The position numbers and the translations under genes are program-made. From assembly GCA_018509705.1 (NCBI GenBank), contig GCA_018509705.1_3630.1: DNA of 64,000 nt. One strand, 5' to 3'. A model generated the notes under the pieces. It was not told the origin of the DNA. It ran no database searches and saw only the letters and a list, made by a program, of their open reading frames with translations. The stretch's first letter is position 1. The number at the start of each line of letters is the position of its first letter. This stretch comes from a phage. This document shows positions 1 to 64,000 of the stretch, in pieces.

Positions 1-165
1 ATCTCTCTTAACCATATTTTTGTTTCTACGAGATCCACCCTTCCTGTAGTACATATAGCATTCCTTGCATGTACCTGAGTATCCATCCTTGCTCTTAGAT
101 GATAAAAAGAAATCATCAATAGGTAGAACTCTTTGGCAATCCATACATTTTTTAGTATTACACAT
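1..165 (-). CDS. Cys-rich zinc-ribbon protein, N-terminal part; gene runs off the window start; possible homing-endonuclease-like ORF
   Basis: Minus-strand ATG at 165 after GGGAGGG RBS; open to position 1; CxxC...CKEC pattern like the N-terminus of the HNH protein at 63156-63734. Confidence 0.3.
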   Translation of the reverse strand, partial: MCNTKKCMDCQRVLPIDDFFLSSKSKDGYSGTCKECYMYYRKGGSRRNKNMVKRD

Positions 166-380
166 TCACCCTCCCGTTTCGAATCGCTTGATTCTACGTC
201 TTTCGACTAGTCGTTGAACGTTCATCCTCTCGGATGCTTCGCTGCGGATTATCTAAATTAACACACTGTTACCATACCTTCGATCTCTCTTCGAAGCCTC
301 TATCATGTTACCATGACAGGTTGGTGGTGTCAATAATAAAGATTTCCCCGCAATTAGGGAGGTTTTACGAGAGCTACAAA

Positions 381-809
381 TTAACCCTCATCGAAGCAAA
401 CCATGGTGTACTCAAGCCCTTGATGGTTAAGCTTATCTTGTACATACTCCATGTGACAGTATTTTACAACAGCTCCCTTTTTGCTTCTATCCCACTTGCC
501 AGTGTTCGGATCAAACCGTGGAAAAATGAACTTATGATCCTTCTCTCTGAACTTTGGCTTAATGTTTTCAGGCAGATCACTGTAAATAGCTACTGCTTTA
601 GGCCATAGTCCACCCTCACCTTCCAACTGTGGGGTTGTTCTTCGGAACATAACCACAGAGCTGTGGGGGTCATCAATAATTTTAAGTGGCATCAACTGCA
701 AGAGGAACGACTTGCCAGACCCTGCGGCACCGCCGATTACCAAAATATCTGCATCGTTTTCTAGGATCATCTTCTGCTTTTCAGAACACGGTCCGTAAAT
801 CTTAGACAT
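381..809 (-). CDS. P-loop ATPase fragment resembling a terminase large subunit N-terminal domain, ending right after a Walker-B-like FDEG
   Basis: Walker A GGAAGSGKS preceded by Q-rich motif, C-terminus MVCFDEG then stop; only 142 aa. Confidence 0.4.
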   Translation of the reverse strand: MSKIYGPCSEKQKMILENDADILVIGGAAGSGKSFLLQLMPLKIIDDPHSSVVMFRRTTPQLEGEGGLWPKAVAIYSDLPENIKPKFREKDHKFIFPRFDPNTGKWDRSKKGAVVKYCHMEYVQDKLNHQGLEYTMVCFDEG

Positions 810-1096
810 TAACCTCTCTCCTTTGGAAACAGTGTTCTAATATAGTCTTGCAAAATGATCAATTTAGCTCTATCATTGCTACAAGACAGATTATTATCCC
901 TCATAATGCCAGAATTCACTGCATCTGGCGCACCTTTCTTCAAAGGCATAGCTTTAGCAGGTGGTTTCATGGCACCTTCCGGGGGTTTAACAATCAACCT
1001 TCCTACATCCGGAGGGTCAATCTTGTATTCTCTCTCAACGCTGGTTGCACACCCACATAATAACAAGCACACAATAAACAGTGTAGCAACTCTCAT
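809..1096 (-). CDS. o-spanin-like outer-membrane lipoprotein
   Basis: Signal peptide with lipobox LLLCGC, proline-rich, overlaps upstream gene by 4 nt. Confidence 0.55.
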   Translation of the reverse strand: MRVATLFIVCLLLCGCATSVEREYKIDPPDVGRLIVKPPEGAMKPPAKAMPLKKGAPDAVNSGIMRDNNLSCSNDRAKLIILQDYIRTLFPKERG

Positions 1097-1491
1097 CTAC
1101 CCTCCTGATTAATACTCTCATTATAAATATCTATAAGCTGATCAGGGAGTGTTGACTTCTTACCCTCAGGTGACTGGAGGTAAATAATCTGCTTTTCTTT
1201 ACCTGCCTTCTCAGCCATATTTAATTTATCCTGTAGATCAGAAAGGGATTTTTCAAGGTTTTTAACCTCCTCTGCGTGGCCCATTTTAATTTTGTCGGCC
1301 TGCTTTTGTTGCTGATCAAGGATCCGTTCCCACTTTAACTCTGTTGCTGACACACCTTCTTGGTAGGCATCATTAAGCTTAGAGTTAAACCAATACACGG
1401 CCCCAAGATAAGCTGTACCTATCGCAGCTGCAAAAACTAAACCTTTTATGATCCCTCTATACCTGCTCAGCCATGTTAAAACTGAAATCAT
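1093..1491 (-). CDS. i-spanin-like protein (N-terminal TM helix, coiled coil)
   Basis: TM segment GLVFAAAIGTAYLGAVYWF then charged helical region; overlaps the lipoprotein gene. Confidence 0.55.
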   Translation of the reverse strand: MISVLTWLSRYRGIIKGLVFAAAIGTAYLGAVYWFNSKLNDAYQEGVSATELKWERILDQQQKQADKIKMGHAEEVKNLEKSLSDLQDKLNMAEKAGKEKQIIYLQSPEGKKSTLPDQLIDIYNESINQEGR

Positions 1492-1508
1492 TTTAAGGCT
1501 CCAGAAAC

Positions 1509-1546
1509 GAAAAAACCCCGCAGCTATACAGCTAACGGGGCGGGTT
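1509..1546 (-). terminator. Rho-independent terminator (minus strand)
   Basis: Hairpin CCCCG-N15-CGGGG followed by T-run on minus strand, downstream of gene 1597-1866. Confidence 0.5.
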
Positions 1547-1596
1547 AAAATTGAGTAACCTAAATAGATCGAAACTAACTAAAAGGAGACTAATAC

Positions 1597-1866
1597 TTAT
1601 CGAGGCACTCGGTGGATGATTCTAACAGTAACTGCATTTTCATTCATCAAGTATGCATCTACATCTCTGTAAATATAAAACTTCTGCTCACTATCAACAA
1701 CACAAGCTACCGCCCCTTCAGAGTTGTCTTCAAAAAAGACCACCACTGCATCGCAGCTGAGTTCATGATATGACTCTCGAAGATTTACAGCCAGAGGATT
1801 GAAATCGTCACGAAAATCTACGGTATGGGTTGGATTTACACGCTCTACAATTTTAAGTGTATACAT
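1597..1866 (-). CDS. hypothetical protein
   Basis: ORF with AAGGAA RBS before ATG at 1866; longer track ORF would overlap tRNA-Pro. Confidence 0.45.
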   Translation of the reverse strand: MYTLKIVERVNPTHTVDFRDDFNPLAVNLRESYHELSCDAVVVFFEDNSEGAVACVVDSEQKFYIYRDVDAYLMNENAVTVRIIHRVPR

Positions 1867-1912
1867 TTTAAAGGTTCCTTTTGTTTGTATATGTTTAAAG
1901 TATAACTGAAAG

Positions 1913-1989
1913 TGGTCTCCACGGAGTGATTCGAACACTCGACCTCCTGATCCCAAATCAGGCGCTCTACCAAGCTGAGCTACGCGGAG
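1913..1989 (-). tRNA. tRNA-Pro (anticodon UGG)
   Basis: Cloverleaf readable on minus strand: 7-bp acceptor, T-loop GTTCGAATC, anticodon loop TTTGGGA, CCA encoded. Confidence 0.7.
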
Positions 1990-2000
1990 TATTTATTATT

Positions 2001-2076
2001 TGGTGGCCCTGGGTGGAATTGAACCACCGTCTGGCGATTATGAGTCGCTTGCTTGAACCTTCCAGCTACAGGGCCA
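2001..2076 (-). tRNA. tRNA-Met or Ile2 (anticodon CAU)
   Basis: Minus strand; T-arm GGTGGTTCAATTCCACC, anticodon loop CTCATAA, CCA encoded. Confidence 0.6.
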
Positions 2077-2153
2077 TGGTGCTGATGGCAGGACTTGAAC
2101 CTGCAACCTATTGATTACAAATCAATTGCACTACCAATTGTGCTACATCAGCA
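2077..2153 (-). tRNA. tRNA-Thr (anticodon UGU)
   Basis: Minus strand; D-arm GCACAATTGGTAGTGC, anticodon loop TTTGTAA, T-arm GCAGGTTCAAGTCCTGC, CCA encoded. Confidence 0.65.
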
Positions 2154-2157
2154 AAAA

Positions 2158-2256
2158 GGTGCTAGGTGATGGAATCGAACCACCTATGTATTCAACGACT
2201 ACCTCGTCTATTTTCAGGATTAAAAATCCTCGCCCTTGCCAAAGGGCTTACCTAGC
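2158..2256 (-). tRNA. Aberrant tRNA-like element (good acceptor/D/T arms, irregular anticodon arm, over-long variable region); possible pseudo-tRNA
   Basis: Acceptor GCTAGGT/ACCTAGC pair, T-arm GGTGGTTCGATTCCATC, but anticodon stem does not close canonically and about 30 nt lie between anticodon arm and T-arm. Confidence 0.25.
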
Positions 2257-2354
2257 TCAGTATGTTGACCATGTTGCTAGTCGGCGATGACGACTGTAAC
2301 ATTTGATAATCCGGTTCTGCTTCCGGCTTTCGCTTAATTACAAGGTCAACAATA

Positions 2355-2445
2355 TGGCTGAGGGTAATGGAATCGAACCATCATCAAGTCATCCTCAACG
2401 GGACGGTTTTCAAGACCGCTTGAGCACCATTGCTCCCTACCCTCA
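2355..2445 (-). tRNA. tRNA-Ser (anticodon UGA), type II with long variable arm
   Basis: Minus strand; acceptor TGAGGGT/ACCCTCA, anticodon loop CTTGAAA, long variable arm, T-loop TTCGATT, CCA encoded. Confidence 0.6.
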
Positions 2446-2559
2446 TTTATAAACAATACTGATAATGACACTGATTTTCGAGCAGTTAGTGACTAGTATA
2501 AACGACGATAAATATCAATGCCATTATCTGTATGATTTATGCATTTAAAACTATAAATT

Positions 2560-2646
2560 TGGTGGGGAGTGGTGGAGTCGAACCACCCGAGTCGCAATGA
2601 CAATAGATTTACAGTCTACACCGCTACCCCTACGGGATAACTCCCC
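2560..2646 (-). tRNA. tRNA-Tyr (anticodon GUA), long variable arm
   Basis: Minus strand; acceptor GGGGAGT/ACTCCCC, anticodon loop CTGTAAA, T-arm GGTGGTTCGACTCCACC, CCA encoded. Confidence 0.6.
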
Positions 2647-2650
2647 AATT

Positions 2651-2725
2651 TGGCACCCCGTACTGGACTCGAACCAGTGTCAACGGCTTAGAAGGCCGCT
2701 GCTTTATCCACTAAGCTAACAGGGC
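2651..2725 (-). tRNA. tRNA-Arg (anticodon UCU)
   Basis: Minus strand; D-arm GCTTAGTGGATAAAGC, anticodon stem-loop GCGGC-CTTCTAA-GCCGT, T-arm ACTGGTTCGAGTCCAGT, CCA encoded. Confidence 0.65.
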
Positions 2726-2821
2726 ACTGGGTGGCTTTCTTTTACACCTTAGCCGCCAGAAAAGGTGGGAGACCATGTTTACAATATTACACTGTTAAGC
2801 AAAGTTTGTCAAGAAAATATT

Positions 2822-3160
2822 TTAGCTATTGCTAACAGGTTGTATTTCTGTGGTAAATGGCATAAAAGGTGCTGGTTTTTCAGCCTCTTCTACTACCACC
2901 TCTTCCTCTTCACCAAACATCTCATCATATTCTTCCTGCATTCGGTCTGCCTTATCAAGAACATACTCTGCAATGCTTTGACGAATATTTTGTTTGGTTT
3001 TCGGGTCCAACATCAGCTCTCTTAAAACTTTGTGAGCTTCTGGAACCATCGCTATAAAAGATTCCTTCATATCAAGGATGTTCTTCTCTAGCTGAATGGC
3101 GTTGGACTCCTCTTTCAGAGGTCTGCCTCTACGGCGACGCTTTTTAGTTGTATCCGCCAT
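2822..3160 (-). CDS. hypothetical basic/acidic protein with AT-hook-like RGRP motif
   Basis: ATG at 3160 after GGAGG RBS; KKRRRRGRPLKE N-terminus, acidic C-terminus. Confidence 0.45.
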   Translation of the reverse strand: MADTTKKRRRRGRPLKEESNAIQLEKNILDMKESFIAMVPEAHKVLRELMLDPKTKQNIRQSIAEYVLDKADRMQEEYDEMFGEEEEVVVEEAEKPAPFMPFTTEIQPVSNS

Positions 3161-3504
3161 GTTTCCTCCATTATCACGTGATAGGTGGATTTTATCATAG
3201 CAAATACTGATTGTCAAGTTCGCCGCAGGGTGGTATTCCCTGCGACTTGTCCAGCGTCCTGGACCAGCAAGACCCAACAAGTGGGTTACCAGAGCCCATT
3301 ACCGCACTTTGGCTCGACCTTATTACAGGTTGGCTGGGGTCACATCGTCATGTGCTGGCTGCCCCTACCATTTTAAGTGTGGTGCACTATCAAGCCCTCT
3401 AAGGGGAACTCAGCCTTCTCCGAACCCTGTTTCAAAGCATCCGGAGATAAAGCCATCAAATTCATCTTTAAATTGGATATTCATCATGATACACGAAAAC
3501 AACC

Positions 3505-3747
3505 TCATTGTAAAGCACAAATAAATAAAACATACTTAATTTGTTTGTTATCAGGCTCAGGGTAGAAGTAGAAGATCTTGCTATCACCGATCTGAACACC
3601 ACCATCCCAACAGCATAGCCCATAACCCGTATTCATACAAGCTAAGTCGTTGGCAAAATCTATTGCATCATCCAGTGCACGAAATTCACCTTCATCTTCT
3701 AAATAATCCTCATTCATGGAACGAAAAACGAGCTTAACCTTAAACAT
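3505..3747 (-). CDS. hypothetical small acidic protein
   Basis: ORF track; coding-dense minus-strand context. Confidence 0.35.
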   Translation of the reverse strand: MFKVKLVFRSMNEDYLEDEGEFRALDDAIDFANDLACMNTGYGLCCWDGGVQIGDSKIFYFYPEPDNKQIKYVLFICALQ

Positions 3748-3823
3748 AGCATTACCTGTAGACCTCGTAAGTTAAAATTGCATCACATCATATTGCAGAT
3801 CTTATCAGGTAACACTATTTTTG

Positions 3824-4033
3824 TCAACAGATTCCGGCCTTATCCTTCCTGTCTGCGTATTCTTTAATCGCAACCTCATCTGCATTAGTGACCAGGTCTT
3901 CAAAGTAACTCTCAAGCTCCTCGTCAATGTCAGGAGACCAGCTCTTTTTCCTGTCAGTGTGAATTGCAGACTTGTTGAACTTATTACAGTTCTTTGCTAC
4001 CGGGTTGTTCATTAAGCGCTCCTCAGCGTTCAT
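3824..4033 (-). CDS. hypothetical protein
   Basis: ORF track; overlaps start of next gene by about 10 nt. Confidence 0.35.
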   Translation of the reverse strand: MNAEERLMNNPVAKNCNKFNKSAIHTDRKKSWSPDIDEELESYFEDLVTNADEVAIKEYADRKDKAGIC

Positions 4034-4601
4034 AGTAAATCTTATTTAACATTACCTCATCCTTTGCAGAAAGGATATCAAGATATGCATCACCAAATCT
4101 TCCTGCAACAACCTCTGCATGATACATCACTTCGTTAACATCGTCAAGAGTGATAACCGGATGACCATATCTTTCTGAATATTGTCTCAGGGTGCGATGT
4201 AACGAGTCGTCATCATATGCAGACTTTTTAATATCACAAACACGACGAATAGCCTTGATGTCGAAAAAACCTGTGCGATACCACCCAAGAAAAAGGTTTC
4301 GTGCAGTGTCAACATCTACATTGATACCATCAAGAACCTTATCTACAAGATAGCTGTCATCCTTTGGACCAGCGTCCTTAGTGCGAATGTAGTTGCCATC
4401 TTTTCCAGGCGACATCTCCTTCTCATCCCCAACCTGAATGCCATCATTTGGCGGTGTTAGCCACTTATCCGGATGCTTACGATCACGAGCGTTAGAATGA
4501 TTACGCTGGAAACCGGGCTTCCACTTGAAAGTTTTCTCCATCTGTTCTTCATTCTGATAACGTTTTGCAATCTTTTCACGGTCATCTTTGCGTGAACCCA
4601 T
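4023..4601 (-). CDS. hypothetical protein (192 aa)
   Basis: ORF track; no recognisable motif. Confidence 0.45.
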   Translation of the reverse strand: MGSRKDDREKIAKRYQNEEQMEKTFKWKPGFQRNHSNARDRKHPDKWLTPPNDGIQVGDEKEMSPGKDGNYIRTKDAGPKDDSYLVDKVLDGINVDVDTARNLFLGWYRTGFFDIKAIRRVCDIKKSAYDDDSLHRTLRQYSERYGHPVITLDDVNEVMYHAEVVAGRFGDAYLDILSAKDEVMLNKIYYER

Positions 4602-4699
4602 AGCTGCCTCCTCTTCAAGTTATAGAAAAACTAACTGTATCGCTTTGTAACGAGCTTTTCTATCAAACTGGTGCGATTGCATTACCTGGTATAGTTTAT

Positions 4700-4975
4700 A
4701 TAGCTGTGGAGCGATTTAGGTGCCTTCTTGTCCGTTTCCACACATAAACTTCATCCAAGCTCGCGCGGGAGACTCTCAACCGACTCCTTCCGGCGCTGGC
4801 AAGCTTTCGTCGGTGGTCCACATCAGTGCTCGGCCTTTGGCCTGCGCTATCGCTTCGCTCTCACACATGTTAACAGACCTGCATGTATGCACTTCTGTTA
4901 TTGTGTGCACCAGGGAGGCCCGGCATCTCGCCCCTCGTAGGCGAGTGCCAATGAAGGGCCGACACTACCCATAGT
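4700..4975. other. GC-rich structured island without convincing ORF; candidate stable non-coding RNA next to the tRNA cluster
   Basis: Local GC clearly higher than flanks, many short complementary GC stems, track ORFs here have no RBS and odd composition. Confidence 0.25.
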
Positions 4976-5104
4976 AAGTAATAAATTTAAAACATGGTAC
5001 TTAGGATCTAATATATTCTACATAAGTTAAGTATATGTACTTAGTACCATAAGTACTAGATCTTTTGTTTTTTATTATTTAGTTATTTTAGTTATATTCT
5101 TTAT

Positions 5105-5148
5105 GTGTCCGTATCACGGACAGTTAGTGTCCGTATTACGGACAGTTA
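5105..5148. repeat. Tandem 22-bp direct repeat, each copy an inverted repeat GTCCGT-N3-ACGGAC (operator-like)
   Basis: GTGTCCGTATCACGGACAGTTA followed immediately by GTGTCCGTATTACGGACAGTTA. Confidence 0.6.
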
Positions 5149-5219
5149 CTAACCTCTGTTCCAGAGCGAACATAAAACATACGAATCCTTATAGTACAGA
5201 TATTTAAGTTTTTACTGGT

Positions 5220-5570
5220 CTAACCAGTTGTTGACATTCGAATAACTTCTTCTGGTGGCAAAACTTTGGAAAATGTGCATCTTTTACCTCTCCCTTGTGT
5301 GGATATTTCAACCACTCCCGCACATTCTAAAGTTTTAACGCACGCTGCTGCTTTTGTTTTCTTTATTCCAACATCTGCTGCAATTTTCCTTGTGCTGGGT
5401 GTGAAGCGTGAACTTCCTCCAAGCTTATACCAGTTGTGCAGGTAGCAGTATACGATCTTGTCATACAAGTCAAGAACAACAACCTCCCCAGTTGTGTCAT
5501 TCAAAACTTTTGACATAGATAGTATTTCAAGGGGGACTTTAAGATATAGCAGCTTATCCCCATCTTTCAT
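5220..5570 (-). CDS. putative helix-turn-helix DNA-binding protein
   Basis: Segment TRKIAADVGIKKTKAAACVKTLE resembles an HTH; sits beside the palindromic tandem repeat. Confidence 0.35.
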   Translation of the reverse strand: MKDGDKLLYLKVPLEILSMSKVLNDTTGEVVVLDLYDKIVYCYLHNWYKLGGSSRFTPSTRKIAADVGIKKTKAAACVKTLECAGVVEISTQGRGKRCTFSKVLPPEEVIRMSTTG

Positions 5571-5617
5571 ATCTCCTGATTCTCCTTGTGTGGCAATTTT
5601 CTTTAAAATAGCAGGGA

Positions 5618-6172
5618 TTACTCCCCGCTGTCAATAGCAAAACTCATTGCAATACGGTATGCCTCTTCTAATGGTAAGAGTCTCCCCCACACATCCCAAC
5701 CGACATCAAACTGTCTGCCAAACAACTGTTGTGTGGTTCCGTGAGCATGACCGAACAGTTGGACTGATCCGTGAGGCTTTCTGTTCCACTTTGCAAACTG
5801 GTAATGGCTCATACAGATCAAATTCTTGTTGTGGCGAAGCTCGTAATAATCTACAACCTCATGACCGAACTCTTTCATAATTCTGACAGTCGTCCTTGTG
5901 TCATGGTTACCACGAACAAGAATAATATGTCCGTTCAACATATTTAGAACATCTGGGAGCAATTTGTTGATATTCTTATCATTAGTGCACGCAATATCTC
6001 CCAAGTGAAACACAGTGTCTGCAGGTGACACAACAGAGTTCCACTTGGTGATGATTCCCGCATTCATACTGTCAAGATTGTGATCATACTGAGATCTGTG
6101 TTTTTGACATGAGTCGAACTCCATGACCCGCTGGTGGAGAAAGTGTGTGTCGCTTGTTACAAAGTATTTCAT
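5618..6172 (-). CDS. calcineurin-like metallophosphoesterase (Ser/Thr-phosphatase fold)
   Basis: Motifs SDTH(F), LGDI, GNHD in order; start at MKYF with GAGGA RBS, 7 nt after stop of upstream kinase gene. Confidence 0.7.
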   Translation of the reverse strand: MKYFVTSDTHFLHQRVMEFDSCQKHRSQYDHNLDSMNAGIITKWNSVVSPADTVFHLGDIACTNDKNINKLLPDVLNMLNGHIILVRGNHDTRTTVRIMKEFGHEVVDYYELRHNKNLICMSHYQFAKWNRKPHGSVQLFGHAHGTTQQLFGRQFDVGWDVWGRLLPLEEAYRIAMSFAIDSGE

Positions 6173-6179
6173 ACATTCC

Positions 6180-6590
6180 TCATTTAAGTTTAATGCAGTT
6201 TTTAAGCTGGCGTTCCATACGATCCACAACCCTGTCTGGAACATCATGAATGCTTTTATTACCATGGCGGTTTTCAACCACGATCACGGTATAACTATAC
6301 CCATGACTGATCGCCATGTCAATATATTCTTGCACATATTTTTCTTTTGTAAACGTATTACTTACCACGATACGGTCGTATCCCATACGCATCATATCTT
6401 CTACGTTATCTTTGCACCATTTTGCTGCAAGTGTTACTTTACTTGCATCCCAGTTGTAATTTCCATCATCGTCGTACCAGAACATGTCGTTCTCAAAATG
6501 TGGATACAGACCTTCTAAAGATAGCGCATTTGCCAGTGTTGATTTGCCAGACCCTGGTAGACCACGCACGATATATAGCATTTTAGACAT
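6180..6590 (-). CDS. P-loop kinase, polynucleotide-kinase-like
   Basis: Walker A GLPGSGKST near N-terminus; GGAGG RBS before ATG at 6590; directly upstream of the phosphatase. Confidence 0.55.
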   Translation of the reverse strand: MSKMLYIVRGLPGSGKSTLANALSLEGLYPHFENDMFWYDDDGNYNWDASKVTLAAKWCKDNVEDMMRMGYDRIVVSNTFTKEKYVQEYIDMAISHGYSYTVIVVENRHGNKSIHDVPDRVVDRMERQLKNCIKLK

Positions 6591-6711
6591 AGTAATCCTC
6601 CGTTTTAATTTCAACGATAGTATACCCAACTGTTTTGTTAATTTCAAGTGTTGACACTAGGTTATTTGTGTGGCAGGATAGACTGACAAAATGACAAATG
6701 AGGAATGTATA

Positions 6712-7626
6712 ATGAAGTATTTTAATGCAGACGACCTAGTTGACAAAGGTCTTGTAACCAGCAGATATTACCCAGATCTTGGGTTAAAGATCTATAAATA
6801 TGCCAGAAAAGTATTCTACAACAACTTATGGCATTTGTCTCCTCGATTACTGGAGTGCCGAGGCATTGTTGTCGGTAATGAAGGAAATGTTGTGGCATGG
6901 CCCTTCACAAAAGTGTTTAACTTGGGAGAAAACTCCACCAACCTGCCTGACAATAAGCTTGTGACGGCGGTAGAGAAAAAGAACGGATTCCTTGGTGTGG
7001 TGTCATCTCATAAAGGTGAACTATTGTTCTCAACAACCGGGTCTCTTGATTCTCCATATTGTAACCTTGCAAAGGAAACCATCCAGGAGCAATGCAGTAA
7101 TTTAGATCTTATCAAGAAGGTTATGGGCAATGAAAACATGACATTCATGTTTGAAATTTGTCACCCTTCAGATCCGCATATTGTTCAGGAAGATCATGGT
7201 GCATATTTGATAGGTTGCAGATATAATGATTCTGGAATAATGCTACCAGAAGCAGCTTTAGATGGGATTGCCAAATACCTTGGTGCAAAACGTCCTCACA
7301 CTGTGCGTGAAATTCCGTTCAGTTATGCAAAAGAATTGGCTGCAGAAACAAGAGGTGAAGGGTATATGATTCGTAAGCCTTACTACCCTTATGATCTGCA
7401 GCTGAAGATTAAGTCTCCATACTATCTGGCACGGAAGGCCGTAATGAGGGGTAAAGCTTGGAAGATTTGGGATGATGATATCTTTAAACGTGTTGACGAA
7501 GAGTTTTACGGCATGGTAAACTTCATTCGTAACAACTACACAGAGGATGTATGGAACTGCCTCCTGGAGCAGGAACGCCGTGAGATACTTGATTACTATT
7601 TCCACAACGAGAACTATATGCAATGA
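6712..7626 (+). CDS. RNA ligase (covalent nucleotidyltransferase superfamily)
   Basis: Motif I KKNGF (KxNG), motif IV EGYMIRK, motif V LKIK; AGGAA RBS before ATG 6712 (alternative start 6691). Confidence 0.6.
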   Translation: MKYFNADDLVDKGLVTSRYYPDLGLKIYKYARKVFYNNLWHLSPRLLECRGIVVGNEGNVVAWPFTKVFNLGENSTNLPDNKLVTAVEKKNGFLGVVSSHKGELLFSTTGSLDSPYCNLAKETIQEQCSNLDLIKKVMGNENMTFMFEICHPSDPHIVQEDHGAYLIGCRYNDSGIMLPEAALDGIAKYLGAKRPHTVREIPFSYAKELAAETRGEGYMIRKPYYPYDLQLKIKSPYYLARKAVMRGKAWKIWDDDIFKRVDEEFYGMVNFIRNNYTEDVWNCLLEQERREILDYYFHNENYMQ

Positions 7627-7973
7627 AGAAGTTGATTGTGTGGCTAGATGACTTGAGAGATCCGTCAAATTATGGGCTCCCAGACGCTATTTGGCTAAAG
7701 AATTCCTCCGAGTTTATGGATTTTATTAACGATAATAAAAAGCTCTACAGACGCGTTTCTGAGTGGCATATGGACAACGACCTTGGAGAGGTATTCGAAG
7801 GGTACGATTGCCTATCCATGTTGGAGGAAAAGTTTGTATTTGGTAAGCCTCCTGTAGTTGACAACGTGAAGATTTTCGTGCATACTTCTAACCCATCAGC
7901 GGCTCGTAAATTCATGCTTGCGACTGACTCGTTTAAAAAGTTTGGAATAGAGATTAAACAAAACATCTACTGA
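7623..7973 (+). CDS. small receiver-domain-like protein
   Basis: IVWLDDLRDP ... HMDNDLG ... HTSNP spacing resembles a REC-fold acidic pocket; overlaps stop of RNA ligase. Confidence 0.3.
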   Translation: MKKLIVWLDDLRDPSNYGLPDAIWLKNSSEFMDFINDNKKLYRRVSEWHMDNDLGEVFEGYDCLSMLEEKFVFGKPPVVDNVKIFVHTSNPSAARKFMLATDSFKKFGIEIKQNIY

Positions 7974-7981
7974 GGACACTT

Positions 7982-8743
7982 ATGCGACGACTGATTGTTA
8001 TCTCCGGTGCTGGTTTGAGTGCTGAATCTGGTATTCCCACTTTCCGATCTGGTAGCACTGCAATGTGGGAGAATTTCAGCATCGATGAGGTGTGCAACAT
8101 CCACACCTTTGCCAAGAACTACTATAAGGTGCATGACTTTTACAATGCACGTCGTGTAGCTTTAGGCAGTGTTGAGCCTAACCTTGCACATCTTCGGATC
8201 GCTGAGTGGTATTCCCGCTGGTCTGGTCGTGTGATCAACCTTACCACCAATGTAGATGATTTGCTGGAGCGTGCTGGTGTAAAACATGAAGATATTTTAC
8301 ATGTCCACGGGTATTTGCCAGAAATAGTCTATGAGGACGATGAAGGAAGTGACGTCATTAAGGACATTGGATACTCTGAGGTAGACGCAGGAAAGTATAC
8401 CTGGGTTAAGCCTAATGTGGTGTTCTTCGGAGAAGTAGCTCCGAAGTATACAGACATGTATGACCTGTTGACTTCTCTTACGAGCAATGATATGGTTATC
8501 CTTGTAGGGTGCTCCAACACAGTTATCAATTTTAACTGGGAGCTATTCCCTGCCTGCAATAAGGGAACCAAACTACTGATCGTTAATAAATACGACTCAC
8601 AGCATCTAGAGGAGAATGGCATTTCACGTAGTGATATTTACCAGTATGAGGATCGCGGCATCCCAGTTTGGTTTAACGGTGCGGTTGATGCCTTCTCTGA
8701 TAAAACATTCATTGAGACTGTAGAAAACTTTATGGAACTTTAA
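7982..8743 (+). CDS. Sir2-family (sirtuin-like) NAD-dependent protein
   Basis: ISGAGLSAESGIPTFR matches sirtuin GAGISxxSGIPxFR; TTNVDDLLERAG and HG motifs follow. Confidence 0.7.
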   Translation: MRRLIVISGAGLSAESGIPTFRSGSTAMWENFSIDEVCNIHTFAKNYYKVHDFYNARRVALGSVEPNLAHLRIAEWYSRWSGRVINLTTNVDDLLERAGVKHEDILHVHGYLPEIVYEDDEGSDVIKDIGYSEVDAGKYTWVKPNVVFFGEVAPKYTDMYDLLTSLTSNDMVILVGCSNTVINFNWELFPACNKGTKLLIVNKYDSQHLEENGISRSDIYQYEDRGIPVWFNGAVDAFSDKTFIETVENFMEL

Positions 8744-8756
8744 AAGGAGACCTTTA

Positions 8757-9470
8757 ATGCTGAATACTAAATTAATTGACAACCTGGAAAAACTATCCCA
8801 ACCTGAAAACTACCTTTGGTCTGCCAACTGGGTGGAAAACTGGAACCGTGTGGCAGCTAAAGTGAAAAAATCATACACACCATTCGAATTACAGCTTAGC
8901 TTCATTGAGGAAGAGTTCAATGAAGTTTTGGAAGAGCTGGAGAAAGGTGATGGTGGAGATCACCTGCTAAAAGAGGCCTGCGATCTTCACGTTGTCACAA
9001 GTTATGCAGCTTATCTTGTTAATGACAATCACGAAAAGTGGTCAAACCTGTTTGATAATCCACGAGGTCTTAAGTTCAAGATCGGTGAGTTCTATGACAC
9101 ACTGATCGCTGCGAAAAACACATCCAAGCAAAGAGCGTCAGCTTACCGTTTAGCGGAGTTGTCAACAGCTTTGCTGTTCCAGCTTCGCGGCGATGTGTGC
9201 GGGATGATGCGTAAGGTTCTCAAATCGAATGACAGCAAGTTTGCACGGGTCAACCATCTACGGTATTCACACGGTGCCAGTGCAGATATGCCTGCTGAAC
9301 AACTCATCGAGTTGGAGATTAAAGATCTTGAGCGACGCTTTGATGGTCGATATGAAGGTTTTGTTGCTAAGGAAGAATTCTACAACGGTAATAAAGTTAT
9401 CATATTCCTCGACAGTAAAGGTAAGATTATGAAGCCTTCAAGCTTCAAGGATGTAACAGAATATATTTAA
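8757..9470 (+). CDS. hypothetical protein, possible MazG/HisE-like all-alpha NTP pyrophosphatase
   Basis: FIEEEFNEVLEELEK ... EACDL resembles EExxE...D motif; weak. Confidence 0.3.
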   Translation: MLNTKLIDNLEKLSQPENYLWSANWVENWNRVAAKVKKSYTPFELQLSFIEEEFNEVLEELEKGDGGDHLLKEACDLHVVTSYAAYLVNDNHEKWSNLFDNPRGLKFKIGEFYDTLIAAKNTSKQRASAYRLAELSTALLFQLRGDVCGMMRKVLKSNDSKFARVNHLRYSHGASADMPAEQLIELEIKDLERRFDGRYEGFVAKEEFYNGNKVIIFLDSKGKIMKPSSFKDVTEYI

Positions 9471-9476
9471 TAATAT

Positions 9477-9500
9477 AGCCGGGGCGATCCCGGCTTTACT
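9477..9500 (+). terminator. Rho-independent terminator
   Basis: Hairpin AGCCGGG-GCGAT-CCCGGCT followed by T-rich stretch. Confidence 0.5.
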
Positions 9501-9534
9501 TGTTTCGGAAAGTATGCAAGTGAGGTAGAAAGTT

Positions 9535-9843
9535 ATGTACAAGCACTCCAGAGATCTTGAAAACGATGCTGTGTTTGGGGATCAGATGAAAGAATTGGTT
9601 AAACTTATAGGTAGGATAGAGGATAAGTTTGACACTAAGATCTACATCGACAGCAAAGTATTCAACCACAAAATATGGACAAATCTGTGTGTTGGACTAC
9701 ATGGAGATAAAGATGTGGTAAATTTAGTTGTAATTAAGTTCATAGTGTGGCAGAATAAAACTATAAATTATTACGATCCACACCTGCTTGTTTACCCGAT
9801 AAAAGACCTATTAGAGAAGGAGGACTGCAATGCCGTTATTTAA
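9535..9843 (+). CDS. hypothetical protein
   Basis: ORF track with AGGTAGAAAG upstream. Confidence 0.4.
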   Translation: MYKHSRDLENDAVFGDQMKELVKLIGRIEDKFDTKIYIDSKVFNHKIWTNLCVGLHGDKDVVNLVVIKFIVWQNKTINYYDPHLLVYPIKDLLEKEDCNAVI

Positions 9844-10099
9844 TCTTGCTAAACCTGTAGAAGCACACCAGTTTGACGGAAGCTCTTCATCAGTATCTGA
9901 TCTGCAACGGTGGATTGATACAGGTGTGTTTACATCGTCACCTGTTCGGACCAGAGATCTTCGTCGTATGTGTGAGCTTGTAGAGCCGTTTGGTAACCTA
10001 GTCTTGTACCAGGGTGATTGGCTTGTTGATTTTATGGGTGACTGGTTGGTAATGAGTAAAGAAGAGATGTTTAAAATTTTTAAGGAAGAGGTAGAGTAA
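9830..10099 (+). CDS. hypothetical protein
   Basis: ORF track; overlaps neighbours by a few nt (operon-like). Confidence 0.4.
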   Translation: MPLFNLAKPVEAHQFDGSSSSVSDLQRWIDTGVFTSSPVRTRDLRRMCELVEPFGNLVLYQGDWLVDFMGDWLVMSKEEMFKIFKEEVE

Positions 10100-11364
10100 T
10101 GCATCAATTCAAAACAACACTTTATGCTCGCAATAAAGACGGGTCCATCCAGATGTGGAAAGTAGATACAAGCGGCAACGAGGTTATTGTTGTGTTCGGC
10201 AGGGTTGGTGGCGCTGTACAATCAAAAACCACAAAATGTGAAGCCAAAAACATCGGGCGATCCAACGAAACTACAGCAGAAGAACAAGCTGTTTTAGAGG
10301 CGCAGTCTAAATGGGAAAAGCAAGTCCGGCTGGGTTACAAAGAAAATGTCGAAGACCTTGAGGCCATTGACATTTCACCTATGCTGGCGCAAGATGCTTC
10401 GAAAAAACCACACGCTATTGTGTATCCATGCCACCTGCAACACAAACTTGACGGGAACCGTTGCTTTGTCAAATTCGTAGACGGTGTACCTAAATTCATC
10501 TCTCGCGGTAACAAAGTGTATGAGCCGAAAGGTAACATCCTCCGTGAGCTACAAGACCTGCATGAAGAAACAGGCTTTGATGAATTTGATGGGGAGTTCT
10601 ACATTCACGGTTTACCGTTGCAGAAAATAACCTCCCTCGTTAAGAAATGGCGTAGTCTGGAAGACATTGAGAAAGAAATTGATAAGGATTTCATGGCAGA
10701 CATAAAACGCCGTGAGAAAGCGATCAAGGCCGGAGAGGAGACATGGAAAGACTTCAACAAGGTTGATCATCCGGTTTATGAAGAACCTGTCCGTGATTCT
10801 GATCGGTATGGAGGTTACTGCTCTTATGACCTGAAACTGATGGTGTTCGATGTTCCTGATTGCATCCATCGCTGGGAAGATCGGGCCACAAATCTTCAGG
10901 AAGTTATTGATTATTGTGAAGTTAACCATCTCACAAACGTCGAGGGTGTTCCTTTCAAGATCGCCTACAACGAGGAAGAGGTTCGCAACTCCATCGGACA
11001 GTACATGCAGGAAGGTTATGAAGGATCTATTATTCGTAACTTCTGTGGCACCTACGAATACGGTCAACGCTCTACTGATCTGCTCAAGTGGAAACTGTTC
11101 ACCGATGTTGAAGCAAAAGTGATCGGTGTTGAAAAAGATAAAAACGGGGAAGGTGTTCTTATCTGCGAAGAGAAAGATGGGACACAATGCAAATGCAAAA
11201 TGAAAGGCACTTTTGCCGTAAGGAACTACGAAAAATGCTGCTCATATGTTGGCAAATTTATCACGATAAAATTCCAACAGCGTACGGTGGACGGTGTGCC
11301 TCAATTCCCTGTGGGTATCGCATTCCGCAATCTTAATCCAGAAACTTGGGAGGTGCTGGAATAA
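10099..11364 (+). CDS. ATP-dependent DNA ligase
   Basis: Motif I KLDGNR, EGSIIRN (motif IV-like), C-terminal OB-like VPQFPVGIAFR. Confidence 0.7.
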   Translation: MHQFKTTLYARNKDGSIQMWKVDTSGNEVIVVFGRVGGAVQSKTTKCEAKNIGRSNETTAEEQAVLEAQSKWEKQVRLGYKENVEDLEAIDISPMLAQDASKKPHAIVYPCHLQHKLDGNRCFVKFVDGVPKFISRGNKVYEPKGNILRELQDLHEETGFDEFDGEFYIHGLPLQKITSLVKKWRSLEDIEKEIDKDFMADIKRREKAIKAGEETWKDFNKVDHPVYEEPVRDSDRYGGYCSYDLKLMVFDVPDCIHRWEDRATNLQEVIDYCEVNHLTNVEGVPFKIAYNEEEVRNSIGQYMQEGYEGSIIRNFCGTYEYGQRSTDLLKWKLFTDVEAKVIGVEKDKNGEGVLICEEKDGTQCKCKMKGTFAVRNYEKCCSYVGKFITIKFQQRTVDGVPQFPVGIAFRNLNPETWEVLE

Positions 11365-11487
11365 TGTAGGAAGGTCTAGTAGGTAACGGTAACCAATTGA
11401 ATGATGGTTTTCAATTGGCACCTACATAACCACACTATGCAGTGTTGTTGATCGGGTTAGTTATGAGTAAACTGGAGAGTATGAAAA

Positions 11488-11976
11488 ATGAAACTTGATA
11501 AAAATGTTCAACGAAAAGCTTTCTTGGATATGATCGCATATTCGGAAGGAACAGATAATGGTAGACAACCTACCAAGGATCGGGGGTACGATGTCATAGT
11601 CGGCGGCAAGCTGTTCAGCGATTACAGCAAGCATCCCGGTGTTTACGTTAAGCTAAATGCTAAACTTACCTCCTCCGCTGCTGGGCGTTACCAGGTTTTG
11701 GAGAAGTTTGCTAAACACTACATGAAACAGTTAGGATTACCAGATTTTGGCCCTGCCAGTCAGGACAAGATTGCGTTGCAACTGATCCGTGAGTGCAAGG
11801 CTCTCGCCGACATTGATGAAGGGCGTATTCATCAGGCCATTTATAAATGCCGCAGCCGCTGGGCAAGCTTCCCACCACCGCCAGGGGCTGGAAAGCTGTA
11901 CAATCAGCGAGCAGAAAGTATAGACAAGATGCTGGAGATCTTTAAGAGGGCAGGTGGAGTTGTTACAGATGAGTAA
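11488..11976 (+). CDS. endolysin, lambda R-like lytic transglycosylase/lysozyme
   Basis: RKAFLDMIAYSEGTDNGRQ and GAGRYQ motifs typical of this lysozyme family. Confidence 0.8.
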   Translation: MKLDKNVQRKAFLDMIAYSEGTDNGRQPTKDRGYDVIVGGKLFSDYSKHPGVYVKLNAKLTSSAAGRYQVLEKFAKHYMKQLGLPDFGPASQDKIALQLIRECKALADIDEGRIHQAIYKCRSRWASFPPPPGAGKLYNQRAESIDKMLEIFKRAGGVVTDE

Positions 11977-12649
11977 CGGGATTGACTGGTGGAGTGTCTT
12001 TAGATACGATACAGGCACTGGAAGGTTGTTTTGGAAGTCCCCACCAAAAAACAAACCTCAACTAATGGGAAAGGAGGCTGGATGTACTAACAACGGGTAC
12101 AGGGATATAGTCTATCGTGGCGTGCATTACTACAGGCATAGATTGGTGTGGGAGATGCATTATGGACCAATCCCAGAAGGGTACGAAGTTGATCACATAA
12201 AGCCACTTTTCTATTCCGACGGTGTTGCGGATGATAGGGTAGAAAACCTACAACTGTTAACACCAGAAGAAAATGCAAAAAAGGCGGCAGATGACGGATG
12301 CCTGGCACGCAAGATACCTAAATCCAATACTGGACATTTGGGTGTATATTTTCATGCTAGATCTGGAAGGTATGCTGCTTTTGGTAAGGTAGGTCATTAC
12401 TATAAGAAAGACCTAGGAGAATACGATACCTTAGAAGAGGCCATTGCTGCTCAAAAGTCTTTTGAAAGTGGCACGTTTGTCAGGGAATATCGTGGACAGC
12501 CTTTAGGGAGGGATAAATCTAGAGGTGTCAGATTTGAAGCAGATAGGGGCAAATGGAAAGTAACTTTCAGAGGAAAAACGCTAGGCAGGTTTGACACCAA
12601 AGAGTCTGCTGAAGCGTGTTACGCAAAGGCTCTTACTGAAAGCTTGTAA
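11954..12649 (+). CDS. HNH homing endonuclease with AP2-like DNA-binding region
   Basis: YEVDHIKP ... ENLQLLTPEEN HNH motif; C-terminal basic repeats. Confidence 0.65.
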   Translation: MELLQMSNGIDWWSVFRYDTGTGRLFWKSPPKNKPQLMGKEAGCTNNGYRDIVYRGVHYYRHRLVWEMHYGPIPEGYEVDHIKPLFYSDGVADDRVENLQLLTPEENAKKAADDGCLARKIPKSNTGHLGVYFHARSGRYAAFGKVGHYYKKDLGEYDTLEEAIAAQKSFESGTFVREYRGQPLGRDKSRGVRFEADRGKWKVTFRGKTLGRFDTKESAEACYAKALTESL

Positions 12650-12657
12650 CAGTATCA

Positions 12658-12686
12658 TTGACATAACCACACGGACGTGGTATTGT
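12658..12686 (+). promoter_or_regulatory. sigma70-like promoter
   Basis: TTGACA-17nt-TATTGT upstream of gene 12718. Confidence 0.35.
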
Positions 12687-12717
12687 CACCTCATAAAATG
12701 TTTGAGAGGGTTTAACC

Positions 12718-12924
12718 ATGAAAGATTTTCTGTTGGCAATTTTGTTCATGGCGGCATGTCTGGCCTGTGGTGTAGTGTTTGCAGGTGAAACAGCGTATCT
12801 TGTCGATGTATATCGGGACAATGGTAAACGTATTTGCCTTTATGAGACAAGCCAAGGTGAGCTCTACGAACTTGTGAAACAAGGAGAGGCAGGTTCCTGC
12901 CCTCGTACCCATTTCTTTGAATGA
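12718..12924 (+). CDS. small secreted protein
   Basis: N-terminal signal-peptide-like LLAILFMAACLACG. Confidence 0.4.
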   Translation: MKDFLLAILFMAACLACGVVFAGETAYLVDVYRDNGKRICLYETSQGELYELVKQGEAGSCPRTHFFE

Positions 12925-12933
12925 GGAGGATAC

Positions 12934-13398
12934 GTGGAAGACGGACGTTTAATGAAGTCTGAACGCAGGCTTATTGTGCAACTGATCCCAGAAACAGCTT
13001 GGTATAATAACCTCCGAAACGCTGTAAAGAAGAGTGAGTGGGATAAGATCCGCAAGAAGTGCTATAGAGAAGCCAACTACACCTGTGAGGTGTGCGGCGG
13101 TAAAGGCAGCAAACACCCAGTGGAGTGTCATGAACTTTACACTTTCGAAGAGGGAGTGATCCGGCTTGTCGGACTGATAGCGTTGTGCCCAGATTGTCAC
13201 ACATCGGTGCATCCTGGGTTAGCAAATATTCGTGGAAAGTATGCTCAGGCAGTTAATCAGTTGGCTAAGGTGAATAAGATCACCAGAGGTATGGCAGAGG
13301 CGTATTACCGAGACTGCTTTGCAGAGTGGCGCGAGCTTAGTAAAGTTCCAGAATGGAAGACTGACTTTTCGTGGATAGAGGATTACCTTGATGGCTAA
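12934..13398 (+). CDS. Cys/His-rich putative His-Me-finger nuclease
   Basis: CEVCGG ... ECHELY ... CPDCH arrangement. Confidence 0.35.
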   Translation: MEDGRLMKSERRLIVQLIPETAWYNNLRNAVKKSEWDKIRKKCYREANYTCEVCGGKGSKHPVECHELYTFEEGVIRLVGLIALCPDCHTSVHPGLANIRGKYAQAVNQLAKVNKITRGMAEAYYRDCFAEWRELSKVPEWKTDFSWIEDYLDG

Positions 13399-13681
13399 GA
13401 GATCTGTAAAAGAGAAATTCGATAAGACAGCTTTTGTATTCGATACACCTCTGGACGATATCATCAGAGGTATGCAAGCCTTGTATCGGAAGGCTGAATC
13501 TGAGCAGTTGTCTGAATCAGAACTTTACTGGCTTGGTTGGTGGGAGTTAAACCTGCCTAGAGCTGAAAGTTCTTGTCTGAGAACTGTTAAAACGTGCGCC
13601 CAAGAAAACGCTGCACTTGGAATCTACCACAAAAGGAAAAGATCAACAAAAAGCTCTCCAAGAAAGACTAAAAAGTCTTGA
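13388..13681 (+). CDS. hypothetical protein, basic C-terminus
   Basis: ORF track. Confidence 0.35.
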   Translation: MMAKRSVKEKFDKTAFVFDTPLDDIIRGMQALYRKAESEQLSESELYWLGWWELNLPRAESSCLRTVKTCAQENAALGIYHKRKRSTKSSPRKTKKS

Positions 13682-13707
13682 CAAAAGTGTTATTAATCTG
13701 ATATTAT
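13678..13707 (+). promoter_or_regulatory. sigma70-like promoter
   Basis: TTGACA-18nt-TATTAT, followed by AGGAGAA RBS and ATG 13741. Confidence 0.5.
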
Positions 13708-13740
13708 CGGTCAGATATCTATAAACTAGGAGAACTAGAT

Positions 13741-14049
13741 ATGCTTAAAATTTTTATTGTTGAAGATAAAGATATTGTCCAGTTGTATGCAAACGAGAAT
13801 CATAAAGGTATGATTCTGAAGAAGGCAAGCAACCTTCATGAAAACACAATTCAACCTGGCGATGTAATTAAGATCTGTGGTTATATGATACCAGACTCCT
13901 TGATGAAAATAACCCACCACTGGGGGTCTAATCCGTTCCTTTTTGAAAAGTATTGGGATGTTGAGTCACTTATTGCAGAGAGTGATGATGCATTCCATTA
14001 CAGCATCCAACCATCTTGCAGAATAACTAACAGGAGGGTCTTTGAGTAG
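13741..14049 (+). CDS. hypothetical protein
   Basis: ORF track, good RBS. Confidence 0.45.
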   Translation: MLKIFIVEDKDIVQLYANENHKGMILKKASNLHENTIQPGDVIKICGYMIPDSLMKITHHWGSNPFLFEKYWDVESLIAESDDAFHYSIQPSCRITNRRVFE

Positions 14050-15181
14050 AGAATATCCACTTATTGAGTCCATAGATTGTCTGGCTGATCTTCTTGAACC
14101 TGACGCTATAGTTTATTATGACTTCGATCAGGTTGCATATCAAGCTGCAGCAAGTTGTGAAAAAAGGACAATTGAGGTAACACACAAAGCCTCCGGACGT
14201 AAGAAGATGTTTAAAACACGAACAGAGTTCTGGGGGCGGCAGAAGAACACCGTTGGTGGTTGGTTAAAAGCTGAGAATACCAACCGTGAAGCTGCATGTA
14301 AAAAGGCTGGCAAGGAGTTTATTCCGTGGACACGAGAAGATTTCGATGTCTTGGATATCCAAACCCCTGATCCTGTAGAGAACTGCTTGCACACAATTAA
14401 GTGTAAAGCTAATGCAGTCCTTAATTATCTCGGTATTCCGGAAGATCGGTGCGTGGGGGTACTTGGAGGCACAGGTAATTTCAGACTAGATCTTCCCATG
14501 CCGGAAAGATATAAAGCCAACCGTAACAATACTCTTCGACCACTGCTGCTTGGAGATGCAAGACAGTATCTCCAAAAGCAGTATAATGCTCAAGTGATCA
14601 ACGGTATCGAGGCTGACGACTGGTTAGCTATCCAGCAATTTGAAGGTTGGAATCACTACCAAAAAACAGGTAAGTTCAACAAGTTTATTATCTCTATTGA
14701 TAAGGACCAAAGAACACTACCGGGGCTTGTGTTCGATCCCATGCGAAACGATAAGGGAGATTTTGTAAGAGAAACCCCTATGCTGATCGATAACGGTATG
14801 GGGAACATCTTCATGAAGCCTAATGGAGAGGTTGGTGGTTACGGAATGCTGTTCTTCGGATACCAAATGCTGTGTGGTGACTCTGCTGACAACATCAAGC
14901 CGTATCAGGGACTTATCGGTAAGGGTAAGTTCGGAGATGCCTCAGCATTCTACCTACTGTCTCAGTGCAGCACTCCAAAGGAGATGTGGATGGCTATTAT
15001 TGATCAGTACAAGAAGTGGTTCCCGAAAGGTGTTGTTAAGTATACTGACTTCAATGGTATTGATCGTAGAATTTCCGTAGGTCAATGGATGAGTATAATT
15101 TTTGACTGTTTGTATATGAAGCGAACATTCAATGATCAAACAAAACTTGTTAACGTTCTTAGAAATGTTGGAGCAATTTGA
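14042..15181 (+). CDS. flap endonuclease / 5'-3' exonuclease (FEN family)
   Basis: H3TH-like motif GDSADNIKPYQGLIGKG and acidic clusters typical of this fold. Confidence 0.65.
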   Translation: MSREYPLIESIDCLADLLEPDAIVYYDFDQVAYQAAASCEKRTIEVTHKASGRKKMFKTRTEFWGRQKNTVGGWLKAENTNREAACKKAGKEFIPWTREDFDVLDIQTPDPVENCLHTIKCKANAVLNYLGIPEDRCVGVLGGTGNFRLDLPMPERYKANRNNTLRPLLLGDARQYLQKQYNAQVINGIEADDWLAIQQFEGWNHYQKTGKFNKFIISIDKDQRTLPGLVFDPMRNDKGDFVRETPMLIDNGMGNIFMKPNGEVGGYGMLFFGYQMLCGDSADNIKPYQGLIGKGKFGDASAFYLLSQCSTPKEMWMAIIDQYKKWFPKGVVKYTDFNGIDRRISVGQWMSIIFDCLYMKRTFNDQTKLVNVLRNVGAI

Positions 15182-15513
15182 TGACTAAAAATTCTGTAGA
15201 TAACGCAATTATGGAAGCTGTTTTTGAGGATGATCACACAACAGGGACACTTAAAACAAAAAATACATTCGTTGTTGCCACAGGTATGTGGCGGTTGTAT
15301 GAAGATGACACCATTTCATACATCCTGTACACGGATGATTACGCAGATGACCGTGTATGGTCTGCTGTTTTAAAAGAGGATTGTGAGCTGATTGAGGGCG
15401 AGCGGTTATGCATGTTCACCAGTGTGGAAACAGATGTTAAGCTTTGCTCTCTCGTATTGTTCAAAGATAAGGCTTATGCTCCTGATGAAGGAGAGGAGGA
15501 TGAGGAAGCATGA
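15178..15513 (+). CDS. hypothetical acidic protein
   Basis: ORF track; start overlaps previous stop. Confidence 0.4.
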   Translation: MMTKNSVDNAIMEAVFEDDHTTGTLKTKNTFVVATGMWRLYEDDTISYILYTDDYADDRVWSAVLKEDCELIEGERLCMFTSVETDVKLCSLVLFKDKAYAPDEGEEDEEA

Positions 15514-16139
15514 GAGAGCGTCTATTATCCATAGACCAGTCGTTGACACACACAGCTTGCGTTGTATGGGACGATGGAAAGCCTGTTCATAAGGTTGTGT
15601 TACGAACTCAAAGCTCATCTGCAAAAGAGAAGAAACCAGGGACGGTTTCTTTTGCAACAGCTGCTGAGCGTATTGACTGGATCTGCAAACAGGTCAGATA
15701 TTATATCCACACGCACGGCGTTGACACCGTAGTTATGGAAGGGCTTTCCTTTGGATCACGCGGGGATGCCACACGTGAACTGGCTGGGTTGTTTTACGGT
15801 CTTGAAGTTATGCTTTGGGATGCCTTAGCTGATTGTGAAAATGACGGCCTGTTTAAGGTCCACACAGTGACACCAACAACTGCCAAAAAGTTTGCTCGTA
15901 GTCATCTTCCTGAGGAACTTGCTTTCGAGGAGAAGAAAAAGCTTGACAAAAAGACAGGTAAAGAGCATACTGTGAAGAAACCTGTTACGATGGATAAAAA
16001 GTTGATGGTTAAGGCCTGCGAAGTATCTGAACCTGGGTTCCTAGATGGGGTCAATTTGGTACAAGGTAAGGCCGATCTCGCAGATGCTTATTGGATAGGC
16101 AGGGCGCATCTGGAGGGATTATCGCAAAGCGTAAAATAA
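15510..16139 (+). CDS. RuvC-like Holliday junction resolvase (RNase H fold)
   Basis: N-terminal LSIDQSLTHTACVVWD resembles RuvC motif I; acidic residues downstream. Confidence 0.45.
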   Translation: MRERLLSIDQSLTHTACVVWDDGKPVHKVVLRTQSSSAKEKKPGTVSFATAAERIDWICKQVRYYIHTHGVDTVVMEGLSFGSRGDATRELAGLFYGLEVMLWDALADCENDGLFKVHTVTPTTAKKFARSHLPEELAFEEKKKLDKKTGKEHTVKKPVTMDKKLMVKACEVSEPGFLDGVNLVQGKADLADAYWIGRAHLEGLSQSVK

Positions 16140-16696
16140 GAAAGAAAGCTGTCAAAGCCCCCGTTCATAACGGGTGGTTAAAAGATTCTAAGGACATAGC
16201 CAACTTTCGAAAAGAATTGTCAGAGGAGCAGGATGGTCTTGATCCGATCTTGTGCGAGCCACTTCGTAAGCCTTGTTTGGATCATGACCATCTGACTGGT
16301 CGTTGCAGGGGTGTTTTGTCACAATGCACTAATACCTTTGAGGGGTATGTGCTTAAATACTGGATGAAATACTGTAACGAGTATACAGATTGCAGTTTAT
16401 CAGAGGCGTTGCGCCGGATGGCTGACTATTTGGAGAAAGACTACAGCGACTTCCCGCTCCACAAAAACTACAGAGATGATATGACAAAGTTCTTGAGGAG
16501 ATGCTCTAAAGCTACGATCATTGCACGAGCAGAATCAGATCTCAATATTGTCATTAATCCAGAGTGCACCAAGCATGAGGCTATTGAGTTCTACATGCAA
16601 GAGTTTATAAAGAAAACTGAGGAGAGAGATTTCTATGGGGATGAAAAAGGTATTCAATCCTTGCGACTCAGTCCTGATCAGGATGAAATACCGTAA
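16091..16696 (+). CDS. endonuclease VII-like protein
   Basis: CLDHDHLTGRCRGVLSQCTN matches the endo VII zinc motif; true start uncertain (overlaps upstream gene). Confidence 0.55.
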   Translation: MDRQGASGGIIAKRKIRKKAVKAPVHNGWLKDSKDIANFRKELSEEQDGLDPILCEPLRKPCLDHDHLTGRCRGVLSQCTNTFEGYVLKYWMKYCNEYTDCSLSEALRRMADYLEKDYSDFPLHKNYRDDMTKFLRRCSKATIIARAESDLNIVINPECTKHEAIEFYMQEFIKKTEERDFYGDEKGIQSLRLSPDQDEIP

Positions 16697-16856
16697 CTGG
16701 AAAGGTGTTGTTGCAGATCGCTGCGTTACTGAGCCTAATTTATGGTTTGGCTCTACAGAGTATCATAAAGAAGAGCAGTGGTTGATGCGTGCCTTCGATG
16801 TAGACAAGGGCGAATATCGTGACTTCGCTTTAAAAGACATTCTTCAGTTTTACTAA
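16635..16856 (+). CDS. hypothetical protein
   Basis: ORF track. Confidence 0.35.
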   Translation: MGMKKVFNPCDSVLIRMKYRNWKGVVADRCVTEPNLWFGSTEYHKEEQWLMRAFDVDKGEYRDFALKDILQFY

Positions 16857-16868
16857 GGAATCTTAACG

Positions 16869-17852
16869 ATGATGACAAAGTTAACTCTTGAGCAAATTTT
16901 AACACTAAAGCAACAGGGATACACTAATAGACAAATTGCTCGTGAATTTTTAGGCCGTGAGTCACGTGAGAGCTGGATCCGACTACAGCTTAAACGTGCA
17001 CAAGAGAATATGTCAGAGATTGTAGGAGAAGCAACGGAGCGCTTCCTTGAAGAGCACAAAGGTGCTAAAGTTTGGGTGTATGATACAGAAACATCCCCAA
17101 CAAACGGCTGGTTCTTTGGGCACTATAAGACCAACATTCAAACCTGTGGTATTGAAGTTATGCCCTATATGCTAACTTTCGCAGGTAAGTGGTTAGACAG
17201 CCCTAGTGTGGTTGACTGCGCTCTTCCCGATTACAAAATGTGGGATGAGGATATTCACAATGATCTCGAATTGATTCAGGATTTGTGGTATTATCTGGAT
17301 AAATGTGATGTCGCAGTAGCCCACAATTCAGGTTTTGACTGTGGGTGGGCCAACCAACGATTTGCATTTCACGGGTTGCCTCCAACAAGCCCCTACAAAG
17401 AGGTTGACACCCTTAAAATGATCAAGAAGGCATTCCGTTTGAATGCAAACACTTTGGAGTATGCATGCAAATACTTCCAACTTGCCCGACAGAAACTAAT
17501 TGACCACACATTTGAAATGTGGATCAAGTGTGTTCACGGTGATCTTGAGGCGTTTAAACAGATGCGGGAGTACAATGTTGGTGATATCCTATCTCTGGAA
17601 GGCCTGTATTTGCTGGCTCGACCGTTTGCTAAGCAGCACCCCAACATGTCATTGTACTACCAGGACGAGGAGCCAAAAGTTCGTTGCCCACGCTGTGGTG
17701 GAGAACACCTTCACGAGGAAGAAGCTTTGGCGTATACTCAATTGAGTGCATTTAAAACATACCGCTGCGAAGGTTGTGGATCTGTTGTTCGTGATCGTAA
17801 CAACATCCGTACCAGAGAAGAAATGAAAAACACCCTGATTCAGATAATCTAA
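16869..17852 (+). CDS. DnaQ-like 3'-5' exonuclease with C-terminal zinc ribbon
   Basis: Exo I VYDTETS, exo II HNSGFD, C-terminal CPRCGG ... CEGCG. Confidence 0.5.
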   Translation: MMTKLTLEQILTLKQQGYTNRQIAREFLGRESRESWIRLQLKRAQENMSEIVGEATERFLEEHKGAKVWVYDTETSPTNGWFFGHYKTNIQTCGIEVMPYMLTFAGKWLDSPSVVDCALPDYKMWDEDIHNDLELIQDLWYYLDKCDVAVAHNSGFDCGWANQRFAFHGLPPTSPYKEVDTLKMIKKAFRLNANTLEYACKYFQLARQKLIDHTFEMWIKCVHGDLEAFKQMREYNVGDILSLEGLYLLARPFAKQHPNMSLYYQDEEPKVRCPRCGGEHLHEEEALAYTQLSAFKTYRCEGCGSVVRDRNNIRTREEMKNTLIQII

Positions 17853-17860
17853 CAATTATA

Positions 17861-17888
17861 GGGAGGCTTGCGCCTCCCTTTTCCTTTT
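17861..17888 (+). terminator. Rho-independent terminator
   Basis: GGGAGGCTTGCGCCTCCC hairpin plus T-run. Confidence 0.6.
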
Positions 17889-17897
17889 GGAGGCACT

Positions 17898-18704
17898 TTG
17901 AGCAAGAAAGAGTCCAACGACAAATATTACACAAACCCTGAGTATGCAGAATATCTTGTTGGTAAAGTAAAAGATAAGTATGGGAATTGTGCATACGTTG
18001 AGCCTTCTGCTGGAAGGGGTTCTTTTTCAAAACTATTTTCAGAGATACTGTCGTACGATTTAGTACCAGATCCTGAATTTGAAGGACCAACACCGTGCAT
18101 TCAGGCAAACTTCTTGGAGGTGCATCCCAAGGCAGATGTCTTCATAGGTAACCCACCATTTGGCAAGAATTCATCCTTAGCTTGCAAATTCTTTAACCAT
18201 TGTGCATCATTGCTAGAGATTGGAGGAGCTATAGCCTTCATCTTGCCACGGACATTTGAAAAAATATTTTTTGCAAACAAACTGGACATGTCGATGCATC
18301 TTGTCTACAGCGAAAGGTGCCCTAAGAACTCGTTTTTACTTAATGGCAAACCTTATGACGTGCCATGTGTTTTCCAAATTTGGGAGAAAAAGGCGTGCAA
18401 TAGGGATCCTGTAGAGGTTGGAGAGAATAAGTTATTTTCTTTTAGCACACCAGATGACTACGACTTCTGTGTAAGACGTGTTGGGTATAATGCTGGAAAA
18501 GTACTGGGGGATGATGATCCAAAATCTGAAGAATCTACATATTTCATAAAATCTTTAGTTGACGGTGTTGACAGAGTGTTTGCTGAATGCTATTCTTCTT
18601 TTCAAGAAGAAGCAGGTAAGACTGCTGGAATGAAGAGTATAGGCAAGAAAGAACTACAATACATTTTGGAGACCAGGTATGATCAAAAGCATAGATTTGA
18701 CTAA
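17898..18704 (+). CDS. N6-adenine DNA methyltransferase
   Basis: Motif I EPSAGRGSF and motif IV IGNPPFG; probable TTG start after GGAGG. Confidence 0.6.
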   Translation: MSKKESNDKYYTNPEYAEYLVGKVKDKYGNCAYVEPSAGRGSFSKLFSEILSYDLVPDPEFEGPTPCIQANFLEVHPKADVFIGNPPFGKNSSLACKFFNHCASLLEIGGAIAFILPRTFEKIFFANKLDMSMHLVYSERCPKNSFLLNGKPYDVPCVFQIWEKKACNRDPVEVGENKLFSFSTPDDYDFCVRRVGYNAGKVLGDDDPKSEESTYFIKSLVDGVDRVFAECYSSFQEEAGKTAGMKSIGKKELQYILETRYDQKHRFD

Positions 18705-19137
18705 AGAACTTACTGATGCAAAAGCTTTTGGTGAGACAGCGGTACAAAGGGGGCAGGCGATGGGACTGGCACTACCTTTCGTCTTAAAAGAGCACTTTAC
18801 CGATTTTCAACTTATCAAGGGTGATAAGGGAATGCTTATCCTGGAGCATAAGTTGAGTAAGAAACGCTATAAAGTTGTTTTTAATTCTAAAGCTCCAACA
18901 AAACTGGGATTCAGAACTTACAATCTTAACCCATCCTACACTAAGGGTGTTGGAAGGGTAGAACAACAGCATTTCAGTGCCAGAGCTTCTTTAGCCCCTT
19001 TGATGCTAAATTTCTCAGGGGTGGCTTTAGGATACCTTGATAAGAAAAGAGTTCTTCATGTCCGTTTCACAGACTTTGTAACGCTTTTAGCTAACAACGA
19101 GGTTGATGAAAAGGGACGTGTAAAAACAAACTTCTAA
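18679..19137 (+). CDS. hypothetical protein
   Basis: ORF track; overlaps methyltransferase 3' end. Confidence 0.4.
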   Translation: MIKSIDLTKELTDAKAFGETAVQRGQAMGLALPFVLKEHFTDFQLIKGDKGMLILEHKLSKKRYKVVFNSKAPTKLGFRTYNLNPSYTKGVGRVEQQHFSARASLAPLMLNFSGVALGYLDKKRVLHVRFTDFVTLLANNEVDEKGRVKTNF

Positions 19138-19164
19138 TAACGCATAGTATGATTGGAGGCCACA

Positions 19165-19356
19165 ATGACACTAAAGTTAACAATTCCAGACAGCTTTTCA
19201 GAAAACTTTATCCCAGAAATGATGGGTAAGATGCGATCATTGCTTGATCAGATTGAGGAAGCTGTTTGGGAAGACGATGCTGTAGTGGCTAACGAGCTGG
19301 TAGATAAGTGTAAAAGTATTATTGATGCAGTTGAAGAATACCACGGAGGTTTTTGA
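19165..19356 (+). CDS. hypothetical small acidic protein
   Basis: GGAGG RBS before ATG 19165. Confidence 0.4.
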   Translation: MTLKLTIPDSFSENFIPEMMGKMRSLLDQIEEAVWEDDAVVANELVDKCKSIIDAVEEYHGGF

Positions 19357-19970
19357 TGGATATTATTGTTCTTAACGCCCCACCTAGCAGTGGCAAGGAT
19401 CACATTGCAGATCTCTTGTTGGAAGCTATTCCTAACTCACACCACCGTGAGGTTAAGGAAATGCTCTTCAGTGTGGCAATTAAGGCAGCTGGTGTAACCC
19501 CTCAACTCTGGAGTGCACTTTATGACCGCCACTACAAGGAAGAGCCTTGCCCTTTCTTAATGATGGACGGCAAGCATGTTTCTCCGCGAGAATGGATGAT
19601 CCATTGTAGTGAAAATCTGATTAAACCTATCTTTGGTGAAGATGCTTTCGGTAAAGCCGCAGTCGCATCTTTGAAGAAAGATTTCCCTGAAGGTAAAGGG
19701 GTTGTTGTTTACTCCGATGGTGGATTCAAAGAGGAGCTGGCATGCCTTAGTGAGTACGCATACAGCACAGGTGGAGATCTGTTGTTGTTCCGTATTCACC
19801 GTGTCGGATATGACTGGGGAAATGATTCCAGAACCTATCTAAGTCTGGAAAAGAACGGAATAAAAGGGATTGAGTTTGATGTTGTAAACCCTGAAGGTGC
19901 ACCTTGGGAATGTGCATCGGAGATTGTGTGCAAGTATATTGATGCTAAAGAGGCCCAAGAAGAATGTTAA
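19356..19970 (+). CDS. P-loop nucleotide kinase, possible dNMP kinase
   Basis: N-terminal LNAPPSSGKD P-loop; context with nucleotide-metabolism genes. Confidence 0.4.
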   Translation: MDIIVLNAPPSSGKDHIADLLLEAIPNSHHREVKEMLFSVAIKAAGVTPQLWSALYDRHYKEEPCPFLMMDGKHVSPREWMIHCSENLIKPIFGEDAFGKAAVASLKKDFPEGKGVVVYSDGGFKEELACLSEYAYSTGGDLLLFRIHRVGYDWGNDSRTYLSLEKNGIKGIEFDVVNPEGAPWECASEIVCKYIDAKEAQEEC

Positions 19971-20557
19971 TCGGAATTGATGTAGATTTGACACTGGTAG
20001 ATTCAGGAACAGCATGGTGGGAGTGGTTGGAGCGTTTGTATGGTCCAGCCAGTAAGACAGTCGCTAAACCTTCTAACGGGCTGATGTATTACGATCTGTC
20101 AAAGTATTGGCCTGATCGCCCCAAAGAAAACATCATAGGGCCTTTTGATTTCTGGAGTGACCCGTTCCTTTACGACTTTCTTAAGCCTGAAGAGGGGGCT
20201 ATTGAGGTTATGAAAGATTTGGTGGCTCGTGGTCACAAGCTTGCGTTTATCTCGGTATGCAAGAAAGGTCACCTTGCATCTAAATCAAGGTTCTTAAAGC
20301 GTTGGACCAGTGATTTTATGGATCTGGACGATCACACCCAGGGCCACGGATTCTACGCCACACATTTCAAAGGGAATGTGGCTGTAGATGTTATAATTGA
20401 CGACAGGCATGAATACCTGAACCAATTCGCTTCACGACCTGAAGTTATTAAAATCCTAAAAGATACGCCTTATGAGCAATTCGAGGAGTTAAAGGTCAGT
20501 ATTGACTATACCGCTAATAGCTGGTATAAAATAGGAAAGTTTTTAGAAGGTATTTGA
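19964..20557 (+). CDS. HAD-superfamily hydrolase, likely 5'-deoxynucleotidase
   Basis: N-terminal IGIDVDLTLVD (DxD motif), C-terminal VIIDDR. Confidence 0.55.
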   Translation: MLIGIDVDLTLVDSGTAWWEWLERLYGPASKTVAKPSNGLMYYDLSKYWPDRPKENIIGPFDFWSDPFLYDFLKPEEGAIEVMKDLVARGHKLAFISVCKKGHLASKSRFLKRWTSDFMDLDDHTQGHGFYATHFKGNVAVDVIIDDRHEYLNQFASRPEVIKILKDTPYEQFEELKVSIDYTANSWYKIGKFLEGI

Positions 20558-20558
20558 A

Positions 20559-20759
20559 ATGGGCAGATGTTCTAAAGGTGGCGATCCTGTAGTCAGATAC
20601 GGAGACTGGCTAGAGGTATATAATCTGGAGGGAAAGCTAGTGTATGCTTCCAGGATCACCCAGGATATGTGCTCTGATATGTTTAACAGGTACCTTGCAT
20701 TTAAGGCCAACATAAACCCAGACGAAATTTCCAAAATTAAAACAAGGAGAGCTAAATAA
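20559..20759 (+). CDS. hypothetical small protein
   Basis: ORF track. Confidence 0.35.
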   Translation: MGRCSKGGDPVVRYGDWLEVYNLEGKLVYASRITQDMCSDMFNRYLAFKANINPDEISKIKTRRAK

Positions 20760-21742
20760 TGCTAAAACTGTGCACTGCAAAGATTATTGCTGACAGCATT
20801 TCCGAGAAAGGTAAGTGTATAACCACTTTTGAGCTAGAGTATCCTAGAATCATTCACTCTGAACTCATGACACACCGAGTTTTCAGCAGAAACGCCATGT
20901 CCTCTCGTGCAGTACCTGTTAACAAAATGCTGCAGCAGGTTATGGAAAATCCTGCAATGCCAGTTCGTTTTGGTGTAAACCAGCGAGGTATGGAGGATGG
21001 TGGCGATCACGATCAGAAGATCCGTGTAGAGTATACTGATCTTGAGTTCTCTCCTGAAGAGTTCTGGAAAGAAGCTGCCAAAAATGCAGCCTGGCACGCT
21101 GAGAAGTTTGCTCTTGCTGGATACCATAAGCAGGTGTGTAACCGCTTAGTAGAGCCGTTTCAGCGCATGAAAACAGTTGTAACAAGCACCGAGTGGAATA
21201 ATTTTTTCCACCTCCGTTGCTGGCACGATGCAGATCCTACGATTCAGATGTTGGCTAATTGTATGTGGGAGGCTATGACTAATAGCACTCCTGAAATCCT
21301 TAAACCTGGTCAATGGCACACCCCATATGTAGAGCACATTTATTTGGACGGTGAGTTTAACTATGCTGTACGGGATGCAGAAGGAAAGCTCTGCGTTCTC
21401 AATACTGAAGAAGCTCTATCTATTAGTGCGAGCTGTTGTGCACAAGTATCTTATCGCAATATTGACAGCACGTTTGAAAAGGCAGACAATGTGGCTAAAA
21501 AATTGATTGGTGGGGATCGTATTCATGCAAGCCCTTACGAGCACCAGGCAACACCTATGGATCACGATAACGCAATGGAACGTTTAAACTACTACCTGTC
21601 TTCATGTGAGATCACACAAGACATCAGTACTTGGCAGGAAGGTGTAACCCATCAAGACCGTGATGGTAAATTCTGGTCTGCTAACTTTTGTGGGTGGGTT
21701 CAGCACAGACAACTGCTTAATAACCACTTCGTGAAAGGTTAA
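20759..21742 (+). CDS. thyX: FAD-dependent thymidylate synthase ThyX
   Basis: ThyX signature THRVFSRNAMSSR (RHRxxSxxxxSxR-like). Confidence 0.8.
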   Translation: MLKLCTAKIIADSISEKGKCITTFELEYPRIIHSELMTHRVFSRNAMSSRAVPVNKMLQQVMENPAMPVRFGVNQRGMEDGGDHDQKIRVEYTDLEFSPEEFWKEAAKNAAWHAEKFALAGYHKQVCNRLVEPFQRMKTVVTSTEWNNFFHLRCWHDADPTIQMLANCMWEAMTNSTPEILKPGQWHTPYVEHIYLDGEFNYAVRDAEGKLCVLNTEEALSISASCCAQVSYRNIDSTFEKADNVAKKLIGGDRIHASPYEHQATPMDHDNAMERLNYYLSSCEITQDISTWQEGVTHQDRDGKFWSANFCGWVQHRQLLNNHFVKG

Positions 21743-21771
21743 TCCTATCACAGCGATAGGTAACTTTTGTG

Positions 21772-21800
21772 TTGACTAATAGTATTAGATAATCTATAAT
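21772..21800 (+). promoter_or_regulatory. sigma70-like promoter followed by leader hairpin
   Basis: TTGACT-17nt-TATAAT; hairpin GCTCAC-N8-GTGAGC at 21805-21824 before RBS. Confidence 0.55.
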
Positions 21801-21840
21801 AATGGCTCACTTTGTTAGTGAGCCAGAAATGGAGACAGAT

Positions 21841-22302
21841 ATGAGTAATGTTATGATTCCTAAAAAGACATTTATTTCAGTTACTTTGGATTTCCTATCT
21901 ACCGTTCCCGGGTTTAACGTTCGCACACGAAACGGTCTCCGAGCTGCACTCTTTGCCGTAGGGTTTGATTTAAAAAGTATTGATGTTCTTCGTGGAAAAA
22001 ACGTTCGATGCAAAAATAAGCCAACACATTATCGAAAGGCAGATGTATTTGCTGGTGTTATGCGTGCAGACTTTAGATACCCGCAAATGTATAACGGTGT
22101 AGATATTTTAGATGTAGATAAAGCACCTGGTGAGGCAATGCTTGTTCAAGATCTTCCGTATGATATTCCTGTAGAGGATCGTGTTAATGTAAGAAAGTAT
22201 ACAAAACAATCTGAAAAGGCTGAAGATATTCATATTGTTGATGAACCTTTCAATTTTGAAGATCTGCATCGCCTGGAAAAATTATTCGGTATTGAAAGCT
22301 AA
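21841..22302 (+). CDS. hypothetical protein
   Basis: Start chosen downstream of promoter (GGAGA RBS); longer ORF from 21802 unlikely. Confidence 0.4.
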   Translation: MSNVMIPKKTFISVTLDFLSTVPGFNVRTRNGLRAALFAVGFDLKSIDVLRGKNVRCKNKPTHYRKADVFAGVMRADFRYPQMYNGVDILDVDKAPGEAMLVQDLPYDIPVEDRVNVRKYTKQSEKAEDIHIVDEPFNFEDLHRLEKLFGIES

Positions 22303-22313
22303 GGTGGTGAAGA

Positions 22314-22543
22314 TGAGTCATAACTCCAAGTGGAAGGATCTTGGTTTTGCAAGTCGGGCAGAATATGTTGGTTGGCTTTGGTTCAACGGTCTGACAAACG
22401 ATATTAAAATGTATGATGATGTTTATTATGACGAGTATACAGGTAAAATTATAAATATCTCTGTAGAAGAGGATACCTTTATCCAGCAAGATACTGATAC
22501 CTGCCTTGATAAATACGTTAATGAAGTGGAGGAAGCAAATTGA
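22314..22543 (+). CDS. hypothetical small protein
   Basis: AAGGTGGTGAAG RBS before ATG. Confidence 0.4.
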
Positions 22544-24855
22544 TCACCAAGGTAATTAAAAGTAACGGATGTGAAGTGGCATTCGATCCAGAACGTTTAA
22601 ATAAGGCAGCTATTTTCGGTGACGACGGTAACGGCAATTGGTCACATATTGCACTAGATGCATACAAACGACTGTATGATGGATGTACAACCAAAGAAGT
22701 TAACCAAGCTATCATAGACTCCTGTGTTAGCCGTAAAGACGAAGCACATTCTCGTATGGCTGGTCGTGTTCTTATTGGTCAGATTTATAAAGAGGCTTTT
22801 GGAGGGTTTACAAAGATCCCTTCCTTACCATCATTTTACAATACCATGGTTGAGAAAGGGTATTGGGAGGATATGGGTTATAGCTTTACCGAGCTAAACA
22901 CTTTAGACGCTGTTATTGACCACAGTAAAGATCTCGGTTATGGCTATGCAGTCCTTAAACAGTTTCGCGACAAATACGGGATCAAGGATACTCTTAAAGA
23001 CACCCTGTTTGAATCCCCCCAGATGATGTTTATGGGGATAGCAATGGCTGTCATGAAGAATATGCCGAAAGAACGTCGTATCAACGATGTTGTAAAATTA
23101 TACACTTATCTGTCCGACTTAAAGATCAATGCCCCGACACCGTACTTAAACGGGCTGCGCACAGGTAAGACAGGGTATGCATCTTGTTGTGTAATAAAAG
23201 CTGACGATACAGCAAAATCTATTGGTGTGGCACGTGAAGTTGCGTACACAATGACGGTTAACCAAGCAGGTATCGGCTACTACTTATCCTCAAGATCTGC
23301 AGGCGATGGTGTTCGTGGTAACACTATTAAACATATGGGTAAGATTCCATATTATCGAGGTATTGATGCTGGTGTTAAGGAGAACAGACAACAATCACGT
23401 GGCGGTTCTGCAACAGTATCATTCCTTGCACTGGACCCGCAGATTGATGAGCTAATCCGTTTGAGAAACCCTATGACTGTTGCTTCAAAAAGAATCAACA
23501 CCATGGACTACTCCATCGGTATTAATAGGTCGTTTATCAACCGTGTGGCTAAGAATTTAGATTGGATGCTTGTTTCTTATAAGCACGCTCCTCAACTGCA
23601 TGAGGGTATCTTCACCATGTCTATGGAGGAGTTTGATGCAGAGGTTGATCGTATTGCTAAAGATGACAGTATTCCTAAAACATGGATCCGAGCCAGAGAT
23701 CTTGCTGTTGAACTGATCACGCAGCGTACTGAGGTGGGAAGGCTGTATGTATACTGGACAGATGAGATGAATAGACATACACCTTTTAAAGATGTGATCT
23801 ATTCAAGTAACCTGTGTGCAGAAATAGCCCTCCCTACAAAAGGCTATTCAGATATGCGTAATATCTTCAAGTACGATGCTGATGATGGAGAGGTTGCATT
23901 GTGCTTCCTGTCATCTCTTGTAGCTGGAAGGGTTACTCCAGAGGAGTATGAGGATGTTGCATACTACACGGTGCTTATGATTGACAATGTTATGGAAATC
24001 ATGACATATCCGTATGAAAATATGGAAAGCACAGTTAAAAAACGCAGATCCATCGGGGTTGGCCTTACCAATGTTGCACATTTTATTGCCAGCCACAAGG
24101 TTACTTACGGGTCTCCTGAAAGTAAACAGCTCGTTCACGATCTTGCAGAACTTCACAGCTACAGCTTGCATAAGGCAAGTTTACGGTTGGCAAAAGAGCG
24201 TGGTGTCTGCGAGTGGATGCATAAAACAAAATATCCAGAAGGTTGGTTACCAATCGACACCTATAACAAAGAGGTCGATAGCGTGGTGAAAGATCCTTCT
24301 CTTAAGCAGGATTGGGAAGGGTTACGTAAAGAAATCATTGAAAATGGTGGGCTACGTAATAGCGTTCTTGAAGCATATATGCCTAATGAAAGCTCTTCGC
24401 TGGCAACAAACACCACTAACGGGGTCTATCCTGTCCGTGAGCACATTATCTTTAAAAAGTCGCCACAAGGGCAGGTGCTGTTTATCGTTCCTGACTATGA
24501 TGAGTTGAAAGAGTATTACACTTCGGCTTGGGACGTTGATACTAACGACATGATCGATATGTATGCTGTGATTCAAAAATTCACAGGTCAGGCAATCAGC
24601 GCGGATTTATACATAGACTACACCAAGTTGAAAGATGGTAAAATTTCAATGAAGGAGCAGCTAGGTTACCTTATCCGTGCCACTAAATTCGGGATGAAGA
24701 CATGGTATTATTTAAACTCCCGGGTTGGTGCTGGTGACTCCTTGGCAGAGGAACTTCATGCCAAGAAACAGGCTGAAGATGAAACCAGAAAGAACTATCC
24801 TTTGATTGCAGATAGTTCAGTTGAAGATCAGTATTGCGAAAGTTGTGCACTATAA
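22540..24855 (+). CDS. nrdA: ribonucleotide reductase class Ia alpha subunit
   Basis: 771 aa; active-site region SSNLCAEIALP, ATP-cone-like N-terminus. Confidence 0.9.
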   Translation: MITKVIKSNGCEVAFDPERLNKAAIFGDDGNGNWSHIALDAYKRLYDGCTTKEVNQAIIDSCVSRKDEAHSRMAGRVLIGQIYKEAFGGFTKIPSLPSFYNTMVEKGYWEDMGYSFTELNTLDAVIDHSKDLGYGYAVLKQFRDKYGIKDTLKDTLFESPQMMFMGIAMAVMKNMPKERRINDVVKLYTYLSDLKINAPTPYLNGLRTGKTGYASCCVIKADDTAKSIGVAREVAYTMTVNQAGIGYYLSSRSAGDGVRGNTIKHMGKIPYYRGIDAGVKENRQQSRGGSATVSFLALDPQIDELIRLRNPMTVASKRINTMDYSIGINRSFINRVAKNLDWMLVSYKHAPQLHEGIFTMSMEEFDAEVDRIAKDDSIPKTWIRARDLAVELITQRTEVGRLYVYWTDEMNRHTPFKDVIYSSNLCAEIALPTKGYSDMRNIFKYDADDGEVALCFLSSLVAGRVTPEEYEDVAYYTVLMIDNVMEIMTYPYENMESTVKKRRSIGVGLTNVAHFIASHKVTYGSPESKQLVHDLAELHSYSLHKASLRLAKERGVCEWMHKTKYPEGWLPIDTYNKEVDSVVKDPSLKQDWEGLRKEIIENGGLRNSVLEAYMPNESSSLATNTTNGVYPVREHIIFKKSPQGQVLFIVPDYDELKEYYTSAWDVDTNDMIDMYAVIQKFTGQAISADLYIDYTKLKDGKISMKEQLGYLIRATKFGMKTWYYLNSRVGAGDSLAEELHAKKQAEDETRKNYPLIADSSVEDQYCESCAL

Positions 24856-24859
24856 TTTT

Positions 24860-24883
24860 AAAGGGGCTTCGGCCCCATTTTAG
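24860..24883 (+). terminator. hairpin terminator/attenuator between nrdA and nrdB
   Basis: GGGGCTTCGGCCCC plus T-rich tail. Confidence 0.5.
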
Positions 24884-24894
24884 AGGTTAGAATA

Positions 24895-25983
24895 ATGGCT
24901 GTATTTAATGCTGAGAACACCGCTCATAAAACTGGTGACTATCCGCTGTTTCTAGGACAGCAAATGGGTATGTACGACTCTATCAACAAAAAATATCCAC
25001 AACTGTTTGAACTGTACAAAAAACAAAAAGAACAAGATTGGGCAGAGGATGAAGTGGATTTGTCGCAATCTATTTCAGATTTTGTAACATGCTCAAAGTC
25101 AACTTATGACGTGATGGTGCAGACCTTGATGTGGCAATGGGAGGCTGATAGCGTTGCGGCAAGATCGATCATCTGCCTCTTTTCACCATTCATCACTAAT
25201 AGTGAGCTTTTCACCCTATTGATGAAACAGTCGGAGATTGAAGTTCTTCACGCACTAACTTACTCAGAGATTGTTAGACAATGCCTCCCCAATGCCCGTG
25301 AGATTATAGAAGAGATCCAGGAAAACCAAAACGTTCTGAGCAGATCCGGCGTTATTGTCAAATACATGCAGGAACTCGAGGTTATTGGTGCAAAATACCG
25401 ACTGGATCCTTCTAGTGTTGAAGAAGATGTTGTGCGGAAATGCATTCTTAGAGCGCTTTTTGCACTTTTGGCTCTGGAAAGTATTGAGTTTATTGCAAGT
25501 TTTGCATGCACTTTCGCAGTGGCTGAACAGGGTATCTTTGTTCAGGTGGCGCAGCTTGTTCAAAAAATCATGCTTGACGAAATGCTACATTCGAAAGGTG
25601 ATTTTGCCATCATTGATATCCTGCTTAACGATCCCGCATGGGAGAAAAGCTTCCTTGAGATAAAGGGAGAGTTAAAAGAGATTCTTGATGAAGTACGAAC
25701 CAAGGAGTACGGTTGGAGCGACTATATTTTCAGCGAAGGAAGAGCGATTATAGGTCTTAACTCACCGTTGCTTAAAGAATGGGTTGACTATAACTGTTCA
25801 CCGATTTATGATTACTACGACATCGACAAAGACTTTGTGCCGCCAACAAAGGACCCGCTACCGTTTATGCAGGTGTGGATGAAACCTTCATTGCAACAGA
25901 CGGCGAACCAAGAAATGTCGAACACTGACTACCGCGTCAACACAACTGTTAACGACGCTGAAGAAGAAATTTGGGAGTTTTAA
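24895..25983 (+). CDS. nrdB: ribonucleotide reductase class Ia beta subunit
   Basis: 362 aa ferritin-like pattern with conserved E/H spacing; immediately downstream of nrdA. Confidence 0.85.
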   Translation: MAVFNAENTAHKTGDYPLFLGQQMGMYDSINKKYPQLFELYKKQKEQDWAEDEVDLSQSISDFVTCSKSTYDVMVQTLMWQWEADSVAARSIICLFSPFITNSELFTLLMKQSEIEVLHALTYSEIVRQCLPNAREIIEEIQENQNVLSRSGVIVKYMQELEVIGAKYRLDPSSVEEDVVRKCILRALFALLALESIEFIASFACTFAVAEQGIFVQVAQLVQKIMLDEMLHSKGDFAIIDILLNDPAWEKSFLEIKGELKEILDEVRTKEYGWSDYIFSEGRAIIGLNSPLLKEWVDYNCSPIYDYYDIDKDFVPPTKDPLPFMQVWMKPSLQQTANQEMSNTDYRVNTTVNDAEEEIWEF

Positions 25984-25986
25984 TAT

Positions 25987-26265
25987 ATGAGCTGTGAAAA
26001 ATCTTTTTTCTTTATTATTTACGGTAAAGATAACTGCCCACATTGTGTCAGAGCAAAAGAATTTGCAATCAGCAAAGGTCTGCCTTTTGTATATAAGACA
26101 CTTGGCGAGGGATACACAAAAGAAGAGCTTATTGAGAAGTGTAGCCCAATCGTGCCCAGAACGTTGCCGCAGATCTTCTTAGAAAGCAATCTTGAAAGTG
26201 TCCATATAGGCGGTGCCGACGATTTCATCTCTTTTGTTAAGAATGGTTTTGGAGAGAAAAAGTGA
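25987..26265 (+). CDS. glutaredoxin/NrdH-like redoxin
   Basis: CPHC active site near N-terminus; 92 aa. Confidence 0.7.
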   Translation: MSCEKSFFFIIYGKDNCPHCVRAKEFAISKGLPFVYKTLGEGYTKEELIEKCSPIVPRTLPQIFLESNLESVHIGGADDFISFVKNGFGEKK

Positions 26266-27113
26266 AAGTTGTAAAACGGGACGGTAGAGAAGAGTTCTAT
26301 AACGGAATTAAGGTGATCAAGGCGGCAGAGTCCGCCTTACTTGAGTCTGGACATACTGAAGAAGAAGCTTACCGGATCGCCTGCGCGGTTAATGAAGTTG
26401 TTGCTAACAATCTACCAACCGACCAGTGCACGATCTCTGTAAAAAATATCCATATCCTTGTTGAAGACGCTCTTATGGATATGGGTTTAAAATGTGCAGC
26501 CAGAGAATACATCCAGTATAGGCAGACAAGAGATAATAACAGAGAGGCAGGTGGAAAACTGCTTGCAGATATTAGTGGCTTCTTGGATCGCACTTGTGAT
26601 GAATTTACAAAAGAAAACGCAAATAAGCCTACCAATCATGTACACACTCATCGTGACCTGCTTGCAGGCATTCTTAGCAAACACCTTGCATCAACACAGA
26701 TCCTGCCAGACCGTGTCTCTGAAGAGCACAATAAAGGCTTCATCCATGTGCATGATCTTGACTACTTGATCAGTCCGTTAACAAACTGTTGTTTGGTAAA
26801 TTATCCAGATATGCTGGAAAACGGATTCAACATTGGTAACGCTCATGTCAGTAAGCCGAAGTCAATAGGGGTTGCAACAACAATCCTTAGCCAAATCTCT
26901 AGTGCGGTAGCTAGTGCTCAATATGGTGGTCAGACTATGAGCCATATTGATCATTATCTGGCACAGTATGCTGAAGCAACCTATGAGAAGAACCTTAAAT
27001 TTTGCCAGGAACATTGGTTGCCAGATGCTGAGACTGTTGCAATGCAAATGACAGATAAAGACGTATTTGACAGCATGCAGACTTTGCTCTATCAAATCAA
27101 TACGTTAACTTCT
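26262..27113 (+). CDS. nrdD: anaerobic ribonucleotide reductase NrdD, exon 1 (3' boundary approximate)
   Basis: GTG start overlapping grx stop; ATP-cone N-terminus; frame stops at 27123 inside presumed intron. Confidence 0.7.
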
Positions 27114-27370
27114 GTCAACGGTTAACAAACTGGCCGTTTTAAAACTCTGCTAACCTCAGTATGAGGGGTCAGCTGATCGCTGGCTAACGGGGAACGCTAA
27201 GGCGAAAGCTATGCCAATCCCGTGACTAGCTTCACAAGGAGTGAGGCGGTTGTAACGACTAACCTTTTGGTGTAGGGATTATGGAAGATTCCGAAACGCA
27301 GAGGTCTGATTAAGAATCACACGGTGTGATTTCAGGCAAGAGATAGTCTGGCCTTGTGGAAACATAAGGG
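27114..27370 (+). other. putative ORF-less group I intron in nrdD (boundaries within about 10 nt)
   Basis: About 250 nt GC-richer structured spacer between two in-frame NrdD segments; exon 2 frame opens after stop at 27365-27367. Confidence 0.5.
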
Positions 27371-27679
27371 TGGGGACCGCAAACCCCTTTTATCACATTA
27401 AGTTTAGGTCTGGACACCTCAGTATTTGGTAGAATGATTACCAAAAACTACTTGAAAGTCCACAAAATGGGTCTTGGTGAAGAACGTATCACACCTGTGT
27501 TCCCTAAAGTGCTGTTCTTCCTAGAAGAGGGTGTCAACATGAACCCTGGAGATCCTAACTATGATTTGAAACGATTAGCTTTGGAATGCTCTGCAGAGCG
27601 GATTTATCCTGACTTTGTTTCTGTTCCACTAAATCGTAAAGTGACAGGATCGACAGATGGCAAAGTAACGAGCATGGGT
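27371..27679 (+). CDS. nrdD: NrdD exon 2
   Basis: Encodes WGPQTPFITLSLGLDTS...KVTSMG; ends on T before intron. Confidence 0.6.
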
Positions 27680-28441
27680 AAACTATAACTGCTCATGTAA
27701 AATCTATCTAAACGGGGAAACTCCAGAACGGACAATCCCGTGCTAAACGTAACAGAACTCCTGACCAAGAGGAGTCCTGAAATGAGAAAACAAATTCGTG
27801 ATTTTGAAGGTTATGAAATTGACGAGATGGGCAATGTTTATTGCACCCGCTACGAAAATGAAAGAATTATTCATTCGTGGGAAGAGATAAACACAGGTTA
27901 CCGTCTTGTTAGGATACGCAAGAACAAAAAGACTGTTTGCCTAAGGGTTCACAGACTTGTTGCTGAATCGTTCTTACCAAATCCAGACAATTTACCCTAT
28001 GTTAAGCACAAAGGGGACAACAGGAAAGATAACAGTGTATACAACCTTGAGTGGGGAGCTTGCCCAGACAATACGCAAGAAGGATACAACAACAACTGTT
28101 ATGCTTTTTACACAAAATGCCACGGTGTGAAAGCCACCAACAAATTAACTGGTGAGGTTTTCCACTTTAAAAGTCTGAGATGTTGTGCTGATGTTTTAGG
28201 AGTGGATAGAAAAAGAATATCTGCTATCCTGAAACGTGGTGCGCCTAATAACTATGATTACGAGTTCTGTTACGAAATGCCTAACGACTAACCGTGATGA
28301 ATGTAGCGGTGTAGGGTGTAAGCCGATGACACTCGAAATGGTAGACACACTAAGTGTGAAGATATAGTCTGATCTGCATGGGAACATGCAGCAGCACGTA
28401 AAGGTGCGGGGGTGGACTTGCGAACCACCCTGAACATAATG
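27680..28441 (+). mobile_element. putative group I intron in nrdD carrying an HNH homing endonuclease
   Basis: Splitting ...TSMG | CRSFL...; upstream exon ends in T, intron ends in G (28441). Confidence 0.6.
27740..28291 (+). CDS. HNH homing endonuclease (intron-encoded)
   Basis: IDEMGNVYCTRYE ... HRLVAESF ... VKHKGDNRKDNSVYNLEWG typical of intron HNH endonucleases. Confidence 0.65.
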   Translation: MLNVTELLTKRSPEMRKQIRDFEGYEIDEMGNVYCTRYENERIIHSWEEINTGYRLVRIRKNKKTVCLRVHRLVAESFLPNPDNLPYVKHKGDNRKDNSVYNLEWGACPDNTQEGYNNNCYAFYTKCHGVKATNKLTGEVFHFKSLRCCADVLGVDRKRISAILKRGAPNNYDYEFCYEMPND

Positions 28442-29404
28442 TGTAGAAGTTTCTTATCGAAATATAGCGACCCTGTAACAGGCGAGGAGAAATACCTTGG
28501 CAGATTTAACTTAGGCGTTGTTAGCCTTAACCTGCCAATGATTGCGGCAAAAGCTAAAACGGAAGGTGTTGATTTCTTTGCAGTTCTTGACGAATACCTG
28601 GATCTTGCATACGAGGCTCACCTTGTAAGGGTTAACCGTCTAAAAGGAACAAAGGCAGGGCAGAACCCTATCATGTGGTGTGAAGGCGCTCTTGCTCGCC
28701 TGGATCCTGAAGAGAGTATTGATAAACTCTTCTATGACGGGTACGCTTCCATCAGTATTGGGTATATTGGTGTGTATGAAACCTGTCAGATTTTGGGCAG
28801 GGAGGGTGACAAGGCTTTAGCTCTTGGAATACTACAGCACATGAGAGATGCTTGTGAGCGATACAAGAAGGAAAGTAGACTAGCGTTTAGCTTGTACGGC
28901 ACTCCTTCTGAGAGTCTATGCTATAAAGCTGCAACCTGTCTGGATCGTGAATATCCTGAAGTGTTGAAGCACGAGCATGAATATCTCACCAACAGTTTCC
29001 ATCAGCCAGTATGGATCAATAGCTCTCCTTTTGATAAGTGGGAGTATGAAGAAGGTTTTGCTATGATATCCTCTGGTGGCAACATCGGATACGTAGAGAC
29101 ACCAAATCTGAAAAACAACTTAGATGCTTTGGAAGCTCTTGTTGATTTCGGATATAAACACATTATGTATTTTGGTATCAACCAGCCTGTGGATAAATGT
29201 CTTAAGTGTGGTTTCTCTGGTGAGTTCAGTGCAACAGCTAAAGGGTTCTGCTGCCCTGCGTGCGGATGCCACGATGAACAATATATCTCAGTGATCCGAA
29301 GAGTGTCTGGATACCTTTCCAGTCCTAACTCCCGTCCTTACAATAAAGGTAAGCAAGCGGAAGTTATAGAACGGGTTAAGCACTACGGAAGTTGTGGTTG
29401 CTGA
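28442..29404 (+). CDS. nrdD: NrdD exon 3 (glycyl-radical domain and C-terminal zinc site)
   Basis: RRVSGYLSSP glycyl-radical motif; CLKCG...CPACGC zinc cluster. Confidence 0.75.
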   Translation, partial: CRSFLSKYSDPVTGEEKYLGRFNLGVVSLNLPMIAAKAKTEGVDFFAVLDEYLDLAYEAHLVRVNRLKGTKAGQNPIMWCEGALARLDPEESIDKLFYDGYASISIGYIGVYETCQILGREGDKALALGILQHMRDACERYKKESRLAFSLYGTPSESLCYKAATCLDREYPEVLKHEHEYLTNSFHQPVWINSSPFDKWEYEEGFAMISSGGNIGYVETPNLKNNLDALEALVDFGYKHIMYFGINQPVDKCLKCGFSGEFSATAKGFCCPACGCHDEQYISVIRRVSGYLSSPNSRPYNKGKQAEVIERVKHYGSCGC

Positions 29405-29470
29405 TACTTGACAAAAGCCACAAGGATGTGGCACCCTTAGTTCAAAGACGAGAACTAAGAGGATTCAGCA

Positions 29471-30631
29471 GTGAGAAAACTTACAACCGAAGATTTTATA
29501 GAGGGGGCGAAAGCAGTTCATGGTGATAAATATGATTATTCCAAAGTCAAATATGTGGGTGCACACACCAAGATTGTAATTATATGCCCTGAGCATGGAG
29601 AATTTAAGAAAACTCTTGGAGATCACCTCCGTAAAAAACAGGGTTGCCCAAAATGTCAGATTGAAGCAGAAAGAGCGGCTTCTGCTGAAAAATTTAAAGC
29701 GGAGGCCGAGGCTAAGTATAATTATAAATATGATTACTCTAAGGTAGAGTATGTAAATGCTAAAACTAAAGTTGTGATTGTTTGTCCTGTTCACGGCGAG
29801 TTTGAGCAAAAGCCTGATAACCATCTCCGCGAGGGGGGTTGCCGTAAGTGTGGAGGAACTGAGAGAAAGACTACTGAAGAGTGGATCGCTGAGGCAAAAG
29901 CGCTTCATGGCGATAAGTATGATTACTCTCTTGTAAATTATAAAACCGGTAATGATAAAGTGGAGATAATCTGTAATACATGTGGTGCTCACTTCCCACA
30001 AAGACCTCATGACCATGCACCAAGTGGAAAAGGTTGCCCCGAGTGCGGGAAGAAGAAGGTGGCCGAGGTTAGTAGGAAGACGCAGAGAAAGAAAGCATCT
30101 GAGGTAGCTAAAAGGTTTGAGGCAAGAGCCAGAGCTATCCATAAAGATAAATACGATTATTCCAGGGTGGAATATGTTAATAGGGAGACAGAGGTCACTA
30201 TCATCTGTCCGATTCACGGGGAGTTCACACAAAAACCGTTTGTCCACATCAACCAAAAAGCTGGCTGTCAAAAATGTGCTAAAGTCGGCTTCTTATCTCA
30301 TGAACATGGTAGCCTTTATATCATGGTTGACGATCTGGAAGTACCAACTATGATGAAAATTGGTGTGAGTGTCCGGGTAGATGAACGAAGAAAAGATGTG
30401 TTAAAAAGAGCTAAAAAAGCTGGTGCTAGATTCTCTGATCTACATGTTATAAAAACTTGGGAAGGAACAACAGACGACATGCAAACTTTAGAAAAAGCTA
30501 TGCACCAAGCCTTGAGCCAATACAAAATCAACTTCACAGAGAAGTTTGATGGCTGTCGAGAGTTCTTCTACTACAGACCGGAGGTGTTCAGCATAGTGGA
30601 AGCAGCGTATAAAGAGATCTGCGGTAAATGA
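29471..30631 (+). CDS. free-standing homing-endonuclease-like protein: four zinc-ribbon repeats plus C-terminal T5orf172/GIY-YIG-like domain
   Basis: Four repeats of HGDKYDYS-x-V-x-Y...CPxHGEF...GCxxC; C-terminal LYIMVDD...KIGVSVR. Confidence 0.55.
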   Translation: MRKLTTEDFIEGAKAVHGDKYDYSKVKYVGAHTKIVIICPEHGEFKKTLGDHLRKKQGCPKCQIEAERAASAEKFKAEAEAKYNYKYDYSKVEYVNAKTKVVIVCPVHGEFEQKPDNHLREGGCRKCGGTERKTTEEWIAEAKALHGDKYDYSLVNYKTGNDKVEIICNTCGAHFPQRPHDHAPSGKGCPECGKKKVAEVSRKTQRKKASEVAKRFEARARAIHKDKYDYSRVEYVNRETEVTIICPIHGEFTQKPFVHINQKAGCQKCAKVGFLSHEHGSLYIMVDDLEVPTMMKIGVSVRVDERRKDVLKRAKKAGARFSDLHVIKTWEGTTDDMQTLEKAMHQALSQYKINFTEKFDGCREFFYYRPEVFSIVEAAYKEICGK

Positions 30632-30683
30632 TCGTAGAAAGATACACACATCTTAAACATGCTATAAACTAAGGAGGTACAGT

Positions 30684-30800
30684 ATGTCTAAAGGTATTTC
30701 TAAAATTTGCAAGTGTGGTTGTCGTTGCAATCTTCGTTGGTGCAAGGCACTAGATGATTTTATTTGGCATTGCCCTAAATGTGATACGGAGTATCTATGA
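30684..30800 (+). CDS. small zinc-ribbon protein (38 aa)
   Basis: Strong AAGGAGG RBS; CKCGCRC...CPKCD; stop overlaps nrdG start. Confidence 0.35.
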   Translation: MSKGISKICKCGCRCNLRWCKALDDFIWHCPKCDTEYL

Positions 30801-31270
30801 ACATTGTCGGATACACAGAAATATCTTACACAGAAGGGCCAGGTATTAGAACTGCCTTGTGGGTATCTGGGTGCCCACACGCTTGCCCTGGTTGCTTTAA
30901 TCAGGCATTTTGGTCAAAAGATAAGGGGAGGGAGTTCACTGAAGAAGATTTGCAAAAAATCTTGTCAGATTTAGATAACCCGTCTGTGTGCGGTATCTCT
31001 CTGCTGGGTGGAGAACCCTTAGCATACTATAATGAGCCAGATATTATTAGCCTGATGGAGAAAATTAAGGAAAAATTTGGTGACAAGAAAACTATTCTTG
31101 TATATACTGGGTTCACATTTAACCATATCTCTAGTGATGTTCTTAAACTGGCTGATATCATCATTGACGGTAAGTATGTAAAAGATTTACCAACCAAGAA
31201 ACCGTTCCGAGGCAGTGATAATCAAAGAATGTTTAAAAAAGTATCAGGCGGTTGGGTTCAGGTAGACTAG
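30797..31270 (+). CDS. nrdG: anaerobic RNR activating enzyme (radical SAM)
   Basis: N-terminal GPGIRTALWVSGCPHACPGCFN cluster. Confidence 0.8.
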   Translation: MNIVGYTEISYTEGPGIRTALWVSGCPHACPGCFNQAFWSKDKGREFTEEDLQKILSDLDNPSVCGISLLGGEPLAYYNEPDIISLMEKIKEKFGDKKTILVYTGFTFNHISSDVLKLADIIIDGKYVKDLPTKKPFRGSDNQRMFKKVSGGWVQVD

Positions 31271-31273
31271 TTG

Positions 31274-31303
31274 TTGACAAAGCTTTGTTTAGATAGGTAT
31301 AAT
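31274..31303 (+). promoter_or_regulatory. sigma70-like promoter
   Basis: TTGACA-18nt-TATAAT. Confidence 0.55.
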
Positions 31304-31335
31304 TATCGTAAAATGAAAGCAGAGGAGGTGCCAAA

Positions 31336-31449
31336 TGGCTAAAAAAGCCTTGAAGAAGGCGTACAAGAAAGAGATTGCGCTTGAGCTTAAGAAAAAACAC
31401 AAGCGTGAAAAGAAACATCATGAGGATGAAGAGGGGGTGCAACAGTGAC
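31336..31449 (+). CDS. small lysine-rich protein (37 aa)
   Basis: GAGGAGG RBS then ATG; MAKKALKKAYKKEIALELKKKHKREKKHHEDEEGVQQ. Confidence 0.3.
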
Positions 31450-31795
31450 ACAAGAACGTATCGATTTGGCTAATAAGTTTGTAGATCTCATTTTGCCACG
31501 GTTAGTTACTCAACATGCAGACGCTATTTCTACTAATCTTGATGGCTTACGCCTAATGCTGAATCGCACAGATGATCCTCGTATTCGAGCTGATTTAGAA
31601 GCCTCTGCCAACAAACTGGAAAAGTTCTTGCAAGTAGATACGCAAGAAGCCTTACACAAGATTATGGTGGAAGGTTTCTCTAAAGAATTTACCATTAAAG
31701 AGCTTAAGGAGCTGATCCACCAAGAAGAGATGAATATCCGAGTTCAGGCTGTTGCAAGCAGCATGGAAGCGGCTATTGAAAAACTGTTGCAGTAA
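31445..31795 (+). CDS. hypothetical protein
   Basis: ORF track. Confidence 0.4.
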   Translation: MTQERIDLANKFVDLILPRLVTQHADAISTNLDGLRLMLNRTDDPRIRADLEASANKLEKFLQVDTQEALHKIMVEGFSKEFTIKELKELIHQEEMNIRVQAVASSMEAAIEKLLQ

Positions 31796-31833
31796 AAGTA
31801 CTTGGCACATCTCAATCTGAAAGGAGTACCAAC

Positions 31834-32622
31834 ATGGGTCGAGCTAAAGAAACAAAACGCATGCGTGATGAAGCTAGAGAGGCTCGCAAATCTGATCGCC
31901 TGCGTAAGGCTGCTGAGAAATTTGCTGACGAACGAGAGCACACCGCTCCAGCTCTCCGACCGATGAATAAAAAGCAGCAAAAGTATCTTGATTATCTAGG
32001 GTCGCGTAAGATTATTATTGTAAACGGTGTGTTTGGATCCGGTAAGACATTCATGGCATCTGCATATGCAGGTGATCTTCTGCGTAAGAATGAGATTGAT
32101 AAGATCATTGTTGCACGTCCTTATGTACAGACCGGAAAATCAAGCGGATACAAACCGGGAACGTCAATGCAGAAGCTTTGGCCTTACCTTCGCAGTATGA
32201 TGGACACTATTTGTCGTCGTGTTGGCAAAGGTGCTTTTGCCGCAATGCTGGGAGATGGTCAGAACAGCCGTATCGAGATTTGTGAAGTTGAAAGCATTCG
32301 TGGTCGTAGTTTCGATGAGCGATGCTTTGTCCTGATTGACGAGGCACAGCAAACTAACCCTGAAGAAATGTTGTCAATTATCACAAGGATCTCTGATCAG
32401 GCCACACTTGTAATTATGGGAGATAATAGCCAACGCGACATCCCTGGTAAATCTGGCCTTGCATGGGTGACGGATTTCTTTACTCGTCATCCAGATCCTG
32501 AGGTTGGAATGATCAGCTTTGATAGTCCAGACGATGTCGTTCGTTCTGGGTTGGGTCGTCAGATTGCACTCAATCTTATTGAGGATCGTGCAAATCATAT
32601 TTGGACCCCTGTTTCCGAGTAA
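31834..32622 (+). CDS. phoH: PhoH-like ATPase
   Basis: Walker A GVFGSGKTF, Walker B VLIDEAQ, PhoH-like C-terminal region. Confidence 0.8.
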   Translation: MGRAKETKRMRDEAREARKSDRLRKAAEKFADEREHTAPALRPMNKKQQKYLDYLGSRKIIIVNGVFGSGKTFMASAYAGDLLRKNEIDKIIVARPYVQTGKSSGYKPGTSMQKLWPYLRSMMDTICRRVGKGAFAAMLGDGQNSRIEICEVESIRGRSFDERCFVLIDEAQQTNPEEMLSIITRISDQATLVIMGDNSQRDIPGKSGLAWVTDFFTRHPDPEVGMISFDSPDDVVRSGLGRQIALNLIEDRANHIWTPVSE

Positions 32623-32666
32623 TACAGAAGGGTGGTTATTCCACCCTTAAATGTCTAAAACAGTTG

Positions 32667-32695
32667 TTGACAAACAGGTGAGCTTTAGATACTAT
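32667..32695 (+). promoter_or_regulatory. sigma70-like promoter
   Basis: TTGACA-17nt-TACTAT then AAGGAGA RBS. Confidence 0.5.
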
Positions 32696-32725
32696 TATTG
32701 GACAAAACAAGGAGAAGGGCACAGT

Positions 32726-33037
32726 ATGGCTACAATACAAGAGAGACTGAATAAAATATACTGCCTGTTTGTCTATAACGGTGAGACAATTTTGGCAAAT
32801 AAAGGATCCAAGAATGTGTGGACCAAGGATAGTGGTGGTAATATAATCAACTTAGCGTTGCTACGTGAGCGCCGACACAGATTCTTTACCGAGTCTCGGA
32901 TTATTGAAAGCAGCACCTGCTACAGAACAGGCGATAAAGTGATTGTTGACAATGATACGTGGTATGTGGTAGACTGGCAATCATTGAGCTGTGATGCTTC
33001 TGACAATCGTAAGTATTCCATAGTGATTGCTAAATAA
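32726..33037 (+). CDS. hypothetical protein
   Basis: Start placed after promoter/RBS. Confidence 0.45.
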   Translation: MATIQERLNKIYCLFVYNGETILANKGSKNVWTKDSGGNIINLALLRERRHRFFTESRIIESSTCYRTGDKVIVDNDTWYVVDWQSLSCDASDNRKYSIVIAK

Positions 33038-33097
33038 AGGTAAATGTGAATCAGGTTTAAATAAACAGCTTTCAACTTCCAATATTAAGGATTTCTC

Positions 33098-34147
33098 ATG
33101 AATTTAACATATCGCAGCACCATGGTACACGGCATGAAAGAAAAACAGAACGGTTTCGAACCTATGAGTAATAAAATGTTCGGTATGCCGGGTGGTATTA
33201 TGGAAACATACAGCTACCCAACACCAGTTGTTGACCACGTTCTTTATATCGACGATTTGGAAGACTTACAAGATCATATGTCTCGTCTGCAGACGATCCG
33301 TATGGCTCAGCCGGAAGAAAGCATTCGGGTGATCATCAATAGCCCTGGGGGTTGCGTGCACATTGCAATGGCTTATCTGCAGGCATTCCGCGAGTCTCAG
33401 GCAAGCGTTGTTGCACATGCTGAAGGGATGTGCTGCTCTGCTGGAACAATCTTATGGCTTGGTTGCAAAGAACGTACTGTGGCTCCGGACACAGAATTTA
33501 TGTTCCACTACTATCAAGGTGGCACTTATGGTAACGGTGTGAACATGAATACTCAGGTCAGCTACTGGAAAAAACGTTTTGAACGCCTGATCGAAAAATA
33601 CTACGGTGGGGTGCTGACAGAAGATGAGATCGCATCCATCACAGCTGGCGGTGAAGTGTGGTTAGATGGAGAAGAGCTGGCATCTAGAACTGGTGCTATC
33701 ATTCTGGACGATGAAAACATTCAGCGCATTCAGAATGGACAGAAACCGAAAAAGCTTTTGGCAAAAAGTGATGAAGAAGGTGTGCTAGGCGAAGCAGGCC
33801 TGCCAGAGATTCACCAATGCACATCTCTGGACGAGCTGGTTCATGCTGTTGAGTCTGCAAAAGCAAATGGTATGAAAGATGATGTTCACACTGTGTTCCT
33901 GAATCTGCAGATGGAAAGTGGCGAGACCGTCCGGATCGCCCTGGGTGAAATTACTTCAGAAGATCTGCAGCGATTCTCTGTCGTCGAACTTCAGGATATT
34001 CTGTCTCAATTGAAGACTACTCTGAACGGCGGTGAAGAGGTTAAGGTGAAAGACAAGACCCGCAAGCGTCTGATGGACAATATCATTAAAACAGCAAAAG
34101 AGCTCAATGAAAAAATCCTGGGTGCAGGAATTGTCGAAGAAGCTTAA
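33098..34147 (+). CDS. ClpP-fold serine peptidase with long acidic helical C-terminal extension
   Basis: INSPGG, catalytic-Ser context GMCCSAGT, FMFHYYQGG. Confidence 0.5.
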   Translation: MNLTYRSTMVHGMKEKQNGFEPMSNKMFGMPGGIMETYSYPTPVVDHVLYIDDLEDLQDHMSRLQTIRMAQPEESIRVIINSPGGCVHIAMAYLQAFRESQASVVAHAEGMCCSAGTILWLGCKERTVAPDTEFMFHYYQGGTYGNGVNMNTQVSYWKKRFERLIEKYYGGVLTEDEIASITAGGEVWLDGEELASRTGAIILDDENIQRIQNGQKPKKLLAKSDEEGVLGEAGLPEIHQCTSLDELVHAVESAKANGMKDDVHTVFLNLQMESGETVRIALGEITSEDLQRFSVVELQDILSQLKTTLNGGEEVKVKDKTRKRLMDNIIKTAKELNEKILGAGIVEEA

Positions 34148-34159
34148 ACATTAATTCTA

Positions 34160-34184
34160 AAGCCCTCTTCGGAGGGCTTTTATG
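34160..34184 (+). terminator. Rho-independent terminator
   Basis: AAGCCCTC-TTCG-GAGGGCTT plus TTTAT. Confidence 0.6.
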
Positions 34185-34198
34185 ATCTGGAGATTTGC

Positions 34199-34732
34199 AT
34201 GACTTGTGCTAGAAAACCTGATGAACAACGTAACGCATACGATGAGTATGTGACACCGGAGTGGTGTGCAGAAGGGCTGTATGACCTTATTCCGTTCCCA
34301 GAGGGCTGGACCTACTTAGAGCCTTGCAGGAATAGTGCCTCAGGTGTGTTCTACTCCCGTATGCCGTTAGGATCTGCATGGGGAGAAATCCAAGAAGGTG
34401 TTGACTATCTGAATACAGAATACAACCATGTTGACTGTATTATCACCAACCCACCATACAGTTTGGCTCGTGAGTTTGTAGACAAGGCGTTGAAAGATGC
34501 TGACGTAGTTATTATGCTTTTGCGTCTTAATTTTCTGGAAAGCAAAGCCAGATTTGAATGGTGGCTTGATAATGCACCTACCACTGTGATCACAATATCT
34601 AAGCGTCCATCTTTTCAATCAAATGGCAGAACTGACGGGCAAGCATATGCATATTTTGTGTGGGATAAGAAAAACCGTTTAGGCTTGCCGCCATTTATGT
34701 GGTTGGCACCACCAGAGGTAGACCTGAAATGA
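34199..34732 (+). CDS. DNA methyltransferase (N6-adenine or N4-cytosine)
   Basis: Catalytic motif ITNPPY. Confidence 0.55.
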   Translation: MTCARKPDEQRNAYDEYVTPEWCAEGLYDLIPFPEGWTYLEPCRNSASGVFYSRMPLGSAWGEIQEGVDYLNTEYNHVDCIITNPPYSLAREFVDKALKDADVVIMLLRLNFLESKARFEWWLDNAPTTVITISKRPSFQSNGRTDGQAYAYFVWDKKNRLGLPPFMWLAPPEVDLK

Positions 34733-35013
34733 AAATGAGTGCTAAGGACAAATTACACCAGTTAGCGCTAAAACGTCCTGTAACGCTCCCTGACGAGCTT
34801 AACTCCATTTATGATGCGATTGTAGGGGAGATACAAAATAAAGCGTTAGCAGGCTTTCTGGGGTGCGGATTTTCGATAAATCTACCCTCGCATCTCTCAG
34901 ATTACTTCCCGCACATTGTTGGAGATTTAAGGGCAGGAGGTCTGCAGGTAGATGTTGTTGGCATCTCCCCAGAGAAAAATAATACGGTTGCCTACTTGAC
35001 AGTAACCTGGTAG
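34729..35013 (+). CDS. hypothetical protein
   Basis: ATG overlapping methyltransferase stop. Confidence 0.4.
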   Translation: MKMSAKDKLHQLALKRPVTLPDELNSIYDAIVGEIQNKALAGFLGCGFSINLPSHLSDYFPHIVGDLRAGGLQVDVVGISPEKNNTVAYLTVTW

Positions 35014-35050
35014 TTGTGTATTGTTGTTTTCAACAAGAGGGGGGTCATTT

Positions 35051-35290
35051 ATGTACAAGTCATTTTCAATCTACTCAAGACAGGCGAAACACTACACAGA
35101 GATCCTGATCACTCAGAAAAAATCTGTGGAAGGTGAGTGGGAATATCACCATAAAATGTTGCGTCCAGACTGGGTTTTTGATAGACTTATTGCTATGATC
35201 CCTCTCGGAGAAGTATACCCTCTGACAGCCCATCGCGATGCTTGGGATTTAATTGATTACATAGATTCATTTAAGGAGCCTAGATTATGA
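35051..35290 (+). CDS. hypothetical protein
   Basis: GAGGGGGG RBS then ATG 35051. Confidence 0.4.
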   Translation: MYKSFSIYSRQAKHYTEILITQKKSVEGEWEYHHKMLRPDWVFDRLIAMIPLGEVYPLTAHRDAWDLIDYIDSFKEPRL

Positions 35291-35688
35291 AGATTGAGAT
35301 TACTAAAGAAGGTAAGAAAGTGTCCGGCAACTATGCAACAGTAATTCGGGATTTAATGTTTGAAGCCACCAAGATCGGTACATCTAAAGTTGGTCAAACT
35401 GTTAGTGTGCAAAGTAATATCGCCACAGGAGAGAAGGTATTCATTGTGGTCAAAGGGCAGGATCCTGTGGAAGGAACAGTGGGCCGAGGAGGTTACCTGT
35501 GCATTTCTGAAGAGCCTCGTATGCTAGTGGCTGACTCCGCTACTATAGGTGGGAAACGTGTGTGCGAGGCGGATGAGGTAATGATTATCCAGCCTGTTGA
35601 CCCAGATGATCCAGCAACTTGGATGGTAGGAAATGAAATCTTCTCTTTAGAAGAGTTATCCTTCCCAGCCCCGCGCTCTGTTCAGTAA
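35287..35688 (+). CDS. small acidic protein, family-A paralogue
   Basis: MKIEIT... start, acidic tail; resembles other family-A members. Confidence 0.45.
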   Translation: MKIEITKEGKKVSGNYATVIRDLMFEATKIGTSKVGQTVSVQSNIATGEKVFIVVKGQDPVEGTVGRGGYLCISEEPRMLVADSATIGGKRVCEADEVMIIQPVDPDDPATWMVGNEIFSLEELSFPAPRSVQ

Positions 35689-35727
35689 TAATTTATCTTA
35701 CCAGGGACGGTAGAAGCAGGAGGTAGC

Positions 35728-35961
35728 ATGAAAGTTAAATTTCTTACAGATTTAGGGTACCCTTCCTTGGTTGACTGTGTTGGTAAAATTGTGGAAGCAA
35801 AACGGCTATCTGCAAACGAGAATGTTGTCCTGGTTAAAGGGAAGGATTTACTAGCTGCAGGTGCAGAGTCTGGCAGGATCTCTCCTGATTATATGTATTA
35901 CCTATCTTTAAGTAATCTGCCAGAGCGAGGCGGTAAAGGCCTTGAAGTTGTGGAGGAGTGA
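35728..35961 (+). CDS. small acidic protein, family-A paralogue
   Basis: MKVKFLTD...KGKDLLAAGAESG; close to 39392 and 39609 members. Confidence 0.5.
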   Translation: MKVKFLTDLGYPSLVDCVGKIVEAKRLSANENVVLVKGKDLLAAGAESGRISPDYMYYLSLSNLPERGGKGLEVVEE

Positions 35962-36491
35962 CAGGTATGCTTCTGATTAACTGGGAAGACCTCTATGGGG
36001 ACAAAGACCCTGTTGCGTTTGTTGATCGTAGGTGGAGATACACTGAAGAACAACTGGCGGCAAAAAATTTAACTGCAAAACGCAGAAAGATCATCCAGTG
36101 CAAGTACAAATACGCACAGTTTGCTGCAAAAGTGTCTCCACAAATCGAGAGCTTTGTGCTTAAATTGTATGACGAGTACCTCAAATTCAAATTGGATTTT
36201 GTACAGGTGTACCGTGCACAGGTACGACCAGATACCAACATATGTAGATGGAAGGTTGTTTGTGACGGTAAAGATTTGCCGCTCAGCTTGACAATTGAGT
36301 GGCGTTATGGGTATCATGAGTGTGGTCTGTATGATATTTGGGATGTCATTGTAGATCCTGCTAAGCATCTGAACACAGAGGAGCTGGAATATATCAATAA
36401 GGTTATTCTCGATATGTTTTTCAGCTACACCCATGAAAACTCTGAGAAAGAACGGGATAATTTTCTTGACACCCTCAGCTGCCATTTGTAG
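35958..36491 (+). CDS. hypothetical protein (177 aa)
   Basis: ORF track. Confidence 0.45.
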   Translation: MTGMLLINWEDLYGDKDPVAFVDRRWRYTEEQLAAKNLTAKRRKIIQCKYKYAQFAAKVSPQIESFVLKLYDEYLKFKLDFVQVYRAQVRPDTNICRWKVVCDGKDLPLSLTIEWRYGYHECGLYDIWDVIVDPAKHLNTEELEYINKVILDMFFSYTHENSEKERDNFLDTLSCHL

Positions 36492-36521
36492 TATACAATT
36501 TAACCTACAAAGGGAGGACCA

Positions 36522-36758
36522 ATGAGTATAAATGTTGTGCTAATAGGTTACCTGGTAATGTCCGTTATAACAGCGGTATTCTTGACAGGTGTATGCATCG
36601 TGTCCAGACGAAGGGTGAAGTTTGATGATTTTATCACCATCATCACTGCTGCACCTTTTTGGCCTGTTGTTATCTTCATCGTGATAATGTGCCTGGTTGA
36701 TTACTACAAGAATATCCGTAAGGAGAAAAAGGAGGGTAGGGATGGAGACCGCACCTAA
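36522..36758 (+). CDS. small membrane protein (two TM helices)
   Basis: Hydrophobic segments VLIGYLVMSVITAVFLTGVCIV and AAPFWPVVIFIVIMCLV. Confidence 0.45.
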   Translation: MSINVVLIGYLVMSVITAVFLTGVCIVSRRRVKFDDFITIITAAPFWPVVIFIVIMCLVDYYKNIRKEKKEGRDGDRT

Positions 36759-36894
36759 AACTGTTTATACTGTTCTTAAAGAGATTGCGTTCTACGCAGA
36801 TCTTAGCCAGGCACCTTTATGGGAAAAGAGCATGTATTTAAAATGGTGCGTTAATTTAGGGAGGCCTTCCAGTGTTTCAAGCCATGTTTATTGA
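36742..36894 (+). CDS. hypothetical small protein
   Basis: ATG inside track ORF 36697-36894. Confidence 0.3.
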   Translation: METAPKTVYTVLKEIAFYADLSQAPLWEKSMYLKWCVNLGRPSSVSSHVY

Positions 36895-36977
36895 GATGCT
36901 ATCTGGGGTATTGTTACTGGTAGCCATCTTAGGTGGTGCAGTTCTGATGTATAACTATCTTGAAAAAGGAGACAGCA

Positions 36978-37163
36978 ATGGTAAAAAATAAATCTTTAGA
37001 GCAGGCTGAAAACCTTCTCCACGAGCTGGTAAAGGAGTGGAAAGTTGAATACTCAGATTTTAATGCACGAGAGGGTGAAGATTATTGGCCTACTGAGCGC
37101 TCCGAGGGTGAATGGTATCAAGATTTTATAGAGTGGTTATATCAGACGTGCGATGAGGGGTGA
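36978..37163 (+). CDS. hypothetical small acidic protein
   Basis: AAGGAGA RBS then ATG 36978. Confidence 0.4.
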   Translation: MVKNKSLEQAENLLHELVKEWKVEYSDFNAREGEDYWPTERSEGEWYQDFIEWLYQTCDEG

Positions 37164-37633
37164 CGATGTTTGTTAAATATGTAAAAACGTGCCTCAACAG
37201 CCTTGGCAGAGAGCATTGGTACACCTTGCTTGAAAAAGGAGAAATTTTAACAAAATCTGGAAAGATAACTTTGATACCTCTTGATAGTAAAGGTAAAGAC
37301 CCGTCACGACTTGTTATAGATGATTACGTTACAGGTGTGACGTTCGAGGTCTCTGTGGAGAGGTTAATACGCAGAGCTGGCGGCCCTTATGACCGAAGAG
37401 AGTATGTTTTCGATTCCGTTACAGAGATGGGGGAGCATCCGTCTTTAATGTTCAGGATGGTAATCAGAGATATGAGGTCATCTATAGATAGGATCGTAAA
37501 GGACATTAAGGAACCTTTTAGAGTAAAAGTTAAGAAGTTTTTCGATTCTAAGATTAACATACTCGCCGTTGCACTAGGTGTAGTTCAACTTCTGTTAATT
37601 TTGCACTATTTTGAACTACTATTTAAGTGGTAG
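37160..37633 (+). CDS. hypothetical protein with C-terminal TM helix
   Basis: ORF track; C-terminus ILAVALGVVQLLLILHYF. Confidence 0.4.
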   Translation: MTMFVKYVKTCLNSLGREHWYTLLEKGEILTKSGKITLIPLDSKGKDPSRLVIDDYVTGVTFEVSVERLIRRAGGPYDRREYVFDSVTEMGEHPSLMFRMVIRDMRSSIDRIVKDIKEPFRVKVKKFFDSKINILAVALGVVQLLLILHYFELLFKW

Positions 37634-37692
37634 TTGAGATATGGCACAAAGGATGTGCCATAGTGAAATAAACTAAGAAAGAGGTAGAGAGA

Positions 37693-38040
37693 ATGCCAAA
37701 GATTAAAACGTTATTACTGTGGGTAGCTGTTTTAGCTTTTATAGGGTACTGGACTTGGGAAACTGAATTAAAAGATATCGGATATACCAGTCTTGAGAGC
37801 AAGGCGTGCATTGGCATAACCGATGCGTTCAGGCAAAATGCTATGGATCACGAATGTGTTGATGCAGATATAGATGAGAAACTGTCTAAGGACAAAGATT
37901 TTTACCATGGGCATGCTTTACTTGATAGTGGTGACACTGTAGAGTTCTGGTCGTGGTTTCGTGAAGATGGAACAATAAAAACAGCAGTAAAGATCTCTAA
38001 CAAAGAGTTAATGCTGTTGCAGCAAAAGGAGGCTCAATGA
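37693..38040 (+). CDS. hypothetical protein with N-terminal TM/signal segment
   Basis: MPKIKTLLLWVAVLAFIGYW. Confidence 0.4.
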   Translation: MPKIKTLLLWVAVLAFIGYWTWETELKDIGYTSLESKACIGITDAFRQNAMDHECVDADIDEKLSKDKDFYHGHALLDSGDTVEFWSWFREDGTIKTAVKISNKELMLLQQKEAQ

Positions 38041-38324
38041 TCTGGATATCCTATGCTGATGGCACCATGCTGTATACTGCAGGTACCAGATATGAAGTTC
38101 AGGAGAACGATAAAAAATTTATCGTAAAAACATTTGACAAGGACGACAACCTTTTGCTAGAATTGACTTCCAAAGTTGGAGAGGTATCCAATATCCAGTT
38201 GGATTGTGGTCATAAAGATAATCCACTCAAAAAACCTGGAGTAGGTAAGGCTTCAGAAGAACGTCTGTCTCGTATTGCAGAAAGCGTTTCTCCCCAAAAA
38301 TCTAAGAAGAGGACTAGAAAATGA
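38037..38324 (+). CDS. hypothetical protein
   Basis: ORF track. Confidence 0.4.
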   Translation: MIWISYADGTMLYTAGTRYEVQENDKKFIVKTFDKDDNLLLELTSKVGEVSNIQLDCGHKDNPLKKPGVGKASEERLSRIAESVSPQKSKKRTRK

Positions 38325-38515
38325 AAAACTTACGTTTTAACACTTATTACTACAACACATTGAATGATTTGTATTATATTGTTCGAAGTAAAAGTCCTGA
38401 AACAGTCCTATTCTGCCGCGAACCTTTCAAAGGGGAGGAAGTAGAGTCTGAGATGAATGTTAGCCAGATCACCTCTTTGTTGCTCTCAGGCGCAATGGAA
38501 GAAGCAATATTCTAA
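38321..38515 (+). CDS. hypothetical small protein
   Basis: ORF track. Confidence 0.35.
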   Translation: MKNLRFNTYYYNTLNDLYYIVRSKSPETVLFCREPFKGEEVESEMNVSQITSLLLSGAMEEAIF

Positions 38516-38533
38516 ACCAGGCGGGAGGGTTTT

Positions 38534-38719
38534 ATGAAGCACTATTGCCTGTCTGGTAGAATGGGTGCAGATTGTGATTGGGTTTTCTTAAAACTTGTCA
38601 GCATTCGAGAGTTCATCCCAGAGGAAGAGCAAGAAAGCGAGCTGATGTCATGGATCAACCACTACGGTAACACTTTTCGGCATGTTAAGGTAGAAGAGTT
38701 GCCAAGCGAGGCTGATTGA
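38534..38719 (+). CDS. hypothetical small protein
   Basis: GGGAGGG RBS. Confidence 0.4.
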   Translation: MKHYCLSGRMGADCDWVFLKLVSIREFIPEEEQESELMSWINHYGNTFRHVKVEELPSEAD

Positions 38720-38721
38720 CT

Positions 38722-38811
38722 ATGATTGCATCAATATTAACGTTTATGGGTGGCGTGGCATTCGGATTCATTGTTTGCCTGTTTATAGTGATTATGTCTA
38801 TGCGAGGCTGA
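38722..38811 (+). CDS. micro-ORF, 29-aa hydrophobic peptide
   Basis: MIASILTFMGGVAFGFIVCLFIVIMSMRG; packed between flanking genes. Confidence 0.3.
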   Translation: MIASILTFMGGVAFGFIVCLFIVIMSMRG

Positions 38812-38814
38812 ATT

Positions 38815-39111
38815 ATGAAACTTTTTGAGTGGTTTAAAAAGTTTAAATATAAAGCTGTAGCCATCGTGCCGTGGTCCATTCAGTGGGTTGATGAAGGTGG
38901 TCTACCGATACCTGGTGACAAAGATACTGGGTACTGGATTATGATGGAGAACGGGTTTGGAAAGCGAAAGTATACGTGCACAAACTCTACTCGATCTGCA
39001 CTTAATAGAGTACCTGGTTACAAACTTATGGTTGTGTGGAAAATGTCAGGCGTGCCTCCAGCCAATGCTCAATTTCTTACTGACAATCCGACCACGGTAG
39101 AGGGAGATTGA
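38815..39111 (+). CDS. hypothetical protein
   Basis: ORF track. Confidence 0.4.
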   Translation: MKLFEWFKKFKYKAVAIVPWSIQWVDEGGLPIPGDKDTGYWIMMENGFGKRKYTCTNSTRSALNRVPGYKLMVVWKMSGVPPANAQFLTDNPTTVEGD

Positions 39112-39395
39112 TAATGAAAAAGATTAACAGTAGTGAAGTAGAGTTTAAACTTGTCGGAAAAGGCACTTACTGGGAAGTTCGTCAAAAGGTATATTTGTTC
39201 GGTCTTATTCCCTACTGGTCTAAATTCTACTGGGGAGCTAACGAGTTGGGAAGATACGCCACCAAATCAATGGCACTTATTGGTATAGCAGAGTACATTG
39301 CAGCCCGAGACAGGGTTGGAACCACTTATTACTACACTGCTGACGATATTCGTAACAGTGTTTACGTCCCACAACCGCCTGAGGGAGACCGTTGA
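39108..39395 (+). CDS. hypothetical protein
   Basis: ORF track. Confidence 0.4.
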   Translation: MIMKKINSSEVEFKLVGKGTYWEVRQKVYLFGLIPYWSKFYWGANELGRYATKSMALIGIAEYIAARDRVGTTYYYTADDIRNSVYVPQPPEGDR

Positions 39396-39619
39396 TGAAA
39401 GTTAAAGTTTTAGATTCAAGCTTCTATATTGGTCAGGAGCCCTTAGTGGGGAAAGTGTTTACCGCTATCCCTAACGAAGATTATCCTGACCTTTTAAAAA
39501 TAAAAGGTGCAGATCTTATTGCCGCTGGTGCATCTCAGGACTGCTTTGACAGTCAGTGGACCTACAACTTTGCCCTTGGTGAGGATGTAGAGATAGTGGA
39601 GGACGATCATGAAGGTTAA
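39392..39619 (+). CDS. small acidic protein, family-A paralogue
   Basis: MKVKVLDSSFYIGQEPLVGKV...GADLIAAGA. Confidence 0.5.
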   Translation: MMKVKVLDSSFYIGQEPLVGKVFTAIPNEDYPDLLKIKGADLIAAGASQDCFDSQWTYNFALGEDVEIVEDDHEG

Positions 39620-39863
39620 AATTCTTGATTCTAACGTCTACTTGGGACAATCCTTCCTGAAGGGAAAGGTCGTTCCTGCGGTATACTTTGAAGGGTTGCC
39701 GTGGGATGATCCTGTGCGGCAACATCACAGTTATGTAGGCCACAACGTGGTGTTTATCTTGGGATCAGACCTGATCGCTGCTGGTGCACCGGAATATTAT
39801 TTCGGGGAAGAGTCCTATTATGCCTTTGGGGCAGGGTCAGATGCAGATATTGTAGAGCTGTGA
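39609..39863 (+). CDS. small acidic protein, family-A paralogue
   Basis: MKVKILDSNVYLGQSFLKGKV...GSDLIAAGA. Confidence 0.5.
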   Translation: MKVKILDSNVYLGQSFLKGKVVPAVYFEGLPWDDPVRQHHSYVGHNVVFILGSDLIAAGAPEYYFGEESYYAFGAGSDADIVEL

Positions 39864-40274
39864 TTGGTAACCGTTGTGAAAAATAAACTGTTCAAAGTTA
39901 CAATGAAAATTCGCGGAGCTTGGAGCGTAAAGCAAGGGCGTATCCCAGAATTTGAGAAAGACTTCTACGTAGTCTCCACCTCGGAGGAGGCTGCATGCTG
40001 GCAGGCTGGCTATGCCTATGCAAGAACCTGGTACGAAGGATACCAGACCGGGGGATATGACGGAGAAATTATCAGCAAAGGTGTGGAAGAAATTAATGTG
40101 TTGACAAGTGAAAAAGTTTTTGTTATAGTGCACCCAGATTCTAGAGTGAAGCATTACTGGAATGCCAGAACAAAAACTTGGACACCGTTTGCAGATTCTG
40201 CTACACCACTTTTAAACCAGAAAGCTCTTGACTCTGTCCCGAGCTATGGGGTTGTTGAAGAAAAGCTAAACTGA
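39864..40274 (+). CDS. hypothetical protein, family-B paralogue
   Basis: Shares ...HYWNARTKTWTP... with 42081-42476; non-ATG start likely. Confidence 0.45.
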   Translation: MVTVVKNKLFKVTMKIRGAWSVKQGRIPEFEKDFYVVSTSEEAACWQAGYAYARTWYEGYQTGGYDGEIISKGVEEINVLTSEKVFVIVHPDSRVKHYWNARTKTWTPFADSATPLLNQKALDSVPSYGVVEEKLN

Positions 40275-40291
40275 AACGGTGAGGTACTAAC

Positions 40292-40582
40292 ATGATGGAT
40301 TTAGTTCTAGACACTGATAACACCGGAGCGTTTAAAAAGGATGGTGTAACAAGCGTTGACCAATCATTCCCTGCCAAGATTGACTCAAAATGGACCTACA
40401 AGTTTGATGGAGAGATCTTCGCAAATGATGAGAAGGTTGTAGATGCTGCAGCCATTTTGAACGCTCTAGGGTACGACCCTGTGAATTCTTTGATCAAGGA
40501 TCCTGTTGAGTTTGCAGAGTATGTTCGAAAAATGGCAGATCTTGCTGTGGATATTTTAAAAACTATCGACAACAATCTGTAA
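40292..40582 (+). CDS. hypothetical small acidic protein
   Basis: ORF track. Confidence 0.4.
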   Translation: MMDLVLDTDNTGAFKKDGVTSVDQSFPAKIDSKWTYKFDGEIFANDEKVVDAAAILNALGYDPVNSLIKDPVEFAEYVRKMADLAVDILKTIDNNL

Positions 40583-40588
40583 AAACTG

Positions 40589-40617
40589 TTGACACAACGC
40601 TTCAGATTTAGTATCAT
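40589..40617 (+). promoter_or_regulatory. sigma70-like promoter followed by leader hairpin 40626-40646
   Basis: TTGACA-17nt-TATCAT then AGAGGG-TTTGGTT-CCCTCT hairpin. Confidence 0.5.
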
Positions 40618-40664
40618 TGTTTTCAAAGAGGGTTTGGTTCCCTCTTCTTTAAAAGGAACACGTT

Positions 40665-40982
40665 ATGCAAATTGAAATCACTGGCAACGTAGAAATCACT
40701 GAAGGTATGGTGTCTTTCATTTCCCACAAAATGTCTAAGCTGGAGCGTTTGCATCCCTCTGCCAACTATGCACGTGTGAGTGTAAAAGTTGAAAATGATC
40801 ACCAGGAAGTTATGGCGTTCATTTTTGACAATTCTGGAAAAGAAGTTATTGCCAAAGCTAAAGGCAGTGATGCTTACGAGGCAACTGACCGTATGGTAGA
40901 TGTTGCAGCACGTCAACTGGCTAAATGCGGTGGAAAGAAAGGTAAGGGGAAAGGCAAAGTAAAGATTGACTTTAGAGAATGA
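40665..40982 (+). CDS. ribosome hibernation factor homologue (HPF/RaiA/YfiA fold) with Gly/Lys-rich tail
   Basis: MQIEITGNVEITEGM...KLERL...YEATDRMVDVAARQLAK matches HPF/YfiA pattern. Confidence 0.55.
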   Translation: MQIEITGNVEITEGMVSFISHKMSKLERLHPSANYARVSVKVENDHQEVMAFIFDNSGKEVIAKAKGSDAYEATDRMVDVAARQLAKCGGKKGKGKGKVKIDFRE

Positions 40983-40991
40983 GGTGCTACA

Positions 40992-41093
40992 ATGGGTGTG
41001 ATCAAGAAATTAGTCCCAAATGTAGAGATTGCATGCTTTGAAATTATGTTTGCAATCGCAGTTGTAGTTAATGTGTTAGGTTACGGCTATTAA
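40992..41093 (+). CDS. micro-ORF, 33-aa hydrophobic peptide
   Basis: GAGGTG RBS; MGVIKKLVPNVEIACFEIMFAIAVVVNVLGYGY. Confidence 0.3.
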   Translation: MGVIKKLVPNVEIACFEIMFAIAVVVNVLGYGY

Positions 41094-41119
41094 TATCAAA
41101 TAATTGAGGAGACCTCTAA

Positions 41120-41389
41120 ATGAAAATTAAATTATTCAAAACTGAGCTGGCAGACAAAAACTGTGGACTGGTTGAAGGTATGATTGTCGAAGCACAACCA
41201 GTTGACTATATGAAGGTGGTTCGTGATGCCCTGGGTGAAGGTTTTGATCTGATGGAGCCAGCTCTGCGAGAAGATGTTATCGAGATGGCTAAAAAGCACA
41301 CACCTGAAGGCATGGTGGTGTTTGTTGCACCGGGTAACGGAGAAGAGTTGATTGTAACTCCGGATGTGTATGAGATTGTAGAGGAATAA
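41120..41389 (+). CDS. small acidic protein, family-A-like
   Basis: MKIKLFKTEL..., ends EIVEE. Confidence 0.45.
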   Translation: MKIKLFKTELADKNCGLVEGMIVEAQPVDYMKVVRDALGEGFDLMEPALREDVIEMAKKHTPEGMVVFVAPGNGEELIVTPDVYEIVEE

Positions 41390-41480
41390 TCCTGCTTGGA
41401 TTAGCATACTTCCTCGATAAGGAAGGTTTGTAATTATTTGTGGGAAAGGAATCCCAATCTCTTACCAGAGGTGATACTAT

Positions 41481-41744
41481 ATGATTGTTTATTTTAAAAC
41501 TTCAGGTGGATACCCTGATTCTCAAAGCTTGATCGGAAAAACGTGCACAGCATACTCACCTCTTGATGAGGAGGTAGGCGATATTCTACGAAATATGTAT
41601 CGGATTGATCCTCAAGAAGCTTTTGATCAAAACCTTGTATTTGTCAAGGGCTCAGACATGAAGTCTTTGGGAGCATTCCCTGAAGCAGATGATGATGCCG
41701 TTTATTCGTTCATGACCCCTTTTGAAGCTATGGTTGTTGGGTGA
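41481..41744 (+). CDS. small acidic protein, family-A-like
   Basis: ...LVFVKGSDMKSLGA... Confidence 0.45.
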   Translation: MIVYFKTSGGYPDSQSLIGKTCTAYSPLDEEVGDILRNMYRIDPQEAFDQNLVFVKGSDMKSLGAFPEADDDAVYSFMTPFEAMVVG

Positions 41745-41748
41745 TAAT

Positions 41749-42081
41749 ATGAAAGTACGCTTTATTGGTGAAACAATTCCTGTGCATCTCCGGTCGCCTG
41801 AGGATTCTGCAGATCTTGCATCTCAAAAGGCGAGAGGTTATGATAAGAAAGTAACCTCAACTGATGTAGTGCTTGAGGCTACTAGTCTACCTGACCCTGC
41901 TGCATTCTTTAATCATTATGGGTACTATTTCAGCAATCTGATGAATATCGGTGAGCTTGTGTTTATTAGTGGTGGAGAGATTGTTAGCAAGCTTGGCGGC
42001 GATCCGGATGTCTTTCATGAAACCTGTCCTTTTGCATTTGTGGTAGGTTCAGATGTGGAAGTTATTGAGGAGGTGCGGTAA
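41749..42081 (+). CDS. small acidic protein, family-A-like
   Basis: MKVRFIGE..., ends VIEEVR. Confidence 0.45.
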   Translation: MKVRFIGETIPVHLRSPEDSADLASQKARGYDKKVTSTDVVLEATSLPDPAAFFNHYGYYFSNLMNIGELVFISGGEIVSKLGGDPDVFHETCPFAFVVGSDVEVIEEVR

Positions 42082-42476
42082 TGGTAAGCCTATACCGTGT
42101 TGAGTATAGCTCAGATACTGTATACAACGTAAGAAGCAAAGATCGCAGCGACAGAGTGCAAGAAATGTATGTTCTTGCCGACAGTCCGTTATCTGCAGCG
42201 TTCAAGGCAGGGGCTCTTGCATCTCGTTGGAAATTTGAAGGCGGATCTTTCTATGAAGAAACCCTTGAAGATTCTGTTGTTATTTCTTCTGTAGAGGTTT
42301 CAGATGACTACGAAGGGAAAAAGTTCGTAATGCGGCACCCACACAGCAACATTGCGTACTACTGGGATGTTCTGAACAACGAGTGGACCCCAGATCTTCA
42401 GAAGGCTACTGTGCTAACACCGTTTTTGGCAGATAAGTTCCCACCAGAAGGTAATTTATCCGCACTGTTTCAGTAA
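42081..42476 (+). CDS. hypothetical protein, family-B paralogue
   Basis: Shares ...YYWDVLNNEWTP... with 39864-40274. Confidence 0.45.
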   Translation: MVSLYRVEYSSDTVYNVRSKDRSDRVQEMYVLADSPLSAAFKAGALASRWKFEGGSFYEETLEDSVVISSVEVSDDYEGKKFVMRHPHSNIAYYWDVLNNEWTPDLQKATVLTPFLADKFPPEGNLSALFQ

Positions 42477-42494
42477 TTTTCTTGCACACAGGTG

Positions 42495-42525
42495 TTGACA
42501 ACGCCAACCCTGTGTGAAATAATAC
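42495..42525 (+). promoter_or_regulatory. sigma70-like promoter with -35 embedded in inverted repeat
   Basis: CACACAGG-tgTTGACAacgccaac-CCTGTGTG then AATAAT. Confidence 0.45.
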
Positions 42526-42555
42526 CTTCATCTTAACAAGACAGGAGACCGATTG

Positions 42556-42813
42556 ATGAAGATTAAATTGAAAAACCTTGAAACGGCAGAGATTCAGGAC
42601 GGTGTTGATTTCCGTTCTAAAGATGGTGACATCTTAGAGGTAAATATTCCAACCTACGAGCTGATTAAAGGTTTTGGCAACGTTCAGGAAGAGGATATTA
42701 CAGAAATTCTTATGATGTTGATTCTTGACGGAACTGTGTTTGTAGGTGAAGGTGAGAACGCTATTGCAATCCCAGGCCATTTTTATGAAGTAGTTGACGA
42801 AGAGGTGCTGTAA
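42556..42813 (+). CDS. small acidic protein, family-A-like
   Basis: MKIKLKNL..., ends EVVDEEVL. Confidence 0.45.
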   Translation: MKIKLKNLETAEIQDGVDFRSKDGDILEVNIPTYELIKGFGNVQEEDITEILMMLILDGTVFVGEGENAIAIPGHFYEVVDEEVL

Positions 42814-43164
42814 ATGAAAGTAGAAATTACTGGTTTTGATGTTAATGTGGTTCCGGAAGATATTTTAGCTAAACTTCCGGAAGGTTTTGGTAACGGTGTT
42901 GTGGTGGATGCTGTTCCTCCTACTAAAGACATTCTGCTGCAGTATGGTGTAGCAGAGGAAGATGTCGATAAAGTTCTTACAATGATGGCAATCAATCGTG
43001 TTGTCGTTGTTAAAGGTCTCGATAATTTTGAGAGTGATCCACTGATTATTCGTGGAGATGACTACAAAATCATCGATAATGAAGGCCAAGAGTTCTATGA
43101 GCCTTGTGCAGAAGATATTCTTAACTTATTACTGGAAGCAGGCACCGAAGAGGAGGACGAATAA
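42814..43164 (+). CDS. small acidic protein, family-A-like
   Basis: MKVEITGFD..., tail TEEEDE. Confidence 0.45.
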   Translation: MKVEITGFDVNVVPEDILAKLPEGFGNGVVVDAVPPTKDILLQYGVAEEDVDKVLTMMAINRVVVVKGLDNFESDPLIIRGDDYKIIDNEGQEFYEPCAEDILNLLLEAGTEEEDE

Positions 43165-43493
43165 TGAAGATTGACCCGTTACTGAAGGCTCGTGCAGAAA
43201 AAGCGTACACCATTAAGTTGACCAACTTGGTTCCTACTTGTCATCCGGATGTAGGTTGGCCCGAAGGTTTGGTGGAGGGAACTGTAACAGCTGCATACCT
43301 TCCTAACATCAAATACCTCATGGAAATCTTGGAGCTGGATGAGGAAACGGCAGAAGAGTTCCAGTTGGACATGAAACAAAGTGGGACTCTGGTTATTCAC
43401 GGGTGGTACAATACTAAAGATGCAGAAGACCCTCTGGTAACTTCTAATCTGGCATATGAAATCTTAGGGCCTTTGAACCTGGAGGAAGACTAA
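43164..43493 (+). CDS. small acidic protein, family-A-like
   Basis: MKIDPLLK..., tail LNLEED. Confidence 0.4.
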   Translation: MKIDPLLKARAEKAYTIKLTNLVPTCHPDVGWPEGLVEGTVTAAYLPNIKYLMEILELDEETAEEFQLDMKQSGTLVIHGWYNTKDAEDPLVTSNLAYEILGPLNLEED

Positions 43494-43780
43494 TGAAAGA
43501 TCTGGTTAAGATTAAGATTAAAGATACCAATGGAGAACTCAGCCATTTTGGAATTAATGATGGTGACGAGCTGATCGCACACCTGCCTACCAAGGAGGTT
43601 GTAAGCAAAGCAGTTGCCGGAGAAGAAGCTGCAATGCAGGCTGCAGGTGTGGATGAAAACTATGTAGCTATGTGCATGTGCCGAGATCAGGTTGTTCTGT
43701 ATAAAGCGTATCGACCAAACGGAGCCACGGAGTGGCTTGTATTCCGACCCGAAGGATATGAAATCTTAGAGGCACTATGA
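43493..43780 (+). CDS. small protein, family-A-like
   Basis: MKDLVKIKIKD... Confidence 0.4.
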   Translation: MKDLVKIKIKDTNGELSHFGINDGDELIAHLPTKEVVSKAVAGEEAAMQAAGVDENYVAMCMCRDQVVLYKAYRPNGATEWLVFRPEGYEILEAL

Positions 43781-43869
43781 TAAATCTTGCCAAGGTTGCA
43801 ACGGCACTGTTAATTATTTGCTGGTCAGTAACCTTAACACTGTGTCTTGTATTTCAGTGAGGTGCTTGT

Positions 43870-44133
43870 ATGAACATCCTGATGTGGGTTATAGCAGTGG
43901 CGTTTGTTGCATGTTTTTGCTGCTGGGTTGCGGTGAGGATTTCTGTAGCTACCCTTCGGAAGTTGGGGTTCTCAGAATGGGATATTAATATCCTTTCTTT
44001 TCGCAATGAAACAATCTCAGCCGCCCTGCTTTGTAAGAAATTTAAGTGGGAACCTTGTGAGGTCATGAGCTATCTAAGAACAGGCGATATCCCTGAAAGA
44101 TTTAAAAAAGTTCTTGACGGCAAGGATAAATGA
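43870..44133 (+). CDS. small membrane protein
   Basis: N-terminal TM MNILMWVIAVAFVACFCCWVAV. Confidence 0.4.
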   Translation: MNILMWVIAVAFVACFCCWVAVRISVATLRKLGFSEWDINILSFRNETISAALLCKKFKWEPCEVMSYLRTGDIPERFKKVLDGKDK

Positions 44134-44289
44134 CAGTATAGTGACTAACAAGAGGTGAGGGGTGACTGATTTTACTGAAGCTTTAATGACGGCCTTGTCT
44201 GTTTTAGCGCTATCGGTGTGTTTTGGGGCGTTATTCACATCTCTGGTTAAAGTTTTACATACAGTATTATTACCCAAGGAGCGCAGTAA

Positions 44290-44540
44290 TGACGAAGATT
44301 GACTTGAATGCTGGTGATCATGTTGTTGTCAAATGCGTTGGAGATTATCTTGGATTCACAATCGGCAATACTTACGAGGCGGTAGTGGCGAAGGTTTATC
44401 ATGATAAAGTCCTCAGTCTTGTATTTGACTGTGATGATGACGGAGATGACCGTTACGTCTGTGAGGTGCTGGCTCGTGACGATAGTGAAGACCAGAAATT
44501 CCTGGTTATTGAACTGAACGGTATTTTTGTAGAACGTTAA
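44290..44540 (+). CDS. hypothetical small acidic protein
   Basis: AAGGAG RBS then ATG 44290. Confidence 0.4.
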
Positions 44541-44568
44541 TTTAAAACAACATAAGGAGACTCTTACT

Positions 44569-44874
44569 ATGGCTAAATCTAAAGTTGAACTGTTCACCTC
44601 TCTTCCTTCTGACACTGCAGAACGTGATCGCCTTCGCAAAACAATTGAAGAACTGGTGGAACTCCAGCTTCAGATTAAAGATTTGAAAGATGCCATCAAG
44701 GATATCATTCTTGTTGAGAAGCAGGATCATCTGTATTCTCCTAAATTCATCAAATCTCTGGTGGCTACCGAGTTCGATATTCGCTATGAGGCTGAAAAAC
44801 GTCGCGCTAAAATCGAAGAAGAGGTTGAGCACATGTCTGAGGCAGACATTCTGTTCAAACGCTCTGTAGAATAA
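44569..44874 (+). CDS. hypothetical coiled-coil protein
   Basis: AAGGAGA RBS; charged heptad-like sequence. Confidence 0.45.
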   Translation: MAKSKVELFTSLPSDTAERDRLRKTIEELVELQLQIKDLKDAIKDIILVEKQDHLYSPKFIKSLVATEFDIRYEAEKRRAKIEEEVEHMSEADILFKRSVE

Positions 44875-44880
44875 TGACAA

Positions 44881-44907
44881 AGAGGGGGGCTTGGGCCCCT
44901 CTTTTTA
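44881..44907 (+). terminator. Rho-independent terminator
   Basis: GAGGGGGGC-TTG-GGCCCCTCT then TTTTT. Confidence 0.65.
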
Positions 44908-44929
44908 CTATCTATGAAGGAGATTTGAG

Positions 44930-45256
44930 ATGGGTATACCGATTACTGTAAAAGAGCTAAATGAACGTGATGCAGGTGGTCTATGGCCTGCACGAAAAAT
45001 CCGCTGCGTCTATATGAAAGAGAATCTTGAACATCTTGATCAACAGATAAAGGTCGGCGATATTTTCGAGGTCTTCTATTCCAATCGGCGCAACTGGGAA
45101 ACCATTCAGCCTTCTGGTTTTGTTCTTGCCAAACTTGACACTGGAGAAGTGATTATCCCTGGGTTGGATATTGTCTTCGAAATTATCCAGGAGTGGGATC
45201 CGGATAAGATTAGATACGAAGAATTATTCGGTAAAGGTATTATCAAACCTGTGTGA
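44930..45256 (+). CDS. hypothetical protein
   Basis: ORF track; GAAGGAG RBS. Confidence 0.45.
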   Translation: MGIPITVKELNERDAGGLWPARKIRCVYMKENLEHLDQQIKVGDIFEVFYSNRRNWETIQPSGFVLAKLDTGEVIIPGLDIVFEIIQEWDPDKIRYEELFGKGIIKPV

Positions 45257-45274
45257 GGTGGATTATGTCTACAA

Positions 45275-45564
45275 AGGCGGCTAAATACTCCTATATGCCA
45301 TCAACCTCTGCAGAGGTAGACTTTAGTTTCGATGTGTTTCCACTGTTTGAGGTGGTTCTGGCATACCCAACAATACTATCTACTCCTGAATCACTTGTGC
45401 CTGTTAAGTTGCAGAACGCTATGCATTCTATGCACTACAACAATAAATGTAGGCACAGATGGTGTCAGGACGAGGAGAGAGATTTGGATAGTTTGAGAGA
45501 TTTTGACAGTCACCTTTTGACACCTTTCAGCTACTCCAACCTTGATAAGCCTTCATGGGTATAG
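45275..45564 (+). CDS. hypothetical protein
   Basis: ORF track (start at ATG 45275). Confidence 0.4.
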
Positions 45565-45588
45565 CAAAATATCAAATTTAAGACACCT

Positions 45589-45616
45589 AGGACGCTCTGT
45601 GGCGTCCTTTTCTTTA
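45589..45616 (+). terminator. Rho-independent terminator
   Basis: AGGACGC-TCTGTG-GCGTCCT then TTTCTTT. Confidence 0.65.
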
Positions 45617-45777
45617 TATGGTGCACGATTGCATACCTTGGACAAATAATCTCGTTACAGAGCGTTTAAGGACGGTCTACAAACAAATCTCTCTTTCGAG
45701 CGTAGCGAGAACGCACGTCCGTTTTGACCCAAATCACCATACGCTCGGATTTTAACCAAACCCTCGCGGCGTTTCTG

Positions 45778-45806
45778 TTGACACATTACCGCTCCAGTGA
45801 TAGTAT
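45778..45806 (+). promoter_or_regulatory. sigma70-like promoter
   Basis: TTGACA-17nt-TAGTAT. Confidence 0.45.
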
Positions 45807-45838
45807 CCACACATAGTTTGTAGAATATGGAGTACACA

Positions 45839-45928
45839 ATGAGAACATTGTCCGAAGTTTTAGTGGTGATCCTGATGATTATTACGTCCATAGCGGCTGT
45901 TGCCGGAATACTCACGGGTGGAACATGA
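45839..45928 (+). CDS. micro-ORF, 29-aa hydrophobic peptide
   Basis: TGGAG RBS; MRTLSEVLVVILMIITSIAAVAGILTGGT; stop overlaps next ATG. Confidence 0.3.
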   Translation: MRTLSEVLVVILMIITSIAAVAGILTGGT

Positions 45929-46137
45929 TCAACACACATGCATCTGAAGAGACATCCGAAGGAGTGACCATATGTCCCTTGGCTGATCCAGTGAAAGAGG
46001 AAAACTTCGATTCTGAAGATTCTCCATCTTCGCTCCAGGTAGATCCTGAGGCTGATGATCTAACGTGGGAAGACATCGTAGACATCTGGTTCTCTATTAT
46101 GCCTGAGCACGAAGAGTTCAGGGGTGGTAGACTATGA
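45925..46137 (+). CDS. hypothetical small acidic protein
   Basis: ORF track. Confidence 0.35.
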   Translation: MINTHASEETSEGVTICPLADPVKEENFDSEDSPSSLQVDPEADDLTWEDIVDIWFSIMPEHEEFRGGRL

Positions 46138-46258
46138 AGCACCGAGCCCACACAGGTTCCTCATGCTAAAGCATGGCCTGAAGAGGCAAACGTGCATAAT
46201 TCCAGTGCATTGGAACGTATAAAACCCAGTTCACACTCTCATTTCCAGAGGAGATTTC

Positions 46259-46474
46259 ATGAAGATAGAAATATTTGGTGGAGCTGACAACACTCGTGGC
46301 CTGATTTACCTTGAGTTCGATGAATCATACCTGCCAGAGGTGTTAAATATGGACTCTGTTGCTGATGCTTTGGGAGTAAGTCCTAAAGATCTCTACTCTG
46401 GTGCTGAGATTGATGGTTGGGAGGAGACCATGAACATTGATTTCAGTGAAGTAGGTGATGAACCACTGGACTGA
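46259..46474 (+). CDS. small acidic protein, family-A-like; last plus-strand gene before the non-coding hub
   Basis: MKIEIFGG..., GGAGA RBS. Confidence 0.4.
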   Translation: MKIEIFGGADNTRGLIYLEFDESYLPEVLNMDSVADALGVSPKDLYSGAEIDGWEETMNIDFSEVGDEPLD

Positions 46475-47235
46475 CACACAATTAGCTACCCGGCTAAAGT
46501 GCTGGGAGCACCTATAACACATCTTTCAACTAAATTTCCCACCACCACAATCACTTACCTCCCACACATGACTGTTTGCTTGTTTAGTGAGCAGTCATGC
46601 CTTGACATTCTTGCCTATCCTGATAAAATTAAGTTCTTCTCTTTTCTTTTACCGAGTAATTCGGGTTTTCTGTTCTCTTCGGTTTGAAGGGGGTATGGAG
46701 ATACACCTGAGTGAACAGGGTGAACAACCGAACCATTGGCTATGGCATTAGCATGGCGAAGCGGACGGGTGACGAAAGAGGGGCCGGAGGACACCAGTCA
46801 CTGCCATATGATATATGGGTGATAACCTGAAGAATCTGAATAAGTGTTTAAGTACCAGTCAGAGGAAAAGGTGAATGGTAGCTGAAGGGGAGGGGGGTTT
46901 CTTGTATCTTTAATTTGTATATTATGTATACACTTGTAAACCAATTTCATCTGAATCTGTTTACCACACAAAGTGGATAGAGACAAATATTACCTATTAA
47001 ACTTGAATTATTTATAGAAAATACCACAACACCACTTAAGTCTTTGATTTTACACACAAATCCTGCAGATATTCAACCTCCATATTTAACATACTTGTAA
47101 CATATTCCATACTCTACCTGCCTGATCAATTTCCCCAACTACATCCCCCATATTTTCCCTGTCTGTACTACCCCTGCCCCGCCGGGAGTCCCGTCATATC
47201 TGGCTTTCCAGCAAATATCACACCCACAAATATCA

Positions 47236-47290
47236 TTGCCTGAAGAGGGTTTCATCCCATAATACCTGCCTTGCCTGAAGAGGGTTTCAT
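47236..47290. repeat. 20-bp direct repeat x2 (TTGCCTGAAGAGGGTTTCAT), 15-bp spacer
   Basis: Copies at 47236-47255 and 47271-47290. Confidence 0.7.
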
Positions 47291-47957
47291 ACGCCACGTA
47301 AATTTTTTAATTGACCCCTCCCCGCCGCCGGAAAGGTTGGCTTTTCTCGCACAGACCTGAAGAGTCAGCCAGAAATATCTGAATAGGCCCAATTCTACCC
47401 CGATTTTGACCTGACCTACAGGAGCGCTGCCCTGTCAGGAGCCGTAGCGACTGGAGTGCTGCCAGGCGGACGAAATGGGAATACTTCTCATTCTTATAAC
47501 AATTCTCAAATATCGAGGCAGTGAGGCAAATTAATAGGCCAGGCCGTTCACACAGTGGCACAACATTTGCAACCTATCCTGTGGGGATGAATGAGAATAC
47601 CTATCATTGTGAGAACCATTATCATTACGGGCAATTTAACATAATACCCATTATGCGCACCACTGGCGATACATACAGGGATTGATAACATGGGTTACTG
47701 TTTACGCACATAACAATTATATTTCTTACCATTTGTGTGGGATATAGTTAGCAGCCGATAGATTAGATATTAACCTGCAGACTTCTGACCGTCCAGACGT
47801 CTAAACGCCCACACACCAAGGATTATACATACACTCCTGAATGTAAACAGGGCCGCAAAAATGCTACCATACAAGCTTGTAAATTTTTCATGCAGCACTT
47901 GACAAAGAGGAGAAAAACTTGTCTGACATAATGTGACCTAACTGACACAACATGACA

Positions 47958-48048
47958 CTTTTACACACCTATTAGTTTACACACTGGATTGTTTACATTC
48001 CTGATTGTTCACATGCTAACCATTTACATGATTGACTGTTTACACACC
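47958..48048. repeat. Iteron array: six TTTACA/TTCACA-centred repeats with 15-16 bp periodicity
   Basis: Motif recurs at about 47961, 47977, 47993, 48008, 48024, 48040. Confidence 0.6.
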
Positions 48049-48057
48049 GATAATCAG

Positions 48058-48307
48058 CCATGCCATTCGTTTGCATGACAATAATTATACATGACAATAA
48101 TCGCACTGATTATAATTAGCATGACATAATATAAAAGCAGGGCAACTATTAGCAGATCTATAGTTGCCTTGCTTGTCATGTCATGATTAACTAAATACAA
48201 GGCAACTATGATCTGATTAATAGTTTGCAGACAAACTATCACGGGGGTGATGGTTACTGCTTTTATATTATGTCGCGACTCCGTCGCGCCATGCCATTCG
48301 TTTGCAT
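48058..48307. repeat. Composite element: perfect 19-bp direct repeats flanking a 212-bp AT-rich core full of inverted repeats
   Basis: CCATGCCATTCGTTTGCAT at 48058-48076 and 48289-48307; inner palindromes GGCAACTAT-N11-ATAGTTGCC and ACATAATATAAAAGCAG/CTGCTTTTATATTATGT. Confidence 0.6.
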
Positions 48308-48921
48308 AGTTGCCTTATTGTTACAGATAAAATAATTGTATTGTTAATTATTTCTTATCTTTCTATTAGTCATCTAATGATTTCAGTTAATATAGTAACG
48401 TACAGTAAACATTAGACGACTAAAGATTTCTCTGCTTATGGTAACCTAACGTGACAATTCCAGACTGTTTACGAAAAATGTTGACACCTGGGCCGATTTA
48501 TGTTATGCAGTTTACACGAATAATTATTTTATGCAGGTATTGACTATTCCGTTATTCTATGGTTGGAATAAATGCTTAGCAGGCTATAGAATGGCGAGCG
48601 TACGTAAATTCTGAGATCTGGCGGCTATAGTTATACTCGATTTTTCACGTAGAAAACGCTTTTGTAGTTATGTAAGTGTATGACTTATAAAGATTTTTAG
48701 TTGTTGACAAGCTATTGAAGATATGCATCAGGTTAAATTTTGTGCAAATGCTGCATTATGTGCAATTTTGGAAGGAAAAACGTGTAAAAATGGCCCTGCT
48801 ACCACACAATGAAAAATTATGCAATAGTTATTTTATATGTATGTTTGTACAGTGGGGTTAATTGCTGGCTTGTTGATTATTCCATTTGCCAGGCGGGGCC
48901 ATTTGTGGTAGGAAAAGAGGA

Positions 48922-48950
48922 GACAAAAAGAAAGGGGCTTTAAGCCCCTG
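48922..48950 (-). terminator. Rho-independent terminator closing the minus-strand early block
   Basis: AGGGGCTTTAAGCCCCT hairpin followed by T-run on minus strand. Confidence 0.6.
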
Positions 48951-48968
48951 ACCGTGCACCTTGTTGTA

Positions 48969-49233
48969 TTATTTGTTGCTCATCCAGTTTTCCCAAGCTG
49001 CCTGATAATCTGCCTCACTACGGCGGATCTCTTCTTGCTCTTCAAGGCGGATCTCTTCTTCCAGGTACCCCAAGATGTCAGCCTTTTTGGTCTGGCGTAA
49101 CATCCAATCATCTTTTTTACGAGTGAAGATCTTATAAGCTTTCTCGCAAACCTCTTTTTTGCTACCTTTCTGGACTTCAAGAATTCTGTAGGCCATGTAC
49201 TGAACTAATTTAAGCTGATCCAGACGTTTCATG
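48969..49233 (-). CDS. hypothetical protein
   Basis: AAGAGGA RBS before ATG 49233. Confidence 0.45.
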
Positions 49234-49293
49234 ATGTTTTCCTCTTTATGTGGTCCTGGTTTAGTGGGCCTTTTGGCCCGTGTCATTATCTTA

Positions 49294-49566
49294 TTACTTA
49301 TGGCGGCAGAATTCAAGTGTTTTTAATTGATAATCTTCCTCAGCCTGGAGTACGACCGCCTCGATCATTTCGTTGGCATTGTTAAAGCCATAACCTTTAG
49401 CGAACTCATCCGCGCCACCTTCGTGATCATGTTCTGCGTTCATCGCTTCCACAAAATGGAATTCCAAATTGTTGAGGTAGGGGCTTGATGTGCCGTCTTC
49501 TTTTTCGATGAGATCCCAAATAGCATTAAAACGTGATTCGACTTCTTGATTAATCCAGCTTGACAT
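49294..49566 (-). CDS. hypothetical acidic protein
   Basis: ORF track; leader hairpin GGGCAAAAGTGCCC upstream. Confidence 0.45.
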   Translation of the reverse strand: MSSWINQEVESRFNAIWDLIEKEDGTSSPYLNNLEFHFVEAMNAEHDHEGGADEFAKGYGFNNANEMIEAVVLQAEEDYQLKTLEFCRHK

Positions 49567-49777
49567 AGTGTTTTCCTCTCTCCTGGTTATTGTGTGGGCA
49601 CTTTTGCCCCTTCAAGATAAATGTTACCCCACCCCATGGCAGATGTCAACGGTTTTTATAGTTCTTATATGACAGGCAGGCCCGGTGATTGTCTCCACCC
49701 GTCGCCAGGTGCCTGCCGTGAAACAAGTATAACAAAAAACAGGACCATTGCAAGCCCTGTTTTGTAGTTTATAAGGA

Positions 49778-49969
49778 TTATATTTTTTCGCCTATGTAGT
49801 CCGGTCGGTTTTTCTCTGTCATGCGCTTGAGCAATTCTTGCATGTTGCTTATGGCTTGCAGTGTATCCCCTTCCAGACTTGAATCAACATAATCAGGATC
49901 GTCTATAACCTTTCTATGATTATGATAACGCAGTACCGCCAATACCTTTCTAACTTGTTCGATATTCAT
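49778..49969 (-). CDS. hypothetical small protein
   Basis: ORF track. Confidence 0.4.
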   Translation of the reverse strand: MNIEQVRKVLAVLRYHNHRKVIDDPDYVDSSLEGDTLQAISNMQELLKRMTEKNRPDYIGEKI

Positions 49970-49981
49970 TTTTATCGCTCT

Positions 49982-50115
49982 TTAAAACAAGGTGCCAACC
50001 GTTCCCAATAGATCACTGACTACCAGGACAATACTGATCAGCACATACCTAACCATAAGGGGAAAGAGCGCCAGCGATCCAGCCACAATCCCCAAGGTGA
50101 TGATTATCTTTCTCA
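49982..50115 (-). CDS. micro-ORF, 44-aa hydrophobic peptide
   Basis: MRKIIITLGIVAGSLALFPLMV...; start next to upstream stop. Confidence 0.3.
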
Positions 50116-50118
50116 TGG

Positions 50119-50403
50119 TTAACGGTTTACGTAAGCTTTACCGTTTACGGTGATGGGCAGATCTTCCAGGTCTGGATCTTCCTTAAGGTCGCGAGCAAGC
50201 TCACCGCACCGGATACCCTCGAATCCGTAGTACTCTGTTGTGCCGTCATTAAAAGTTTTAGCGGCAAGGCATAAGCGATAAGTAACCCAGATTTGATTGA
50301 CGGCATGGATATCCGTTAGATTAACCTCTTTTGCCAGCTCTTTAGCCATTACAGGCGCATTAAGTCCAACAACCAGGGCAACTACTGCGATCATCTTTTT
50401 CAT
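50119..50403 (-). CDS. small secreted/periplasmic protein
   Basis: Signal peptide MKKMIAVVALVVGLNAPVMA; two Cys in mature part. Confidence 0.45.
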   Translation of the reverse strand: MKKMIAVVALVVGLNAPVMAKELAKEVNLTDIHAVNQIWVTYRLCLAAKTFNDGTTEYYGFEGIRCGELARDLKEDPDLEDLPITVNGKAYVNR

Positions 50404-50494
50404 TGTGTCTAGCCTCTTTCTGCTACGTTTAAGGCGGCGGTAACCGCCTGTTTATGATTTATTGGTTAATTTTCAGGTATCGCTATAAATTAAA

Positions 50495-50719
50495 CTATGC
50501 TGTACGCTCAACTATAACAACGGTTTGAGGGATCTCACCTTCCACCACTATCAAGGCCTTTTTCTGCGTGATGGATATCTTTACCCGTTGCAGCGTGGCG
50601 GTGAAGTCTTTCATTTCGTCACGTGGTGTTTTAGTGCAATGCCAGATCTCAGGCTTACCTATTTGCAAGCCGCGTAAAAATTCTGTTTTACCTGTCTTAT
50701 TCGTGATCATTTGATTCAC
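50495..50719 (-). CDS. hypothetical small protein
   Basis: ORF track. Confidence 0.4.
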   Translation of the reverse strand: MNQMITNKTGKTEFLRGLQIGKPEIWHCTKTPRDEMKDFTATLQRVKISITQKKALIVVEGEIPQTVVIVERTA

Positions 50720-50720
50720 C

Positions 50721-50825
50721 TTAACCGATACCGTGGGAAGATAGGATCATGTTAGCCATAGTTGCAACCACTCCAACCGATAATGCCAGGCCAACTACTA
50801 CAACCGTGAAAATTTTCTCTAACAT
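50721..50825 (-). CDS. micro-ORF, 34-aa hydrophobic peptide
   Basis: GAGGGTAG RBS; MLEKIFTVVVVGLALSVGVVATMANMILSSHGIG. Confidence 0.3.
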   Translation of the reverse strand: MLEKIFTVVVVGLALSVGVVATMANMILSSHGIG

Positions 50826-50908
50826 GATTCTACCCTCATTAATGGGCGTTGCCTTATTGCCCCGCCCTACGAAATACAGTCTATCAAGTAATAAACTATT
50901 GTCAAGAT

Positions 50909-51046
50909 TTATTTTACTTCCCAAACGGAAAATTCACTACCTGGCGGAATCATCTTTTTAATCTTGTTTGCTGCTGCTACCAGATCCACGGCTTGTACTG
51001 TAATAATATAACCAATTGTCGAGGCTGTTGCGTTGAAAGTTTTCAT
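50909..51046 (-). CDS. micro-ORF, 45-aa peptide
   Basis: Downstream of leader hairpin GGCGGGAAGTATTCCCGCG; RBS GAGGGT. Confidence 0.3.
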   Translation of the reverse strand: MKTFNATASTIGYIITVQAVDLVAAANKIKKMIPPGSEFSVWEVK

Positions 51047-51129
51047 TAAATTACCCTCATTAATGGCGGGAAGTATTCCCGCGCTATGTAGTACACTTTA
51101 CCAGATTGTTGACTGTTGTCAAACTATTT

Positions 51130-51307
51130 TAACGATAATCATCATATGCTTTATTGACCTGGCGAATATAACATTCAAAAGCTAGATCAATAGATTTATA
51201 TTCACGGATATATTCACCATAGGAAACCACATACATTTCTATAGCTTCCTCATATGCGAGGAGAATAGAATCTAAGCCTACGATCTCAGTCTTTGCAATA
51301 ATAGCCA
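51130..51307 (-). CDS. hypothetical small protein (59 aa)
   Basis: MAIIAKTEIVGLDSILLAYEEAIEMYVVSYGEYIREYKSIDLAFE...; below track length cutoff. Confidence 0.35.
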
Positions 51308-51383
51308 TGATTTTTATCCTCTTTGTGGTTGGTGGGGCTTGTTGCCCCCTTTGATTTATATTCTACAGTCTTATAAGGTCATG

Positions 51384-51617
51384 TCAACTATTTTCAAAAA
51401 ATTTTTCTGCTGTAATATTTTTCCCGGTAGGGTTCGCTACTTTCAAAATTTTATCATGCACTGGACGCCCAAAAGAATAAGCGCCGTACACAGTGCACCA
51501 ATAATCGCCGTCAGGCTGTACTATTACAGCCGCATAGGGTACGCCTTTTTCGTTTTTGCTGACAAAATAGATCACGTTGCCATTAATAGCCTCGGCGCGT
51601 TTAATTTGTTCCATCAT
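51384..51617 (-). CDS. hypothetical small protein
   Basis: ORF track. Confidence 0.4.
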   Translation of the reverse strand: MMEQIKRAEAINGNVIYFVSKNEKGVPYAAVIVQPDGDYWCTVYGAYSFGRPVHDKILKVANPTGKNITAEKFFENS

Positions 51618-51673
51618 GATGATTTGCCTCTCTTTATTTTCATAATTGGGGGGCCTTTTCGGCCCCGCCAGGT

Positions 51674-51958
51674 TTATTTATTGATAGCGTGCAGCGGGAA
51701 AGGTACGCCAGGTTGATAGATAACTTTTACAACCTCATCAGAGCAAAAGAAATTACAAAATTCACCCTGATAAGCCTCATCCTCTTTTAATTCTTCATCA
51801 ACATACTGGAAAAAGTAGTCAATGCTTGGATAATCCTGACCGGGATTATATTCAACCATGGTTAATAACAATTCTTGATCATTCCGTATGATATGCATAC
51901 CAGCTTTTAAGTATTTGGCTTCCATTTCTACTACATCGCCAACGGTAACAATAGCCAT
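51674..51958 (-). CDS. hypothetical acidic protein
   Basis: ORF track. Confidence 0.4.
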   Translation of the reverse strand: MAIVTVGDVVEMEAKYLKAGMHIIRNDQELLLTMVEYNPGQDYPSIDYFFQYVDEELKEDEAYQGEFCNFFCSDEVVKVIYQPGVPFPLHAINK

Positions 51959-52164
51959 GGTTTTAACTCCTATCTATCCGGTTAATGATTGGAGGCCTCA
52001 CCGCCCCCCGACACCCTTTATTATCCATATTGTAGGACTTGATGCAAGTACTTCTTTAAAAATTTTTTAAGCGCCTTGGGGGCCGCTGTAACGCCAAAAT
52101 AATAAAGGCTATGCAACCGCATAGCCTTTATGTGATTATATCGCTGCAGGCCCTGCCAGGGGCC

Positions 52165-52515
52165 TTATTTTGCATTCTTTCCTATATTGCCGCTACGGTA
52201 CCAGCGTTTACGGTGAAAATGGTAATAATCACCATCGGCATTAAACATCAGATGATTTTCAATAACCAGCTTACGAAGGTGGGCCGGATCTTGTTCCATT
52301 CTTGCCAGATTCTGGCGGCTGTTACGTAAGCGGATAAATTCTATATTCAGGCCGTTGATTGCAGCATGGATGTCAAAGTAACCACCTTTGAGACGTTCAC
52401 GCATGGCGTTAAGCTCAACACAATATACAGATTTCTCACAAATCAAGGTATTAGCCAGGGCGCGGACCTGGGCAAGAGGGTTAAGCTCATTAAGGTAATA
52501 TAGTTTTACTTTCAT
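52165..52515 (-). CDS. hypothetical protein
   Basis: ORF track. Confidence 0.4.
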   Translation of the reverse strand: MKVKLYYLNELNPLAQVRALANTLICEKSVYCVELNAMRERLKGGYFDIHAAINGLNIEFIRLRNSRQNLARMEQDPAHLRKLVIENHLMFNADGDYYHFHRKRWYRSGNIGKNAK

Positions 52516-52532
52516 AAAATCACCTGCTGAAA

Positions 52533-52853
52533 TTAGTTTGAGAAAACATCGTTCACAATAGCGATCACAATGCCGCCCACCTTGTCACGGTCAACAATGC
52601 ACAAATCACCATAGATCATGTGGTAGTCTGGATGATCTTTGACGGAATAGTCGATAAGTGTTTTCTTGTCATCCAGCTTACTAACTTCCATTCTCATAAC
52701 GATATGAGAATCATCAAAGGCATTATTCCGAAAAGTCATAACCTGACCGCCAGGGCACCCGGTGATTTCCACCTCCACGCCGTCTACGATCTGACCATCA
52801 AAGAAATAAAGATTATTAGCCTGGATAAACATGATCATTACTCCTTTTTGCAC
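52533..52853 (-). CDS. hypothetical protein
   Basis: ORF track; AAAAGGAG RBS. Confidence 0.4.
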   Translation of the reverse strand: MQKGVMIMFIQANNLYFFDGQIVDGVEVEITGCPGGQVMTFRNNAFDDSHIVMRMEVSKLDDKKTLIDYSVKDHPDYHMIYGDLCIVDRDKVGGIVIAIVNDVFSN

Positions 52854-52876
52854 TGATTATTTTAACAGGGTTTAAA

Positions 52877-52920
52877 TTTACTTTATTGATGGCCCTGGAG
52901 TCAAGGCCATCTAAAAATAA
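52877..52920 (-). promoter_or_regulatory. 44-bp conserved palindromic terminator-promoter element, copy 1 of 3
   Basis: Minus strand TTATTTTTAGATGGCC-TTGACTCCAG-GGCCATCAATAAAGTAAA directly after upstream stop; TTGACx hexamer in loop. Confidence 0.5.
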
Positions 52921-52923
52921 ATT

Positions 52924-53124
52924 TTACAGGCCTACAATCTCTTTAATTCGTTTTACTGCTGCCTCAGCGCCTTGAGGGTAAAAATTATGGTAACCAATCA
53001 CGCGAGTGATACTAATCGCCGTTTGATGATCTTCATAATCACCTTTAAAGATTTCTTGACCGTCAATCAGCACGGCAATTTTTTCTTCTTTTTTGAAGTT
53101 AATAACGCGGATATTGTTGCTCAT
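52924..53124 (-). CDS. hypothetical small protein
   Basis: ORF track; leader hairpin GGGGAGTGTCTCCCC upstream. Confidence 0.4.
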   Translation of the reverse strand: MSNNIRVINFKKEEKIAVLIDGQEIFKGDYEDHQTAISITRVIGYHNFYPQGAEAAVKRIKEIVGL

Positions 53125-53220
53125 TTTGTTTCTCCTTTTGGAACTTTGTCTATGCGGTGGGGAGTGTCTCCCCGTTGATTGTTATTATCCATATTCTGGA
53201 TCGGATTGCAACACTCAGGG

Positions 53221-53261
53221 AGAAAAAAATTTGAAAAGTTAGGCCCCCATGATCGGGGGCC
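53221..53261 (-). terminator. Rho-independent terminator (minus)
   Basis: GGCCCCCGATCATGGGGGCC hairpin followed by T-rich run on minus strand. Confidence 0.5.
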
Positions 53262-53265
53262 GTTC

Positions 53266-53385
53266 TTAGTTACTTACAGCGATAAAGTACATCCCTACGC
53301 CTAGCAATATTTCAAGGGCGATAATCTCAAGCCATACCATAACGCGGCGCACCTTATCGGTGCATGGCTTATCCTTGGTTGTCAT
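53266..53385 (-). CDS. micro-ORF, 39-aa membrane peptide
   Basis: Strong AAGGGGGAG RBS; MTTKDKPCTDKVRRVMVWLEIIALEILLGVGMYFIAVSN. Confidence 0.35.
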   Translation of the reverse strand: MTTKDKPCTDKVRRVMVWLEIIALEILLGVGMYFIAVSN

Positions 53386-53604
53386 CGTCTCCCCCTTTCC
53401 TTCTGGTAGTAGTGACGCGATCTACAATGGCCCCCAGGAGTCCTATCACGACACACACCACAAGAAAAATTATCTCCGCTGTTGTTCGATCCATTGTTAT
53501 AAAATTCCTCAAGATCAGGCCTGAAAATAAAGCGTTCGTTATTGAATCCATCCCGCCAGGCGGCTGGCTTCAAATCTTCACTAAAGGGGTTAATTAACGT
53601 GGCA

Positions 53605-54009
53605 TTATTTAAACGGCTGGTCCACATATTTTCTATTCCTCTCAAATAGGCGATCCGCCTCAGTTAAACAAATCTCATGGGCGTGATCTCTGGTTTTAGC
53701 TTCATCGAAAACCTGTTGTGCAAGGCTGCAACGTAGGGAGACTGGAAGATCACTATAATAGGCGTTGACAAACGTTTGAGCGTCGTACAGGTCTGAAAAT
53801 ACTTTACCCTTTCTATTATTCCCCTTGTCAACAATTGCAAGGATAACCAATACAATAGTTGCAACCACCCCCAGGAAAATAGATATAATAAACCATAAAA
53901 AGGCGGATCTTCCCATCTTGCCAGCGATCCAGGCGTTAAACAAGGCAACCAATACAGCCAAAATAATAAATTCCATTCTATGTACCTCTTTTACAGTTCT
54001 GATTAACAA
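53605..54009 (-). CDS. membrane protein (two TM helices)
   Basis: MEFIILAVLVALFNAWIAG and FLWFIISIFLGVVATIVLVILAIV. Confidence 0.45.
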   Translation of the reverse strand: MLIRTVKEVHRMEFIILAVLVALFNAWIAGKMGRSAFLWFIISIFLGVVATIVLVILAIVDKGNNRKGKVFSDLYDAQTFVNAYYSDLPVSLRCSLAQQVFDEAKTRDHAHEICLTEADRLFERNRKYVDQPFK

Positions 54010-54040
54010 TAAGGCGGCAAATATGCCGCCTGCTACCTGA

Positions 54041-54421
54041 TTAAAAATTATCGCCGTAAATCTTTCCGCTTTCTACCCATACCACCACGCGAGGCATACT
54101 ATCCCACACGTCTTGTTTTAGATTGAGCGCGTGCAATTCTTCGGTGGTGCTCATACCGGGCACGGGCTGATTGTATACTGCAAAACGACCGCCTGCATAA
54201 TCATAGGCCAGGGTTAAATCACACTGGATCATCTTTTTGATCATGGCATTAAGCATGGCGTTAGCCGCATATTGATCACGTTTTAAAGGCAACTCTTTGA
54301 TTAGTTTGCGATAGTTTTCGATATGGTCGCACACTGTTTCACGAGGAAGATCTTTCATATCTTCACGGAATGTAACCAGGTTAAACATAACGGTGTCAAT
54401 AGCCTTGGTAGTGTTTTTCAT
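54041..54421 (-). CDS. hypothetical protein
   Basis: ORF track. Confidence 0.45.
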   Translation of the reverse strand: MKNTTKAIDTVMFNLVTFREDMKDLPRETVCDHIENYRKLIKELPLKRDQYAANAMLNAMIKKMIQCDLTLAYDYAGGRFAVYNQPVPGMSTTEELHALNLKQDVWDSMPRVVVWVESGKIYGDNF

Positions 54422-54511
54422 GATGTTATCCTCTTTGTTTTGTGTTGGGGCAAACGTCTTGCCACCTTGAGTTTTAATATAGCAGGTTTTTAGGTTATTG
54501 CAACACTTTAT

Positions 54512-54889
54512 TTATGAAAAAGTCATCTCACCATATTCATCGACATCAAACCGCCAATCATTGGCCTCGATAAGGCCGATCAGGTTTTCTGCGGTGAACT
54601 GTTCTAGATAGGCCTCCTCCAGGTCTACGTAAACCTTGCGGGATAGCTCCCGTACCGTCTCGGTGATCAGTTCTTCCAGGTCTTCCACTTTGTTTTCTTG
54701 TTTGGCGGTCAGATCTAGCCAAGTGGTATCAATGTACCCGCTTACAGTGTTTTCATGGCTGTAATGGCTGTACTTGTCGCGTTCAACACTGGCTGATAAC
54801 TCGCCATCGTGCATTGTGCCGAACAAGTGACGAATTGATCGGAACTTGGTCAGGGCCTTTACTTTACGCAAAAATTTTTCTAAATCCAC
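54512..54889 (-). CDS. hypothetical acidic protein
   Basis: ORF track. Confidence 0.45.
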   Translation of the reverse strand: MDLEKFLRKVKALTKFRSIRHLFGTMHDGELSASVERDKYSHYSHENTVSGYIDTTWLDLTAKQENKVEDLEELITETVRELSRKVYVDLEEAYLEQFTAENLIGLIEANDWRFDVDEYGEMTFS

Positions 54890-54946
54890 GTTTTCAGCAC
54901 TGATTGACGCGCCGTCACCCTGGCACCAAAAGCCTGACCAATGTAC

Positions 54947-55135
54947 TTAGGTATCTTCAAGGCCATACTCTGGAAAAACATATTCTTTATAGTATTCAAT
55001 TACACTTTCTGCAAAAAAGTTATCCCCGCTGTGTTCTTCTCTTTCGCGGACCATTTCAACGGCTTTTTCTTTTTGTTCGTCGGTCAGCACGTCGAAAGAT
55101 AAATTGTAACCTGCGGTAATGTTAACGGTGGTCAT
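54947..55135 (-). CDS. hypothetical small acidic protein
   Basis: ORF track; AGGAGAA RBS. Confidence 0.4.
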   Translation of the reverse strand: MTTVNITAGYNLSFDVLTDEQKEKAVEMVREREEHSGDNFFAESVIEYYKEYVFPEYGLEDT

Positions 55136-55163
55136 GATATTTTCTCCTATTTTCTTTGTTAGT

Positions 55164-55220
55164 GGCGGGAAGTTTTCCCGCCTGTGTGTTTAAGTATACT
55201 TATTGAGGCTTACTTGTCAA
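55164..55220 (-). promoter_or_regulatory. promoter (TTGACA-16-TATACT) followed by conserved leader hairpin GGCGGGAAAACTTCCCGCC
   Basis: Read on minus strand; hairpin at 55164-55182. Confidence 0.5.
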
Positions 55221-55470
55221 CACTATTTTTTAAATTATTGTGGCGCAAAATGTTTAAAATCTCCTCAACGTCATCAACACGGCGGCAATTTTTAAACGCT
55301 ACCAATTGCCCCATGATTTTAATCACTGGGCGGCCTTGCCAGTGCCCCTGAAGAAAGCGCGCCCTGACTTTATCGGTGGAACTATCACGCCACCAAATAG
55401 CCTTGTTGTTGCAGTAGTAAAAATTATTCAGGATAACATCAACTTTATCAAAATTTTTTAATTTACGCAT
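55210..55470 (-). CDS. hypothetical protein
   Basis: ORF track; TTGACA-16-TATACT about 40 nt upstream. Confidence 0.4.
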   Translation of the reverse strand: MRKLKNFDKVDVILNNFYYCNNKAIWWRDSSTDKVRARFLQGHWQGRPVIKIMGQLVAFKNCRRVDDVEEILNILRHNNLKNSVDK

Positions 55471-55651
55471 GGCGTTTACTCCTTTCTCTCTTTGATGTGG
55501 TTAGTATAGCTAACCTGTTGACGATGTCAATGATATTTTTAACGCCATGAAACGGCCCTGGGCGATGTTTTCAGGTTAAAGGGGGCGATTGCATAGGTGG
55601 GGGCCTTTTTGGCGCTTACAGGGCCAACCAGGGGCGCTATTCGTAGGATAG

Positions 55652-55681
55652 AAATAAAAAGCCCCGCACAATGGCGGGGCG
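55652..55681 (-). terminator. Rho-independent terminator (minus)
   Basis: GCCCCGCCATTGTGCGGGGC hairpin plus T-run on minus strand. Confidence 0.6.
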
Positions 55682-55688
55682 TTGGTTG

Positions 55689-55886
55689 TTATTTGTCTTT
55701 ATGGCGGTATCGTTCTGCCTGTCGTTCACGTTCCAAAAGTAGGCCGGGCAATTTACGATCATAATGATTACGCCAGATCTTCCCAAACCTTTTTGGCTTA
55801 TTCAGTTTATTGTTACGCTGGCGGCGTTCTGGCAGCTCTTCGGAATCATGAGGGCGCTTTACAATTTTCTCGAAATTAATTTTCAT
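55689..55886 (-). CDS. hypothetical small basic protein
   Basis: Lys/Arg-rich; start uncertain. Confidence 0.3.
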   Translation of the reverse strand: MKINFEKIVKRPHDSEELPERRQRNNKLNKPKRFGKIWRNHYDRKLPGLLLERERQAERYRHKDK

Positions 55887-56229
55887 ATATTCCCCCCTTG
55901 CTAACTTCAATATTGGCCTGAATAGCCCGGATACGGCGCTTTATAACTTCCTGATCTGTGTGGTCGTATCCCCAAAAGTCTACAATTTTTGCGCCCCCCG
56001 CCTCCAGGCGGTATAGTGTTTCCTGCATTTTGTAAGCCGGGATCGGTCGCGGTGTTACTTGGTCACCTTCTTTATTTTTATACTTTATAATATAATCTTC
56101 GTTATCGTTGAATGCCCAAAATGGATATTCTGCAAGGGCGGTACTTCCTCTTTCCTTTTTATCCTGGATCTTATTTACAATTAAAGCCGTAGCAATAGCG
56201 CCAATAATAAAACTTGCCCCGCTGATCAT
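55876..56229 (-). CDS. membrane-anchored protein
   Basis: N-terminal TM ISGASFIIGAIATALIV. Confidence 0.45.
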   Translation of the reverse strand: MISGASFIIGAIATALIVNKIQDKKERGSTALAEYPFWAFNDNEDYIIKYKNKEGDQVTPRPIPAYKMQETLYRLEAGGAKIVDFWGYDHTDQEVIKRRIRAIQANIEVSKGGIYEN

Positions 56230-56303
56230 GTACTTTCTCCTTTCATGGTGTTAATAAATTATCTTTATAGATGGCCCTGCAACCAGGACCACCGAAAAAA
56301 TAA

Positions 56304-56549
56304 CTATTTCACAATGCCTACAAAACAGATCCCGCCTTCACCTATATAAGCAATATCGGTCACTTTATAACTTGTCAAGATCTGCTTATTTAGTTCATTA
56401 ATAAAATCGGTCATTGCGTTGGTGTAGTTGTCTTCCGTGTCTAAGGCATAATCCCAGGTGTACACCTTTTTACGTCCGAAGCCTTTTACCATGATACGGG
56501 CGCTTTTGGTGTTGGTAGGGGCATAATATTTGGTGATTAGTGCTGCCAT
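56304..56549 (-). CDS. hypothetical small protein
   Basis: ORF track; AGGAGTTAAAACC then ATG. Confidence 0.45.
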   Translation of the reverse strand: MAALITKYYAPTNTKSARIMVKGFGRKKVYTWDYALDTEDNYTNAMTDFINELNKQILTSYKVTDIAYIGEGGICFVGIVK

Positions 56550-56592
56550 GGTTTTAACTCCTATGCATTAGTTCAGTGTTAACAGTATAAAG

Positions 56593-56636
56593 TTTACTTT
56601 ATTGATGGCCCTGGTGTCAAGGCCATCTAAAAATAA
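56593..56636 (-). promoter_or_regulatory. 44-bp conserved palindromic terminator-promoter element, copy 2 of 3
   Basis: Identical to copy 3; directly after stop of gene 56639-56980. Confidence 0.5.
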
Positions 56637-56638
56637 GC

Positions 56639-56980
56639 TTACTCGTTTTCTTCCAGCTCCGCAAGCTCTTCTTTTGCTTCTTCTAACTCTGTCTGTAATT
56701 CCTGGTATTCTTCATCGTCCTCAATATCCAGGCTGTCGATGTAGTCGCTAAATCCGCAGCGGTAAGCGATAGGATCTAGCTCCTTGAGGATACGCGACGG
56801 AAGAAAAGAAATGTTTCCGATCATAATTTCGCCGTAGATCTCGTCTAACCATTCATCATAGTTTTCGTCGTACTTGTCCTCGTCGATTTCAAAGTTATCG
56901 ATCTTATTCTCAAGGTCTGCGATCTGTTTTTTCAGTTCAGCGATCTGCATAGCTTTTTCTGAGGCGGTCATAGTAGTCAT
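56639..56980 (-). CDS. hypothetical acidic coiled-coil protein
   Basis: ORF track. Confidence 0.45.
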   Translation of the reverse strand: MTTMTASEKAMQIAELKKQIADLENKIDNFEIDEDKYDENYDEWLDEIYGEIMIGNISFLPSRILKELDPIAYRCGFSDYIDSLDIEDDEEYQELQTELEEAKEELAELEENE

Positions 56981-57006
56981 GGTGTTTTTCTCCTTTTGTG
57001 TGTTCT

Positions 57007-57059
57007 GGGAAGTTTTCCCGTTTATGTGCTTATTATATCGATTTAAGTTAGCTTGTCAA
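57007..57059 (-). promoter_or_regulatory. promoter (TTGACA-16-TATAAT) followed by leader hairpin GGGAAAACTTCCC
   Basis: Read on minus strand. Confidence 0.55.
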
Positions 57060-57112
57060 TTAAAAGTTTAAGAAAAATTTTGCGACACCGTTGGCGCTAC
57101 CCATCAACATTT

Positions 57113-57180
57113 GCGCCAGGATGTACCCAATGATGCAAACGATGATGGTTACCTTTGTGTGCTGGCGTGTAGTGCTCATC
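57113..57180 (-). CDS. micro-ORF, hydrophobic peptide (boundaries approximate)
   Basis: AAGGAGG RBS; MSTTRQHTKVTIIVCIIGYILAQMLMGSANG... Confidence 0.3.
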
Positions 57181-57213
57181 TTTAAGCCTCCTTTTCCGCT
57201 CAACTGTGGTTAG

Positions 57214-57257
57214 TTTACTTTATTGATGGCCCTGGTGTCAAGGCCATCTAAAAATAA
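57214..57257 (-). promoter_or_regulatory. 44-bp conserved palindromic terminator-promoter element, copy 3 of 3
   Basis: TTATTTTTAGATGGCC-TTGACACCAG-GGCCATCAATAAAGTAAA after stop of gene 57260-57655. Confidence 0.5.
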
Positions 57258-57259
57258 AC

Positions 57260-57655
57260 TCAATAAGTTTTTAGTACTTTCCCGTCCAATCTGTCAAGCT
57301 GGATCTCGATAGCTGCAGAAAACCTATTGTAAACCACATCGCCCAGGGAGTCCAGCCAATCTATGACGTTATATACCTGCTCTTTATTCTTGCAAGTCCG
57401 GATCCGTTTCATTACGTAAGACGGATCAATATTAGCGCTCTCGTTGTTGTGGTCCTGCGCCTGGCCTGCTGCGCTAGTTATAGATTTTACAACCACCTGA
57501 AAGGGCTTTAAGGTGCCTTTTGCGTTCATCTCACGCGCTTTTGCGGCGCGGTTGTTATATGTTACACAACGGCGGCAAATGTTGACCAAATGCATATCAA
57601 TAATTTTTTCATCGTTTGCCAGTTCGTTCATGATGCGGCGTACGTTCTTGTTCAT
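57260..57655 (-). CDS. hypothetical protein
   Basis: ORF track; AAAGGAAAAAG RBS. Confidence 0.45.
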   Translation of the reverse strand: MNKNVRRIMNELANDEKIIDMHLVNICRRCVTYNNRAAKAREMNAKGTLKPFQVVVKSITSAAGQAQDHNNESANIDPSYVMKRIRTCKNKEQVYNVIDWLDSLGDVVYNRFSAAIEIQLDRLDGKVLKTY

Positions 57656-57675
57656 GATCTTTTTCCTTTGTGCTG

Positions 57676-57731
57676 GCGGGAAACATTCCCGCCTTTTGTG
57701 TCTAGTTTACTTAAATTTTGCAGCGTGTCAA
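57676..57731 (-). promoter_or_regulatory. promoter (TTGACA-16-TAAACT) followed by leader hairpin GGCGGGAATGTTTCCCGCC
   Basis: Read on minus strand. Confidence 0.5.
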
Positions 57732-57737
57732 TGATTT

Positions 57738-58136
57738 TTATTCGTGGGCGCATGTTACAATGTGTTTTTTATAGCCCAGGTGGTCAGCAAGTGCCGACAA
57801 AAACTCTTCTTCGTAGATCCAGCCGTCGGCAGTGATCCCCATAGCATTTAATGCGCTCTCAAGTGCTGCGTTAGCTTTATCGTAACCGTGACCGCTCGCC
57901 TTGCCGCCAGTATAACCGTACTTATTGTTCTTGTTGTCGTGAATCCAAAACACGCAGTAGTGAGTGTTCCCGCTGGCGGCGGCATAATACCGGATCTCAG
58001 CTACTTCGTGCAAATTATTGTCATCGTCCAGGCCCACCAGATTATAAGCCTTGTAAAATCCACGATCACGGCGGCAGTTCTTGACATCAGAAAAAGAAAA
58101 GTCCGCATTATCAAAATTAAAGGTAGTGGTTTTCAT
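57738..58136 (-). CDS. hypothetical protein
   Basis: ORF track. Confidence 0.45.
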   Translation of the reverse strand: MKTTTFNFDNADFSFSDVKNCRRDRGFYKAYNLVGLDDDNNLHEVAEIRYYAAASGNTHYCVFWIHDNKNNKYGYTGGKASGHGYDKANAALESALNAMGITADGWIYEEEFLSALADHLGYKKHIVTCAHE

Positions 58137-58200
58137 GATTTTATCCTCTTAGTGTCTTTTGTGTTTTTAGTGTATTTGGTGTCGGACTATATGTCAATAC

Positions 58201-58398
58201 TTATTTTTTATTAAACCAGTGGTTGATCTGTCCTTTTGTCAGGGCGCAACGATTAAGCTGTTGCCGGGTATAGCTCTGACCGCGACGGAATTTATAAAGG
58301 CCTTGCCCGTTGTTGATGGTTACGTCCACCTGGCAAACCATTTGATCGGTGACCACCTGGCGAGTGTTGCGACGTACTTTGATCCCGTATGCGTTCAT
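58201..58398 (-). CDS. hypothetical small basic protein
   Basis: AGAGGA RBS before ATG 58398. Confidence 0.4.
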   Translation of the reverse strand: MNAYGIKVRRNTRQVVTDQMVCQVDVTINNGQGLYKFRRGQSYTRQQLNRCALTKGQINHWFNKK

Positions 58399-58481
58399 AA
58401 ATTTATCCTCTTTACTGGTTAGTGCGGTGTTGTTCACCTTGTAGGGTAATAATACCATGATTAACCTTGTTGTCAACGATT

Positions 58482-58622
58482 ATTTTAAATTATTTTTATG
58501 ATAGAATCCACCTGCCGCCCCCGCCAGGTTAACCACCATTTTTTCGTACTCTTCTTTATGTTCCCGCGCTTCTGTATCATTAATCACTACATTTCCCAGG
58601 TGAGTAGCATTACCTTTCATTT
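58482..58622 (-). CDS. hypothetical small protein (46 aa)
   Basis: Strong GAGGAGG RBS; MKGNATHLGNVVINDTEAREHKEEYEKMVVNLAGAAGGFYHK... Confidence 0.35.
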
Positions 58623-58759
58623 TTGTACCTCCTCTTCAATTGTTTACCCTACAGCATGGGCCTACCAGGTTTGCAAGATTTCACCCTCTCCCACCTGGTC
58701 AGTTAGGTCCTGCCAGGTTGCAACGGTTAGCGCATCAGGTTAGAAAAATTTTTTGAAAA

Positions 58760-59030
58760 GGTGTTGACAGCGGCCCCGCCAGGGGGCACAATATACCTAT
58801 CGAAAGGACGGCAGGCACCGGTGACGGGGGAGACAACCACCGGGGATGGGCGCTGCATAAAATGAGAACGGTTATCATTATCATTTAAAAATTTATGCAA
58901 AAAATCCTTGCCTTCTTTGTCCTGTGTGATACTATAATAACAAGCCGGGGCAACAGGGGCCGGGAGACAATCACCGGGCCTGCCCGTTATTCTGCAAACG
59001 AGAATGATTATCATTCAAAATTCTAAATGA
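58760..59030 (+). ncRNA. two tandem homologous GC-rich structured units, each behind a promoter-like sequence; candidate small RNAs
   Basis: Unit 1 ...GGGGGAGACAACCACCGGGGA...AAATGAGAACGGTTATCATTATCATTT; unit 2 ...GGCCGGGAGACAATCACCGGGCC...AAACGAGAATGATTATCATTCAAAATT; TTGACA and TTGCCT-16-TACTAT upstream. Confidence 0.25.
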
Positions 59031-59224
59031 GAACTCCTCGCATTTAATAAATTTAATTAGCATGCTAATTACCCTCCGTAACAATTTCCTATAAAACAGT
59101 ATCCCATAAAATATTCCCATATAGAAATTTTAAAAATCCATTTCTGAAAACGAAAAATCGATTTCGTCCCCAAAAATTTCAGGTCGAGAGCTGGAACGAT
59201 TTCCAGAAAATCCGATTCAGAAAA

Positions 59225-59315
59225 CGAAAAACAGATCGAGTACTTGGAAATTTATCGAGAAAAATTTTCAGAAAATTCAATCTTTGAAACGAAAAACAGA
59301 TCGAGTACTTGGAAA
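59225..59315. repeat. perfect 26-bp direct repeat x2 inside an AT-rich GAAAA-repeat tract
   Basis: CGAAAAACAGATCGAGTACTTGGAAA at 59225-59250 and 59290-59315. Confidence 0.65.
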
Positions 59316-59620
59316 GCTGTACCGCAACTTCAAGATAGTGGCTGGATTATTGCCATAAAAGGCCAAGGGCGAGTGGGAAAGTTCTGGTAGAAGGGTGTGA
59401 GCATACGCGGAAAATCTGGAATGGTAGCCCGGAATATGACGCAAACGATAGGATGAGTGGTTCAGCTCATCGTGTCTACCCTGAAAAATCCATTTTAGTT
59501 TTCGATCCGTTTTCTGATTTTCTAAGAATTTTAAAATATCTGGCCTGGTGAAATATCAAAAAGGAGGAAATCCATTTTAGAAATCCCCCTTATACTTGAT
59601 ATGCCAGAAATTTTCAAGTA

Positions 59621-59950
59621 TCAGCTATCTTTGTTTTTAGGTTTATACATGCGGAGAGGTATAGTCTTTGTAACATTCCACTTCCTCAACCCTTCCCAGC
59701 TCCAATTGTGGGCGTGGTATCCGGTTATGCATGCACTGCTAGAGTGATCGTAAGCATAAGAGAACGCTAAGCGCACCAGGTGAGGCCAGTCCTTCCACGG
59801 TTGTGGCCCGTAAGCTTTTCTCCAACACCGACACAAACTAAATGTCTCAAGGATAGGAAGGATAACAAACCCATACACTGTAACCAAAATAGTCAGTGCA
59901 ATGATTGTCAGGAACACATACCCTGCAGTTGAAATGATGATCTCTGTCAT
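59621..59950 (-). CDS. membrane protein
   Basis: N-terminal TM IIISTAGYVFLTIIALTILVTVYGFVILPIL. Confidence 0.45.
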   Translation of the reverse strand: MTEIIISTAGYVFLTIIALTILVTVYGFVILPILETFSLCRCWRKAYGPQPWKDWPHLVRLAFSYAYDHSSSACITGYHAHNWSWEGLRKWNVTKTIPLRMYKPKNKDS

Positions 59951-60210
59951 TTGTCGTCCCCTTTCTTACGGATATAAATGTGAGAACCTGCCTGTATATA
60001 AATTTCTCGACCATCTTCTGCAAAGATGTGGAATACACGATCACCTTCGTACTCGATACGAGATATCTTCATGATTGTCTTTCCACCTGGGATGCGGATC
60101 TCGTCTCCCACAGCGATGTTCCATGCAGATTTAAGCTTAAACATCCGCACCCTCCTTTGGGAACTCGAATTCTGGCATAGCCATATACGCCACAACAGGG
60201 TTGTAATCAA
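59947..60210 (-). CDS. hypothetical small protein
   Basis: ORF track; overlaps neighbours by 4 nt. Confidence 0.4.
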   Translation of the reverse strand: MITTLLWRIWLCQNSSSQRRVRMFKLKSAWNIAVGDEIRIPGGKTIMKISRIEYEGDRVFHIFAEDGREIYIQAGSHIYIRKKGDDK

Positions 60211-60382
60211 AGTAGAAATGACCGTTAATTATCCCAGTTTTGTGAGCATAGTCACCAGATCCTGCAAGAACAACCTCGCAAACTCCGAAATCCACCTTGC
60301 CATTCTCATCTGCCATGGCTACAATATACTTTCCTAGAGGCATGTTTTTAACGCCGTCTACAAATGTCCACCCTTTGTTCAT
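60137..60382 (-). CDS. hypothetical small protein
   Basis: ORF track. Confidence 0.35.
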   Translation of the reverse strand: MNKGWTFVDGVKNMPLGKYIVAMADENGKVDFGVCEVVLAGSGDYAHKTGIINGHFYFDYNPVVAYMAMPEFEFPKEGADV

Positions 60383-60403
60383 AACTTTATCTCCTGGACT
60401 TTC

Positions 60404-60736
60404 TTAAGGTAACCAGTAAACAATTTCGCCTTTCAGTTCCATGTCGTTACCGACATAGATTTTCCAGCCATCCATTTTAGCCACTGCAGGAGTGAAGTCC
60501 GTAGAACCACTAACCTCTTTCCAAGTCCCGTAGTCAGGTTGCCAGATATAGAATCCACCTTCCTTGTCCCATGCTCCATATACCACATCGAGCAGGTTGC
60601 CCATTGCAACAATAGTGGGCCGTGGGAATAATACATCTACAGATGCGCCACAATTTCGGGTAGATTTTAAATTACAATCCCAAAAGATGTCTGCCAGTGT
60701 AGCGGCAATAGCTTTACGTCTTTCTAATGTTACCAT
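60404..60736 (-). CDS. hypothetical protein
   Basis: ORF track. Confidence 0.45.
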   Translation of the reverse strand: MVTLERRKAIAATLADIFWDCNLKSTRNCGASVDVLFPRPTIVAMGNLLDVVYGAWDKEGGFYIWQPDYGTWKEVSGSTDFTPAVAKMDGWKIYVGNDMELKGEIVYWLP

Positions 60737-60743
60737 ATCATAC

Positions 60744-60935
60744 TCACTTGTTGTTAATAAGTTCTAAAACTTTCTGTCTTACTTTGTCAAGGTCTGTTGA
60801 TTCAAAAACTGTGCGATATTCCCAACTTTGCCCATAGGAGTGACTGCAATCCCCGTAGCACCATTGCTCAATTTGATAGTATTCAAGGAACGGGTGCTGT
60901 CTAACTATGATACCATCCCGGTTAAAAATTACCAT
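60744..60935 (-). CDS. hypothetical small protein
   Basis: ORF track. Confidence 0.4.
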   Translation of the reverse strand: MVIFNRDGIIVRQHPFLEYYQIEQWCYGDCSHSYGQSWEYRTVFESTDLDKVRQKVLELINNK

Positions 60936-60998
60936 AATACATCGCTCTCTGTTAGTTTATGCGTATATTATACACTGCAGTTTTCAGATGTCAACCTC

Positions 60999-61250
60999 TT
61001 ACAGATTGCTCCAGTACAATCGGCATTTACATTTTGGGCAATGAGGTTCTTTTATGTAATAACCGTCAGTCTTTGGAACACTTTTTGGTGCAGTTTTAAT
61101 ATTGTACCTGGTAAAACATCGGAAGCAGGTTACCTCTCCGATCTGTTGATCGTTAATCCACTCGCCAGAGTAAAGCTCTTTCTTGTTTCTCATAATTCTC
61201 TTCAAAATCCTCTGCAATCTTATACCAAAATCTCCAGCCAGAAAGCACAC
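60999..61250 (-). CDS. small zinc-ribbon protein
   Basis: CFRCF ... CPKCKC pairs. Confidence 0.4.
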   Translation of the reverse strand: MCFLAGDFGIRLQRILKRIMRNKKELYSGEWINDQQIGEVTCFRCFTRYNIKTAPKSVPKTDGYYIKEPHCPKCKCRLYWSNL

Positions 61251-61444
61251 GGGAACACTTTGAGGATTGAATCTTTACTTGGCTCGGAAGTTCTTTTTCC
61301 GTATGGTAGGTAGAAATACCCTCCTGCAGATTCGAATATAGCTCCTTCGGTTGTATCTACCACAGCAAGAATTAAGATTTTAGTCTCCACAGTGCTCCCC
61401 TCTCTTAGTTGTTGTGGTGACTATACCATCTCAAAAACCAGCTG

Positions 61445-61942
61445 TCAACACTTTTTGTACTCCACCACGATAATATCCATATCAAAAGTGGCAAGGTTAA
61501 TAACGTCCTCTACGTGCTCCCACTTCAAACCGCCTATGCCGCACCCGATCTTAGGGATGTAGAATGGTAAAGTCGATCCACTGAATACCTCATTGACTAG
61601 CTCAAAGCCTTTCAGGATTGAGAAATATTCAGCATTAGGTCCTGGGTAGAACTGAGTATACAGATTGATTCCGTAGACAATACCTCTCGGAGATAAGTGC
61701 TCCCATCGGGAGAACGCACCCAGTTTACTTAGGCAACCATGTCTGGTCTCTTTGTCAGCTGCCAATGCTTGAGGGAACTCACGGGTAATCTGTTTTGCTA
61801 TCCCCTTGCCCATTGTGTGGAAGCAGTTACAACCGTGGATCAGGTGACCAGCACCACTCTTAAAAAGGGAGATTAAATCTCCCTCTACAGTATCAATAAT
61901 CACGGTATTCCAGCTCCTCTTCTGCAATTTCCAAAAACTCAT
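61445..61942 (-). CDS. macro domain protein of the TARG1/OARD1 type (predicted ADP-ribose hydrolase)
   Basis: GDLISLF, HGCNCFHTMGKGIA, IPKIGCGIGGLKWEHV line up with TARG1 motifs GDLF, HCISEDCRMGAGIA, MPRIGCGLDRLQWENV. Confidence 0.65.
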   Translation of the reverse strand: MSFWKLQKRSWNTVIIDTVEGDLISLFKSGAGHLIHGCNCFHTMGKGIAKQITREFPQALAADKETRHGCLSKLGAFSRWEHLSPRGIVYGINLYTQFYPGPNAEYFSILKGFELVNEVFSGSTLPFYIPKIGCGIGGLKWEHVEDVINLATFDMDIIVVEYKKC

Positions 61943-62318
61943 CCCAACCCTGTGGCATATTTGAGTTGCCGAAGTGGCTTTCGTAGTAGAGATTTTTACC
62001 ACTTGGAAGGTAGAAATCTGTTACCTCATAGAATCCACAATCGTCGCACTCACCTTCTTCAAACTTGGCCTCAACCTTAATACCGAGGAAGGTGAAAAGT
62101 TTATGGATATCTTCAGTTTCGAACTCCCAGTGAATGTTGTTTTCCGCATCGGTGTAGAACTGGATCAGCAGACCATTGTCCAGTTTACCAAAATACTCTG
62201 TGAAGTAACTTCCTTCCCAGAAATCTTTATGACAAATAATATCCATGCGTTTGCCCATAATAATGGTGTGAGCGTTTTGGGCATCGTCACGAATCAGTTT
62301 TGGCATTTCATAGATCAT
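61893..62318 (-). CDS. hypothetical acidic protein
   Basis: ORF track. Confidence 0.4.
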   Translation of the reverse strand: MIYEMPKLIRDDAQNAHTIIMGKRMDIICHKDFWEGSYFTEYFGKLDNGLLIQFYTDAENNIHWEFETEDIHKLFTFLGIKVEAKFEEGECDDCGFYEVTDFYLPSGKNLYYESHFGNSNMPQGWDEFLEIAEEELEYRDY

Positions 62319-62383
62319 CTTAGTTCTCCGGGTTCAACAGGTGGTGCTACAGGAAGATCATAAAACATGGCTATCACAGTCTC

Positions 62384-62581
62384 TTACACAGGAATTGCTT
62401 CAAATAGACCGTTATCTATACCGTCCTTCAGATAGAGATTATATTCTATATCGGTATCTGTATAAAGGGCAGCATCCAGCATTCTATCTGTGAGTCCATC
62501 CATCGGGTGGAGAAACCACCACCCACGCCAGTCAAAGTAACAGCCTGGTGCATCTTCTCTTACACGGATTCGATAAATCAT
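62384..62581 (-). CDS. hypothetical small protein
   Basis: ORF track. Confidence 0.35.
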   Translation of the reverse strand: MIYRIRVREDAPGCYFDWRGWWFLHPMDGLTDRMLDAALYTDTDIEYNLYLKDGIDNGLFEAIPV

Positions 62582-62677
62582 GGGCAGTGGCCTCCTGTTA
62601 GTTATACATCCCAGTTTTCTTCGTTCATCACGTCCTCCCGTTCTATGAAGTTATAATTGCACACCTTTCAACCTGTG

Positions 62678-63094
62678 TCAACAGAAAACTTCAACAAATT
62701 CTTCCACAGTTTTAATGTCGTGGGAAAAAGGTTTACGGCTATAACGGGCAATAGCACTATCAACCACCGCCCGGTACTCCAAATCTTCAGAATATTTCAT
62801 GAAGCATTGCAGCGTCTCTGGGCAGATAGCTAAATAGCTCCACCACCCCTCTTCAGATTGGTAGTCGAATCCCATACTCTCCAACCATGAAGCATATACG
62901 CCTGCACCCTCAAGCCAGTGAGTATTTTCATCCAGAAACTTGTTAATAGACATGTGAGCTTCTAAGCATTTATCCAGCTCTTTTCCGTTAACCAGCCACG
63001 CACTGACCATGGCGCATCCAAGGTCTACAGATTGAGTTGACAGGTTGTATTGGTCATAGTTCTCAGGTTTAACAATGATATCTTCTAATGTCAT
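62678..63094 (-). CDS. hypothetical protein
   Basis: ORF track. Confidence 0.45.
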   Translation of the reverse strand: MTLEDIIVKPENYDQYNLSTQSVDLGCAMVSAWLVNGKELDKCLEAHMSINKFLDENTHWLEGAGVYASWLESMGFDYQSEEGWWSYLAICPETLQCFMKYSEDLEYRAVVDSAIARYSRKPFSHDIKTVEEFVEVFC

Positions 63095-63155
63095 TTTTCA
63101 GATCTCCTTATACAAAAAGCCCCACCCTTTCGGGCAGGGCTATGTTAGTTATGTG

Positions 63156-63734
63156 TTAAAAGTATTCATAGAAGTATCCATCTGGAGCTGGAATTTTTTC
63201 ATGAATGTAGTAACCAATATATATTCCAGTTTCTCTGCTACAAGAGTTGTGGGATACCCATTCTTTAAGAACGTTACCATTCATGTCCAACCTCCTTACA
63301 TTTTTGCACCGTCTACCGCTGGTGCTTCTATGTAACAGAATATCCTCTGTCTGCTTGTCTTTATTTTCTCCCCAAGTCGTTAAACGGATATTATCAAAAG
63401 AGTACCCTTTGAAATCATCTATCCTGTCGCAAGAAGGCTTTTTCCTTTTGTCGTATCCGCTGGCTACCCACTGATCATACAACTCTTTGTAACCGTTTAG
63501 GTATAGCCACTCCTTAAACTCTTTTTTGGTGTAAGTCGGAGGAGGGTGACCTCTTTGCTTGCTGTTGCACTTTTGAGCCTTGTACAACACACGTATTACA
63601 CCTTTTTCTGAAGAGTCTTTAGCAAATTGGTCAGCCTCCCTGCTGGCCTTCTTGCAACACTCTTTGCACGTTGATTTGTTACTGGTGTAGAAGTCGGAGG
63701 CCTCCTTGTCCTCTCCACAACGTTTGCATTTCAT
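63156..63734 (-). CDS. HNH homing endonuclease with N-terminal zinc ribbon
   Basis: MKCKRCG...CKECC then SCDRIDDFKGYSFDNIRLTTWGEN HNH core. Confidence 0.6.
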   Translation of the reverse strand: MKCKRCGEDKEASDFYTSNKSTCKECCKKASREADQFAKDSSEKGVIRVLYKAQKCNSKQRGHPPPTYTKKEFKEWLYLNGYKELYDQWVASGYDKRKKPSCDRIDDFKGYSFDNIRLTTWGENKDKQTEDILLHRSTSGRRCKNVRRLDMNGNVLKEWVSHNSCSRETGIYIGYYIHEKIPAPDGYFYEYF

Positions 63735-63742
63735 AACTGACC

Positions 63743-64000
63743 TCAGAAAGGGATCGAGTCATCGAACTCATACTGTGCTGGATTCTGGCCCATCGGGTCA
63801 TCTTCCTCGTCATTTACAGGAGGAGCGTCTACAGTGTTTTGCTGTGGAGCGGCTTCCTGTTTGGCAGTTTGAGGTTCTTGATGGTCAGTTGACCCAGCCC
63901 CGTTCTTGATCCAATCGTACAACGGCTCAGCCAGATTAGTCAAGACATCTTTTGCTTCTGTAGTAATTGCCACTGCAAAATCATCAACTTTCGTTTTCTT
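63743..64000 (-). CDS. ssb: single-stranded DNA-binding protein, C-terminal part (gene starts beyond window end)
   Basis: Gln/Pro-rich linker ending in acidic tail EFDDSIPF, like bacterial SSB DDDIPF. Confidence 0.5.
   Translation of the reverse strand, partial: KKTKVDDFAVAITTEAKDVLTNLAEPLYDWIKNGAGSTDHQEPQTAKQEAAPQQNTVDAPPVNDEEDDPMGQNPAQYEFDDSIPF

Follow-up and report, generated by a model that had tools for sequence, protein, structure and literature searches.

A strongly conserved hairpin module ~200 bases in from the left end of rV5-like phage genomes

In phage phi29, a gene situated a few hundred bases in from the left end of the genome encodes the packaging RNA (pRNA), a structured element of ~120–170 nt in which a helix closes a three-way junction. 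Only phi29-like podoviruses, which replicate by protein priming, possess pRNA; rV5-like phages presumably use ordinary terminases. The injection-stop-signal region of T5 lies ~10 kb in, after the pre-early genes, a position that suits two-step injection; it is non-coding, rich in repeats and palindromes, contains DnaA-box-like repeats and is conserved above the neighbouring genes. T7 carries a hairpin that we take to lie ~190 bp from its terminal repeat. Terminal repeats need to be duplicated before packaging, and a hairpin form of the DNA occurs during T7 infection, according to the statement in PMC4281155 that cites Chung et al. (1990). In the plasmid RSF1010, two ssi (single-strand initiation) sequences in inverted orientation become exposed when the origin oriV is unwound, and the plasmid primase needs the hairpins that they form (PMC8567376). 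Direct repeats brought together by an intervening hairpin are a substrate for precise deletion by slipped-strand mispairing (cf. PMC10166460, on mitochondrial DNA). As for rV5-like phages, Kropinski et al. labelled the region considered here merely "non-coding", could not define an origin by skew analysis, noted that the primase–helicase is similar to Podoviridae primase/helicases, and expected bidirectional terminators between genes 163 and 164, which were not found. Terminal repeats of 458/459 bp have been reported (PMC6563267, PMC7471380), and we came across no published mapping of a replication origin or a packaging signal in rV5-like or phAPEC8-like phages.

The DNA analysed here, a 64-kb stretch hereafter called the window, is that of an rV5-like phage (Vequintavirus). 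Its direct terminal repeat (DTR) was placed by homology to EdH4, which begins and ends with one and the same 459-bp sequence, and to Gotham, whose record annotates a repeat_region at 1–459; the boundary sequences were located in the window. About 200 bases inside the left genome end lies a hairpin module that is strongly conserved and previously undescribed (the literature searched contained no description of it): 20-bp repeats and a palindromic core form a single-copy non-coding module, which is part of a ~2-kb terminal control region of rV5-like genomes. The order in the window is DTR, short iteron arrays, first repeat copy (DR1), variable AT-rich module, ~150-nt core and second repeat copy (DR2), as follows:

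47465–47923, + strand: DTR, 459 bp, present here in a single copy, as in a concatemer junction.
47924–48056, + strand: short-repeat arrays following the DTR, with three copies of TGACAY (at 47924, 47943 and 47953) and then six of TTTACA/TTCACA.
48057–48076, + strand: DR1, copy 1 of the direct repeat GCCATGCCATTCGTTTGCAT.
48077–48120, + strand: variable module, with two copies of CATGACAATAAT in the window and a perfect TATAAT at 48111–48116.
48123–48140, + strand: IR-L, left arm of the 18-bp inverted repeat, GACATAATATAAAAGCAG.
48135–48174, + strand: palindrome 1, AAGCAGGGCAACTAT-N10-ATAGTTGCCTTGCTT, with one G·U pair on the + strand and a GATC site in the loop.
48198–48228, + strand: palindrome 2, CAAGGCAACTAT-N10-ATAGTTTGC.
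48234–48255, + strand: hairpin B, AACTATCAC-GGGG-GTGATGGTT, followed by ACTGCTTTTATATT, terminator-like on the + strand.
48257–48274, + strand: IR-R, right arm of the inverted repeat, CTGCTTTTATATTATGTC.
48275–48287, + strand: GC-rich mini-palindrome linker, GCGACTCCGTCGC, whose A5-4-like counterpart is GCTCCCTACGGTCGC.
48288–48307, + strand: DR2, copy 2 of the direct repeat, 100% identical to DR1.

All the elements listed in the first-pass annotation of this DNA are present in the window, with three small corrections. The direct repeats are perfect, as it had stated, but 20 bp long instead of 19, the two copies (48057–48076 and 48288–48307) being 231 bp apart start to start with 211 bp between them. 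The first palindrome is GGCAACTAT-N10-ATAGTTGCC (48141–48149/48160–48168), its spacer having been given as N11. The second copy of the palindrome motif reported for the interval is GGCAACTAT at 48201–48209, partnered by a degenerate ATAGTTTGC at 48220–48228, and the long-range inverted repeat turned out to be perfect over 18 nt, with 116 nt separating its arms (48123–48140 and 48257–48274). In addition, an extra ATAGTTGCC at 48306–48314 overlaps the end of DR2, whose last bases together with AGTTGCC create a fourth GGCAACTAT site, on the − strand. Read together with the T before it, IR-L gives TGaCATAAT, a sequence of the extended −10 promoter type. In the minimum-energy fold, palindromes 1 and 2 pair together into one long hairpin A (~48142–48228). 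The hairpins of the core form a Y, with an A/T-rich stem of 18 bp closing it. In Vequintavirus, a T-rich tail follows hairpin B by 5 nt on the + strand, and TTTATATT follows palindrome 1 on the − strand.

A chance origin of the repeats, the inverted repeat and the palindromes can be excluded. The 20-mer has two matches at ≤3 mismatches in the window (0.02 expected; none of 100 shuffles reached two), the 18-mer likewise two (0.06 expected; 0/100 shuffles) and GGCAACTAT five (0.49 expected), four of which lie in the repeat/core locus. Folded as RNA, positions 48123–48290 reach −79 kcal/mol (z = −12.1), while the 251-nt interval folded as DNA reaches −57.5 kcal/mol (z = −9.2). The fold of the + strand was more stable than that of the − strand in every distinct sequence compared, by 6.4–15.5 kcal/mol in Vequintavirus, ~14 in phAPEC8-like phages and 0.4–2.8 in A5-4-like phages, in whose cores the strand bias is nearly absent.

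With respect to the genome end, the first base of IR-L in the window lies 200 bp inward of the DTR (199 nt between), and the gap between the end of the DTR and IR-L is 197–307 nt across Vequintavirus variants. Mt1B1_P17, a Phapecoctavirus and a member of another subfamily, has an exact terminal repeat of 328 bp, and its homologous core begins 188 bp inside that repeat. A stable neighbourhood with the DTR, as a terminal-repeat processing element would have, was thus found in the relatives with defined ends. The bases just past the DTR boundary resemble the outer ends of the inverted-repeat arms, a likeness that co-varies between subfamilies and provides a weak lead. The module sits in a low-GC non-coding stretch (GC 0.31–0.39) adjoining the iteron arrays, whose TTTACA/TTCACA units recur with a ~16-bp period at 47960–48044; copy number and sequence of these arrays are mosaic among relatives (median identity 64%). 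Iterons at 47960–48044, AT-rich DNA and hairpins together make up the arrangement of an origin or ssi region, a likeness of architecture only. GC skew shifts in the terminal region, a shift confounded by the switch of transcription direction.

Other readings of the local sequence were discarded. As DnaA boxes, the iterons match at most 8/9 positions, and the relaxed consensus, with 202 matching sites in the window, is uninformative. The 36-aa ORF at 48225–48335 is broken by a 1-nt insertion in Murica (in the GGGGG loop) and by another in Alma (before DR2), and the − strand ORF at 48054–48242 crosses the non-homologous variable module. A sigma-54 promoter in the 20-mer was dismissed by inspection, the spacing being wrong and the GG missing. 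ARAGORN detected no tRNA or tmRNA at the module, and a search of Rfam 15 at a permissive E-value returned only sub-threshold, generic (microRNA-type) hairpins (best score 29.5 bits, against a gathering score of 249). The neighbouring 87-aa and 139-aa proteins have no supported Pfam domain and belong to PHROGs of unknown function; the 87-aa protein is labelled "FtsK translocase" in some records.

The module is more conserved than its surroundings. Across 18 relatives, the median identity is 99.4% for the core and 100% for both DR1 and the DR2 block (48275–48324), compared with 95.4% for the DTR, 91.3% for the right flank, ~93% for a neighbouring gene and 64–67% for the adjacent mosaic segments. 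DR1 is 100% conserved in 16 of the 18, FV3 and L021 (95%) having a C7A variant that L021 carries in both 20-mer copies. The variable module, by contrast, has a median identity of 67% and exists in at least five other versions in relatives (41–89 bp). Within the core, the arms are invariant and the spacers variable: ATGACATAAT is unchanged in every core-bearing Vequintavirus sequence examined, and the variation within Vequintavirus is almost entirely limited to loops, bulges and the junction. Each genome carries a single locus, with exactly two 20-mers in nearly all of 120 Vequintavirus records. Note that V18 apparently lacks the iterons and DR1, but its record looks error-prone.

A homologous multi-hairpin core, with a different sequence and different arms, is found in A5-4-like phages and in phAPEC8-like phages, the latter belonging to another subfamily. 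In the two helices common to the three lineages, 100% of the cells pair and 15 of the 22 pairs differ on both sides, a result reached by none of 500 shuffles; since the 22-pair mini-alignment was registered by hand and the arms are perfect inverted repeats within each lineage, this count shows that pairing is kept, not position-by-position homology. RNAalifold, run on an unsupervised alignment, recovered the closing stem, with 5 of 13 pairs compensatory. Hairpin B has homologues in phAPEC8 (AACCATC-ACC-GATGGTT) and A5-4 (GGTTATC-ACC-GATGACC): three of the seven pairs differ on both sides between lineages, and one C-G pair has changed to U·G, which pairs on the + strand only. Hairpin A takes three unrelated sequences within A5-4-like phages, all of them foldable. 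The palindromes differ as well, with GATAAC-N5-GTTATC in A5-4, unrelated hairpins in LTH01 and W70, and another palindrome in phAPEC8. A5-4-like phages possess their own co-varying direct-repeat pair; no robust pair was found in phAPEC8-like phages. As judged from these comparisons, the repeat/core architecture predates the split between Vequintavirus and A5-4-like phages, and the module is inherited vertically across subfamilies. The same fold thus arises from different sequences in three lineages, and better on the + strand, which argues for a selected single-strand structure and not for a relic of transposition.

The first-pass annotation had proposed a search for empty sites, and this comparison proved informative: one was found, in FV3, where a single 20-mer lies between the left and right flanks and the core is missing. 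Because its flanks resemble those of core-bearing phages (96% identity), FV3 is best read as a repeat-mediated deletion, i.e. as a derived state and not as a site that was never occupied. FV3 is a viable, characterised phage that lacks the whole core; the core is therefore dispensable for plaque formation, and whatever it may do in replication or packaging must be redundant or do no more than raise fitness. The empty state occurs in only one of ~119 phages, and the exact empty-junction pattern gave no match in IMG/VR and metagenomes. Outside the group, the 291-bp region had no match in 5,426 complete E. coli genomes, the 20-mer none in 185,579 bacterial species genomes, and no copies of the module were found in other phage groups in IMG/VR and metagenomes, the 20-mer occurring in metagenomes in three rV5-like contigs and, by chance, inside one unrelated coding sequence. 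A loose pattern for distant homologues, TGTCGC-N5-9-GTCGCGCCA, produced in IMG/VR chance matches in GC-rich contigs, none of which had the inverted-repeat motif.

We tentatively propose, with somewhat less than even confidence, that the core is a cis-acting single-stranded DNA hairpin signal for replication or for the processing of concatemer ends and terminal repeats. The duplex adjoining the terminal repeat would be opened or displaced, whereupon the + strand would fold and serve as an initiation or priming signal; priming would then allow the displaced strand bearing the terminal repeat to be copied, or a fork to start beside the iterons. The 20-mers are probably paired sites for one sequence-specific factor, their identity being kept by selection, and, as they bracket a hairpin, they would also promote precise slipped-strand or short-homology deletion of the kind seen in FV3. 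It is conceivable, though rather unlikely, that the core represents a class of elements, not recognised until now, by which large DTR myoviruses regenerate their terminal repeats: once the strand bearing the repeat is displaced in the course of concatemer processing, the + strand hairpin, ~200 nt beyond the repeat, would nucleate priming so that the displaced repeat is copied, and the same end-processing protein would read the paired 20-mers and the boundary-like motif of the arms. A pRNA-like packaging RNA outside the phi29 group is a still more remote variant. Several points weigh against a single-stranded DNA signal. The proposal presupposes that the DNA becomes single-stranded and is primed or nicked at the core; FV3 is viable without the whole core and V18 apparently does without iterons and DR1; the variation in distance from the DTR (197–307 bp) implies no fixed geometry; the cores of A5-4-like phages hardly prefer either strand; promoter-like elements at or just before the left arm, and G·U wobble pairs, suit an RNA reading at least equally well; and the 20-mers, which have no robust equivalent in phAPEC8-like phages, receive no mechanistic explanation.

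That last comparison with RNA introduces the main rival to a single-stranded DNA hairpin signal, an appreciable if minor possibility: the core would be the gene for a structured small RNA of ~130–150 nt, its promoter overlapping IR-L or lying immediately before it and directing transcription to the right (+ strand); the 5′ and 3′ ends of the RNA would pair in some lineages into the closing helix of a three-way junction, and its function could be regulatory or, by analogy with phi29 pRNA, related to packaging. The + strand folds better in all lineages and its stems are compatible with G·U pairing, but the promoter evidence is inconsistent. Indeed, promoter-like elements exist in every lineage and differ in position and quality: TGaCATAAT is invariant at the left arm in Vequintavirus, TATAAT at 48111–48116 would place the start at ~48123, the first base of the arm, the module variants of nom, isim and L021 contain TTAACA-N16-CATAAT, a −10-like hexamer follows TTGACA at a distance of 16 nt in four of four A5-4-like phages, and TATAAT occurs inside the left arm in phAPEC8 only. 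On the other side, the commonest Vequintavirus module has no −35 element, the A5-4-like −10 hexamers (TACATA, TATAAG, TACAAG) lack the conserved final T, the predicted starts fall at the beginning of the arm in some variants and downstream of the arm in others, and a sigma-70 scan returned five promoter-like sites in the region when 6.9 were expected from shuffles. At the other end of such an RNA, hairpin B followed by ACTGCTTTTATATT was flagged as terminator-like on the + strand, but this tail is restricted to Vequintavirus, no U-tract following any stem in A5-4-like and phAPEC8-like cores; moreover, a small RNA leaves the 20-mers and the constant neighbourhood of the DTR unexplained. The terminator-like signals could also be taken at face value, the core being a face-to-face pair of intrinsic terminators that insulates the convergent units and the terminal repeat/packaging region from read-through. 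Palindrome 1 with TTTATATTATG on the − strand is an annotated terminator in Murica and Alma, hairpin B with its T-rich tail is flagged on the + strand, bidirectional terminators are what Kropinski et al. expected between genes 163 and 164, and a redundant terminator would fit the dispensability seen in FV3. We nevertheless regard this as improbable: a strong bidirectional terminator already exists at 48931–48950, after the last − strand gene, and another at 47327–47341 on the + strand; the stems are conserved without a U-tract in A5-4-like and phAPEC8-like phages; the flanking genes of phAPEC8 are co-directional and not convergent; and ~230 bp of near-perfect conservation, with a co-varying 18-bp stem and a repeat pair, exceed what a terminator needs. 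More doubtful again is a double-stranded operator array, in which the GGCAACTAT palindromes and the 20-mers would bind a phage protein (small terminase, initiator or repressor-like regulator) and the hairpins would have no role. Four exact and two degenerate GGCAACTAT sites are clustered here, against one elsewhere in the 64-kb window, the invariance of the arms beside variable spacers would suit such an array, and two identical 20-mers co-varying as a pair resemble protein sites; yet the sequence and geometry of the palindromes differ between lineages while all of them fold, half-sites 19 bp apart centre to centre would be unusual for a dimeric operator, and strand-asymmetric G·U pairs are not expected if the duplex is what is recognised.

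The two readings that start from mobility fare worse. The first-pass annotation had seen in the layout the footprint of a transposed miniature element or a target for recombination or packaging. A site-specific recombinase acting on the 20-mers, with the core as an excisable or insertable cassette and FV3 as the excised state, would account for identical, directly repeated sites around a discrete segment, for the one site and two intact flanks of FV3, and for the presence of C7A in both copies in L021. This is highly improbable, however, given that the excised state is confined to one of ~119 phages, with no more empty junctions in IMG/VR or metagenomes, that recombinase core sites typically show a dyad symmetry not present in the 20-mer (whose only symmetry is the 4-bp ATGC...GCAT, and the A5-4-like counterpart has none), and that 20 bp of homology flanking a hairpin suffice for deletion without a recombinase. 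To our knowledge, no recombinase is known in virulent rV5-like phages, and none was present among the ten largest ORFs of the window. Of the recombination or packaging site, then, the location near a physical genome end was borne out, whereas recombination gained no positive support. The proposal of a MITE flanked by a target-site duplication was abandoned, as an extremely remote prospect. The order direct repeat, inverted repeat, direct repeat and the empty site of FV3 do resemble a MITE, but the element is single-copy in every genome and was not found in genomes of E. coli and other bacteria or in other phage groups, with the 18-mer and 20-mer confined to the module within the window and no dispersed copies. 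The arms do not abut the repeats in the way that terminal inverted repeats abut target-site duplications of 2–10 bp: 46 bp (41–89 in relatives) separate the left arm from DR1 and 13 bp the right arm from DR2. At 20 bp, moreover, the repeat is far longer than a typical target-site duplication. The architecture is old, being common to A5-4-like and phAPEC8-like phages, and Vequintavirus and A5-4-like phages each keep their own matching repeat pair, unlike passive target-site duplications; FV3, the sole empty genome, has flanks 96% identical to those of core-bearing phages and so offers no ancestral empty site.

A single-stranded DNA hairpin signal thus remains the reading that we tentatively prefer. 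Whichever reading applies, a discrete structured element of ~150 nt has been defined in rV5-like and phAPEC8-like phages, which belong to the E. coli phages most often isolated and most often used in therapy; it lies ~190–200 bp from the terminal repeat, exceeds the tested neighbouring gene and non-coding flanks in conservation, and shows covariation across two subfamilies. It provides a precise target for work on how the ends are formed, how replication starts or whether these phages make a small RNA, with the natural deletion of FV3 as a model for a test construct. Genome engineers should note that a hairpin between 20-bp repeats constitutes a built-in deletion hot spot. Were the core a regeneration element, it would supply a concrete cis element for the long-standing question of how short DTRs are duplicated.

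Among known systems, palindrome and direct-repeat deletion hot spots share with this locus the precise deletion seen in FV3; they explain the FV3 variant but not the existence or conservation of the module. MITEs likewise have direct repeats around inverted repeats, and one genome here is without the element, but the rV5-like module is single-copy, its arms are not terminal and its 20-bp repeats are under selection. The T5 injection-stop-signal region resembles it in being non-coding, rich in repeats and palindromes, near the left end, endowed with DnaA-box-like repeats and conserved above its neighbours; since no gene precedes the rV5-like region, a stop signal there would, unlike that of T5, have nothing to express. 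Like phi29 pRNA, the core is a structured element of ~120–170 nt with a three-way junction near the left end of a linear genome, but the two have no sequence or Rfam similarity, and a transcript of the rV5-like core is only predicted.

The parallels for the proposed mechanism are RSF1010 and T7. In the rV5-like module as in RSF1010 (ssiA/ssiB of oriV, PMC8567376), iterons and an AT-rich stretch are followed by an inverted repeat whose arms offer the same sequence on opposite strands beside a hairpin; in RSF1010 the single strand has to fold for this arrangement to work. The two have no similarity in sequence. Where RSF1010 has two ssi sites of 40 nt, rV5-like phages have 18-nt arms around a 116-nt multi-hairpin interior, the wobble pairs in hairpin B suit just one of the strands, and RepB′-like recognition would be hypothetical in these phages. 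The T7 group differs in that rV5-like phages are unrelated myoviruses without sequence similarity to it, that their element lies on the left-end side of the repeat and is dispensable in FV3, and that a hairpin intermediate has been seen in T7, whereas the rV5-like element is known from its sequence. Both, however, have a linear genome with a short DTR that occurs once per concatemer junction and is duplicated, a hairpin-forming sequence near that repeat, and flanking arrays of short repeats, as far as the T7 group is described in the accounts of Chung, Nardone & Hinkle (1990) given by PMC4281155 and PMC4925675.

The window comes from an rV5-like phage. The 1.5-kb region around the module had matches in 120 phage records, all of them Vequintavirus. 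Among these are 18 UNVERIFIED "Campylobacter phage" records (MG0656xx), which match at 75-94% identity, as E. coli phages do, are classified as Vequintavirus and are likely contaminated or mislabeled. To place the direct terminal repeat (DTR), we used Vequintavirus records deposited from an experimentally determined genome end. The first and last 459 bp of EdH4 are identical, a terminal repeat of 459 bp is annotated in the Gotham record, and terminal repeats of 458/459 bp with a single fixed packaging start have been reported (PMC6563267, PMC7471380). Mapped from relatives with known ends, the DTR occupies 47465-47923 in the window, which is therefore the concatemer-junction form of the genome. 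The first copy of the direct repeat (DR1) begins 134 bp, and the left arm of the inverted repeat (IR-L) 200 bp, inside the left end, in a stretch (about 46,900-48,960) that is entirely non-coding and sits between two convergent gene blocks. Kropinski et al. drew this region as a "non-coding" box and expected bidirectional terminators there, of which none were found; the genome was then believed to be circularly permuted.

The right-end side of the DTR (46900-47464) is likewise non-coding and has repeats of its own: there are four occurrences of CCTGAAGAG, among them two of a perfect 20-mer, TTGCCTGAAGAGGGTTTCAT (at 47236 and 47271), and CTGAAGAG recurs in the A5-4 non-coding region. These repeats are candidate right-end packaging or recognition signals. 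On the other side, a 44-aa hydrophobic ORF (48809-48943, plus strand), which varies among relatives, lies within the non-coding region and ends in a bidirectional terminator (48931-48950). Between this terminator and an 87-aa gene (48969-49232, minus strand), at about 48961, the window, nomo, Alma and EdH4 lack a segment of about 560 bp with a 139-aa ORF (PHROG 12277, a function-unknown family; no Pfam domain); MaxBurger, V5, Murica and the A5-4-like and phAPEC8-like phages carry it, flanked by similar terminator hairpins. Several GenBank records label the 87-aa gene "DNA translocase FtsK"; no Pfam match supports FtsK, its PHROG (11701) is a function-unknown family, and the label appears to be a propagated annotation error. 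Elsewhere in the window, ARAGORN detected, amid six ordinary tRNA genes, a tRNA-like gene of 99 nt whose anticodon has four bases (atcc), at 2158-2256 (minus strand). For the ORF at 28412-29404, the match to the anaerobic ribonucleotide reductase NrdD is confined to the C-terminal half (profile positions 263-562), and the next ORF (29471-30631) is homing-endonuclease-like (DUF723, zinc-finger and T5orf172 domains), which suggests that nrdD at 28412-30631 is split or invaded.

The first-pass annotation had described 19-bp direct repeats around a palindromic core. Every element was found in the window, with three small corrections: 20 bp instead of 19 for the direct repeats, N10 instead of N11 for the spacer of the first palindrome, and a perfect 18-nt match between the arms of the long-range inverted repeat. 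The second palindrome copy is present, albeit imperfect.

Repeats and palindromes of the module in the window
48057-48076 (DR1) and 48288-48307 (DR2): 20-bp direct repeat (20-mer), GCCATGCCATTCGTTTGCAT
48123-48140 and 48257-48274: left and right arms of the perfect 18-nt long-range inverted repeat
48141-48168: palindrome 1, GGCAACTAT-N10-ATAGTTGCC
48201-48228: palindrome 2, imperfect second copy of palindrome 1
48306-48314: additional palindrome half-site, overlapping the end of DR2

Dinucleotide-preserving shuffles of the window never reproduced the direct repeat, the inverted repeat or the palindrome motif, and the fold of the interval is far more stable than those of shuffled sequences (z = -12 as RNA, z = -9 as DNA). 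GATC (Dam) sites occur only twice in the core (48155-48158 and 48210-48213), in the loops of the two GGCAACTAT palindromes; they are not conserved in other lineages.

Across 18 relatives, the order of the segments is invariant.

Segment order, from the DTR rightward
1: end of the DTR
2: TGACAY repeats
3: TGTTTACA/TGTTCACG iterons, copy number varies
4: DR1
5: variable module, at least 6 versions, 41-89 bp
6: invariant core, starting ATGACATAAT
7: GC-rich linker, 13 bp
8: DR2, then AGTTGCCTTATTG

Median identity to the window is 99.4% for the core (48121-48274) and 100% both for DR1 and for the linker, DR2 and the next 17 nt, against 95.4% for the DTR, 91.3% for the right flank, about 93% for the neighboring 87-aa gene, 64% for the post-DTR repeats and 67% for the variable module. 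The module is therefore a near-perfectly conserved island among mosaic segments, under strong purifying selection. Nearly all of the few variable sites of the core fall in loops, bulges or the junction: the apex of the long hairpin is extended by a 33-bp insertion in LL12, A147 and V5, and a bulged T is deleted in LL12, while one metagenomic phage has an A inserted opposite that T.

The loci of deeper relatives were located by using the neighboring genes as anchors. In the A5-4-like Vequintavirinae, the architecture is kept in a homologous non-coding region of all four phages (A5-4, UPEC06, LTH01 and W70): the direct repeat CCATACTCTGGCAAT occurs twice, 406-427 bp apart, and a perfect 16-bp inverted repeat, GACACTATAAAACGAG, encloses 61-72 nt of hairpins. 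The stretch running from the right arm to the end of the second repeat is recognizably homologous to the window (CTCGTTTTATAGTGTC-GCTCCCTACGGTCGC-GCCACCT-CCATACTCTGGCAAT). The core of the phAPEC8-like phages (Phapecoctavirus, Stephanstirmvirinae) is homologous too; its arms are 24 nt long (ACATATAATGCTAATAATAAGCCA and partner), and between them lie a long palindrome and a small hairpin, AACCATC-ACC-GATGGTT, the latter matching AACTATCAC-GGGG-GTGATGGTT in the window and GGTTATC-ACC-GATGACC in A5-4. No robust direct-repeat pair was found in these phages. In one of these, Mt1B1_P17, the core begins 188 bp inside an exact 328-bp terminal repeat. The element thus adjoins the DTR in two subfamilies.

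What is conserved between lineages is pairing. The closing stem is perfect and at least 15 bp long in each lineage despite differing sequences, and was recovered by unsupervised MAFFT/RNAalifold with 5 of 13 pairs compensatory. In an alignment of the two helices common to the three lineages, registered by hand and thus showing that pairing is kept rather than that aligned positions are homologous, every cell pairs and 15 of the 22 pairs differ on both sides; none of 500 shuffles reached this level, and slid registers paired at 35-54%. Within the A5-4-like lineage alone, the long hairpin (hairpin A) has three unrelated sequences, all of which fold. The plus strand folds more stably than the minus strand in every distinct sequence, and a C-G to U·G change in the small hairpin (hairpin B) pairs on the plus strand only. 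The structure is therefore maintained through covariation, with a plus-strand bias, so that its functional form would be the folded plus strand (DNA or RNA) rather than duplex operator sites. We infer that the element acts in cis as a folded single strand.

We also considered whether the 20-mers are target-site duplications. The two copies are identical within each lineage, yet only about two-thirds of positions agree between lineages, and a C7A variant within Vequintavirus can sit in both copies, which points to selection or gene conversion, not decay. The 20-mer shows essentially no dyad symmetry and matches neither a sigma-54 nor a sigma-70 promoter; nothing in the window is complementary to it, and it plays no coding role. 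Most simply, the 20-mers would be a pair of binding sites recognized by a single factor.

Nearly all of the 120 Vequintavirus records have exactly two 20-mers, and none of the records listed has more. The empty-site comparison proposed in the first-pass annotation yielded one such site: only FV3 shows the left flank, one 20-mer and the right flank without the core, and its exact junction pattern did not occur elsewhere in IMG/VR or metagenomes. The FV3 left flank is 96% identical to that of core-bearing phages (e.g. isim and ECP2303), the right flank matches that of the metagenomic rV5-like phage L021, and the lone 20-mer is the C7A variant, which isim and A147 carry in DR1 and L021 in both 20-mers. 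The architecture long predates FV3, so the best reading of this site is a precise deletion from one 20-mer to the other; hairpins flanked by 20 bp of homology are known to be lost by slipped-strand deletion. It follows that the core is dispensable for plaque formation and that the 20-mers are recombinogenic. FV3, a single 2012 record, may also be a cloning or assembly artefact. V18 (KY683736, 1090-1140) seemingly lacks the iterons and DR1; 13 consecutive A mark the junction, the record has other oddities, and three substitutions break palindrome 1. Either V18 is a second deletion variant of natural origin or its assembly is poor.

Since the 20-mers are not target-site duplications, the MITE-like origin suggested in the first pass is extremely unlikely, and a site-specific excision cassette, as the FV3 junction might evoke, is very improbable. 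The strand bias leaves little room for a duplex operator array. Face-to-face terminators are a shade less improbable. The main rival, somewhat unlikely in our view, is that a promoter at the left arm drives rightward transcription of a structured small RNA: TGaCATAAT is invariant, TATAAT (48111-48116) would place the transcription start on the arm's first base, TTGACA is kept just upstream in the A5-4-like phages, and G·U pairs are typical of RNA. However, promoter and terminator signals differ between lineages. This inconsistency, the constant place beside the terminal repeat and iterons, and verified precedents (T7, RSF1010) lead us to favor, tentatively, a DNA-level role in replication or terminal-repeat processing.

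Terminal repeats need duplicating, and a hairpin DNA form has been observed in T7 infection (PMC4281155); at the RSF1010 origin, iterons occur together with two hairpin-forming priming signals in inverted orientation (PMC8567376), and the module adjoins iterons. In such a DNA-level role, strand displacement through the terminal repeat would expose the plus strand, the hairpin about 200 nt past the repeat would nucleate priming, and the displaced terminal repeat would then be copied. The first bases past the DTR boundary resemble the outer arm ends, a likeness noticed post hoc that co-varies between the two subfamilies: in the window (47923/47924; 48122-48130), boundary TGACATAATG versus arms TGACATAATA and GACATAATA; in Mt1B1_P17 (record positions 328/329; 516), boundary CAACATATCGCTA versus arms ACATATAATGCTA and ACATAGCGAGCTA. 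TGACATAAT occurs only twice in the 64-kb window, exactly at the DTR boundary and at the outer end of the left arm. This resemblance fits strand-displacement priming, as a weak lead.

No Rfam family matches the element, and we found no description of it in the literature searched. With a cis element now delimited and backed by covariation, end formation and the initiation of replication become directly testable in the rV5-like phages, a group in wide use. The element is a candidate, rather than a demonstrated member, of the families of hairpin signals found at origins or concatemer junctions, whose architectural features it shares and which, by analogy, it appears to resemble most in behavior.

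Follow-up and report, generated by a model that had tools for sequence, protein, structure and literature searches.

The best reading of a set of short GC hairpins in the early region of this phage, with a probability of roughly one half, is that each is a structure-dependent, 5′-proximal leader hairpin in a recombining, portable promoter cassette, which would protect or insulate the mRNA 5′ end. The window (the whole 64,000-nucleotide stretch analysed) is from the genome of a Vequintavirus (rV5-like), an E. coli phage. Eleven minus-strand sigma70-type promoters with a leader hairpin lie between 49.5 and 58.5 kb of the window, and about a dozen small early-region genes of unknown function each have a portable strong promoter and a short GC hairpin at the predicted transcript start. 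Function was sought for ten of the proteins encoded downstream, and all ten were of unknown function. A first-pass annotation had noted the recurring strong promoter and GC leader hairpin, an observation that is supported and was largely real. Rather than a new kind of regulatory signal, the cassettes represent a variant form of the "PeSL" promoter/stem-loop units described in T4-like phages.

Architecture of the promoter-hairpin cassettes

In each cassette an AT-rich upstream tract leads into the promoter, which is followed by a G-run/C-run hairpin, an unstructured A-rich linker and a small ORFan with a strong SD. The promoters are near-consensus, as had been claimed (TTGACA-N16-TAnnnT, 10-12 of 12 positions matching). 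The hairpin had been said to follow within about 10 nt, which holds with the -10 hexamer as the reference point: pairing begins after 9-12 nt in all 11 cassettes. A strict scan, which admitted only perfect stems 5 bp or longer that contain four or more GC pairs, returned 7 promoter-like sites with a hairpin starting 8-13 nt past the -10, whereas 60 first-order Markov simulations averaged 0.48 such sites and never exceeded 3. Stem stabilities of the 11 cassettes range from -4.4 to -15 kcal/mol, and the folding z-scores of the leaders, which were picked for containing hairpins, are all negative (-0.6 to -5.4). At least six unrelated stem sequences share one position relative to the -10.

The motif GCGGGAA-N{3,5}-TTCCCGC has exactly 3 matches in the 64 kb (51066-51082, 55165-55181 and 57676-57692), all with an N3 loop, and none in 100 shuffles; two of the three are 8-bp stems once the outer G-C pair is counted (GGCGGGAA/TTCCCGCC). 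P57731 (57655..57731, minus strand, as are all the cassettes) has its -35 TTGACA at 57726-57731, its -10 TAAACT at 57704-57709, a gap of 10 nt and the hairpin GGCGGGAAtgtTTCCCGCC (57675-57693; MFE -14.6 kcal/mol, z -3.6), followed by an A-rich linker and the ATG (57655) of a 131-aa ORFan. P55220 (55135..55220; TTGACA-N16-TATACT, gap 10 nt), annotated as promoter P186 in the rV5 record, carries GGCGGGAAaacTTCCCGCC (55164-55182; -14.6 kcal/mol, z -5.4) and precedes ATG 55135 of a gene truncated to 62 aa in the window. P51122 (51046..51122; TG-extended TTGACA-N16-TAAAGT, gap 12 nt) carries the exact copy GCGGGAAtacTTCCCGC (51066-51082) ahead of ATG 51046 and a 45-aa ORFan. A fourth copy had been named at 57007-57019, but this is only GGGAAaacTTCCC, a degenerate 5-bp stem without the outer GC/GC (-5.5 kcal/mol, z -2.4); it belongs to P57059 (56980..57059; perfect consensus TTGACA-N16-TATAAT, gap 12 nt; ATG 56980, 113-aa ORFan), promoter P192 of the rV5 record.

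Other stems occupy the remaining cassettes. The bulged hairpin GGTGGCAAgacgtTTGCCCC of P54503 (54421..54503; TG-extended TTGCAA-N16-TATATT, gap 9 nt; ATG 54421, 126-aa ORFan) lies at 54447-54466 rather than at 54440, where it had been placed. Those of P53211 (53124..53211; TTGCAA-N16-GATAAT, gap 10 nt; ATG 53124, 66-aa ORFan), GGGGAGacaCTCCCC at 53159-53173 (z -3.4), and P49649 (49566..49649; TTGACA-N17-TAACAT, gap 11 nt; ATG 49566, 90-aa ORFan), GGGCAaaagTGCCC at 49596-49609, were found as described (53160 and 49597). The hairpin reported at 49263, GGGCCaaaaGGCCC (49266-49279, minus strand, z -2.4), is indeed a leader hairpin upstream of ATG 49231 (49231..49285), but its promoter is weak or uncertain. 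P52045 (51958..52047; TTGCAT-N16-GATAAT with a weaker -35, gap 11 nt; ATG 51958, 94-aa ORFan) forms GGGGGC-ggtgag-GCCTCC (51991-52008) with one G.U pair, P51387 (51308..51387; TTGACA-N16-TAGAAT, gap 11 nt; ATG 51308, 59-aa ORFan) forms GGGGCaacaaGCCCC (51334-51348), and P50905 (50825..50905; TTGACA-N16-TAGACT, gap 10 nt) forms GGGCG(gggcaataaggcaa)CGCCC (50844-50867) before ATG 50825 of a 34-aa membrane-like ORF. P58476 (58398..58476; TG-extended TTGACA-N16-TATTAT, gap 10 nt; ATG 58398, 65-aa ORFan) has the weak 4-bp hairpin GGTGaacaaCACC (58426-58438; -4.8 kcal/mol, z -1.1). Two plus-strand hairpins had been listed as further examples (21805 and 40626), but their geometry differs from that of the minus-strand cassettes: the first (21803-21825) begins 2-3 nt after the -10, such that a start at -10 + 7 nt would land in the stem, and the second (40626-40646), followed by CTTTAAAA, may be a terminator.

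A leader hairpin is missing from about half of the promoters predicted in the block (P55530, P58197 and three cassettes in which a hairpin encloses the -35) and is therefore dispensable for early expression. The latter three form a second class, also on the minus strand. In the cassette at 57212..57260, the 24-nt hairpin GATGGCCTTGACACCAGGGCCATC (57225-57248) encloses the -35 TTGACA, followed by N18 and TAAACT, and a leader hairpin is absent. An identical copy lies at 56591..56640 (hairpin 56604-56627, enclosing the -35), a third at 52875..52925 (hairpin GATGGCCTTGACTCCAGGGCCATC, 52888-52911), and a degenerate fourth at 56270-56293.

Variation and recombination among relatives

Essentially all orthologous hairpin variants in 19 Vequintavirus loci related to the window still fold at the same place. 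Variable columns make up approximately 60% of the loops, 17% and 26% of the two arms, and 28-35% of the flanks. Loops are inverted between close relatives: the P57731 stem is kept in 17 relatives while its loop changes from TGT to ACA in L004, L007 and L027, and the P55220 loop changes from AAC to GTT in L009 and L010. Stem variants include the U.G wobble form GGTGGGAA of P55220 in L004, the two forms of P54503 (GGGGCAA/TTGCCCC, perfectly paired, and GGGGCGAG/CTTGCCCC, which contains a G.U pair), and the U.G variant CGCC of P58476 in L004 and L022, the P58476 hairpin being kept in 16 relatives. All 11 orthologous variants of P53211 retain the GGGGA/TCCCC core with differing loops, and the 11 of P52045 differ in loop and stem length and all still fold. 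Stems with one internal non-Watson-Crick pair had G.U or U.G in eight cases and A.C or C.A in one (n = 9; p about 0.02, and 0.06 for leader hairpins alone), an excess consistent with selection acting on pairing in the sense-strand RNA and not on the DNA duplex. True compensatory double changes in the stems were almost absent among the relatives, several of which have C-to-A changes that break a pair.

Promoter-hairpin cassettes of the same design, with GGCGGGAA-type stems, were found before different genes in another subfamily, in Justusliebigvirus PD06 and in ~150-kb IMG/VR contigs. PD06 has at least five copies of the GGCGGGAA-family stem after promoters, and IMG/VR gave six matches to a pattern with 23 specified bases, for which the chance estimate is well under one.

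Rearrangements among the relatives repeatedly involve the cassettes. A 573-bp deletion (56639/57212) in L005, L015 and L024 ends in the two identical second-class cassettes, which share 48 nt of homology at the junction. Another deletion, of 705 bp, fuses P54503 to P55220 at their -35 regions. Replacement junctions fall at 51075-51085, inside the GCGGGAA hairpin of P51122, in seven relatives (L003, L008, L009, L011, L020, L021 and L025), at 51382 in P51387 in L023 and L026, and junctions at P50905 fall at 50845, 50850, 50869, 50883 and 50917. Insertions are located at the P55530 promoter, and a 280-bp insertion in L003, L010 and L015 is flanked by a 16-nt leader repeat (49238-49254). In L020 and L021 the P49649 hairpin is replaced by the P54503-type GGGGCAAGACGTTTGCCCC, and in L023 and L027 the P55220 promoter carries the leader of P57059. 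Since hairpins and leaders are swapped between cassettes, with indel junctions inside them, the shared stem sequence is explained by cassette homology and recombination. Indel junctions tend to survive in intergenic DNA in any case.

Alternative explanations for the leader hairpin

It is unlikely that the stem-loops stop or dampen transcription from upstream promoters or the opposite strand, leaving each ORFan expressed mainly from its own promoter, as proposed for PeSLs. According to the PeSL authors, an RB49 stem-loop cut lacZ expression as much as rrnB T1 (PMC2839356), the public annotations of EdH4, HdK5 and Alma label several cassette hairpins terminators (that of P51387 in EdH4 and HdK5), and five hairpins pass a terminator-like scan on the antisense (plus) strand, e.g. 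GGCGGGAAACATTCCCGCC-TTTTGTGTCT, owing to A-rich sense-strand sequence immediately 5′ of the stem. However, no sense-strand U-tract follows any leader hairpin (tails AGCACAAAGG, ACTAACAAAG, ACCAACCACA and similar), which also makes it unlikely that the hairpins are only the 3′ ends of upstream transcripts, and the block has six canonical U-tract terminators at other sites. Most of the antisense tails are poor, those of PD06 included (TATGTGGTAA), the cassette block has no plus-strand genes or strong plus-strand promoters, and a terminator would need no fixed 9-12 nt spacing from the -10.

Conservation of the hairpin sequence beyond its structure had been taken to argue for an element recognised by a protein or an RNA, acting in antitermination or RNase processing or through a shared regulator. 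The conservation stands for a subset that shares a stem, also present in the other subfamily, but the other stems differ. That a factor of phage or host origin (antiterminator, nuclease, stabiliser or translational regulator) binds GGCGGGAA-N3-TTCCCGCC and co-regulates a subset of early genes is improbable, even though three identical 7-8-bp stems occur in the window despite dissimilar promoter spacers, the stem family recurs past promoters of different genes in the other subfamily, and stems are more conserved than flanks. The inference is not supported, five results counting against it. Unrelated stems (GGGGAG, GGGGC, GGGCA, GGGCG and GGTG) take the same slot, 9-12 nt past the -10; variation is greatest in the loops, which even turn into their reverse complement between close relatives, and this speaks against a boxB-like, loop-read signal; RNase III would need stems longer than the 4-9 bp present, and a boxA-like partner is not enriched; whole hairpins and leaders are exchanged among cassettes, so that homology and recombination can explain the identity; and the bulged variants GGCGGCGGAA...TTCCCCGCC retain the RNA hairpin yet would disrupt a fixed-spacing DNA or protein site, shortened variants being tolerated as well. 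An A-form stem, moreover, gives little sequence read-out, and no Rfam match was found.

It is very unlikely that the palindromes have no role in expression and persist, neutral for the mRNA, as by-products of recombination or replication (homology patches, quasi-palindrome dynamics). Junctions, hairpin swaps and loop inversions do show DNA-level processes at the palindromes, and half of the promoters do without a hairpin, but neutral palindromes would be expected to decay or shift position, whereas the distance from the -10 is fixed over 11 cassettes and two subfamilies, pairing is kept despite changes in loop and length, and the wobble bias implicates the sense strand. A duplex-DNA operator, in which a perfect 17-19-bp palindrome at about +4 to +22 binds a dimeric repressor that shuts off early promoters, has the perfect inverted repeat and free 3-bp centre typical of operators, tolerates variation of the central spacer and would block escape or elongation just past the predicted start, but is highly improbable given the different palindromes at the same position in sibling cassettes, the half-site spacing altered by 1-nt bulges or 4-5-nt centres, the 8 to 1 excess of G.T over A.C, unexpected for duplex recognition, and the lack of a candidate repressor (no systematic search).

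A possible role at the transcript 5′ end

The preferred reading is that the hairpin acts through structure and position rather than a specifically read sequence. With a start at the usual ~7 nt past the -10, it would begin at about +3 to +6 of its own transcript. If it forms in vivo, such a 5′-proximal stem-loop might limit 5′-end-dependent decay (RppH access, RNase E 5′ sensor), could similarly protect fragments freed when read-through transcripts are cut within their AU-rich promoter segment, and may let the leader fold independently of upstream sequence. The E. coli mRNAs ompA and papA are stabilised by 5′-terminal stem-loops, and B. subtilis RppH needs at least two, preferably three or more, unpaired 5′ nucleotides (both in PMC3997798). 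A start 7 nt past the -10 would leave 3-6 unpaired 5′ nucleotides, at or beyond the limit for stem-loop protection. E. coli RppH has the same requirement as the B. subtilis enzyme. RNase E scanning is little hindered by simple stem-loops that stand orthogonal to the path of the RNA (PMC9943677). The literature searched contained neither mapped 5′ ends nor half-lives of transcripts for any rV5-like phage.

The closest known system is the PeSL cassette of RB49 and phi1 (PMC2839356, PMC4122927), from which the present cassettes differ in that the stem-loop lies within the transcribed leader, as judged from the predicted start, and is without a U-tract. The shared GGCGGGAA...TTCCCGCC stem would reflect common descent and gene conversion of the cassettes together with purifying selection on pairing. 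At the DNA level, the repeated cassettes would provide short homologies through which early genes may be deleted, inserted and swapped.

Promoter and leader-hairpin cassettes of the early region

From about 47 to 64 kb, every gene of the window lies on the minus strand, and this stretch is part of a long early unit, genes 10-1-238-164 of the rV5 paper (PMC3606486). The rV5 authors described reliance on the host RNA polymerase, and their genome-wide predictions comprised 33 sigma70 promoters and 20 terminators, with leader hairpins unmentioned (PMC3606486). Two promoters of the rV5 record, P186 and P192, belong to the cassettes described here. A 6.8-kb region was found to share 99.8% identity with the record 'Campylobacter phage C12' and 99% with Escherichia phage EdH4, and 197 phage records matched it at 80% identity or more, nearly all of them Vequintavirus (rV5-like E. 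coli myoviruses). About 20 records titled 'Campylobacter phage ...' (C12, C14, A142, C2, and others) show up to 99.8% identity to this E. coli-type Vequintavirus, and at least one of them (C2) carries an UNVERIFIED flag; locus L021 belongs to this set. Such records likely represent mis-attributed hosts or contaminating coliphages.

The first-pass annotation had proposed that strong promoters of at least four minus-strand genes are followed by a leader hairpin of the form GCGGGAA-(N3-5)-TTCCCGC. Searches for GCGGGAA-N{3,5}-TTCCCGC revealed three exact matches (51066-82, 55165-81, and 57676-92), always with a 3-nt loop, compared to none in shuffled sequences; the fourth proposed copy (57007-19), GGGAAaacTTCCC, is related but shorter. 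Promoter scanning together with folding mapped out 11 minus-strand cassettes of one layout between 49.5 and 58.5 kb. Each begins with an A/T-rich tract (the 20 nt preceding the -35, for example AAAATAATTTAAAATAATCG or GAAAAATTTTTTGAAAATAG), followed by TTGACA (or TTGCAA/TTGCAT)-N16-17-TAnnnT, and all 11 promoters match the consensus at 9-12 of 12 positions. The gap from the -10 to the hairpin ranges from 9 to 12 nt (10, 10, 12, 10, 9, 10, 11, 11, 12, 10, and 11 nt). The hairpin, with a G-rich 5' arm and a C-rich 3' arm, is followed by an A-rich, G-poor linker of ~20-35 nt, a strong Shine-Dalgarno (SD) sequence, and the ATG of a small ORF. Stems of 4-9 bp, with energies of -4.4 to -15 kcal/mol, consist of a 5' arm, GGCGGGAA (in two cassettes), GCGGGAA, GGGAA, GGGGAG, GGGGC, GGGGGC, GGGCA, GGGCG, GG(T)GGCAA, or GGTG, and then its complement. 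Under strict criteria, a hairpin 8-13 nt past the -10 was found at 7 promoter-like sites, compared to 0.48 expected (maximum 3 in 60 Markov simulations), which bears out the recurring promoter and leader-hairpin architecture as real and non-random. The minimum-free-energy z-scores of the leaders, which had been picked for containing hairpins, were all negative (-0.6 to -5.4).

The plus-strand examples offered in the first-pass annotation proved to have another geometry, the hairpin at 21803-25 starting 2-3 nt past the -10, and that at 40626-46 being followed by a T-run. Plus-strand promoters between 12 and 46 kb mostly have short leaders without a hairpin, and the rest of the early unit (35 kb, read in EdH4) holds only one further promoter with a hairpin; the cassettes are thus concentrated in the small-ORF block. 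About half of the promoters in the 49.5-58.5 kb block lack a leader hairpin, indicating that the hairpin is an optional module. The downstream proteins tested all fell into PHROGs of unknown function (10/10). The gene downstream of P55220 (cassettes are named by the position of their promoter) lies at 54950-55135 on the minus strand, where a stop at 54950 shortens it to 62 aa, compared to 207 aa in relatives and 201 positions in the PHROG 5162 profile. This gene is also split in phage Alma, and is probably a pseudogene or split gene in this isolate.

A second class of cassettes, found in four copies within 49.5-58.5 kb beside the 11 leader-hairpin cassettes, carries its hairpin around the -35. 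The copies lie on the minus strand at 57225-57248, 56604-56627, and 52888-52911, with a degenerate one at 56270-56293. In their sequence, TTATTTTTA-GATGGCCTTGAC(A/T)CCAGGGCCATC-AATAAAGTAAACT, the -35 TTGACA of an N18/TAAACT promoter lies inside a 10-bp hairpin that contains one U.G pair.

Other elements were observed in and near the block. The ~1 kb at 58650-59750 is devoid of ORFs and corresponds to the rV5 paper's 'non-coding' box; it contains three iteron-like direct repeats of ~57 nt (59120-59315, spacing 74/65) and scattered 16-mers, AAATCC(A/G)TTT..GAAA, and may be an origin of replication or an array of protein-binding sites. Three copies of a GC-rich element, GGAGACAAYCACCGGG, are present compared to 0.02 expected (49681-49696 on the minus strand; 58829-58844 and 58963-58978 on the plus strand), each within a longer imperfect hairpin, GGCAGGC...GCCTGCC. 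Upstream of the 49.7-kb copy is a promoter-like TTGCAA-N16-TATACT, itself within a hairpin (49736-49763), and no ORF separates this copy from the next promoter. This copy could represent a small RNA or serve as a binding site.

Conservation, spread, and exchange of the cassettes

Orthologous leaders were taken from 19 Vequintavirus loci of 85-99% identity; a protein-anchored IMG/VR search for such leaders gave 2 loci, and GenBank phage records were used for comparison. Across the 19 loci, the hairpin was found at the same place in essentially every variant, despite alterations of the loop, the stem length, or the length of the G-run, and P53211 and P52045 were each represented by 11 variants among relatives. 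Variable columns made up ~60% of the loops, 17% and 26% of the arms, and 28-35% of the flanks, values that are approximate, since indels displace columns and two of the hairpin windows were out of register. In some genomes the loop is exchanged for its reverse complement (TGT to ACA in P57731, AAC to GTT in P55220), a signature of palindrome inversion or template switching, indicating that the sequence and orientation of the loop are neutral. Essentially no compensatory double changes were detected at this divergence among the 19 loci, and formal covariation lacks such pairs because the orthologous hairpins are too conserved (genomes 91-99% identical); what could be scored were wobble-type changes and the asymmetry of G.U versus A.C. 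Several C-to-A changes that break stem pairs were also present in relatives. Stems with one internal non-Watson-Crick pair contained 8 G.U/U.G pairs, compared to 1 A.C/C.A pair, a bias of small numbers (p ~0.02, or ~0.06 if leader hairpins only are counted). For duplex DNA the two kinds of mismatch are equal, whereas sense-strand RNA tolerates only G.U.

The first-pass annotation held that the sequence of the hairpin, and not only its structure, is conserved; the recurrence of sequence was borne out, and proved wider than was then apparent. The promoter with GCGGGAA-N3-TTCCCGC was found at 6 IMG/VR loci, with a chance expectation estimated at well under one, and four of the six are on non-Vequintavirus contigs of 97-153 kb, with other downstream genes and other loops. 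In the early ORFan region of Justusliebigvirus PD06 (Stephanstirmvirinae), the same layout precedes at least 8 genes, with gaps of 9-14 nt; two stems predominate there, GGCGGGAA(A)-TGG-(T)TTCCCGCC and GGGCGGCA-ATNG-TGCCGCCC. Bulged versions of the hairpin, GGCGGCGGAA...TTCCCCGCC, also occur.

Parts of cassettes are exchanged between positions. The P54503 hairpin (GGGGCAAGACGTTTGCCCC) was found in the P49649 cassette of two related loci (L020/L021), and the P57059 leader behind the P55220 promoter of two others (L023/L027). Alignment of the window from 47.5 to 64 kb to its relatives mapped out the rearrangement junctions. A 573-bp deletion (56639/57212) in three loci (L005, L015, and L024; ime is also among the carriers) runs exactly between two identical second-class cassettes (57225-57248 and 56604-56627), whose junction has 48 nt of shared sequence. 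The -35 regions of P54503 and P55220 were joined by a 705-bp deletion (54513/55218). In seven relatives a replacement junction was located at 51075-51085, within the GCGGGAA hairpin of P51122, and in several of them the other junction is in or beside the P50905 cassette. The P55530 promoter has received insertions of 283-588 bp in relatives, an insertion of 280 bp has a 16-nt leader repeat at its flanks, and the hairpins at 48933-49 and 49736-63 are further insertion sites. In total, ~11 of 16 distinct events had a junction in a cassette (promoter, hairpin, or leader), which is in part expected because only intergenic junctions survive; several showed 16-48 nt of junction homology, which points to recombination between repeated cassettes. 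Elsewhere in the aligned region, a segment of ~585 bp (63161-63747), which may be a mobile or optional gene, is cleanly missing from four relatives (L020, L024, L025, and L027), and its left junction lies ~20 nt from a terminator hairpin (63118-63141).

Relationship to the PeSL cassettes of T4-like phages

The closest known system is the promoter-early stem-loop (PeSL) cassette, known in the T4-like phages RB49/phi1, PST/T4, and nt-1/KVP40 (Arbiol et al. 2010, PMC2839356; Comeau et al. 2014, PMC4122927). A PeSL cassette combines a consensus sigma70 early promoter, preceded by an AT-rich tract, with a stem-loop of the form G(n)-loop-C(n). Such cassettes cluster in ORFan-rich hyperplastic regions, and their stem-loop has been described in five positions with respect to the promoter (PMC2839356, PMC4122927). 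Their recombination leads to deletion, insertion, and swapping of ORFans, and produces mini-circles; the stem-loop was proposed to terminate upstream transcription, as shown for one example by a reporter (PMC2839356, PMC4122927).

The rV5-like cassettes share with PeSL the near-consensus sigma70 promoter, the AT-rich upstream tract, a G(n)-loop-C(n) stem-loop with occasional G-T pairs, the SD and start codon at the 3' end, and the clustering of many copies in an ORFan-rich block. In both, the indel and replacement junctions between close relatives fall within cassettes, the stem-loop included. The two differ in lineage, Vequintavirinae and Stephanstirmvirinae here compared with Straboviridae for PeSL, in the placement of the hairpin, and in the missing U-rich tail of the rV5-like hairpins. 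In those upstream regions of RB49 that were read, the stem-loop is mostly found in the -35 to -10 interval or over the -10 (e.g., TTGACAGGGGATCACCGATCCCCTATAAT), and is therefore outside the cassette's own transcript, whereas the rV5-like stem-loop always starts past the -10, in the predicted transcribed leader, and so probably downstream of the start site. The second class, in enclosing the -35, fits one of the described PeSL position classes. Apart from the position of the leader hairpins, the features of PeSL that can be checked in sequence were all found in the rV5-like cassettes, which on this basis are best filed as a variant of the PeSL-type portable promoter/stem-loop cassette. Searches of the accessible literature on rV5-like phages and Vequintavirinae returned no description of leader hairpins or of elements resembling PeSL, and no transcript mapping in rV5-like phages. 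Promoter/stem-loop cassettes thus appear to be previously undescribed in this lineage.

Proposed function of the leader hairpins

The rival explanation that survives best, weak as it is by sequence, is that the leader hairpins are attenuators or terminators, as in the PeSL papers. They resemble intrinsic terminators in their GC-rich 5-9-bp stem and tight loop, and the public records of EdH4, HdK5, and Alma label several of them as terminators (EdH4, locus L001, 935-949 and 7282-7300; HdK5, L006, 2435-2449 and 8804-8822; Alma, L002, 4769-4790 and 7281-7305). The labeled hairpins, however, sit between a promoter and its gene, after a promoter and not before one, and on the transcribed strand a U-tract follows none of the leader hairpins, the tails being AGCACAAAGG, ACTAACAAAG, ACCAACCACA, and similar; the terminator role of PeSL is thus unsupported by sequence here. 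A minus-strand terminator scan listed none of the leader hairpins, and six canonical hairpin and U-tract terminators in the same block, so that a sense-strand terminator was rejected. Five leader hairpins passed the scan on the antisense strand only, because the sense strand is A-rich just ahead of the stem. Their antisense tails are mostly poor and nothing on the plus strand here needs to be terminated; an antisense terminator is conceivable for 2-3 copies, yet would not account for the hairpins in general. Since the hairpins follow promoters and lack U-tracts, operon maps built on the terminator annotations of public rV5-like records are probably wrong.

Antitermination and RNase III processing, both among the possibilities raised in the first-pass annotation, were rejected. 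Lambdoid nut sites (boxA and boxB) and HK022 put RNAs, antitermination signals located just past early promoters, are likewise short early-leader hairpins present at more than one promoter. BoxB, however, has a conserved loop that is read together with a boxA partner, and put RNAs are much larger, two-stem structures, whereas the 3-nt loops of the cassettes differ among copies and invert. BoxA-like YGCTCTTWA was not enriched (3 found, 2.4 expected), and none lies beside a hairpin. RNase III requires about two helical turns (~20 bp) of double-stranded RNA, for which stems of 4-9 bp are too short. An Rfam 15 scan of the whole window at gathering score returned tRNAs only, and an E-value scan of 49.0-59.8 kb gave only two chance-level matches (E ~0.7), none relevant. 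ARAGORN identified a 99-nt tRNA-like gene with a four-base anticodon (atcc) at 2158-2256 on the minus strand, within the tRNA cluster at 1913-2725, with a weak Rfam tRNA score (35.5 bits; gathering score 29). Hairpin promoters of the phage N4 type, which have a 5-7-bp stem and a 3-nt loop, have similar dimensions and are also located in the early region. In N4 the hairpin itself serves as the promoter of a phage-borne (virion) RNA polymerase, with conserved loop and stem bases; this candidate was rejected, as a full sigma70 promoter precedes each hairpin here, and conservation is lacking at the centre of the loop (G, A, or C).

The most likely function is protection of the 5' end of the early mRNA. 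E. coli RNA polymerase usually starts ~7 nt past the -10 hexamer, which would place the beginning of the hairpin at about +3 to +6 of the cassette's own mRNA. There, it would protect the mRNA against decay through RppH and the RNase E 5' sensor, and may also act as a folding insulator for an otherwise A-rich, unstructured leader. Stabilizing stem-loops at the 5' termini of E. coli mRNAs were reportedly described by Emory, Bouvet, and Belasco in 1992. Hairpins at the 5' end prolong the life of E. coli mRNAs whatever their sequence (ompA hp1, papA; cited in PMC3997798), because RppH and the RNase E 5' sensor need unpaired 5' nucleotides. The cassette hairpins resemble those of ompA and papA in being simple hairpins, predicted to lie near the 5' end, of apparently unimportant sequence, with an unstructured leader and a strong ribosome-binding site after them. 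The ompA/papA type, however, acts with at most a few unpaired 5' nucleotides, whereas 3-6 nt are predicted to be unpaired here, a tail length that is borderline for protection. Protection of the 5' end agrees with the constrained position of the hairpin, with its indifference to which stem or loop is present, and with the wobble bias towards sense-strand pairing, and together with folding insulation it is the preferred mechanism; the start sites, the folding in vivo, and the effect on half-life are all inferred. The occurrence of different stems at one position, free loops, and the 8 to 1 wobble ratio are consistent with a role of structure rather than sequence, a matter of consistency and not a functional test. 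A hairpin acting as an obstacle to RNase E scanning was rejected, as internal, simple orthogonal stem-loops are poor barriers to it (PMC9943677); this leaves protection at the extreme 5' end as the plausible form.

The second-ranked rival is a sequence-specific reader of the GGCGGGAA stem. The first-pass annotation took the conserved sequence as a sign of a dedicated recognition signal, which the evidence does not support; the neutrality of the loops, the bulged variants, and the occurrence of other stems in the same place argue against it. The GGCGGGAA-N3-TTCCCGCC leader hairpin is, however, common to Vequintavirinae and Stephanstirmvirinae, ahead of unrelated early genes, and this recurrence across subfamilies keeps the reading alive. 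It is improbable that this hairpin is a true cis-regulatory tag, a mark in the 5' RNA (or in the DNA from +4 to +22) read by a phage or host factor that co-ordinately stabilizes, silences, or times a subset of host-takeover genes; if so, the remaining stems found in that place would serve different factors as tags or represent copies that have decayed. Ranked below the specific reader is a neutral by-product of palindrome and recombination dynamics, against which the fixed geometry argues. A duplex operator ranks lowest, given the variable spacing and the G.T versus A.C asymmetry.

The main value of these findings lies in the correction of terminator mis-annotations and in an explanation of early-region mosaicism. 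The cassettes are compact, naturally insulated units of strong expression (UP-like tract, consensus promoter, 5' hairpin, A-rich leader, and strong SD) that could be tried as synthetic-biology parts, and their varied stems and loops at one position provide a natural series for how near the 5' end a protective hairpin must be. The PeSL idea, that cassettes both express and shuffle ORFans, is extended from T4-like phages to two more subfamilies of large E. coli myoviruses, suggesting a general route by which lytic phages turn over their host-takeover genes.
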